Below are positions 1 through 64,000 of a stretch of DNA of 64,000 nucleotides, piece after piece (the first letter of the stretch is position 1; the number at the start of each line of letters is the position of its first letter). The notes under the pieces were generated by a model. The model saw nothing but the letters and a program-made list of their open reading frames with translations. It had not been told where the DNA came from and did not search any database. This DNA is from Mytilus californianus (taxonomy: Eukaryota). Where the stretch lies: the NCBI RefSeq assembly GCF_021869535.1, contig NW_026262615.1, positions 9,610,001 to 9,674,000 of the forward strand, in the 5' to 3' direction. A program made the translations under genes and the position numbers.

Positions 1-1156
1 AGGCCAAAGGCTCCTGACTTGGGACAGGCGCAGAAATGCGGCGGGGCTAAACGTGTTTTGTGAGATCTCAACCCTCCCCCTATACCTCTAGCCAATGTGG
101 AATAAAGAAACACACAGCAATACGCACAGTAAAACTCAGTTTAAAAGACGTCCGAGTCCGATGTCAGAATAGGTAACAAAAGAAACTAAGCAAAATGACA
201 ATGATACATACATCAACAAAGGACTACTAGCAGTTACTGACATGCCAGCTCCAGACCTCAATTAAACTGATTGAAAGATTATGTCTTCATCATATGAAAA
301 TCAAGCACAATCCTTCCCGTTAGGGGTTTAGTATCATACTATCATAAAATATATGAGAAGAACATAACCCGTATCATGCCAACAACTGGTTTTAGAATAA
401 ATGTGTTTATTTTTGATGCAAAGACCCTATGAGTGAACCAAAACTAATACCAAAATAGGCCATACGTAATGACCTGACAACAGTATCGTAACTATATTCC
501 TTCTGAATAAGTCTGTTTAAAGGTTTGGTTAGCTTTTGAGGTGAATGCCGACATTGTTGTTATTTGTAAAGAATATTACCATACAAGATTTGATGTGCAA
601 TACCTGAATGTATAAGATGTCTGCATGTTGATTTATATTTACGAATGATGTCCTTGTACCGATGATAAAATTTACTAAATTTTTTTACTAGTTTGTGATA
701 TCGAAAACCCTGGTGTAATATTTTTTCAGTAATACAGAGATTTCTTTCTTTAAATCAAATACGTTGTTACATACATGAGCGAATCGAACAAGTTGAGGTA
801 TATAAACACCATAAGATTGTGACAAGGGAATGTCACCATCTAAAAATGGATAATTAACAATAGGAAATGAAAAATCATCTCTTTTATCATAAATGTTAGT
901 ATCAAGCTTCCCATTAAAGATATAGATATCAAGATCCAGGAAAGGACAGTGTTCATTGTTAGTATTAGCTTTATTTAAAATCAGTTCGGCAGGAAAAATC
1001 TCTTTAGTGTACATACTGAGGTCATTATTGAAAGCCAATATATCATCCAAATATCAAAAAGTGTTATTAAATTTTTGAATCAGATGTTGTTTCGACCGGT
1101 CTTTGCTAATTTTAGTCATAAATTGAAACTCATAGCAATACAGAAACAGGTCTGAT
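1..1156 (-). mobile_element. 5'-truncated, decayed Penelope-like (PLE, probably Naiad-type) retroelement: RT C-terminal half plus 3' non-coding region running off the window
   Basis: Minus strand reads ..DLFLYCYEFQFMTKISK..NNTF*YLDDILAFNND..IYDKRDDFSFPIVNYPFLDGDIPLSQSYGVYIPQLVRFA (ORF 688-1050). The RT F-R-Y-L-D-D motif has R replaced by TGA at 1054-1056. Bases 1-170 are the reverse complement of the repeat at 24408-24570. Confidence 0.75.
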
Positions 1157-1482
1157 GTATATATACATTTCAGGTATCAGTCATCCTTATAATTAAAGAA
1201 AAAGATAAGAATGAAAAACTTTTTATTATTTTATACCTAACACTTTCACTAAAATAGCTCATTTAATTTTTATAAAATATTGATAAAATAGTAACTTTGA
1301 CCTGTCGAGAAAAATAGAAATTTGTACCACACATTTTTAATACAGGAATAATTTCATTGGATATATTGCAGCTTGATTAAAACATTTAGTTGATTTTAAA
1401 AAGAGGTAACTCATTTAGGTGTTGTGTAAACTCCCCCTTTTTTAGTGTAAAGTAAAATCCATTATTGAAACAGTTTTCTTAC

Positions 1483-1676
<194 letters not shown>

Positions 1677-1698
1677 CTGCAAAAGATACATAGATATA

Positions 1699-1900
1699 GA
1701 AAGATGTGGTATGAGTGCCAATGAGACAACTCTCCATCCAAGTCACAATTTGCAAAAGTAAATCCTTATAGGTCATAATACGGTCTTCAACACGGAGCAT
1801 TGACTCACACCGAACAGCAAGCTATAAAGGGCCCTAGAAATGACTGGTGTAAAACCATTCAAACGGGAAAACCAACGGTCTAATCTATATAAAAAACGAG
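1699..1900 (+). repeat. Interspersed repeat family A fragment (aagatgtggtatgagtgccaatgagacaactctcc...), directly beside the pseudo-exon acceptor
   Basis: Same motif recurs at about 13946-14075, 49310-49580 and 33300-33590 (+) and at 18720-18965, 33775-34030 and 45780-46250 (-). Probably PLE terminal fragments. Confidence 0.75.
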
Positions 1901-2183
1901 AATCGAGATTCAAAACATATTTTTTTAAGTCTAAAGGTTGACATTATTTCGCCTTTCATGCAATTCGGAGCTTTTTAGGAATATCAAGTTTTCTTATCTG
2001 AAACTAACATTAAAAATATGATGAAAAAGAAATTAAATTCAGATATTGTTACACATGAAAGAGAGAGATGTTTAACAATTTTTGATGCTAAAAGACAAAC
2101 AAAGTAATGAAACACATTTTTTTATATACTATGCCACTACTTCCATTATTTTTGTACAAGGTGTACTATAAGAATGTTCTAAA

Positions 2184-2470
2184 AAGTAAAATAACAAACA
2201 TACTGAACACCATGGAAAATTCAAAACAGAAAGTCCCTTATCAAATGACAAAATCAAAATTTCATACACATCAAACGAATAGAAATCGACTGTCATATTC
2301 CTGACTTGGTACAGACATTCCCTTATGTAGGAGATGATGTACCAAGTCAGGAATATGAATGTTGTTGTCCATTCGTTTGATGTGTTTGTGCTTTTGATTT
2401 TGCCATTTGATTATGGGCTTTCCGTTTTGAATTTTCCTCGAAGTTTAGTATTTTGTGATTTAACTTTTTA
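2184..2470. repeat. Head-to-head inverted pair of repeat family B (about 130-bp arms, about 27-nt spacer)
   Basis: ctgtcatattcctgacttggtac (to 2311) faces gtaccaagtcaggaatatga (from 2339), and the arms stay complementary out to the aaagtaaaat / tttaactttt ends. Confidence 0.8.
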
Positions 2471-5400
2471 ACCTGGTTTTATAACATATAGGATAACAAA
2501 AAAATATTAAAAAATAGAATACCGAACTTCAGGGTAAATTCAATCAGAGAGAAGTCCAAAAAACCTAATAAAATCAATCACAAATAAATACGGAGCCCAC
2601 GTCATTATTGTGATAAGCATTTATAATTTCGAAATTGAAATCGCTTCGTTTTCACAAACTCTGGTACTGCGATGTTCGCTTCTGTCATGTTCGGGGTATA
2701 TGTCCAAAAACGGAAGATTTTACTTCCACATTTACCAAATTGTCAACAAAACATGCTAAATTGTAACAAAAAGGTTTTTTTAAATTTTTATCACTAAAGT
2801 ATAATATATTCGAATTTCATTCATTTCTCAACTCATACGATATTGAGGGGTATAAAGCGGAGTCTGAAGAAAAAATTATTAAGCCAGGTTTTTTTTTCAA
2901 AGAACGTGTTTTGTTGGCGTCTTTGTCAATAATTTTCCGATTAAATTTTATATTTTGTAAAGTCATCCATATTGCGTTCAACCTTCTTATTTGCCTTTCA
3001 TTTGTTCATATTATCATGATTGTTAACGTTGTTTCTGGTAATTTCTCTTATATTCCCATATTTGAAAAAAAAAATTCGTAAAGGACAAGTATACAACATG
3101 AACAAATTTGTATTCAAACTTTAACTGTTTTTAATGGAATGCATCCTTTAAACATTTTAATAAAAGTAATAATTTGTGTGCAATTTTATCAAATCATCAA
3201 CAGATCCCGGAATTGAGTCCAGGTTTATAACACCAAATATAACATGACGATGATAACCAGGTAGTAAAGCCATATTTGAATAGTAAAATACCTTTATTTT
3301 GTCTGTAGAGCATTGGAGTTGAAACAATTTAAATTTTGAATAAACATGAATTGATTCAATACAACAATGACAGATCATGTCATACATTTTCATTTATTAT
3401 TTACTGGTAGGTTTGCAGAATCATTATTCATTTGTTCTGGTTGCTAGGCTGCCTTATGCATTAATATTTTTGTTTTAAACTCTTTTGAACGTTTGAAGTT
3501 ATTGGATGTTGATGTTTTGATTTCTAGACTTGGTTATCAGGGAGCATGTACACAAAAGAAATTATAAGAAATACACACATTTTTCTTCATAAGGCTGTGA
3601 TTAATCTAATTTCGCTTTTAAAGTCTTAATGGACAAATTTAAAGGGAACCGTTAATCAAATCACATTCGGAAAAACTTCGTTCTTGGCCAGTTGTGGTTC
3701 CAGAATAAAAAACCAACGGAACATTTTTATATTTTTTTATTACTATAAATTACTTATTTCATATGCAAGTACAATCAATAATGTTATCCTTTCTTTATTC
3801 AATTCTTATTTTGTTTTAACGAGTTTTATAAATATACAGTGACCGTTTTAATGGAACTGAATACGTGTATCATTGGGAACATTGCCATTGATTTACACAT
3901 ATGCTTTGCAATACGTTCTATATCAGAATATACAAAATGATATGACAAAAAAAAAAAAAATATGTGGAAAATATTCTAAAAAGAAGACGATGATGCCACC
4001 TTTTTATCTTCTCCCTAGTTTTTCATATTAAAGAACCCTCGTAATATTCTATTTAAATTGATGAACAAGATCATTGGAGTTGCAGCACAACGAGAAGCAT
4101 AAGTTTGGTGTCAGTCTAAATTAAACATTTCTAGAAAAAGTACAATAAAACTCAAAAGTGTATATCACGAGGAAATATAATATGTCTTTTTCTTTTTTAG
4201 CCATGGTGTTGTCAGTTTATTTTCGACTTATGAGTTTGAATGTCCCTCTGGTACAAATGTGGTATCTTTCGCCTCTCTTTTATAGTGTACAGACCGATGA
4301 GTGATTTTTGTTCAAATTTAGCGATCTTCTAATCTCATAAAACGATAATATATCAAATCAAAGACACACGCAAAAACTTAGGTGATCACACTTACCAAAC
4401 AAAAACGAGACTGGGGACCCCACCTAGGTAAACGTCTCCAACTCTTCATGAATTTACACCATTTTTGACCAAAGTATTAAAAGAACTAAGGCTCAGATAG
4501 TCTGTTGTTTAAAAGAGTTGTATGAAAAGTTGAACAAGAAACTGTTCAGGATTTCAGTTGGAATATTTTTTGCTTTACAACAGCTTACTCAGGTATCGAT
4601 GATTTTATTGAGGACATATCATTGTTAATGAATGCCAGACATGATTTGACTTGGTAGATTTAAATGGGGTAATAACATTAGCTAATAGCACACAACTTGA
4701 GTAAAGAAATTGCAATTTTGCTGACCTAATTATGTTACGTTCGAGAAATTTTTACCAAACTGCAAATTGAACAAAGAAGACAAATTTTGACATACTCAGC
4801 AGCGAATCTATAGTAAATATGTTAAATACTGAGTAGTGATCTATGTGTTCAGCACAACAAACGTGTTACGCAGTTCACGTTTCAATGTGAAACCATGAAC
4901 AAACAATATTCGGATATAAACAGGACAGGAGTTTATTCAATTCATAAGCATGTTGCTGACATAAATGGACAACACCAGCGTACGGTTTAATCCGTTTCTA
5001 TGTATGTTGGCGTTTGTTTTTGTAGCAGTTCAGTGTGTCTGTTGTTTTGTTGTTTTCCTCTTAAATCTGATGTGTTTCCCTCGGTTTTGGTTTGTGAAAG
5101 GGGGTCGGTCTTGATCGGGACAGAAAACTGACAGAATAATGGAGTCAAATTCATTATTCAGAATTAATTTTCTCATTAAAATTCGTTCAGGCTTGTAATT
5201 ATGGTAATAATGGAGAGGAACGATTCTAAGGAGAAACAACACTTTACTCTTTGAGTTTGATTATTTGAAAATCGTATTTTGATAAGTACGGCAACAAATC
5301 AACAAAACGGATAAGAACGGGCTTCATTCAAAACCAAATATTGCCTTATTAAAATGTTGATGACAAATTCCTTCTTCAGATTTTATTTCCCTATTCAAAT

Positions 5401-6472
5401 TCGTTTGAGGAATTAATTACTGGACAAGAACGATTGAAAAAAGCGACAGTGTCTTGTAAACATGTGGATACACTTTCAATAGTCACACACAGATTTTATA
5501 TACATTTATTTCGGGAATTTTTTTTTAATTTATTATGCGCTCTATTGATGCATTTTCCTCTTTTTTTTACTATCAATGTTCAACCACACCTATGCATTCT
5601 TATATTATAGGACTTTCCTCGTACATGAAACAGGGGTTTTATCCAAAAAGGACGCCACGTTTTGCAATGAATAAGTTTTATATTATTTTTTTTTAGTTTT
5701 CAATTGAAATATATTGAATGGAAAATTCCCCGACTATAGACAAGACAAGACGTATACATGTACATATATGTAGACTTCATTTGGATGTGACATGTCTTTA
5801 AAATTAATACAGTTGAAATATTGTGGGAGGAGGGATAAAATTAAAGACTGAGAATGAAACTTTTTTCTGTTAACTATGTACCATAAATTTAGGTACATCT
5901 CTCTACGATTATTCTTTCTCTGAGTATATGCATGGCTTAGGTGAAAGAAAAGCAATTGATCTATACTCATGCAAATAACCCTTTCATTTATGAATTCTTA
6001 TAAACTGAATTAAAAGTAATCAAACGGAACTCAAACTATAGAAGATGTGGAATAAAATTCAATTTGACAGCAACCAAACGACAAAAACGCCATAGGTAAA
6101 TAAGATATGTCTTTGGGTAAAAGCCAATTTCTATTGTTTCACTGTTTTTATTTCAATTAGCGCAAACAAACACTTTTTCCAAATATATTTGTTCTAACAA
6201 AGCATCAAAGAAAAGATCAACAGCCCTTTTATCATTACAACGTAGCAACAAGGAGACATAATTTACCAGTTAAAGATTGGTTGGATCAATTTACAAGGTG
6301 ATCAGACATTACACAAGAAGAGCACGTGTCCCGTAAAAATGTTAATAACTTTAAATCTCTTAAGATTTTCGAACCAACTTTGAACATTTTTTTTTACAAT
6401 ATAATAATCAATCTCAATTTATGATCTTGGTGCATATTTAACCTTTCCATTTAAATCCTTAGTTTAGACGAC

Positions 6473-7730
6473 ACAGTACTATTGGCAGAAAGTGCTGATG
6501 ATTTACAGAAACAGCTGGATTCTTTCAGTGAATACTGTAATATTTGGAAGCTTAAAGTTAACTAAAGTGATGATTTTTTTCTAGAGGCAAAATGCCGTCA
6601 AATTTACAATTTTTATATAGCTATAGGCCGCACTGACATTGAAATTGTTAAAGAATTTAACTATTTGGGCATATTATTATCTAGAACTGGTAATACCAAA
6701 ATAGCACAGAAACACCTAGCAAAAAAAAAAAAGCCACAAAAGCTATGTTTTATGTGTTGAAATCAGGCTATAAAGTTGTGAAACCCATACTTTTGTATGG
6801 ATGGGAAATTTGGGGACATGGTAATGATGAAATTATAGAAAGAATCCAGCTGAAATTCTGTAAACTTCTTTTGAAACTGAAAAATTCCACACCTAGCTAT
6901 ATGGTATACGGAGAACTTGGTAAATATCCTTTAAATTAAAAATAGTATCTTATTGGTGTAAATTAGCATCTGCTAAAGAGACTAAGTTATCTTCTATCGC
7001 ATATACACTATTAAAAACACTATTTACTGTTAATAATGTATGTGTATTTTTTGTGAGTAAATTAAAAAATATATTGGATGAATGTGGTTTTTCAAATATT
7101 TGGATTTCTTAATGTTTTGGTAATGATATATGGTTAAAAAATGCACTAAAGTTGCGACTACAAGACCAATACAAACAGCTGTGGAATACACAATTTCAAG
7201 AGTCTACAAAATCAGTAAATTATAGAATTTTTAAGTTAGAATTACATTTTGAAAAATATTTCGATATCTTGAATATGCACGAAAGTATTATTTTATGTAG
7301 ATATAGAACCACAAACTACAGACTCTCAATAGAGACAGGGACGTGGAATAATGTTAATAGAAATGATAGAAAATGTCATCTTTGTAATATTGGTAGCATT
7401 GGAGACGAATTTCATTATCTACTAGAATGTCCATTTTTTAACGACAGTAGAAAATTATACCTTGATAAGTACTATTTGGCTCGTGTTAATACACTAAAGT
7501 TTAGAAAATTGATGAGCAAATTAAACAAAAAGTCAGCGCTAAAAAGATTATGTAAGCTTATAAAGTGTATAAATAAATATGTGGGTCCTCCTGGCTAAAA
7601 TGTATATTATTTGGAAACCACTGTATTGTATATATGTTTTGTAAATAGATGCATATTCATGTACATATTTTGCACACTCTCTGTACCTATGTATCTGCAA
7701 TGGTTATGGGAATAAAGATATTGGTATTGG
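6473..7730 (+). mobile_element. 5'-truncated, frameshifted non-LTR retrotransposon (RTE-X/CR1-group-like) ORF2 3' end
   Basis: DDTVLLAESADDLQKQLDSFSEYCNIWKLKVN..EFNYLG..PILLYGWEIWG..IERIQLKFCK..STPSYMVYGELGKYPL; then ORF 7152-7598 with RLSIETGTW..CHLC..GDEFHYLLECP (CCHC finger); ends in aataaa followed by a (tattgg)n-like tail. Confidence 0.85.
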
Positions 7731-10700
7731 TGTATATGAATTCGTCAAGCTTCAGTGGATTCAATCAACACTATGATAACTTGACACATTACACAAAAGT
7801 CGGCGCGTGCCATGTAAAATGTTAATAACTCTTTCATTTCTAAATATATTTACACCAAAATTTAAATATATGCTCTTTATTTACAACATTATCGTACTGA
7901 ATGACCTTGGTGCTTATATGACTGTTCCATCATGGGCTTAGTGCAGTTTCCAGAGCTGAGTGCACCAAGGCGGCCTAGGTGGTGTTTAGACGTACCGGGT
8001 AAATCAGTCTTCAACAAGAAACAGGTGTCTACACGAAATGCCAAGGTCTAAACGTCATGAGTTTATGTAAAATTCGTGAATACAATAAACAAAAACAATT
8101 ATATGAAAGAATCTAAATAATATAAATACTCATTATTTTACACATATTCGAGGGATCAAAAATAATCCATTCTACAAATTGCTGTTAAATGAAATATTTA
8201 AACCAATTTTACAAATATTTATACCCGCCTCTGTAAAATGTCACATTGACGGACCACTATAAAAACCTACAAAAATTGCCTAAACTTTTAATCTCAGACT
8301 AGACAGCGTGAAAGATCAATACACTATTGTAAGTGTACAAACGGCGTTTTAACAAACCGGTAAATAATAATGTTTTCGCCCGGGGATATGAATTTGACAT
8401 TAAACGTCCTTCAGTAACTTTACAATACCCAGCCGCGTCATTTCCGTATATTGAAGATGGAACATGTGACATATATACACCAGCAATACCAATACAGGTG
8501 AATTTTACCTTTTTGAAAGACTCCAAAGAGGGGGTGCATTGCATTTGCATTAATTTTGAAAAAATCCAATCTTTCATTTGCGCCAAAACAAATAAAAACT
8601 ACACTGGCGCCATTTCACAGGTAACATATAACGGAAAAGTTTTAAATATTCATTGTTACATAGTGAATAAGATGATCTTTTAAGTATTCCCCATGGATAA
8701 CTAATTTTAAAAAGTTCATACTTATTGTTTAAGATAAAACTGCGAGTCAGTTAGGTTTAAAATTATATTTACCTACCGTGCAAGGGCTGTATAGCCAGTC
8801 CAGGTCGTTAAAAACTTCCATATATTTGAAATTATATAGTGTTCGCATGTTTGAAGTGTCAAGATGGATGGGTCTGAGTAAAATCCGTTAGTTTTCTCAG
8901 AGTTTGATTATTTCATATTTTTCATGTTGGGACCGTTTTTAGCCAACTTAACGGAATGGTTTTTAGAAGGCCGTACGATTGTTTCTGGTGCACTTCGTCC
9001 ACTTCATTTGAACTTTACGGATAGTTGTTTCAAAAGCAATGATTATACCACATCTCCTTGTGTTTAAATAGAGGAAATTAGTCTGTAATTTTTATGACCA
9101 CACATATAGGTTATCCAGTATAAATAAGTACATCCGAGCCGTTGCCTACAAGTCTTGTGTTGGAACAAACTTTTGGTTTTACTCCAGTATATAGTCCTTT
9201 ATTTTCAGTGTTTATGAACTCGTTAAATTATAACAGAAATGTGTTTTAAAGTTATTTTTCAAAGTCTTTATTAAATAAAAACAAATTTTTATACTATTCA
9301 AAATTAAGAATGGAAATGGGGAATGTGTCAAAGAGACATCAACCGGACCACAGAGCGGAAAACAGCCGAAGGTCACCATTGGGTCTTCAACACAGCGAGA
9401 AAATCCTGAACCCGGAGGCGTGCTTCAGCTGGCCCCTAAACAGACAGCAAATGATGAATACAATTGTGGCTTATATTGTTTAATTATTTTTTTAAAGCAA
9501 AAGATTAATTGATTGTTGGTTGCTTAACGTCCAGTGGCAAACATTTCATGCATATTCAGGACGAGAAAACTTTTCAGAAAAATATTATGAAGTACTAGGT
9601 ATTACAAATGTTAAAAATTTCTCATCATTGACCTTTCAATAAAATTTTGTTTATGATATGGTCTTTCGTTGTATTTCTATTGTTATGAAGTCATGAAGTG
9701 TGTTAATTATATATTCTAACTTAGCATATATGTACAGTTTGTCATTTTAACATTATCGTTTCTTTTCGACTTGTGTATGGTAAAACATTATGCCTTTTTG
9801 TATGGCTGATTGTATATATTTATGTTGAACATTTTAAATTCAAGGCGATCTTGTAGCGAACGCACAACCCTATACTGTGTTTGGTTTTTTTTACGATATC
9901 TAGTTAAAAAAAAACTTTATTATCGGAAGGTGAAACGGGGGAGAAAATAATAGTTATTGGATACACATTAAGGGCGTTAACCAGAATGAGTGCGTATTAC
10001 TTACACCAAGATAAATTGAATATTGTCAATGCAGAATGACAAATTCAATAATTTAGAACAGGGAATTTCACTACTGACGGATTCCCTGTTAAGAAGAAGA
10101 TCTTTTAACAATTTGACAATATGCTATTGAAATGCATGATAAATGCAGGGTATCTAATTTACTTATCGATATCTTTGTGTAAAAAAAGATACAATTTTAG
10201 TAGATAGATAGAAAACAAAAACACATTTGCTTGCATAATCTTATCTAAAAATATTGAAAACTATCATAATTTATCGGTATTTTTTTAACATGATACACCA
10301 AAGCCGAATTTTGTATTTTTGCATTACACACTTGTACTGTTTGGATTAACGTATCAATTAGAAGGTAGGTGGGAAAGTCTCAAAAAAAGAATTAAAGGAC
10401 AAAACGCCATTATATGGTTTTTTGGATAATGTTTTTTTTTTTTTTTGGCAAATATTAAAAAAAAAGCTAAAACTTTTACATATACAATAATTTTAGGTAA
10501 ACACCTAGAGTTACAAATATACCAGCATACATTTTTGGTAGAAAAAAAAACATGCTATCCAAAATACTTCAGCAATGCCTAGCTCCATGCCTAAGAAATA
10601 TACATCTTTCTTAATGTTCACATTTATGTAACCTCCATTCGACAATGGGAAGGCACATTTGCCTCAGCTGTGAAATAAATTGATTTAAAACGACTTTATA

Positions 10701-11179
10701 CATATTTATTTCTGTCTTGTCAATATTTTAGCATAGAATATAATCAGAATATGGTATGTGTATAAAACATGTATACTGCTGTAATAAAAGTACTAGACAA
10801 TTTATACATGTAAATATATGCTACTTCCTACAGAATTTTGTTTTGTTTTTAGTTTTTAATTATTTTTTTGTCATTATCGTATATTTTTTTTAACCACTAA
10901 ATTTGCAGTTTTAACAATGTCGTCAATAGTGTTTAGAAAGAAGCTATTTTAAAATGTGTTAGAACCTTAAACTACACATACATGTACGGAGCTATGATAC
11001 CATGACAGGTGTACATATGATGTAACTGTGAAATACCCATTGTAATAGGCGACTTTCACGATCCCACACTTTTCAGATAAGACTAATTATAGAATATTCT
11101 TATCAATCGATAATGAGGCTGCATTGAAAACAATGGCATCAAACGTAAACAAAACGCTGAACTATTCTCTCGATAAATT

Positions 11180-13250
11180 ATGGGCCATGATTTGTTTGAA
11201 ATTGCGAGAAATTGTAAAATAAATAAACAAAATGTTACAGGCAACAAACAAATATTAGTAGCCCGATGTTATGCATTAAATCCCGTTATTGACGAAAGAA
11301 AAGATGCTACTTCCAGCTCTGGAGTCAATGACGAAAGTGTGAATGAAAACTCCGACGGTACTACTGCTGTAGACCCATTTCTTCAGTTAGAAACATTAAC
11401 GAAAATTAGTTTTAATGAACTAAATTTGACAGCAAGAGGTAGACAGTGGGAAACATATTTACGAATGTTTCGTCCCCTTAACTTTCACCAACTGTATGAG
11501 TATTTGGTTGTGCGAACACAAAATATGAAGAGGGAGTCATGAGTCAAGAAAATGAAATCTTATCAATTTTTTAAAAAAGGACATATTAAGACTTATGAAA
11601 TTGCTCGGGGATTCGAAAATGTGTGGGTAAAATCCAAAGTTGTGGCATCAATGAAACAGATGATGTTCAGAATCATTGTGGTAATAAAACTCCTCTCAAA
11701 TGCCTTTTTCTGAATAATTTCTGTTTCCAACAAGTGTAAACATTGTGACTGTAAAGGAGTTAAATTGTTGTCCCCTTAATACGGTCCAGATGAGTAGTTT
11801 TTTTTTTTTTGCTTCTGGTGAACATATTTTATTTCTTGCAAGTAACAAGAAAATCATTCAAATATTTTTGCACGTAGTACTGCTTAGCTATATTTGTAGA
11901 TTCAAACATAACTTACTCAATCTAAAAATTCCTGAAATATTGTCCACTGGATGCAATTAAACAATCCAATGTATGACTAAAGAGTGTGCATTTTTCATAA
12001 ATATGTATAAACACTCATTGTACATAGGTACAATTAATAACTACACATCTTGTATGTATCGGTTGCAGATCCAATGTTTGCTACCCTGATTGGACATGTT
12101 CAATACATTTAAAAAAATAACATGGAAAAAAAAATATACTGAAAAAAGTGCTACAGTATTCCATCAACATGTACATGTATATATGTATGCTTTTGTATGA
12201 AAATTCATACCAGACATCAGTAAACATATTACTTTTTTTCGACAAGACATGTATCTATGTTTTTTATTTGTATTGTTTCAGGCTAGGTATAAAAGGAGCA
12301 GGAAAATGCAACCATTTAGGAGGTTTGCTTTTTGCATTGAATGACTTTCATGAAAAAGGATTACATCAAAGAACTGAGAGGGTATCCTTTACATCAAAAC
12401 TAAATGGATGGATTGTACCAAGAAATTTAACTGTGAAACCAAAACCTCCGAAAGAAATGAAAGTTAAAAAGGTTCAATTTGGTAACCGACATCAGAAAGA
12501 CAAACTGTGAACCTTTAAGACCCTCGAGCACCACAGGACCGTACTCTTAACACATTTGCTTTAAGTAAACTTTACAGTGACCTTGAAAAACATGCTCCAA
12601 ACTCATCATTTTTCTTATACCATGATCCTCCTGCGTGTCATGATGAACCTGATTATTTTGACCATATTGAGAGTGTAGATGTTGCCCTTGAAACATCATT
12701 AAATGCTACTTGTACATGTACAATAAGTGATACAGTTCATGGAAAATCAGAAAATAAGGAAATTGATGACAAAATTGAAGTAGATGAGAACTTCATTGAT
12801 AACTTTGTGACATCTGTTATTGAAAATGGAAAAAATTAGTGATGATGAAATTAAACATACAGAAAAAATTACCCGAGGTCAATCTGAAAATATATTTTGG
12901 AAAAAACTACACCAATTCAAAGCAACTACTTCAAACTTTGGTCGCATTATTAAATGTTCAAAAAATCCAGATGGGTTGCTAAAAACTATGTTTTATAGTG
13001 AACCTTACAGTTTGGTATTAACATATGGAAAAGAAAATGAGTCTTTTGCCATAGAAGCATATATACTATATGAAAAGTCTCAAGGTATAGATGTGACTGT
13101 TGAATCAGTAGGTACTATTCTAAGCAAAGACAGACCTGGATTTGGGGCTATATGGTATGTGATCCTTCTAGTGACAAGGTCTTTTTATTTACATTTGATA
13201 CAAGTACATGTATGAAAAATGTAAGTACTGGATACATGTCTTAAGGGGGA
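11180..13250 (+). pseudogene. Decayed SWIM + YqaJ-like exonuclease gene of the transposon
   Basis: ..MKSYQFFKKGHIK..VWVKSKVVASMK..; GKCNHLGGLLFAL (SWIM C-x-H end); TEKITRGQSENIFWKK..TTSNFGRIIK..YGKENESFAIEAY..VESVGTILSKDRPGFGA (YqaJ motifs). Stops and frameshifts are present and it is truncated near 13250. Confidence 0.75.
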
Positions 13251-13269
13251 ACAAACAATCCTTTAAATG

Positions 13270-14642
13270 AACTAGTCATAAATGTTCCATAGTTTGGAAA
13301 ACCAGTATAGAATGCAATTGCATCATTGTCATCTTTAATTTTGTCCAAACTGAATCTTTTTTTTTCTCAAAGTATTCCAGTTGCTCTTGCAAATCAGAAA
13401 TTTTTTTGGATGAAATATTTGTTTTCAGTAGTTCAACCGTTTCTTTAATATCTAGACTAGTCAAACTTTTTTTCCAACATTTTCATTGTGAAGCTATAGT
13501 TGTGTTCAGCATGAGGGACTGTAAAGTCAATTTGATCATCCAACCATTCTGTCTATTTGGCTTTTGTATTCAAATGCAAGTTTCATCTTCTTTCTTTGAA
13601 TCAAGCTAAAAATGAAAAAACAAATTATAGGCTCAGTGAAAATAATGAGTGGATTGGGTGCCCCCCCCCCCCCCCCCCCCCCAAAAAAATTGCAAGTTAA
13701 ATTCATGTCCTATTTGTAGAATTATTTGTTTTGTATGCAGCATTTCCTGACAAAAAAAAAACAATCATTATTTACAAAAATGTACTTGTACAGATAATTA
13801 AAAGTTAGTATTTACTTACTAACTTACAGAAAGTTACCAAGTAAATGTACAACTTATTAGTTATTACTTGTAAACATTTATCATTTCTGTGTTCTTTATC
13901 TATTTTGTATCATGTTGATGTTCATTATCGTGATAATAAATAAAAAAAGATGTGATGTGAGTGCCAATGCGACAACTCTCCATCCAAGTCACAATGTATT
14001 TAAAAAAAAAAATTGTTACAATTATAGGTTACTGGTAAAAATACAGCCTTTAACACGGAGCCTTGGCTCACACCGTACATGTATATATCATCTGCTTATA
14101 TTACAGACACTACTATCTAAATTATGTTTAAATTTGTTAAAGTAAAACTTGAAAAAAGAAAAGCTTAAAATTATGTTCATCACCTCATTGTCTTTGATTG
14201 GCTCACACCAGTAAAGGGTTTCAGGTTGTACTTCAGGATCATCTCCAGAATCTGTATTAGTTGGTGTGATCACTTCAAAGGGTAATCTTTTTTTTTGTTG
14301 GAGATTTTCTCTGGACATTAAATTAGCCCAATCAAACACTGTTGGGTCCACATCAGGCTTCAAAGACCATCTCTTTCTTGCAAGTGAGATAGTGATATCT
14401 TCACTTCTGAAATGATTTTCACAAATAACAGTGTTATTATTTAATGAAAAACCATCACGTCCATCATGCCTCTTGATAAGACTACACAACCGGTCTTTTT
14501 TATGCTTGTCAGAAAGAACAGCTTTTGGAATATGGAACAAATGAATTCCTCATGGCACACCATTTTGCAGAAAAGCAAAACTAAAACATCCATAAACACT
14601 ACACTGCTTTCCCCTTGATCTTTTAGTGACTGATGTTGCCAT
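13270..14642 (-). pseudogene. THAP domain + coiled coil + start of HTH_Tnp_4 (transposase N-half); DDE domain missing
   Basis: ATG at 14642: MATSVTKRSRGKQCSVYGCF..P*GIHLFHIPK..VICENHF..LKPDVDPTVF (C2CH THAP; TGA at 14550-14552). The downstream exon has EHNY (13496-13507), a coiled coil and DAIAFYTGFPNYGTF, and stops at about 13270. Confidence 0.8.
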
Positions 14643-15629
14643 GTTTATCTACAATAAAAATGTTTTTTTCTCCTAAATTGTTATACCAAATGTTATAGAG
14701 TAGACAATGTGCATTTATTTCACATTTTTCCTTTATTATATCAACTGCAAGTGCTCTTCTAAACTATAAATAATAAGTATATCAAATATCCCTAGTTTAA
14801 TCAGCAAGTAAGATAGGTCGGAAGAACAAAACATCATGTGCATGATGACTTGAGTTGATACACCCCCCTTTTTTACTTAGTGCCAAATAAACAGTTTATG
14901 CACAAAATGTAAGTAGTCAAACATGAAAGACAAGTGTTACGCACATATTTATACTTTAAAATCATGATTTATTTTCATTATGTTGTCTAATCTGACCGTA
15001 TTTGAATCTCTTTCTTTTTACAAACACACGTTGTTGTACTGCCGAAAAGTAAACAAATGAATGCACGAACGATTTGTCATTCACCGTATTGATTTGTTAG
15101 TTATTTCCAATAAATAAACTTACCAGATAATGCTGAACGTAACTAAAGTCGTTGAAAAATTAGGTTATCTTCTGATTCAGTGCGTTTAAACAGTATGAAA
15201 ATGCAGTATTTTGTTGATTATCGTTGTAGTTGTTTTTACACCCTAAGCCTCGATTTCTACAAACTTCCGGGTGATTATAAACCTCGGAGCAATCTGGAGT
15301 AACCACGATGCGAAAGGGGTCTATTGCCAAGGTTTTAATATTTTAAGGATCATTGATTTTATTACCTTTTGATTATAGGCACGTGCTATCGAACTCAATC
15401 TTTATTGGCAGAAAATATTAGATAACGAATACATTTATTACTATTAGAGGAAGAAGATGACGAAGAATAATTATTTGTTATAGTGCAACTTGAAAAAACA
15501 AATAAATACATATTTTATATTAAGTAAGATTTTTATTAAAATGAAAGAAAAGATTAACGCATTTACAAGGATATATACTCGATGTTGAACTTAAATAAGG
15601 TTATATATAATTTTAACGAAATGTTCTAT

Positions 15630-15840
15630 TATGATCTGGAGGGGGTCCTTCATTTCTGTATTCTTTAATTTTTTATGCCGTTTTTCTCTATTCTTTAAAC
15701 TTTTTGTCTATTATTATCAATTCTTTATATTCAAGCACCTTATTATTTTCTATTCTTTATTTTTTTTTTATCCATTTTCTCTATTTTTTTTATTTATTGC
15801 ACATCATTCTCTAATCTGTAAACCCCCCATCAACAACTTC
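15630..15840 (+). repeat. Short interspersed repeat with internal ttctctattcttta reiterations; second copy at about 19525-19750
   Basis: Direct similarity between the two segments by eye (ttctctattcttta..tattc(a/t)agcacc..ttattttctattc..attctctaatctg). Confidence 0.55.
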
Positions 15841-18539
15841 TTCTTTCCGATGGTATGTTATTTATAGTTTTATTGTCTCGTCACGGTCTAAGTGCAGTTT
15901 TCAGAATACTAGTGCAGACATGGTTCCCTGATGCGGCCTTGGTGACTACGCATCACTACGAAATAAAAAAAAAAAAAAAAAAGACGATTGTCCAAATATA
16001 AAAAGAATAACTCGCACGGAGAATGATTACTAAATGCCACGAAGTAATTATCAAGTTTTAGAGGAAAGTATCGAAAGATAACGAAATTAACGATATCAAT
16101 TATTAGCTGACATAAAACATATTTGTATTTACGTTGATCGTTTCCGATGAAGTTAAATCCAGAAACGTGCTTCAGACGCATGAAATTTATAAGGTGTTTT
16201 CACTCTTTTGTTAATGTTATATTTAAAATTTGCAATTACTTCTTTTTAAAGAATAAGTAGATAAATACATAAATTAACATCAGAAAATAAAAAATAAAAT
16301 AAAATCATAAACAGTTATAGGCGAATAATTTATTTCCTCAACAAAACAAAATTAACAAAAGTTTATATAGATCAATCACTTATCTCTTAAAGAAAGACAA
16401 ACAGAAATTAAAGTCAACCAATGATTTTATGTTTAATTATTAAAAATGTATGTTTTTCATTCTAGCTTTTATATTGTAATTTTTTTGTAATTAAAATGAA
16501 TCATCCACATGAAGGGGCGTAACTCCAAATATCATTCTGACACACTAAACGGATCTTAACCCGATCTGAAAATTTTGAACATTACTTTTTATGCTTGGTC
16601 TGAATTCGTCTAAAACCGTCTTAACATATCTTGTTTAACAGCTAGAGCCTTCTGTCTTGTTTATCCTGACATGAATGAACGGACTGAACACGACATATCG
16701 GAACAGCGTCTGAAAGTCTTAAAAAGTCTTAACGTTTTTCCCTAGCAGTAATTTCAGTCGATTCAGACTTGATCAGACCAAAATGACCGTTTCAGACTGA
16801 AATCTTACTACTAGTGATATTAAAAGATATTATATTTTCATTTGGTTATAGAAGAATATTATGACAGTTATCATTTTTTATAAATTTATAAAAACGAAAC
16901 ACATGTTAAAACAAAAACATATATTATACAATACAGTTGCCAATTATGTCTCTAATGAAAAAAGTATATGTGTTTATTTAATTATTCATCATTTTTTTTT
17001 TTTTTTTTTTTCGATTTCTTTTTATTGACTCTCTGATTACCAAAGGGAAGCAATCCGTATATTATTTTGATGCACTGAACACCACTGGACAACAATTCTA
17101 TCGATGAACTTACATGATCTAAAACGTACTTATTTCTAATGATTCGAACGCAAAGCGTTTTTACTAAATTACCTGAACCAGTACTGATCGATACTTAGTC
17201 GCTCGAGGTAATCAGTGTACTGAACATGTACTGAACAACTGGAAAAGGTCTTGATATTTTTCCTTGCGGTAAATTCAGGCATTTAAGAGTTGTTCAGTTT
17301 AAAATGACCGTTTCAGTAGAATAAAAACAGTTACTAGTGTTGTTTTCGCTTAATCGATTTATGACTATTGAACAGCGGTATACTACTGTTGCCTTTATTT
17401 ACATAGATACATATTAATTTCATGTTTTTTAGACTCCTACCATAAAAAAGAGGCATAAGAATAGAATCCTGCTGTTTTCTTTTTATTATTTTGTTTTTAA
17501 TTCGATTTTTTAGATGTGAAAGAATATTCTTGTAATTATCTTATTCAAATTAAATAAAAGGAATAATGATTTGTGGACAATAATGCAATTCAGACTTCGC
17601 GGTTAGTTTGCAACAATGACTTTTTCCTCCTCTTTGACATCACTTGAATGAAACTTTTAACATGATTTGCTCTTTTTATAATCAACGCTACGGGTGCAAC
17701 ATTCCCTTCTAAAACACCAGACTACTGCAGTTTCGTGATATTCGTGTTGCCCAATCTTTGGATTTCTATGTTCTTTTGGTAATATAATGTCTTCAGGTTT
17801 CCATACAATTATGAACATGATATAAACTGCATCTCGTATAGTTTATGCCATTGCCAAATTGAAATAATGATTTATATCCAATTACTCCATAATATCTTAT
17901 GTCAAATTTGATTATTTATTTAATACACATTTTTAATGCAACAGCTCTTATTCATTTTTTTACCGATACTGTCAGAGATTAATTTTTTAGACAAACTACC
18001 TTTATGTTATATCAAACTAATTTTATACTCTCAGTGTTTGTGTCTTCCTAATAACAATGAATCTTAATTACACACAATTGCCATATATGGCAATAACTTT
18101 TTGGTTAATTAATATATACGTTGACTACTGAGATAATATTCAACTGATTGTCTAAATATTTTCATCCTTAAACTAGATTATTTTAGTGTAGAACATAGCA
18201 TTTAATTGTCTGAAGGTATTGTACATTAAAAGTATTTACCCTCCGACCATTGCACTCTTTTAAATTTCAAAGTGGTTGTTGAATGATTCTTAAAATTTTA
18301 TTGAAAAAAAACATGAAGATGAATTTGTGAACCAGTCAAGGACCACATCTCTTGATGACCAAAGTGAAAATTGTCAATATGAAAATTGAATGTCAATTAA
18401 ATATATAATACCAAATTGGGAGAGTATCGTATGACTAGTTCTCAAGATACTGCACGTAAATTTATTTACCCTCTGCCTGTTGTACTACCTAAATTAGTGT
18501 CTTTTTGTTGTTTGGGATGAGGAATGGATAAATACCCTA

Positions 18540-18965
18540 CCACGTCCTGTCTATGTTTTTCTTTGTATCGATCTGATGATTTTAGCCTTTTTCAACTGAA
18601 TATTATACTTTGTTCTTATGTCGTGCAATTACACTACTGTCCCAGATTAGAGGGAGGGTTGAGCGACCACAAACATGTTACATCCTGCCACATTCTTCAT
18701 GTGCCTAACCCAAGTCAGGAGCCTGTAGTTCAGTGGTTGTCTTTTGTTTTTCGTAAATTGTTTTGTTATAAATTAAGCCATTAGTTTTTTTTTTAATTTG
18801 GTTGTTTCATATTTTTCAAGTCGGGACCTTTAATAGCCGTCTATACGGTAAGGATTTTTCTCATTGTTGAAAGCCGTACGGTTGTCAATAATTGCTTACA
18901 TCCACTACATTTTAACTTGGTGGAAAGTTGTCTCATTGGCAATCATAACACATCTCCTTATTTTT
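18540..18965 (-). repeat. Repeat family A copy (longer)
   Basis: cccaagtcaggagcctgtagttcagtggttgtc...gttgtctcattggcaatcataacacatctcc matches 45780-46250 and 33775-34030. Confidence 0.75.
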
Positions 18966-21029
18966 ATACAATAAATATGAAAAGTGAAGTACTGTACAAG
19001 CCGGAAAGTAAATACTTGTACGGAAATCACTTATTATAATCTAACGAAAACACACCTTGTAATCATTTACGATATTCATATCGAATGTAATTTTACATCA
19101 TTTCGGCCATTTTTTTTTTCTTCAAATTTTCAACTATTGATAAATATACTGTGGCTGTTTATTGATACATGAATGGACAGTTACACTCATATATCTATAT
19201 TTAACTTTCTTTTACATTAGAAGTAAAGTAACAGAGGAAATATGTATCACTGTGGTGCAGTGTCCCTCAATAGTAAATAAATACAAACGATATTTGTGTG
19301 TAAGATAGTAGTGTACACATAACACAACTTAGGTCATGAAAAGGAAGTTTTATTATCCCTATACTGATTCGAAATAAAACGTGAGAAAATACAAACGATA
19401 TACTTAACATATTCTATTTGATTATAAATGGAATATTATGTACAAAAAATGTAAATAAGATCATATTCAAATATATTAAGCTTAGATTTTTTTCATAGTA
19501 TGTACGTTTATAAGTCATATGAAGGGCATGACGGGTGTGCTTCAATTCAGTATTCTTTAAATTCATCAGCCATTTTTCTTTTTATTCATAAAGATTGTCC
19601 ATTATTCTCTATTCTTTATATTCTAGCACCCCGTTATTTTCTATTCAATATTTTTTGGCCTATTTTTCTCTATTCTTTATATTTCGTGCCCTTTATTCTG
19701 CACTTTTTGCCCATTATTCTCTATTCTGCAAATCCCATCCATACCCTCTCATATGCTGCATGAATGTTGGAATATGGCACCTTCCGAAAACAAATGTTAT
19801 TGCTGCATGAGTTATGTTCGATATTTCTTTTCAATTTGATACGCCTTTAGAGTTCCTGTATTCATTATTAAGATTGGTTTTTCAGGCCAATAGTTAAAAA
19901 ATATATATATTATAACTACAAAATAACACTTACCTTATATTTTTAACCAAGAAGTCAACTGTTTTAACGAACGATTAATTCATTTCCGTTTTTAAAATGA
20001 ACAGAAACACATGACTAAATTGACGTAATAACATTAACAAGGGGAATGTACAAGAAAATGCATGAATGCAGAAATAAAGAATAATGTCATTTTTATTTTT
20101 GATACTGACTTTATCAGCAAGAATATCAAGTGAGCCATTATCCTTTTAATCGGCAATTTGGTCTTAACAATATGTTGAAGTAGTAAATAAAATCATTTTT
20201 GAGCGTAGAAAAAGTTGTGATAGTAATTCGGTTGTATGAATGAAGTCACGTGCATTCCATTGACAAATTGGTTCGGATGGACATGACTCGTGACGTTGAT
20301 GCACTGCTAGGTGACGACATTGTCTAATATTTTAAAGAAACAGGTCCTGTTCATGATACAGAGAAATATTAGGCCGTAAGATCAAAGGGACAAAATACAA
20401 ACTGCCGATAAAGTCGTCTATTAGAATTTAAACATTATTATTGTTCAATGGTAATTGACATTTGATTGGCGAATTACTTTAACTTAACACTGTTAAGGGG
20501 TGTTATTAACAACAATATCGGCAATGAAATATTCTAAACGTTTAAAAACAATCAAAATTAGACGATGATTACAAATAAGGGCGTAGCATATTAAATGAGC
20601 GATATAGAAAACATTATCAGGATTTGATTATATTGAAAGAAAAAACGGAAAAGATATATCTTTGCACAGATCGTATAAATTGGGAATTTTAGTTGATTTT
20701 GGGACATAATCTTTGACGTGGAACGAATCTGTAACAATAGCCACTTAATAGGACTAGTCAGATATGTAACATGACTAAATAAAAACTACTTGTTGACTGA
20801 CTACTTATAAAAGAGAGCCGAAAGATACCAGTGGGGCATTCAAACTCATGAATAAAAAAAAACTGAGTACACAATGGTAAATGAAAAAGACAAAATAACA
20901 GTATAAGTGGTAAAATGAAAAGAACAATTATTCTGACTTCCTTAAGCTAGGCTTTAGTGCATGCGTAGTATTTTGAGGTTAATTGATTGTCTCATTCTCG
21001 TTTTTCTTTTGGCCACGGTGTTGTTTCTA

Positions 21030-22880
21030 TTTGAGGCTTTCTATCCTTCCAGTATATTGTGTTCGTTTTACGCATTTTGCAGGCTGTAAAATGTCTATCA
21101 TCTCTTCGCGTTGTTCCTGCAGAGAAAGCTTCAAATAATATTGTCTTTGTATGTAAATTGTACTACTACGAGTGTCTTGTAAAAGAATTAGGAATAAATG
21201 AGCACTCAGGTAATTCCACATACAAAAACATATCATTTGACAAGGATGAGATTTTGGCGAATCATAAGTCCTTCATGGCTTCAATGAACATTACATTGAA
21301 CAGCAAATCGGAGGACTTGACTTGTTTGTATTTGATACCTAAGCTTTACAAAATTCCGAACAAACAACGATACATTGCCGGCTCAAATGCATGTCCGACG
21401 AAAGAATCGTCCATTAGATTGACAAAGTTCTATCCGCAGTGAAAGAGGTCTTCAGAAATACTGTGAAACTATTTACTCGTGTATTGGTATTATAATTTTG
21501 ATTTTCAACCCTGTATACATCGTTCTCCATGTGAAATTGCAAAATCATCTAAAATAAATAGTCCACAATGCTTTTTAACATAAAATGGTAGTATACGCTA
21601 TAAAAAAACTTCTTTGGGATACCATACGGCATATTTTATTAAAAGTGAACAAAAAGGTAAAACATGCTACACAGAAGAACAAGTGATCAGTATATATTTG
21701 TTGAATTTGAAGGTAGACTTTTTCAACAAATTGTCGGCATTCCTATCGGAACTTGCTGTGCACCTCTTCTTGCCAACCTCTTCTTATTTTCATATCAATC
21801 GGAGTTCCTTCAGACACTTGTCAGAAACAAGAAGATCATTTAATTTCACATTCAGATATATTGATGATGTTCTTTCTATTAACAATCCAAAATTTTCTAA
21901 TTGGGTTCTATTAATATATGCTCAGAACTAGAAATTAAAGAAACAACAGACACGGCTTCCTCCGCCACATTTGAGACCTATACCTCGAATTTGACATAAG
22001 CGATCATCTCAATGCCAGCATCTATGACAAACGAGACGGTTTTAATCTTGAAATTATCAATTCCCCCACCATAGTAGCAATAATAACTTCACCTGCATAT
22101 GGGATATATATTTCCCAACTTATTCGGTATTCAAGAGCTTGCAGCTGCTACTTAGACTTTGTTAAACGTCACCAGTGTATCAGCAGAAAGTTGATGAACC
22201 ATGGGTATGTCAAAGAAAGTCTCGTCTTTTTTAAAAAAAAGTTCATCGGAAGGTATTAAGACCTTGTTGATAAATATTCCGTATCAACTTCACAAGTATA
22301 GATTTGGGGTACTGACGTTTTTTATCATCTTAGTAACGTGTTATAGTATTCTTTTATTTGTCAGTGTGAATATTACTGTTTACTGTTTAGTCTATTTTTG
22401 GTAATATCCGTTGACGTGGCTCGGTACTTGTACATCTCGTCATTGTGTTATCGTGCTATGGTAAATTTTTGTATTCTTATCTTTCATTTTTGCTGATGTG
22501 CTATGTTTGTATGCATTTTTGTGTTTCTTTGTTGACATATTTTTTTTGTTTTCATAGTGATTAAGATTATAACAAAATGTTGACTGCTGTGCCCTTTTTT
22601 TACGTTTCTACCTATTATGTCTGTTTGTTTTTGCTAACATATTGTTGTCAAAATAATGGAATTCTATGCGACTGTCATACAAATGAGAGGTTTAGCTAGT
22701 TATAAAACCAGGTTTAATCCACCATTTTCTACATAAGAAAATGTCTGTTATAAGTCAGGAATATGACAATTGTTATCAATTCCTTTAATGAGTTTGAGCT
22801 TTTGATTTTGCCATTTGATAAGGGACTTTCCGTTTTGAATTTTCCTCCTAGTTTCGGTTTTTTTTATTATTTTACTTTTG
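21030..22880 (+). mobile_element. Decayed Penelope-like (Naiad-type) retroelement: RT fragments followed by its 3' terminal region (repeat family B)
   Basis: VVPAEKASNNIVFVCKLYY..LIPKLYKIPNKQRYIAGS (21059-21442); FNFTFRYIDDVLSINN (21614-21931); YDKRDGFNLEIIN..SPAYGIYISQLIRYSRAC; then continuous into the aagtcaggaatatgac family-B sequence. Confidence 0.8.
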
Positions 22881-24407
22881 ACCAGAACAACAGAGCGAAA
22901 CAAATCTTTTTATTGAATTCGTTTAAGCAGTAACTTATAAATGAATGTAATTAACGAAGAAGTATGCAGCACACTTGAATTTCTGAAGATTCAAGTTATC
23001 TCAAAACAGTTTCTAAAAGTTTTTTAGGTTGATAAAAAAGTAATAGTTTAATATAAAAGCTATTATAGGAAATTGCACCGCTTATTAGCGCAGTCCATGA
23101 TCAGAAACTCACTATCCTCTTACCATGAAGTTGGTTCAGATCAAGACGTTTCATTTAGTATCTGTCTTCGCTGTGAATTAATCAGCTATCTTATAGAAAA
23201 TCTTAAATGCGAAAAGAAATATGATTTACGTGTTCAAAATAGCAAGCGTATCACGAAGTCGTTCTTGTTTAAAATTAACCCTGAACGTTGGATATGTTGT
23301 GATAATCAGAACAGTAAACGGTTTACGAATTACTTCTTTTTTAAGCAGAAACAAATAAAATAACATTGGTGTCATAGCTCTTATAAGTAGTACTATCTAT
23401 TAATGAATTTCAAACAAACTTAAGCACTCGAACACCTTCACTGTAATTTTTATAAGGCTAAGTCAAGATATGAAACAAACCGAATTGCATGTGTATTATA
23501 ATTCCTTTTAAGTTTGAGACGACAAATTCTTTCAACTTTGATGTTATTATTGAAGTAGTCAATGTATAAAACATAACGTGAGGTTATTTGTTATTGTAAA
23601 ACTAACTAGCATTTCTTAGTGGATATAATGTGAATGATTAAATAGATGGTGCAAAAATTATTTCACATTGAAAACATGTGATAAAAATATCAATGAAATA
23701 TCAAAAGTAGCATATTTTATTGTGTTGATTCCAAAACCATTCGGCCTTACCAATTTTCAAAAGATATATCTTTTAAGCAGACATCCAAATAGGGATTTCT
23801 AACCAATCAAATTACTACCTTCTGTCTTCTGTCGAAAAAGGGCCACGAGAGCTAATCTACCTCTAAAATTAGTTCAACTGGCATAGCTAATTCATAAAAA
23901 AGAACTCAAAGTTGGTTCATTGAAAAAAAACTGTTCCATTTTACATATGATATTGACAATATGAAAATAAGAATAAGTGGTATGATAGAGAATGCGACAA
24001 CTATCCACAATAGCACAAGGACCGAAAATATAAACATCAATTCACTGTTTATTTTCCAATGATTGGTATTAACCTATGTTGTATAAACACGATAACATGC
24101 ATCTAAATAGCAAAGTATCAAACAATTAATAACAGAACAACTGAACTAAACGTATAACAAAGCTTGATTAAAGAACAATAACAATAATGCAATTAAAAAG
24201 GCGTGTTTGCTCATGCTTAATGCAATTTTAAAAAGTTTAACAAATGTTTAAGATTAATTTTATGAGTTTATTTAGTAAACTACAGGCAATTCATTCTTTC
24301 TGAATTGACGCTTCAAAATATTCATACAGTAAAATTTGTATGTTATGAATTGTACATGCATATATCATCAGAAAATATAAACTTGTATACAAAAAAAGTC
24401 ATACTAT

Positions 24408-24800
24408 TCTGTCATCGGACTCGGTTTCCTTTCAACTGATTTTTACTGTGCGAATTGCTGTGTGTTTGTTTATTCTACATTGGCAAGAGGTATAGGTGGA
24501 GATCTCACAAAACATGTTTAACCCCGCTGCATTTTTGCGCATGCCTCAAGTCAGGATCCTCTGGCCTTTGTTAGTCTTGTATGTTTTCTTTTAATTTTAG
24601 TTCATTTATATCTTTCGGAGTTTAGTATGACGTCCTTTTTCACTGAACTAGAACATGTTTTGTTGAGGGACCAGCTGAAGCCCGGCTTCGGGTGCTGGAT
24701 TTTTTCGCTGTGTTGAAGACCCATTGGCGGCCTTGAGATTTTTCTGATCTTTGGTTGGGTTGTTGTGTCTTTTAACATTTCCCATTTCCATTCTCAATTT
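24408..24800 (+). repeat. PLE 3'-terminal fragment (same family as 1-690; a further piece at about 9300-9440 on the opposite strand)
   Basis: Reverse complement of window bases 1-170; ends in cccatttccattctcaatttt, which mirrors aaattaagaatggaaatgggg at 9300. Confidence 0.75.
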
Positions 24801-25029
24801 TATAAGATTAGATTTTCCGTTGACTTTATTGTCCTCCTTGGTCCTTTGGGAAAATGTGTGCAAAACACCATTTTCTGTATAGATGTCATGAGCATCATGA
24901 AAATATATCCCAATGAAGTTTCTACAATATATACTTGACACTACTTTAGAATGGGAAGGGATTTGCTTCACATAAGAATATGAATGTGGTTTTTAATTTG
25001 ATAGATGCTTTTGTGCTTTTTTTGTAAAT

Positions 25030-25680
25030 AATTGTTTGTTTTGATATCGTAACACAGTGATGACTGCTGTACCCATATTTTGACTATTTTATTTATAATG
25101 TCTGTTTTATTCACGCATCGTTGTAAATATAACGGAATTTGACGAGACTGTCGTACAAGTGAGAGGTTTAGCGTTATAAAACCAGGTTCAATCCACCATT
25201 TTCTACATTTAAAAATGCCTGTACCAAGTCAGGAATATGACAGTTGTTGTCCATTCGTTTGATGTGTTTTTTGTCATTTGATTTTGCCATGTGAGTAGGG
25301 ACTTTCCGATTGAATTTTCCTCGGAGTTCGGTATTTTTTGTGATTTTACTTTTTTTTATACAAAGTAAAATAACAAAAACAAAAAAAAATAACTCTAAGG
25401 AATATTCAAAACGGAAAGTCCTTTATCAAATAGCAAGATCAAAAAATTAAACGAATGGAAATTAACTGTCATATTCCTGAGTTGGTACAGGCATTTCCTT
25501 ATGTAGAAAATAGTGGATTTTATAGTTAGCTTAACATCTCACTTGTATAACAGTCATATAGAATTCCATTATATTGACAACAATGTGTGAGCCAAACAGG
25601 TAGTCAACATTGTGTTATCATATTAATCACTATGAAAACAAATAACTATTCCAACAAAGAAAAACAAAATGCCATTTAGA
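25030..25680. repeat. Tail-to-tail inverted pair of family B (about 320-bp imperfect arms, centre about 25358)
   Basis: gtaccaagtcaggaatatgacagttg (25221) mirrored by aactgtcatattcctgagttggtac (25464); the ends meet at tttacttttttttata / caaagtaaaataac. Confidence 0.8.
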
Positions 25681-25853
25681 CATACTATAGACAAAGAACA
25701 CAAAGCAAAAATGAAAGGCAAGAATACAAAAATGACCATAGCACAATAACACAATGGAGGGATGTATTAATACCTAGCCACGCCAAAAGTATATAACAAA
25801 AATGGACTAAACAGTTAAGGTTAGAAATATTATTATTAGAAATAAATCAATTT

Positions 25854-25859
25854 TTTATT
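25854..25859 (-). terminator. Candidate polyadenylation signal (AATAAA) of the triple-MLLE module
   Basis: AATAAA on the minus strand about 270 nt after the TAA at 26133; a similar signal lies at 60287-60292 behind the second module. Confidence 0.35.
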
Positions 25860-26132
25860 GATTGTGCAGTGTTGATACGTGAACAATTGTTGACATAATT
25901 GCAATGTAAATAATGTAACATTGTAGATATAAAAGTAATTTCGGCAAGTATGCATGGTCAACAGGTCAGCTGAGGTCATTTGCGAGTAAAGTTTAGTTTT
26001 ATACTTAGAGCATTATCTGAATATTTTAATAACTGATTGTAGTGTTAATGCATGTAATCATAGAAACAAACATAAATTGTCAAATCATCAAATCTTAGAA
26101 TCTACTCCAACTTGGTTTCCATGGCACCCTTC

Positions 26133-26210
26133 TTATCGTGATGCCTCTGTGGAAGATGTTGCACTTTCTTTGGCTTGATGAGCTTGCAGTACAGCAACGG
26201 CTTCTTGTAC
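26133..26210 (-). CDS. Terminal MLLE helix-5 exon, [25 protein letters not shown]
   Basis: tgttacag acceptor; homologous to PABP exon 11 (42961-43035) including the following 3'UTR. Confidence 0.88.
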   Translation of the reverse strand, partial: VQEAVAVLQAHQAKESATSSTEASR

Positions 26211-29200
26211 CTGTAACATATATGTTATTAAAGTTAATTTTAGTCATGAATGATGTTGAAGACTTATATTATAAAAAAATATAAAGCATTAAACAGTTTC
26301 TTTTTTTTGGCCACCGCTTTAGCATCCATTTGTCTCACATTTTGTGACATTCGTCATATGTATGACAAAAACAATAAAAAGGAAGCTACAAACACTGAAA
26401 ACGTCTCTTTATTTTAGTCAATAACGGGGTTCAATAATTCCCGTAATATTCAAATCTACATTAAGATGATTAAAGTATCTAAATAAAAATTAAACTTTAT
26501 TTTTTATAAACACAGCAAATTGAACCTGTTTGCACCGACATGACATTCTTAACCAGAACCAATTTAATTGTATCTTAAAGGCATACTGTTATATAATACA
26601 AGTAAAGCTTTAATTTCAACAGAATTTTGGTTTTGGTAAACATGTCATTCTTATCATGTGGAAATACTGTATTACAACCTACGAACATTGGTAACTTTAG
26701 TAAAAAGAGAAAAGCATAGCCTTTGTGAAAAATAAATATAAAAAGTATTGACTCTTTGTAGACTGACAGATTACAATGCATTAAGTAGTTGTTTCAGATG
26801 TTCCTGTTGCAACAAATATACTTCAGCTCATATGGATCAATCATTTCCTGTTGTCCATTGAGAAGACATTTCATTTCCTTTTTATTATTTATATCATTTG
26901 AGTAACAATACCCTTTGAAAAGAAAACAAGAGGCTATGAAGGGTCCGCGTCGCTCATCTGGATTTTTGTGCACCTTTAACAACGGTTACTTTCCAACAAT
27001 GTATAATTGAATATAGTTCCGGTCACATATCTGTTTTTGTTTATCGTTATACTGATCATTTTTCTGTTTACTTTCTATCTACTTTAGTGTTGCCAAAATT
27101 ACACAATGATGAGTAAAATTCATTATTCAAGGGCAATAACTCCTTACAGGAGATTAGTGAAAATTTCGTCTGTGCTGATCAGTCTTGCAGGTCATTGTTC
27201 CTGCAAACTGTTTCGCTGTATCTTCTGTAGGTTTAGCCAAAAACAAAAAGAAGGGTAGCATTAATAAGGAGTCAACTCACAACATGTCGCTTTGCTGACT
27301 CTTTTTGAGATCTTGTATTGCTCATTATTTTTTGTCATATTTCAGCCGCTATCTATTCAATATCCTTTTTTTAAGGCAACAACGAACTATAATAAGAAGT
27401 AGAATGACAATTGCAGCTTTTCGACACAAATACGTAGATCTAAACCTGCTAATCAGTTTTGATCTTTAAAGTTTGTCTCTACCTTTTATAATTTTGAAGA
27501 GTATTGGCAAAAAAAAATTAAAATTGTGAAAATTGTCATTTAAGGGAAATAACTCCTGTAGTAAGTCGTTTGACATTTTTTATCAAATGTGTTGATTTTG
27601 ACATTCTGAATTTTTTTCTGCTGTCAGATTGTCTTTACCTATATTTATTTTTAAAATACTAGACAATACCTAGGCATTTTAACTCTTTGTTGGTTTTTGT
27701 AGCCTTGAAGGCCATGTTGGTTAACCATCGGAATCATGGGAAAAATTTTGTAAACTAGATACAAAAAGGATGATTGTTGCTGCTTTGTTCAATTTGGCTC
27801 CGTAGTTTAAAGGAAGAAGATTTTCCGCAAAGTTTACAAACTACGACGACGGACGACAACGCGGAAGATAAGTGATGGCAAAAGCTCACAATGACCTTTT
27901 GGGTCAAGTGAGCAAAATGGCTTTTGTTTTTAATGTTTTTATAGAATTGTATGTTAATTAATTTCGGCGGGAAGGTGAAAAACCAATCCATATGAAATGT
28001 AGTGTACTATGTGATAAATGTAAGTGAACAGTGAAGTAAAACAGAGAACACGCCTCTTTAATCATTTGTCCTACAAACCTTAAACTCTAATGACTCCTTG
28101 AATTCCAACATGTGTAATAATTCTGGATTTTCCATTTCCAGTAACATTCCAGTGATCTTTCCAGCCAGGTTTGGGTACATACTTTGGATCAGAGGGAACA
28201 AACGTTCTCCTAATATCTGTTTCTGTTCCTGTTGGGGGACGTCGGCAAACATTTCAACAGTCAGGGGACCCTGAAAATTGTAAGAATTGCTAGTTCTCAT
28301 TTCTTTTCATAAACATTTTATTTCTATTTTTCACTAAGTTCAAAACTGAAACTTAACTGTTCCTTCTTGAGAAACGCCAATACTTTATTCAATGTTGTTT
28401 ATAATTTTATTTTCACGGCTTTATCAATTTTCAAAAGAAGTAATAAATATAAAAATAATCATACTAAAATCAAAAGAAGAATATTATCCAATGACCGCAT
28501 TCTTTCCTGTACAAATGCAGTCGATGAGAGGTGGGAAACATGACAAATGAATGTATTTAATCATCCAGCACCTCTCGACCCGTTGCATTACCTCCATTAA
28601 ATATATTGAATTAAGAATCGATCTTCAATCAGATTGTCACTTAGAAAGAGTTCTTCAGTTGTACCCAGAAAAAAAAACTTACCAATCCTTATATGTACCT
28701 ACCTGGGTTTCTTTTGTTTGATGAACGTGCAGTAAACCAACGGCTTCTCGTACCTATGAAATATATCTATTTAAAGTTAATTTTGGTGTATAGAAAAATA
28801 CACTGAACCATGAAAAGTAGGATAACGAATACATCTGCTTTATGATATAAAGTATCGAGGTTTGTCCTTGTTTGACAACTGAAGCTTTATACAAAGAGTG
28901 TTTTGCCATTGCATTAGCATATCTATGTCTACCTTTCGTCACAGGCAAGATAAAACCATGAGAATACAGGTACAAACACTCAAAAAGTTTCCTCGTTTTA
29001 CATATAGTCACTGACGGAGTTCTATTTTTTTTTTAAATTTTCTTATCTCCATTATATTATCTGGATAAAAGCTATAAAACAATTTTCAAAAAAATGCTGT
29101 AAATTTTACACGTTTTACCAAAGGGCATCCTTGACCAGAAGAAATTACATGGCATCGTGAAGACACAATTTTCTGGCAATACATGAAAAGCTTTACTTGA

Positions 29201-32200
29201 TAAAAATATCATTCTTATTTTGTTGGTAAAATGAACAAAAATCTTTGAAAATTGCAAATTTGAGCATTTATTGTGTGGTAAAATGGTCACGAATAGGCAC
29301 TTATATTGTCAAAAATTGCAAGTATGCATAATTAAAGTGGGATACTGTGTATTTTTTAGCAAACGGAAAACCTTAGCCTTGGTGTAAAATAAATTTTTAA
29401 TATCTGACCGGAATAACAAGTATATTAAAGTGCATGTGTTAGTTGTTTTAGATATTCTTGTTTCACAAAATTTAGCTACCATTCATCAACATGGATGTGC
29501 AATTTCCTGTTGTCCATGATAGGAGAGACACTACATTTCTTCTTAATTATTTAAAACAATTGAATAAAACGAGTGGTTCTAAAGAGTCGCTCAATTGGAT
29601 CTATGTGCCTCTTCAACAACGGTCACTTTACAACATTGTATATAATTCCGTTTTTTTTTTCTTTTTTTCAACTTGTAATACTGAAAATGTCTTTTGTGTT
29701 TCTCTCTACCTACAACTCTTAATCTTATCTATGGTTAGAAAATTGGCAATTAGGGCACTAATTCCTATCTTAAAATTTGGTCAAACGACAATATGTAGAT
29801 CTTGACTTTCTTAGCCTTTTGCCATGTCAGATTATTTCTACATGCATTATGGTTTTCACAATCCTAAAAAATATTTGCATATTACCCCTTGTTTATTTTA
29901 TCCTTGGCGAACATGTTTGTTGGATCATTGGTATCATCTTAAAACTATATACCCCAAGGATAATTTGGCTGTTGGTTCATTTGGCCAAATAATTTCAGAT
30001 GAAAAGATTTCCGAAAAAATCACAGATATCGACGTTGAATGGCAACGACGGACGTCATGACATAAACTCAAACTCAAAAAGTAAGAACAAACTATTGTGT
30101 TCATTGTTTTTATAACATGTTACGTTAATTAATTTCTCTGGGAAGGTGGAAAACGCAAAATCCATCTGAATAATAGTGTGCATGTATCATATGATAATAA
30201 GTGTTTAGTGAAGTTAAAAAAAAGAGTACATTAACACTCCCATTTAATCATGTGTTCTACAAACCTTAGACTCTAGTGAATCCTTAAATTCCAGCATGTG
30301 TAATAATTCTGGATTTTCCATTTCCAGTAACATTCCAGTGATCTTTCTAGCCAAGTCAGGGTGCAGACTTTGGATCAAAGGGAACAAACGTTCTCCTAAC
30401 ATCTGTTTCTGTTCCTGTTCAGGTGCGTCGGCCAACATGGTGGCAGTCAGAGGCTCCTGTCTTATGACTTTAATCATTTGTCTCTGGGCCTGAGGCTTAA
30501 ACATAATTATGTTTGCGTTTATGCTGACGGTCATTAGGCAATACAATTATGAAGTATGTATGGGACACCATATCGTGCTGTCATGCATCGACAATGAAGA
30601 CATTTTTTGTTTATTCTTAACGCTGAACATAAGTTGTGTAATTGTTAGACTTTCTCGTATGCAACGTGTTTATCCAAATCTCATTTCTAATTTTCACTTA
30701 GTGCAAATCTGAAACTTTACTGTTCCTCCTTGAAGTTCTCAAAATACCTTTAGTGTTTTTTTGTTGTTGTTTTTTAATTACCAAAGCTTCATCAATTTTG
30801 AAAACGAGTTAATTATACTAAAATCAAAAGAAAAATATGATTCAATAACCTTATTCTTTCGATTACAGATGCAGTCGAAGATCAAAGGTAGAAAACATGG
30901 CCAATGAATGTATTCAACCATTTCACACCTATCGACGAGCCGATGCACTACCTGCACTTTTTAAGATATGGAATGGGGGATCAATTTGTAATCCGATTGT
31001 TCATGTTGTTACTTAGAAAGAGACCTTCTGTTGTCCCCAGAAGAAAAAAACTTACCAATACCGATCTGTACCTACCTGGGTTTCTTTTGTTTGATGATCG
31101 TGCAGTAAACCAACGGCTTCTCGTACCTATGAAATATATATAAATGAAATGATTTGGTCATAAATGAATTTGTTGAATTTTCATACAAACATGCAGCAAC
31201 ATAATATGCATATCAAGAATGCTGCAAATTGTACATGTTTGTACCAAAGGGCATCCTTGACCTGAACAAATTATACTGTATCTTAAAAGCACAATTTTCC
31301 GGCAAGTAAAGCTTTACTTATAACAGAAATATAATTTTGATAAATATCATTCCGATTTTTTTTTTTGTGAAAATTTCGAAAAACTACAAAAATGACAAAT
31401 TTAGGCTATTTTTGTGTGGCTAAATGATCAGTAAAAGGCAAAAAAATTGTCTGAAAGTGCAAGTATGTATAATGAAAGGGAGTAACAGTGAATTTTAGTA
31501 AAGGAAGAACAGCTTAGACTTTGTTGGAAATAAATTCTTAAATAATTGACTCTACTTCATAGTACTGACAATAATATTAAAATTCAATTAGTAGTTGTTT
31601 CAAATGTTCCTGTTTCAACAAACATATGTACACTTTACCTCAAATAGATGTGCAATTTCCTGTTGTCCATGATAGGAGGGGATATTTCATTTCTCCTTTA
31701 TTATTAATAACAACTAAATTTACAATACCTTTGGAAAATAAAACAAGTGGTTTTAAAGAGTCGCTCAATTGGATCTATGTGCCTCTTCAACAACGGTCAC
31801 TTTACCACATTGCAGACTAGCATATATTTCATTTTTATCTTCATTTTCAACTTGATATACTAAAAATGTATTTTGTGTTTCTCTCTATCTACAATTCTTA
31901 TCTTATCTATGTTTAAACAATTGTCAATTAGGGCAGTTATTCCTATCTTACAATTTAGAACGAAACGACAATATGTAGATCTTGACTTTCTTAGCCTTTT
32001 GCCATGTCAGATTTTCTCTTATAGTTTTCCAAATAGTAGACAATACTTGCATTTGAGCCTTTTTGTTATATATTTATCCTTAGTGGTCATGTTAGTTGGG
32101 TAGCGGGATCATGTGACACATTTGTTAACTAGATAACCCAAGGAAAATTGTGGCTGTTGGTTCTTTTGGCCAAATAGTTTAAGAGGAGAAGATTTTTGAC

Positions 32201-32577
32201 GATTAGCCAAGACAACAACTCACACTGGCCCTTATGACAAAGTGGGCAAACAATATATTTGAGAAGGTGTAAAAAGCAAAATCAATCAGAATTGTAGTGT
32301 ACATGTATCAAATAAATAATCAAACTAAGCGTTTACAGGAATAAAACATAGATTGCCGTTACTCTACCCTTTAATAATTTTTACTACTAACTTGAGCCTC
32401 TAGAGATTCCTTGGATTCAAACATGTGTAACAATGATGAATTGTCGTTTTTCAGTAACATTCGAGTGATCTTTCCAGCCAGGTCAGGGTACATACTTTGG
32501 ACAAGAGGGAACAGATCTTCTCCTAATATATGTTCCTGTTGTGGTGCGTCAGCCACCATGGTAATAGTCAGATATGG
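26133..32577 (-). CDS. Triple-MLLE (PABC) domain module, six exons, no RRM exons; 256 aa if initiated at ATG 32559
   Basis: join(32577 or 32559..32392, 31126..31076, 30495..30265, 28753..28703, 28270..28079, 26210..26133). Every exon is open, every junction is GT/AG and phase 0. Each MLLE carries GE.LFPL.QS..P.LA.KIT.MLL followed by a V.EAV..L..HQ.KE helix exon. Confidence 0.8.
26926..27917 (+). mobile_element. Decayed Helentron/HINE-like element inside the MLLE intron
   Basis: Starts acaagagg..cgctcatctg, contains aagggcaataactcc, ends gacgacggacgac..aagctcacaatgaccttttgggtcaagtgagcaaaa; same architecture as 37635-39397. Related copies at about 29568-30080, 31743-32250 and 61560-62862. Confidence 0.65.
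28079..28270 (-). CDS. MLLE exon 3 (64 codons), [64 protein letters not shown]
   Basis: caattttcag acceptor and AAG|gtttgt donor; KITGMLLE signature intact. Confidence 0.9.
28703..28753 (-). CDS. Internal helix-5 exon, [17 protein letters not shown]
   Basis: tttcatag acceptor, CAG|gtaggt donor, 51 nt, phase 0/0. Confidence 0.85.
30265..30495 (-). CDS. MLLE exon 2 (77 codons), [77 protein letters not shown]
   Basis: Same 231-nt length as PABP exon 10; atgtttaag acceptor and AAG|gtttgt donor. Confidence 0.88.
31076..31126 (-). CDS. Internal helix-5 exon, [17 protein letters not shown]
   Basis: tttcatag acceptor, CAG|gtaggt donor; one nucleotide different from 28703-28753. Confidence 0.85.
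32392..32577 (-). CDS. Degenerate MLLE exon 1, (PYLTIT)[56 protein letters not shown]
   Basis: Open frame; CAA|gttagt phase-0 donor; candidate acceptor ttttcatccctaag at 32578 and ATG in ACCATGG context at 32559; two-codon deletion and KITRMLLK instead of KITGMLLE. Confidence 0.7.
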
Positions 32578-33299
32578 CTTAGGGATGAAAATCTCAACAA
32601 TTTACATATTTTGGAACATGATCGAATGATCGAGATAGAGATGATCCCATTAGACTCCCCCTATAGATCATTCTATGCGTTTTGATATGACACACAAGAA
32701 CATATCGTTTATCTTATGAACCTCGATCCTTTACTAGATAGTTTAACATTTCCAAATTGAATAGAGTGGAGATGACCCCAAGACCACTCAACATGTATAT
32801 TATTCAATTCATTTTGACATGTCAAACAAGAAAATATATGGCGTAGGTTTTTTAATCTTAACCATTTTTTTAAGATATTGATACATCAAGAACCGGAGGT
32901 GCTTTGGAAGGGGAAGTAGATCCTGCTTTACATTGATTTACGAGATTTGAACATCGGTAAACTTCTGTCGCCGTTATTTATGAATATCTGTTCAGACAAT
33001 TCAGTATGTTGTTGGTTTTACAGGTAAATTACAGCTACTAAACAGTCTTAACAAAGATTGAGCATGTCTAAATTGACTGCAAGCAATCGCGAATTGTCCT
33101 AACTCTACTAAATTCACCGCAGAAGAAAAGTCTGATAAGTGTCTTAAAAACTGACATATTACTTACAGATTTTTTTCTCAGTCTTTTAAGATCTGTTCAG
33201 ATCAAAATTACTTTTTTAGTTCAAAACTGGTTTACAAGTGTGAGAATCAGTTAGCGTCACTTGAAAAATATATTCACTAAATTACAAGAATTTCTTAGG

Positions 33300-34030
33300 G
33301 TAAGTCCTTCAACAATGAGCAAACCCCATTACGCATAGAGAGCTATAAAAAGGCCCCGAAATGACAAATGAATAACAATTCAAACGAGAAAACTAACGGC
33401 CTGATTTATGTACAAAACAACAAACGAAAAACAAATATGATAAACAGCAACAAACAACAACCACTAAATATCAGGCTCCTGGCTTGGGACAGGCAAAAAC
33501 AGAATGTCGCGGGGTTAAAATAGTTTGATGGCGCAAGATCCCCCCCCCCCCTCTAACCTGGGACAGTGGTGTTACAGTAAAACATAAGAACATAGTACTA
33601 TAAAAAGCAGTTGAAAGGGCTCAAGTCATCAGATCGCTACAAAGCATAAACATCTAAAAAAACAACACAAACCGGACGTGGCAAGGTATTTATACAAAAA
33701 AGACACTTAAACAGTTCTGAGAGTACTAGCGGTTTTGACAGCTATTGCAAGGCCAAAAACAACTAATGCCTGAAGTTCAGTGGTTGTCGTTGGTTCATGT
33801 CTGTCAAATGTGTTTTTCGTTAATTGTTTTGTTATAAATTAGGCCGTTAGTTTTCCCAACTGAATGTTTTATATTTGTCATGTCGGGGCCTTTTATAGCC
33901 GACTATACGGAATGGGTTTTTCTCATTATCGAAGTTCGTTCAGTTGCCTATAATTGCATACATCCACTTCATTTGATCTCAGGTGGATAGTTGTCTCATT
34001 GGCAATCAAACATCATCTCCTTATTTTTAT
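33300..34030. repeat. Inverted pair of family A fragments
   Basis: gccccgaaatgacaaa..aaaactaacggcctgatttat (33345-33410) mirrored by ataaattaggccgttagtttt..tttgtcatgtcggggcc (33834-33890). Confidence 0.7.
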
Positions 34031-36689
34031 AATACAAAAATCATGTATCTGAGATTACTATGTTCGTCAACCTTCTTGAATAGATCAAGAATTTATGTCA
34101 CTTGAAATCAAATATATATACTGTCCTGTATATGAGCATAAAAATTAATCCTATTTCAAACTATTTTCATTCTTTATAGACATTAAAGGCTGAATAAGAT
34201 CATGATGATATGTTTGGTAAATACAAATATTTACAAATTTTTAATAGTTTTAATTAATTACTCGTCAATAAATTATTTAAATTTAACCAATTACTTTACG
34301 CAGTATTGTGTAATTGTAAACGAAATCTAATGTATGTTATTTTAAATGTAATTATAATTCAATTAATCACATTTCAAAGCAAATGTCCCTAGATCTAATT
34401 GAAACTTAAGTTGGAATAAAGAGTTGGTTTTTTTTTCTTTTAGTAATTTGTAAATTATTTCCATTATGCTTAATTGTTGGTTTTGTTCTTTTAACTGAGC
34501 TGTAAAACATGCAAAATGTGGCTATCTCAATTCATAATATATATCTTCTTTCACATTTATAATTCTCTGAAGTTTTACGAATTTTTAGTTTAAGGATAAG
34601 GTTTGAAAAAACAGGCGGAAGATAAAATGGGGACTTTCAAAACTCATAAGTCGAGACAATGCATGCCAAATAATCGAAAGATGACTAAAAGACAAACAAG
34701 TTCACAAATTCTAAAGCTTTAAAACTATACTAAACGAACCCCGCCAAAACACTAGAGTAATCTCAGGTGTAAGAAAAGGGTTAGCAAATCCTGCTCCAAT
34801 AGTGGAACCCGTCTTGTATCTCATGGTAGGTAAAATTCGTGAACGCGATTGATAGATTGAATGAATGAATGAATAGTGCTAACCTCATCGCTCAAAACTG
34901 ACACTATACAAGTAAATATTAATATACAAACCTTATTGCCAGGTAGTAAAACCCTATACAGTTATAATCTTTATAAACGTTTTTAGTGTTTCCGAATCCC
35001 TTTATTTCTGTTGTATATTCATCATCTGCATGATCTGTGCACTTTAAAAAATGTTTAAATTTAATCTTATCTTTATAAAATTACAATGATTATCTATGAT
35101 AATAATCAAACATAGTGTGAGCCAGCACAGTTAATGTTATTTTAAACCAGCTATATATAGAGCTTAACTAATACAAATAAGTATTATTGTACAGGAAAGA
35201 AAACCTATAAAAACAAATGTTTATACCTTCATTGTCCTTCAAAAGCAATACAGTTGCTTATTTTCATAAGAAATGTATTACTTTACAAGGATGAAAATCT
35301 GTTCTATTTATTTATTTTAAATGCTTTAAAAATTGTTACGAATGTGAAATGATAATATGCATATGTATTAACTAATTCAAGCCCTTGAATAATATTAGTA
35401 TTTAACACTACCGGGTAGAGAAGACAATGTTAATATAGAGAATCAGAATTACTTGAGAAAAAAATGATGAGGTCTTTAGATATTTGAAAATGACGAAGTT
35501 GACAACAACCTAGTTAACCTAATGTCTATACTATATGCAAGGATGGACTATGAGTGTCTCAACCCATTAGCAACATGTTTTTGCGGTGTTTGATTTTTCG
35601 ATACCAATATAGTCGGCTGATCCGTAATTCTACCGAAAAAAAAACTACTGTAGCCTTCATTTATGCACGTGTCAAAATGTGTGAATTTTATTTTTTATAT
35701 CCAATAACTCCTAAATCTCTCTTGTCCAATTTTATTAGTTATTACAACAGCCCTTATACAACTATGTAGCGATACTGGCAGAGGTTAAAGTTTCAGAAAA
35801 AAAGGATTTACTTTATATTAAGTTATTGTCATACAATCACTGCTTGGGGTCTTCGAAAGAGCACATTCATCATGTTGATAAATCAATAAGTTTATATCAC
35901 ATTCAATTTCCAGATTTGGCAAATAACTTGGAGGCTTAATAAACAAACAAAAACATTTTGACTCGACTTGTCATATTTGAATTATTTTCATTTGTAAGGG
36001 GGAACACAGCGTTTCAATATTTTCACTTTCAAAAGCACAAGGAACTGAAAATTGTCAATGATAAATCAGATCCAAATGCTGGTTACAAGAACAATGTCTT
36101 ATCTTTTGACAACTTGCATAGGACATCAAACTGTGTATTTGCTTGACATGTCCCGAGTGTTCAAATATGTCATTATGTTTTGTTTTTTTCTTGTAAGACA
36201 ACGGTTTAGTTTTCCATCTCATGGTGTTCTATTTGTAGATTGAGGTCAGTGTGTTTCTGTTGTGCTTTAAGGAGGGTAACAGGGACTCAGATTGTGTGAC
36301 ACACTTTGAACAGGCTAATGTTAATTCAACGTTTATATAATTAGAGCCACTATCATATTTAAGTTTGGTAGAAGAAAGTATGATGTCGGCAAACAAGCAT
36401 GTCAATAAAAAAATATTTGATTTTAATACTAGAATTAGAATTATAAGGTCTAGTTATCACAGATACCACCCGTTTGTAGACAAACTCTTTAACGGTCATT
36501 CCGAAACCCAAATTCAAATTGAATGTTACCTGTGTTTTATATTTCGTTATCTTGAATTAAAATGTAAAAAGAATGTACACGCTAAAATGTTTCGTCTGCT
36601 TTAATTATCATGATTTAACTGAAAGTCTGAAAATTTTGAAGGTTTTACAGTATCACATAAACTTAACATCAATGATCCATGTAAAAAGT

Positions 36690-37300
36690 TAAATCACAAA
36701 AATACTGAACTTCGAGGAAAATTCAAAACGGAAAGTCCCTAATCAAATGGCAAAATCAAAAGCACAAACACATCAAATGAATGGACAACAACTGTCATAT
36801 TCCTGACTTGGTACAGGCATTTTCTTATGTAGAAAATGGAACAGATACCGATATCAACAATTGGGAGGCTGAAATCATCTCTTTTGTCGTAAAGTTTTGT
36901 TTTCAACCGACCCTCATAGTCAATTTCTAGATATAAGTCCTAATCAAATGGCATAATCAAAAGCTCAAACACATCAAACGAGTGGATTCGTCTGTCATAT
37001 TTCTGACTTGGTACAGGCATTTTCTCATGTAGTAAATTGTAGTGGATTGAACCTGGTTTTATAGCGCTAAACCTCTGACTTATAATTATTACTGTCGCAT
37101 CAAATTCCATTATATTGACAACGATACGTGAATAAAACAAACAGACATAATAGGTAAAAATGTCAAAATAGAGGTACAGCAGTCAACACCGTGTCACAAT
37201 CTTAATCACAACAAAAACAAACAAATATTTAAAAAAGAAGCACAAAAAAGCATATATTACATTTAACAACCTCATTCATTGCTTACTTATTTTTGTATTT
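36690..37300 (-). repeat. Two adjacent family B copies
   Basis: ctgtcatattcctgacttggtacaggcattttc at 36793 and 36992. Confidence 0.75.
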
Positions 37301-37634
37301 CATTTATGTATGCCAAATCAACCCATAAAGGATCGAGGGATTTTGAGCACTGGGACCGAATCGTTTTTCTAACATTTACTCTGGCGTAGAATCGCGTGTT
37401 TGACGTCAGAATGTAAACAATAAATGAGATCAAGAGCAGCGGAACCTCAGCAGACATGAACACCTTAAAAGTGCCTAATGACCCATGAAAATGAGTTCGA
37501 GGTCAGATGAAGCCTGCAAGATGGACAAGTACACCTTACAACCATACCATACACCAAATATAGTAAACCTGTTGATAATGACATCTGAGAAACAAACCTT
37601 AGTACGAAAAATTAACATTGACCAATCAATTATG

Positions 37635-39397
37635 ACAAGAGGCTCTCAAGAGCCTGAATCGCTCACCTGTTATTTTTTTTGCTTAAATCTTTCATCAATG
37701 ATTTTTTTTGCTGTTTACCCATATGTTCCATTTTAGCTATAGTGTCTATGTTTCTTGACGTACAAGGAAATGAAGTACAAAATTTATACTAGATTCATTT
37801 CAGAAGATTTTTAAAGTAAAAAAACATCAAACAACTTGAGTAAAACTGTCCTTAAAGGGCAATAACTCCTAAAGGTTTATATAATAGATCATATGTAGAT
37901 CTTACTTTGCTGAACATTTGTGCTGTTTACAGTTTATCTTTATCTTCAATAATATTCAAGATAATAACAAAAAACTGCAAAATTTCCTTAAAACAACCAA
38001 TTTAGTGGCAGCAACCCAACAATGGGTTGTTCGGTATGTCTGCATATTTCAGGGCAGATAGATCTTGACCTTTGGAACATTTTTACCCCCGGTCAGATTT
38101 GCTCTAAATGCTTTAGTTTCTGAGATATAAGCCAAAAAACTGCATTTCACCCCTATGTTCTATTTTTAGCCATGGCGGCCATGTTTGTTGATGGATCAAA
38201 ATTTCGGATACAATTCATAAACTAGATTCCTAAAGGAACATTCATTCAAAGTTAAGAAGTATTAGGCACAATAGTTTCAGAAGAGAAGATTTATAAATGT
38301 TAGCAAACTTGATGAACACATTGCGTAAAATTGTATTTAAAGGGCAATAACTCCTTAAGGGGTCAATTGACAGATTTGCTCATTTAATTTTCTGTAGATC
38401 TTACTTTGCTGAACATAATTGCTGTTTACAGTTTATATCTATCTATAATAATATTCAAGATTATAACAAAAAACTGCAAAATTTCCTCAAAACTACCAAT
38501 TTAGTGGCAGCAACCCAACAATGGGTTGTTCGATTTGTCTGAAAATTTAAGGGCTGATAAATCTTTACCAATTGAACAATTTTACTCGTGTCAGATTTGC
38601 TCTAAAAGCTTTAGTTTTGGAGATATAAGCCAAAAACTGCATTTGACCCCTATGTTCTATGTTTAGCCATGGCAGCCATGTTTGTCGATGGATTAAAACT
38701 TCGGATACAATTTATAAACTAGATATCCTAAGGAACATTTAGATGAAGTTTCAAGGTATTTGGGCAAGTAGTTTCAGAGGAGAAGATTTTTAAATGTTAC
38801 CAAACTTGATGAACAAATTGTGTAAAATTGTCTTTAAAGGGCAATAACTTCTTAAGGGGTCAATTGACAATTTTGGTCATATAAAAACTTTTTTGTAGAT
38901 CTTACTTTGCTGAACATTATTGCTGCTTACAGTTTATATCTATCTATAATAATATTCAAGATAATAACAAAAAACTGCAAAATTTCCTTAAAACTACCAA
39001 TTTAGTGGCAGCAACCAAACAATGAGTTGTTCGATTCGTCTGAAAATTTGAGGGCTAATAGATCTTGACCAATTGAACAATTTGACCTCATGTCAGATTT
39101 GCTCTAAAAGCTTTAGTTTTTGAGATATAAGCAAAAAACTGCATTTGACCCCTATGTTCTATTTTTAGCCATGGCGGCCATGTTTGTCGATGGATCAAAA
39201 CTTCGGATACAATTTATAAACAAGATACCCTAAGGAACATTTAGTTAAAGTTTGAAGGTATTTGGCCCAGTAGTTTCAGAGGAGAAGATTTTTGAAATAG
39301 TTTACGACGACAGACGACGACAGACGACGGACGACGACGGACGCCAAGTGAAGGCATAAGCTCACATGGGGCCCTTCGGGCCCCGGTGAGCTAAAAA
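37635..39397 (+). mobile_element. Helentron-associated HINE-like element with three about 490-bp internal tandem repeats, nested in an about 145-bp tandem repeat (37420-37630, 39398-39770)
   Basis: 5' palindrome ggctctcaagagcc and subTIR gctcacc; units starting aagggcaataact at about 37855, 38339 and 38836; (gacgacg)n microsatellite; 3' hairpin AGCTCAC-at-GGGGCCC-ttc-GGGCCCC-g-GTGAGCT (39359-39392) then aaaaa. Confidence 0.75.
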
Positions 39398-39935
39398 TGA
39401 GGTCAAGGATAATTTAACCCTAACAGACAGACATAGTCACCGTACAACAATCCAATACACCAAATATAGTTTACCTATTACTTTTAATATCTGATAAACG
39501 GCCAAACCCACAAAAAATGTACAAACCAATAAACCATTAAATGAGGTCATGGTCATATGAATCAAGCCAAATAAACAAGTACACCTAAAAACATTCCATA
39601 CACCAAATATGGTGGCCTTATTGCTTATAGTATTTGAGAAAAAAAACCAAACCATAAAAAATTTAACAGCGACCAATAACCCATGAAAATGAGGTCAAAG
39701 TCAGATGAAACCTGTCAGTCGGACTTGCAAGACTAACAGTTCTTCCATACACCAAATATAGTTGACCTTTTACTGAAATTATGGTAAAATGATAAGAAGG
39801 GTTATTGTAGCAGATTCGACCTGTAAGGCAACAATGAATATAGAAAGTTCATCACAAGTATATTGTAACTTTTCAACAGATGGTTTGGTTAGTCTTTGAA
39901 TTAAACTAGATGATAGTGTTGGTATCCATCACCAA

Positions 39936-40863
39936 CACTACTAACTGCTCAGAGTCTGAAAAGACCATATTTCCTGGTCGAGCACTGATTTTACTTGACA
40001 AGACTCCACATAATCTCGACAGTACTTAATTGTGCTCGACTTCGGTCTCGACTTTACTTAATAAGTCTCGACTGATCTTGACTCTGTCTGAATCAGCCTA
40101 TCTATCTCAATTATATTTTGATCTTACAAAATGCCAGGTTATTTGGTAGTTTGGTTTATTGCTGTCAAACTTAAGGATTTAATTAATTGGTAAAAAGGCT
40201 AGAATTTTCAGTTCAGTTATAATTGAGATAGCTGTAGACTTTTGTGAAAATCCATGTTGATTTTGAAAAAGTTATAGAAATTTTTAAAGGTGACTATCTG
40301 AATTTAGTCGGAACTGAAATGTCTAGTAAAATCAATATATAATTGAGATAGCTGTAGAGTTTTATGAAAATCCAAGTTGATTTGAAAAAGTTATAGTAAT
40401 TTTTAAAGGTGACGATCTGAATTTAGTCCGAACTTAAAATTCTAGTAAAATCAATATATAATTGATATAGTTGTAGAGTTTTATGAAATTCCAAGTTGAT
40501 TTGAAAAATTGTACAAATTTTTAAAGTTGACTATCTGAATTTAGTCTGAACTGAAAATTCTAGCTTTTTTCACTTATTAATTAAATTCTTGAATTCTACA
40601 GCAATAAACCAAACTACCAAATAACCTGGAATTTTGTAAGATCAATACATAATTGAGATAGATGGCCTGATTCAGACCAGTGGTGACTAAATTTTAAGGA
40701 CAAGACTGGTCGAGACAGGTCGAGACTAAATCGAGGCTGGTCGAGACTAAGTCGAAACTGGTTGAGACTGATCAAGACTGGTCCAGCATTGGTCGAGACC
40801 ATATTCAGAATGTACCAAGTCGAGCACAAAATATGGTCATTTCAGACTCTGCAGTTTGTAGTG
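39936..40863. mobile_element. CACTA (CMC-EnSpm) MITE, 928 bp
   Basis: CACTAC...GTAGTG termini with a 3-bp TSD CAA on both sides; about 250-bp imperfect inverted arms (cagagtctgaaa.gaccatattt..; ggttatttggtagtttggtttattgctgt); multiple gtcgagact subterminal motifs; three about 120-bp internal tandem repeats (40218, 40338, 40457). Confidence 0.85.
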
Positions 40864-41376
40864 CAAGTGTCACGCAGAATGCGAAAAGTTCAATTTGCTG
40901 ATTTGCCACGACCATCAACGTACACAACACACCTTCTATTAGTAATGAATAATCATACAGAGTGTCATTCAGTCAGGGTTAAAGCTAGAGAGTGGAAACA
41001 TATGTACATTTTTTATGCTAAAGGTTACGAGTTAATGCTATGCCTATTGTTTTACCTTAAATTAATTACATTTTTCTATCAGAAAACCTATTCTAAATGA
41101 AACTTTAATATAAAGCAATTTTCATTGCTGCATAGGTGTATTTAACTTTCGGAAGTAAACCCTTGTTCAGTTTATATCAAATTTCATTACTTCATATGTG
41201 CATTTAACGTTCAGAAAGGGAAAGCATATACTAGGTCAAAGGTGTCAAGCAATAAACAAAAATTATACTGGCACATTAAATCAAAAATAACTATACAATT
41301 ATAGAAATGAAAGTTTTATTTATATGATAACATAGTAGATTATTAACAAAATCCTGATAATTCCCTCTTCTCTGCA

Positions 41377-41474
41377 AGTTTGTATGTAGTATGTGTCAAG
41401 TCTCTTCAGTTTGTATGTAGTATGTGTCAAGTCTCTTCAGTTTGTATGTAGTATGTGTCAAGTTTCTTCAGTTT
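41377..41474. repeat. 31-bp tandem repeat, 3 copies plus a partial copy (agtttgtatgtagtatgtgtcaagtctcttc)
   Basis: Direct reading; lies in or just beyond the probable PABP 3'UTR. Confidence 0.9.
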
Positions 41475-42960
41475 ATATTTTAACATCATTTTTATCATGT
41501 TTTTCTTAGTTCCATAACTGAAATAACAACATATATAAAACACACAACACTAATCTGTTCCCGTTTGATCTTATTCTCCTCCATTTGAATGTTGTATGCC
41601 CTTAAATAAATTTCTCTAGGTTTTTTTTTAGCTGTTCAAATGGACAAAAAATTAATCAAATGAGATCAGAACAAGAACACATCACATCACTGGTTTAATT
41701 GTGTTTATCAGTCTTATTTTTCACTTTAAAATCTTCAATGAGTGATGAGCTCTTCAAAAAGGAGGTAAAGCAGAGTAAACAAAGTGTAGAAATGAAACAG
41801 TAGCATTTCCCCTAAGACATTACGCATGGAAAGAATTAAAACTACTGGCATAAAACAATCTCAAATTTTTTACACATATTTTACATGATTTATACAATTT
41901 TTTTGTTCTTTTTTTAACGTAATATATTACACTTTTTATTTAACAGCTGCACCACACAATGCAGCTGTATATTTTCATATTAATTCAATCATTGTAGGAT
42001 AAAGTTAATAATCTAATAATTTGTTTACATACTTACCTGGTTAAAAAAACAGTATATAATGAGCAGGTTTTATCAATTTATACCTTTTTTTCTCTTTTTG
42101 TACAATATTTTTCATAATTTTCATTACAGGATGGAAACTTTTAAAAGAGGTTCACCAAGGGAGATAATTAGAACAAGATTTTCATTTGCTAACCTGTTAC
42201 ACTGAATGTTTAAAATCCTTATTTAGATATTAATTTGAAAACTTATTCTCAAGAAATAACATTGATTTCACAAACCATTGATAAACAAAGTGATTTTCTG
42301 AATTATAAAAAAAATATCAATTGGTGTAATAAAGCTAATGGAACACATCAACAGCTATGAAATGTTGATATAACAATGAAACGTTACATGAACAATGTAA
42401 TTAATGTACACTTCTTATATGTATAAACAAAAATAGGTCAAGAAGTGTGTTGCTGTACATTTAAATAATTTACCATACTATTTTGACTAATAAAGGAAAT
42501 GGTTTTGTACATTGAACATTTGTTCTATTCGGGACAATATTGTTTCTTGATCTATTTGTACTGAGGTGACCACACTACTTCTCATCTTCAAAATATGTGA
42601 TGATAGTGTGCCTCATTTTACATATATTTCTTATTGTTGTGATTGGTTAAAAATGTGTAAAATAACAGATTTTCAAATGTTACAGGAATACTGTAATAAG
42701 CTATAAAATGGTGTCAAAGCTTCAAACTAATTGTATAAAGTGAGATGTTATGGTTAAATGTGGTTGAAATTGAAAAATAAACAATCCAAATCATATAACT
42801 ACATGATAAATATACAATAATAATAAACAAGTGGGCAAACATATCTGAACAAAAGCTCTATCAATACAGTTTATAAATGCTTGTAGTCATGGTAACAAGA
42901 AAATCTGTCCAATAATCTGCCCTTAGGATCTACTCTAATCCGGTTTCCTTGGTACCCTCT

Positions 42961-59570
<16,610 letters not shown>

Positions 59571-60596
59571 CTAAAACATGTCAAAGATATTCAATGTAAA
59601 AAAAATCAAAGATACAAAGCCAACAATCTGGTACGTCAGATGCGCGTCTGGTCTTTATAGGACCCATAAATCACGTTGCAATACTCATTAGTGTCATTCA
59701 TATTAAAACAATTGGGAAAATAGAACAAATGTAAAAGAGCATTTAAAATAAAATTTCAGAGAAGTAAATTATCTACTTCAACTTCTTATATGATTGTCCA
59801 CACTCTTGGCACACTTCAGCACAATTCAACGCCAATTAAGTCAGCATAAAATTGTGAAAATGTAGATCAAACTCAGCAGCTGGTATTGTTTGTATTTCTA
59901 CTTGTTTTGATTATTCATTTTGAGACACCTGGTCACTAATGCAAGATAATACAATTATTTTTAGCAGTCTTTTGTTTTGTTGTGTATCTAGAAAGTTGTT
60001 TTCATCTAAATGTAAATTGTCCTGGTCAAACAATTTATCTTCAACATGTTAAATATGCCGTCTATTCTGTTAGAACAACTTGGATATATCTATGTGCAGT
60101 GGCAGTAATGTTTCTATAAAGAGCGAATTTAAGATTTGTTTCGTTAATTTGTTGATCAGACAACATATCAATATGAATAAGTACGTTTTCTTAGACTTCA
60201 TCAATATCTATTGTAGCATCCTTGTCATTTTCCAAATAATCAATAGTAGACTACTGAAGATTAATAGTAGCGACTTCTTCGACATTTTTATTGTAATTTT
60301 AGCTGAGGTATATTAGGGGAAGGATTTATGGCACTGTAATATATAAGCTTTTTGGATAACTTTCAAATTTTCAAATTTTCACAATTACAAAATAAACCTT
60401 TTAATGAAAAAAATTAATTTCAATCAGTATGTTTATAAATGACGTAGTATTGATCTGTAAACGATTGTTGACGTAATTAAAATGGAAATGGCGTGACAGT
60501 GTTGATATAAAAAGTAATGTCGGCAAGTACGCGTGGTCAGCTGAGGTCATTTAGGATTAAAGCTTAGGTTTATACTTATAGCCTTATCTGTATATT

Positions 60597-63500
60597 TTAA
60601 AAGCTGATTGCAGTGTTTATACGTGTAATTATAGAAAAAAGGAAATCTGTCAAATATCTAGCTATAGAATCTACCCTAATTTGGTTTCCACGGCACCCTT
60701 CGTAACTTGTTGCTTCTATGGAAGTTAAAGCAGTTTCCTTTGCATGGTTAGCTTGCAGTACACCGACGGCTTCTTGTACCTGTAAAATATGTGTTATTAA
60801 AGGTAATTTTAGTCATAAATGATGTTGTAAAGTTCTCATACTAACAAGCAGCAAAATTATACGCCTACGTAGATACGCTGAACCATAAACAGGAGGAGAC
60901 TCTGTTTACAAGATATGACGATTCACGGTTTTCTGCTTTTTGAAATATTTATCTTTACACAATTTTACCACTGTATTAGGATCCCAATGTCTCAGATTTT
61001 GTGACATTTGTCACATGTGAAAAAAAAACAAGAAAAGCTACAAATAATAAAATCTCCTCTATATTTTATGTTTAGTCAATCACGGGGTCCAATGATTCAT
61101 GTAAATATTCAAAACTACATTAAAGTATCTGGATAAAAACTTGAGCATTTTTTCTAAAACACTGAAAATTTAACCTGTTTGCACCAAAATGACATCCTTA
61201 ACCAGAACAAATAAAATTGTTCTCACACACCTTCTGTTTTACAATACAAGTAAAACTTTACTTCCAACCGAATTAGGGTTTCGGTAAACACGTCATTTTT
61301 ATCATGTGGAAAATATTTATAACATCATAAGAAAATTTTGAAATTTAGTAAAGAGAGAAAAACTAAGCCTTTGTGTGAAATATATTTTCAAAATATTGAC
61401 TCTTTGTAGACTGACAGATTAGTTGTTTCAGATGTTCCTGTTGCACCAAATATTCTTCAGCTTACAAAGATTTATCATTTTCTGTTGTCCATGGAGAGGA
61501 CATTTCATTTCCTTTGTATAAGTTATAGCATTTGAGTTTACAATACCTTTTATATAATTCAAGAGGCTCTAAATGGCAATTGTCGCTCATCTGGATCAAC
61601 ACCGGATACTTTCTAACAGTGTATAATTGATTCTAATATGACGTTCTTCAAACGCTTTTCAGTACACACCCGTAGTGAAATGTGAATATATTGTATGTCA
61701 GCTGATCTGATCGGCAACGTCATGATTTGTTTGGGCTGTTCTAATCATACTCCCACGTCATATGCTTTTTTTATGAACGAGCTACCCGACGTCATTCGGT
61801 GCTAATGACTATAAAGTCAAAAGAATATAAGTATTTTACGGGAAATGCACGGTTGAGGAACTAAAAGTCACCAAAACAAGGAATCATAAACACACTATGA
61901 TAAAACAAATTTAAATGCCATTATTTTACATATATATATAAGATTATTATTTAAATTCTTCCAAACCTTTCTAAGTACGTTATTGTTAATAGTTTAAGCA
62001 TGTCACTAGTTCAGTTTTCTCCATTCTTTTACGTCAATATAAATAGTGTCTTTAATTACGGGAACGGCAAATGTTTGCCTTCACCTAGAGCTTCGATTTA
62101 AAGTATTGCCGTATTTGTCCTATTAGAATAGAAATAATTCCGGTCTGCAATCTGTTTTTGTTTATTATAATACTGGTCTTTCTTCTGTTTTCATTTTCTT
62201 TCTACTTTAGTGTTGCAAAAAATTCATCAGTCAAGGCCAAAAACTCCTCACCGGAGATTATTGAAAGTTTCTTCTTTTCGATCAATTTGTCTCAATCGTC
62301 TTGCAAGTCTTTGTTTCTGTATTCGTTGTATCTTTTTAAAACGTAGGGTAGTATTTATAAGTACGCGAACTGACAAAATGTAGCTATGCTGACTCTTTGG
62401 AGATCTTGTTTTGCTCATTATATTTTATATATTTCAGCTGCTATTTATTACAGTTTCATTTAAAATGTTAAAAATGGGTTAAAGTCCTCATTCAAAGGCA
62501 ACAATCTAATAAGAAGTCGAATGTTAATTGCAGTGTTGTTGACAAATCTGACGATCTAGGCCTGCTATTTCTACTGTCAGATATTCTTTATCTATATTCA
62601 TTTTCCAATCAGTAGACAATACTTAGGCATTTTAACCCTCTATGATTTAGCCTTGGAGGCCATGTTGGTTAGCCATCAGAATCATGGGAGAAATTTTGCA
62701 AGCTAGATACACCAAGGATGATTGCTACTGCTTTGTTCAATTTGACCCCGTAGTTCAAAAAAGAAGATTTTCGAAAAATTAACAAACATTGTCGACGGAC
62801 GACAATGCGGACAATAAATGATGGCAAAAACTCACAATGACCTTTGGGTCAAGTCAGCAAAAAGGCTTTTGTTTTCAATGTTTTTATAGAATCGTGGGTT
62901 AATTATTGTGTGCAGGAAGTTGAAAAAGCCAAATCCGTTTGAACTATAGTGTACCATGTGATAAATCTTAGTGTACAGTGAAGTAAAACAGAGTATACAT
63001 TAATACTCCTCTTTTATCATTTGTCCTACAAACCTTATACTCTAGTGACTCCTTGGATTCCAACAAGTGTAACAATTCATAATTGTCTATTTCCAGTAAC
63101 ATTCCAGTGATCTTTCCAGCCAGGTCTGGGTACATACTTTGGATCAGAGGAAACAAACGTTCTCCCAACATTTGCTTATGTTCCTGTTGGGGGGAGTCAG
63201 CCAACATGGTAGCAGTTAAGGGCAACTGAAAATTGTAAGATTCGCTTGTGTGCATTCTTATTTATCAAAATTTTATTTCTATTTTTCACTAAGTACAAAA
63301 CAGAAACTTAACTAATCCCCTTTGAAGAAACACTTTTATTTGATGTTGTTTATAGTTGAATTACCACGGCTGCATCAATTTTGAAAAGAATTTATCAGTA
63401 TCAAAATAATCATGATAAAATCAATAGAAAAAAATTAATCCAATGACCTGATTCTTTACAATACAAATGCAGTTGACGAGCAGTGGTATTATCTGCCCTA

Positions 63501-63652
63501 AATATATGGCATTAAGAATCGATTTTCAATCAGATTGTCACTTGTAGAGAGAGCGAGAGTTGGCCAAAAAACAAACTTTTTAATACCCAATTTATATCTA
63601 CCTGTGTTTCTTTTGTCTGGTGACCTTGCAGTATAGCGACGGCTTCTCGGAC
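60597..63652 (-). CDS. 3' part of a second tandem-MLLE module (continues beyond the window end)
   Basis: join(63652..63602 [17 protein letters not shown], 63225..63034 [64 protein letters not shown], 60779..60597 [20 protein letters not shown]). All phase 0 and GT/AG; introns and 3' flank are collinear with 25840-29050. Confidence 0.85.
61560..62862 (+). mobile_element. HINE-like element orthologous to 26926-27917, with an extra about 500-bp insert (about 61631-62135)
   Basis: aagaggctct..cgctcatctgg start and gacggacgac..aactcacaatgacctttgggtcaagtcagcaaaa end. Confidence 0.65.
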
Positions 63653-64000
63653 CTGTAAAATATATATAACTAACGGTTATGTTGGTCATTAATGAATTTG
63701 TAGAGTTTTCATACAAACATGCAGCAGCATAGAAACATACACTGAACCATGAAAAGAAGGACAACAAACATATGCATCTGCTTTATGATATAAAGTATCG
63801 AGGTGTTCTTTTTGAACAAATAAAACTTTACACAAAGAGTGTTATGCCGTTGCATTAGCATATCTATGTCTACCGTTCGTCACAGGCAAGATAAAACCAT
63901 GAGAATACAGGTACAAACACTCAAAAAGTTTCCTCGTTTTACATATGGTCAATGACGGGGTTCAATTATTATTGAAAATTTTTTTAATCTCTGTTATATT

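What the first reader, a model, noticed from the sequence alone, without database searches (positions are those of the whole stretch)
26133..32577. Tandem triple-MLLE module without RRMs: candidate multivalent PAM2-motif binder
Seen: three MLLE (PABC) exons alternate with helix-5 exons. All six are open, GT/AG-bounded and phase 0, although the about 2.1-2.4 kb introns between them have diverged with many indels. I found no RRM exon between 32.6 and 41 kb. From ATG 32559 the module encodes 256 aa made only of MLLE domains. Established: MLLE binds PAM2 motifs in eRF3, PAIP1/2, PAN3, TOB, GW182/TNRC6, ataxin-2 and LARP4, and normally occurs once, in PABPC and UBR5/EDD. Inference: a protein of repeated MLLEs unable to bind poly(A) could titrate or cross-link PAM2 proteins, affecting deadenylation, termination or miRNA silencing. 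I do not recall a described tandem-MLLE-only family, but I cannot search the literature here.
Basis: partly seen in the sequence, partly recalled or inferred. Interest (0 to 1): 0.9.

Follow-up and report, generated by a model that had tools for sequence, protein, structure and literature searches.

The report
Triplicated PABP tail exons in mussel
Three tandem copies of the last two exons of a poly(A)-binding-protein gene could be spliced into a 254-residue protein made only of MLLE domains, but it evolves almost neutrally, one copy is dead in a sister mussel, and no transcript was found.

Summary
On the minus strand, three MLLE exons (Pfam E 2e-19 to 1.8e-26) alternate with three helix-5 exons. 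All are open, have canonical splice sites and are in phase 0. They give a 254-aa (or 256-aa) MLLE-only ORF.

The module is one block of a larger array of MLLE modules and PABP genes. A divergent PABP gene with its own MLLE tail lies upstream, and a second module lies beyond that.

Mytilus coruscus has the same module in the same order. Its units 1-2 are intact. Its unit 3 carries two stops and two lost splice sites.

Between the two species the exons are no better conserved than the introns (90.1% vs 92.6%), and mismatches fall evenly on codon positions. Yet the window copy has no disabling lesion, H1 and H2 are 98% identical, and M2/M3 have dN/dS of 0.17-0.30 against paralogues.

No transcript or annotated protein was found.

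The idea is less novel than proposed. Fungal Rrm4 has three MLLEs, plant MPC is MLLE-only, and molluscan and echinoderm databases hold many multi-MLLE models.

Verdict: real, weakly constrained, function unproven. Other first-reader notes of this scan on the same window already recorded the array.

The parts
32392..32559 (-). M1: first MLLE exon. The ORF is open up to 32601. A possible phase-0 acceptor (ccctaag|CC) lies at 32580/32581. The signature is degenerate: [10 protein letters not shown] instead of KITGMLLE, plus a 2-codon deletion in helix 2.
   Evidence: Pfam MLLE E 2e-19. Boundaries. The ATG and the donor are conserved in M. coruscus.
31076..31126 (-). H1: internal helix-5 exon of 17 codons, bounded by acceptor tttcatag| and donor CAG|gtaggt. 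If the donor is not used, the frame stops 7 codons later.
   Evidence: It matches H2 at 50 of 51 nt, against 76-78% in the flanking introns.
30265..30489 (-). M2: second MLLE exon. It is the best Pfam match. The first Gly of the LAGKITG motif is replaced by Arg.
   Evidence: Pfam E 1.8e-26. The acceptor at 30489 is conserved in M. coruscus as tag|. dN/dS is 0.17 against M0 and MA.
28703..28753 (-). H2: internal helix-5 exon of 17 codons, with the same acceptor and donor type as H1.
28079..28270 (-). M3: third MLLE exon. It is the only one with the full canonical [11 protein letters not shown] signature.
   Evidence: Pfam E 1e-25. It aligns to human PABPC1 MLLE structures at E 1e-24. The M. coruscus orthologue has an in-frame stop and a GT-to-AT donor change.
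26133..26210 (-). H3: terminal helix-5 exon with the canonical [15 protein letters not shown] sequence and a TAA stop. AATAAA/ATTAAA signals lie about 100 and 270 nt downstream.
   Evidence: The M. coruscus orthologue has an in-frame stop and an AG-to-AA acceptor change.
42964..59531 (-). Context: the upstream divergent PABP gene. It has RRM exons, linker exons, its own MLLE exon (44088-43837) and its own terminal helix-5 exon (43035-42964, with a stop codon).
   Evidence: ORFs. tblastn with the M. edulis protein P0003. Helix-5 scan.
60714..63652 (-). Context: a second MLLE module upstream of the PABP gene, cut by the window end. It has an internal helix-5 exon (63652-63602), an MLLE exon (63228-63031) and a terminal-type helix-5 exon (60782-60714) whose stop codon is lost.

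Best explanation
The stretch is a tandem triplication of the last two exons (MLLE exon and helix-5 exon) of a lineage-specific mussel PABPC paralogue. It sits inside a higher-order array in which MLLE modules alternate with PABP genes.

In the two upstream copies, the former terminal exon has a strong phase-0 donor (CAG|GTAGGT). Because every boundary in the unit is phase 0, the units can be joined into one reading frame of three MLLE domains (254 aa).

I think it most likely that this is, or was until very recently, a weakly constrained coding module. Its product would bind PAM2-type peptides mainly through the canonical third domain. The first two domains each carry an Arg in place of a signature Gly, and would act as accessory or altered-specificity domains, much as in the Rrm4 platform.

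Shown here: the anatomy, the domain identity, the orthology with M. coruscus and the selection statistics. Inferred: splicing, expression, the start site (standalone gene or appended to other exons) and any PAM2 binding.
For: Anatomy and domains:
- Exons, frames and splice sites.
- Pfam MLLE on all three M exons. M3 against human PABPC1 structures.

Orthology:
- A collinear module exists in M. coruscus (L001). M1, H1, M2 and H2, with all their splice sites and the ATG, are intact there.

Lack of disabling lesions:
- There are no indels in 762 exon nt, although 59 indel events occur in the alignment and about 6 would be expected in the exons.
- There are 2 stop-creating changes where about 4-5 are expected, and both are in the M. 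coruscus copy.
- My own Poisson estimate from these numbers gives P of about 0.003-0.01 for no disabling lesion in the window lineage.

Long-term constraint:
- H1 and H2 match at 50 of 51 nt, against 76-78% in the flanking introns.
- M2 and M3 are 86.5% identical, against about 68-75% in the introns.
- dN/dS is 0.17 for M2 against M0 or MA, and 0.30 for M2 against M3.

Precedent in relatives:
- The M. edulis RefSeq model XP_071144526 (P0003) joins a 17-residue internal helix-5 segment directly to the next MLLE exon, at positions matching these exon boundaries, in the sister module.
- Proteins that carry only repeated MLLE domains exist as database models: Ostrea edulis 194 aa and Anneissia japonica 294 aa. 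162-aa examples occur on short Logan contigs, three of which share a 5' end.
Against: - Between the window and M. coruscus, exons are 90.1% identical and non-exon sequence 92.6%.
- Exon mismatches fall 28/22/26 on codon positions 1/2/3. There are 76 substitutions against 59.5 expected from intron rates.
- dN/dS is about 0.5 overall. A rough chi-square of my own on the, 38 counts gives p of about 0.12, so this is not separable from neutral.
- Polarised counts are 15 non-synonymous to 8 synonymous in the window lineage and 30 to 6 in M. coruscus.
- Unit 3 is dead in M. coruscus, with two stops and two lost splice sites.
- M1 is no closer to M2 than the introns are (79% vs 76%).
- No modB-like protein exists in the 55-175, 97-308 or 230-731 aa ranges, apart from the chimeric M. 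coruscus model P0029.
- RNA contig sets of the same species label hold at most 0.01 of the sampled words. By my estimate about 0.09 (6-kb stretch) or 0.27 (675-nt stretch) would be expected if the exons were in assembled transcripts.
- No promoter, 5' exon or MIF4G exons were found upstream.
Confidence: 0.4

Rival explanations
1. The module is a non-functional relic. The exon pairs were copied by segmental duplication along with the PABP array. They were constrained for a time, or homogenised by gene conversion, and are now untranscribed pseudo-exons drifting neutrally. The open frames in this species are survivors that have not yet been hit.
For: - Exons diverge as fast as or faster than introns, and mismatches are spread evenly over codon positions.
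- M. coruscus unit 3 has four disabling lesions, and its M2 and M3 show 27 non-synonymous to 4 synonymous changes.
- M1 is as diverged from M2 as the introns are.
- There is no transcript signal in RNA contig sets of the species and no annotated protein.
- No upstream 5' exon or MIF4G part was found, unlike the sister module in M. edulis and M. trossulus.
Against: - There are no indels, stops or splice-site losses in the window copy across 762 nt plus 10 splice dinucleotides, nor in units 1-2 of M. coruscus, where several would be expected.
- H1 and H2 are 98% identical although their flanks are 77-82% identical.
- The low dN/dS of M2 and M3 against paralogues shows that constraint lasted well after the triplication.
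Confidence: 0.4
2. The module is an alternative 3' tail of the upstream PABP gene. The phase-0 donor of its last linker exon (47003) would splice to the phase-0 acceptor of M1, M2 or M3, skipping the gene's own MLLE tail. This would give a PABP with one to three MLLE domains. Each unit might also serve as a mutually exclusive terminal exon pair, using the read-through stop 7 codons after H1 or H2.
For: - All boundaries are phase 0 and on the same strand, 10.4 kb downstream of the PABP's terminal exon.
- A conserved candidate acceptor lies just upstream of the M1 ATG.
- H1 and H2 have in-frame stops 7 codons past the donor, with AATAAA/ATTAAA signals downstream.
- No AATAAA/ATTAAA lies within about 760 nt after the PABP's own stop codon.
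- RefSeq models in M. edulis and M. trossulus do join MLLE modules and PABP exons in one transcript.
Against: - No protein model shows such a junction in the searches that were possible.
- It needs 14-19 kb introns that skip a complete and well-formed terminal exon pair.
- In the relatives the module is joined upstream of the PABP exons, not downstream.
- It is untested by reads.
Confidence: 0.2

Closest known systems
PABPC1-type C-terminal MLLE (PABC) domain, as in PDB 3KUS/3KUR
   Same: All three M exons match Pfam PF00658. M3 aligns to human PABPC1 MLLE at E 1e-24 with the [11 protein letters not shown] signature intact. The split into an MLLE exon and a helix-5 exon is the same as in the neighbouring PABP gene's own tail.
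   Different: There are three copies in a row, and no RRM exons within 10 kb. M1 and M2 each replace a signature Gly with Arg, and M1 also has E-to-K and a 2-residue deletion (sequence reading).
[quoted passage not shown]
   Same: Several MLLE domains sit in one polypeptide. One is canonical, and the others lack a pocket Gly. In Rrm4, Ser or Arg at that Gly goes with loss of PAM2/PAM2L binding.
   Different: Rrm4 has three N-terminal RRMs, is fungal, and its MLLE3 is a seven-helix variant that binds PAM2L. Sequence similarity to M3 is marginal (E 0.66-0.73). I could not establish which of the two Gly residues here corresponds to Rrm4 Gly736.
MPC (MATERNALLY EXPRESSED PAB C-TERMINAL) of Arabidopsis (Tiwari et al. 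2008, cited in PMC4307191)
   Same: It is a gene that encodes only the PABP C-terminal domain, without RRMs, and derives from a PABP duplicate.
   Different: MPC is described as encoding the C-terminal domain only, not a tandem of them. It is a plant gene, with shown expression and an RNAi phenotype. None of that is shown here.
Multi-MLLE database models in molluscs and echinoderms
   Same: These models carry repeated MLLE domains. Some carry only MLLE in the precomputed Pfam column.
- M. edulis XP_071144526: MIF4G + 2 MLLE + PABP
- M. trossulus XP_063406765: MIF4G + MLLE + linker + MLLE
- Ostrea edulis: 194 aa, 2 MLLE
- Anneissia japonica: 294 aa, 3 MLLE
- Octopus vulgaris: 593 aa, 6 MLLE
- Plakobranchus ocellatus: 461 aa, 3 MLLE
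The M. edulis model uses the same internal helix-5-to-MLLE junction as proposed here.
   Different: They are predictions, and my literature searches found no paper on them. The Mytilus models carry a MIF4G domain that is absent from this window. The oyster gene is intronless. None is the orthologue of this module.

Membership tests
MLLE / PABC domain (Pfam PF00658) | The profile HMM match is above the curated gathering score | tested here: met
   M1 scores 69.8 bits, M2 92.3 bits and M3 89.9 bits, against a cut-off of 27.
MLLE / PABC domain (Pfam PF00658) | The KITGMLLE signature and helix 5 complete the five-helix bundle | tested here: inconclusive
   M3 is fully canonical. M2 has R for the first Gly of LAGKITG. 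M1 has KITRMLLK. Each M exon is followed by a helix-5 exon. No fold was computed, because the spliced product has no reference.
MLLE / PABC domain (Pfam PF00658) | Binding of PAM2 peptides | not testable with these tools
   This needs ITC or pull-down with eRF3, PAIP2 or similar peptides.
Cytoplasmic poly(A)-binding protein (PABPC) | Four N-terminal RRMs in the same polypeptide | tested here: not met
   There is no RRM exon between 26 and 43 kb. The nearest RRM exons belong to the gene at 50-59.5 kb, which has its own tail. Splicing between the two could not be tested.
Rrm4-like multi-MLLE platform | Three MLLE domains in one expressed polypeptide | not tested
   The ORF is continuous across the phase-0 junctions.
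MPC-like RRM-less PABC-only gene | A transcript that starts at or near the MLLE exon and contains no RRM exons | not tested
   The ATG at 32559 has an ACCATGG context and is conserved in M. coruscus. It is, however, the ancestral internal Met, and no 5'-end data were available.
Dead duplicate (pseudo-exons) | Disabling lesions: stops, frameshifts or lost splice sites | tested here: not met
   The window copy has none. The M. coruscus orthologue has four, all in unit 3.
Dead duplicate (pseudo-exons) | Neutral substitution pattern: exon rate equal to intron rate and no third-position excess | tested here: met
   Exons are 90.1% and non-exon sequence 92.6% identical. Mismatches fall 28/22/26 by codon position. 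There are 76 substitutions against 59.5 expected. This is dominated by the M. coruscus lineage.

The most novel reading that the evidence does not exclude
The module is an expressed, RRM-less protein of three MLLE domains that acts as a multivalent binder or decoy for PAM2-motif proteins (eRF3, PAIP, PAN3, TOB, GW182, LARP4) in a restricted tissue such as the germline. It would be one member of a wider class of tandem MLLE-only proteins in molluscs and echinoderms (oyster 2x, crinoid 3x, octopus 6x). My literature searches found no description of such a class.
Probability: 0.2. Interest if true: 0.7.

Novelty: new variant of a known kind. Interest (0 to 1): 0.45.

Why it matters
MLLE domains are the hub through which PABP recruits termination, deadenylation and miRNA-silencing factors. 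A protein with several MLLEs and no poly(A) binding would be a natural competitor or scaffold for those factors.

The searches here show that molluscs repeatedly multiply this domain. They also fuse it to a PAIP1-like MIF4G domain. My literature searches found no paper describing either.

The locus also shows step by step how a terminal exon can become an internal one. It gains a phase-0 donor, and a domain is then concatenated by exon-pair duplication.

For this particular copy, function is unproven. The evolutionary signal is weak, so its value is as a lead rather than a result.

Tried and rejected
- **Run searches.** The second run search gave only word shares, not junctions.
- **Protein searches.** I looked for an annotated or transcript-derived protein of the module in three length windows. 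The only hit was P0029 from M. coruscus. Its 323-residue tail maps 6-9 kb downstream in that genome and is absent from this window, so I rejected it as a chimeric model.
- **MIF4G exons.** I looked upstream of M1 for MIF4G exons like those of the sister module in M. edulis and M. trossulus. There are none in the window or in the M. coruscus flank.
- **Other loci.** The M. edulis locus of P0003 is not on record. The M. trossulus locus has no module within 10 kb downstream.
- **Spliced product.** I did not fold or look up the spliced 254-aa product.
- **Global alignment.** Aligning unit 1 against unit 3 misplaced the short H exon. That row is disregarded.
Full report
**1. What is there**

On the minus strand between 32.6 and 26.1 kb there are three open frames with clear MLLE sequence. 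Each is followed 0.4-1.9 kb downstream by a short frame that encodes helix 5.

The exact exons are:
- M1: 32559-32392
- H1: 31126-31076
- M2: 30489-30265
- H2: 28753-28703
- M3: 28270-28079
- H3: 26210-26136, followed by TAA

All internal boundaries are AG|...|GT and phase 0. The introns are 1265, 586, 1511, 432 and 1868 nt.

Pfam MLLE matches the three M exons at E 2e-19, 1.8e-26 and 1e-25. M3 aligns to solved human PABPC1 MLLE structures at E 1e-24.

Joined, the exons give 256 aa with the M2 acceptor at 30495, or 254 aa with the acceptor at 30489. The 30489 acceptor is the one conserved in M. coruscus. The other would bring a stop codon into frame there.

**2. Context**

The module is not isolated.
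- A divergent PABP gene lies upstream on the same strand. Its ATG is at 59531, followed by RRM exons and linker exons. It has its own MLLE exon (44088-43837) and its own terminal helix-5 exon with a stop codon (43035-42964).
- Upstream of that gene lies another MLLE module. It has an internal-type helix-5 exon at 63652, an MLLE exon at 63228-63031, and a terminal-type helix-5 exon at 60782-60714 whose stop codon is lost. The window end cuts this module.
- An RRM2-like exon remnant lies at 1692-1480.

The region is thus an array in which MLLE modules alternate with PABP genes, as other first-reader notes on this window say.

There are two kinds of helix-5 exon.
- The terminal type ends in a stop codon (H3, and the PABP gene's own).
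- The internal type has 17 codons ending ...KETQ, followed by a strong donor CAG|GTAGGT (H1, H2 and the copy at 63652).

If the donor of the internal type is ignored, the frame stops 7 codons later. The internal type is therefore a former terminal exon that has gained a donor.

**3. Relatives**

A profile-free search of 1.84 billion representative proteins with M2 gave many proteins with 2-7 separate MLLE stretches. The named ones are:
- Mytilus edulis XP_071144526: 1073 aa, with MIF4G, 2 MLLE and a full PABP
- M. trossulus XP_063406765: 616 aa, with MIF4G, MLLE, linker and MLLE
- Ostrea edulis: 194 aa, 2 MLLE only, encoded by an intronless gene
- Anneissia japonica: 294 aa, 3 MLLE only
- Octopus vulgaris: 593 aa, 6 MLLE
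- Plakobranchus ocellatus: 461 aa, 3 MLLE
- Babylonia and Nucella: long proteins with 5-7 MLLE

Short Logan contigs encode a complete 162-aa two-MLLE protein. Three contigs from different runs begin at the same base, which suggests a transcript 5' end.

The M. edulis RefSeq model maps best to the window's upstream module plus PABP gene. It joins a 17-residue internal helix-5 segment directly to the next MLLE exon, at positions that correspond to these exon boundaries. This is indirect support that such junctions are used in Mytilus.

The MIF4G exons of those models are absent from this window and from the M. coruscus flank.

**4. The orthologue in M. coruscus**

Protein P0029 ("PABPC", M. coruscus) led to locus L001. 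It carries the same six exons in the same order and spacing.

M1, H1, M2 and H2 are open there, and all their splice dinucleotides and the ATG are kept. Unit 3 is broken four times:
- a stop inside the KITGM.. motif of M3
- the M3 donor changed from GT to AT
- the H3 acceptor changed from AG to AA
- a stop in H3

P0029 itself is a chimeric model. Its tail maps 6-9 kb further downstream in M. coruscus and has no counterpart in the window.

**5. Tests of constraint**

*Recent evolution, window against M. coruscus.* This looks close to neutral.
- Exons have 689 matches and 76 mismatches (90.1%). Non-exon sequence has 5274 matches and 421 mismatches (92.6%).
- Mismatches fall 28/22/26 on codon positions 1/2/3.
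- Applying intron-derived rates to the exons predicts 59.5 substitutions, of which 69% non-synonymous, 24% synonymous and 7% nonsense. The observed 76 substitutions are about 49 non-synonymous, about 25 synonymous and 2 nonsense. A rough chi-square of my own on these counts gives p of about 0.12.
- dN/dS by the Nei-Gojobori method is 0.51 overall and 0.44 for units 1-2.
- Polarising the changes with the paralogues gives 15 non-synonymous to 8 synonymous in the window lineage, and 30 to 6 in M. coruscus.

*Disabling changes.* These are too few for neutrality.
- None of the 59 indel events falls in the 762 exon nt, where about 6 are expected.
- There are 2 nonsense changes against about 4-5 expected.
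- Every lesion is in unit 3 of M. coruscus.
- From these numbers I estimate, as inference, about 4-6 expected disabling hits in the window lineage against 0 seen (P about 0.003-0.01). The picture is similar for units 1-2 of M. coruscus.
- Indel rates in low-complexity intron sequence overstate the expectation for exons, so these P values are rough.

*Long-term evolution, between the units.* This shows clear constraint on most exons.
- H1 and H2 match at 50 of 51 nt, while the flanking introns are 76-78% identical.
- M2 and M3 are 86.5% identical, against about 68-75% in the introns.
- dN/dS is 0.17 for M2 against the PABP's own MLLE exon and 0.30 for M2 against M3.
- M1 is the exception. It is 79% identical to M2, against 76% in the introns, and its dN/dS against the other copies is 0.31-0.65.

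*Reading.* The module was a selected coding unit for a good part of its history. It is now under weak constraint at best. It is already partly dead in one sister species.

**6. Expression**

No junction evidence could therefore be obtained. I worked beside those places afterwards.

Word-index searches give weak negative evidence.
- The RNA contig sets under the same species label (12 listed for the 6-kb stretch, 7 for the 675-nt stretch) hold 0.00-0.01 of the sampled words.
- By my estimate, about 0.09 of the 6-kb stretch, or about 0.27 of the 675-nt H2-M3 stretch, would be held if the exons were in assembled transcripts.
- The two large holders (0.23-0.35) have contig totals of genome size and are probably DNA.
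- RNA sets of two related organisms hold 0.06-0.07 of the short stretch. That is 4-5 words, which I cannot interpret.

No annotated or transcript-derived protein resembling the module turned up in the 55-175, 97-308 or 230-731 aa ranges, apart from P0029. Proteins longer than 731 aa were not covered by those searches.

**7. How it would work**

If the module is expressed as one ORF, the product is three MLLE bundles joined by short linkers.

Only M3 keeps the full [11 protein letters not shown] signature. M2 has Arg for the first Gly. M1 has Arg for the second Gly, Lys for the Glu, and a two-residue deletion in helix 2.

In Rrm4, MLLE domains with Ser or Arg in place of the pocket Gly do not bind PAM2 or PAM2L, and they act as accessory domains (PMC9249222). 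I could not establish which Gly here is the equivalent one.

The most likely biochemical picture is therefore one PAM2-binding domain plus two domains of altered or lost specificity, rather than a trivalent PAM2 cross-linker.

Whether the ORF starts at ATG 32559 is open. That codon is the ancestral internal Met, in an ACCATGG context, and is conserved in M. coruscus. Alternatively the ORF may be entered from upstream exons through the conserved candidate acceptor at 32580.

**8. Novelty**

The literature held here describes two relevant precedents.
- Arabidopsis MPC is a gene that encodes only the PABP C-terminal domain (PMC4307191, citing Tiwari et al. 2008).

Searches for multiple, tandem or MLLE-only proteins, and for MLLE with Mytilus, found nothing on animals.

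Tandem MLLE-only proteins of animals thus seem undescribed. They are, however, already present as database models, and this particular copy lacks any expression evidence.

I rate it a new variant of a known kind, of moderate interest.

Noticed in passing
window 60714-63652 (-): A second MLLE module lies upstream of the PABP gene. Its terminal-type helix-5 exon has lost the stop codon (TAA to TAC). In M. trossulus the same exon has a new donor (GAG|GTAACA) that the RefSeq model splices to linker exons.
   Followed up: partly
P0003 (M. edulis XP_071144526) and P0007 / L007:10001-25173 (M. trossulus XP_063406765): RefSeq models fuse a MIF4G domain (Pfam PF02854; PAIP1-like by my reading) to MLLE domains. 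The M. trossulus locus has no RRM exons between the module and the linker exons. MIF4G-MLLE chimeras appear to be undescribed.
   Followed up: partly
L008:6001-6585 (Ostrea edulis OX387705.1): An intronless gene encodes a 194-aa protein of two nearly identical MLLE domains. It may be a retrocopy followed by an internal duplication.
   Followed up: no
window 37894-39298, 40218-40563: Tandem arrays of a 497-nt unit (2.8 copies, 89% matches) and a 119-nt unit (2.9 copies) lie in the 10-kb gap between the PABP gene and the module.
   Followed up: no
window 1480-1692 (-): A lone RRM2-like exon is 68% identical to the M. edulis PABP. No RRM1 exon was found between it and the module. It is probably the remnant of the next PABP copy in the array.
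   Followed up: no
window 42200-42963 (-): There is no AATAAA or ATTAAA within about 760 nt after the stop codon of the PABP gene's own terminal exon, in a genome that is 68% A+T. By my estimate about 2 would be expected, so this is not significant.
   Followed up: no
L001:9989-10216 (M. coruscus M2): There is a cluster of amino-acid changes in helix 1 of the M. coruscus M2 (PLTATMLA in the window, PQYACILG there), and 14 non-synonymous to 2 synonymous changes on that lineage. This is faster than the introns and is unexplained.
   Followed up: partly
window 28079-28753: Fourteen RNA contig sets of two related organisms each hold the same 0.06-0.07 share of sampled words. This could be a short conserved exon piece or an expressed repeat in the intron. 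It could not be resolved without laying reads.
   Followed up: no
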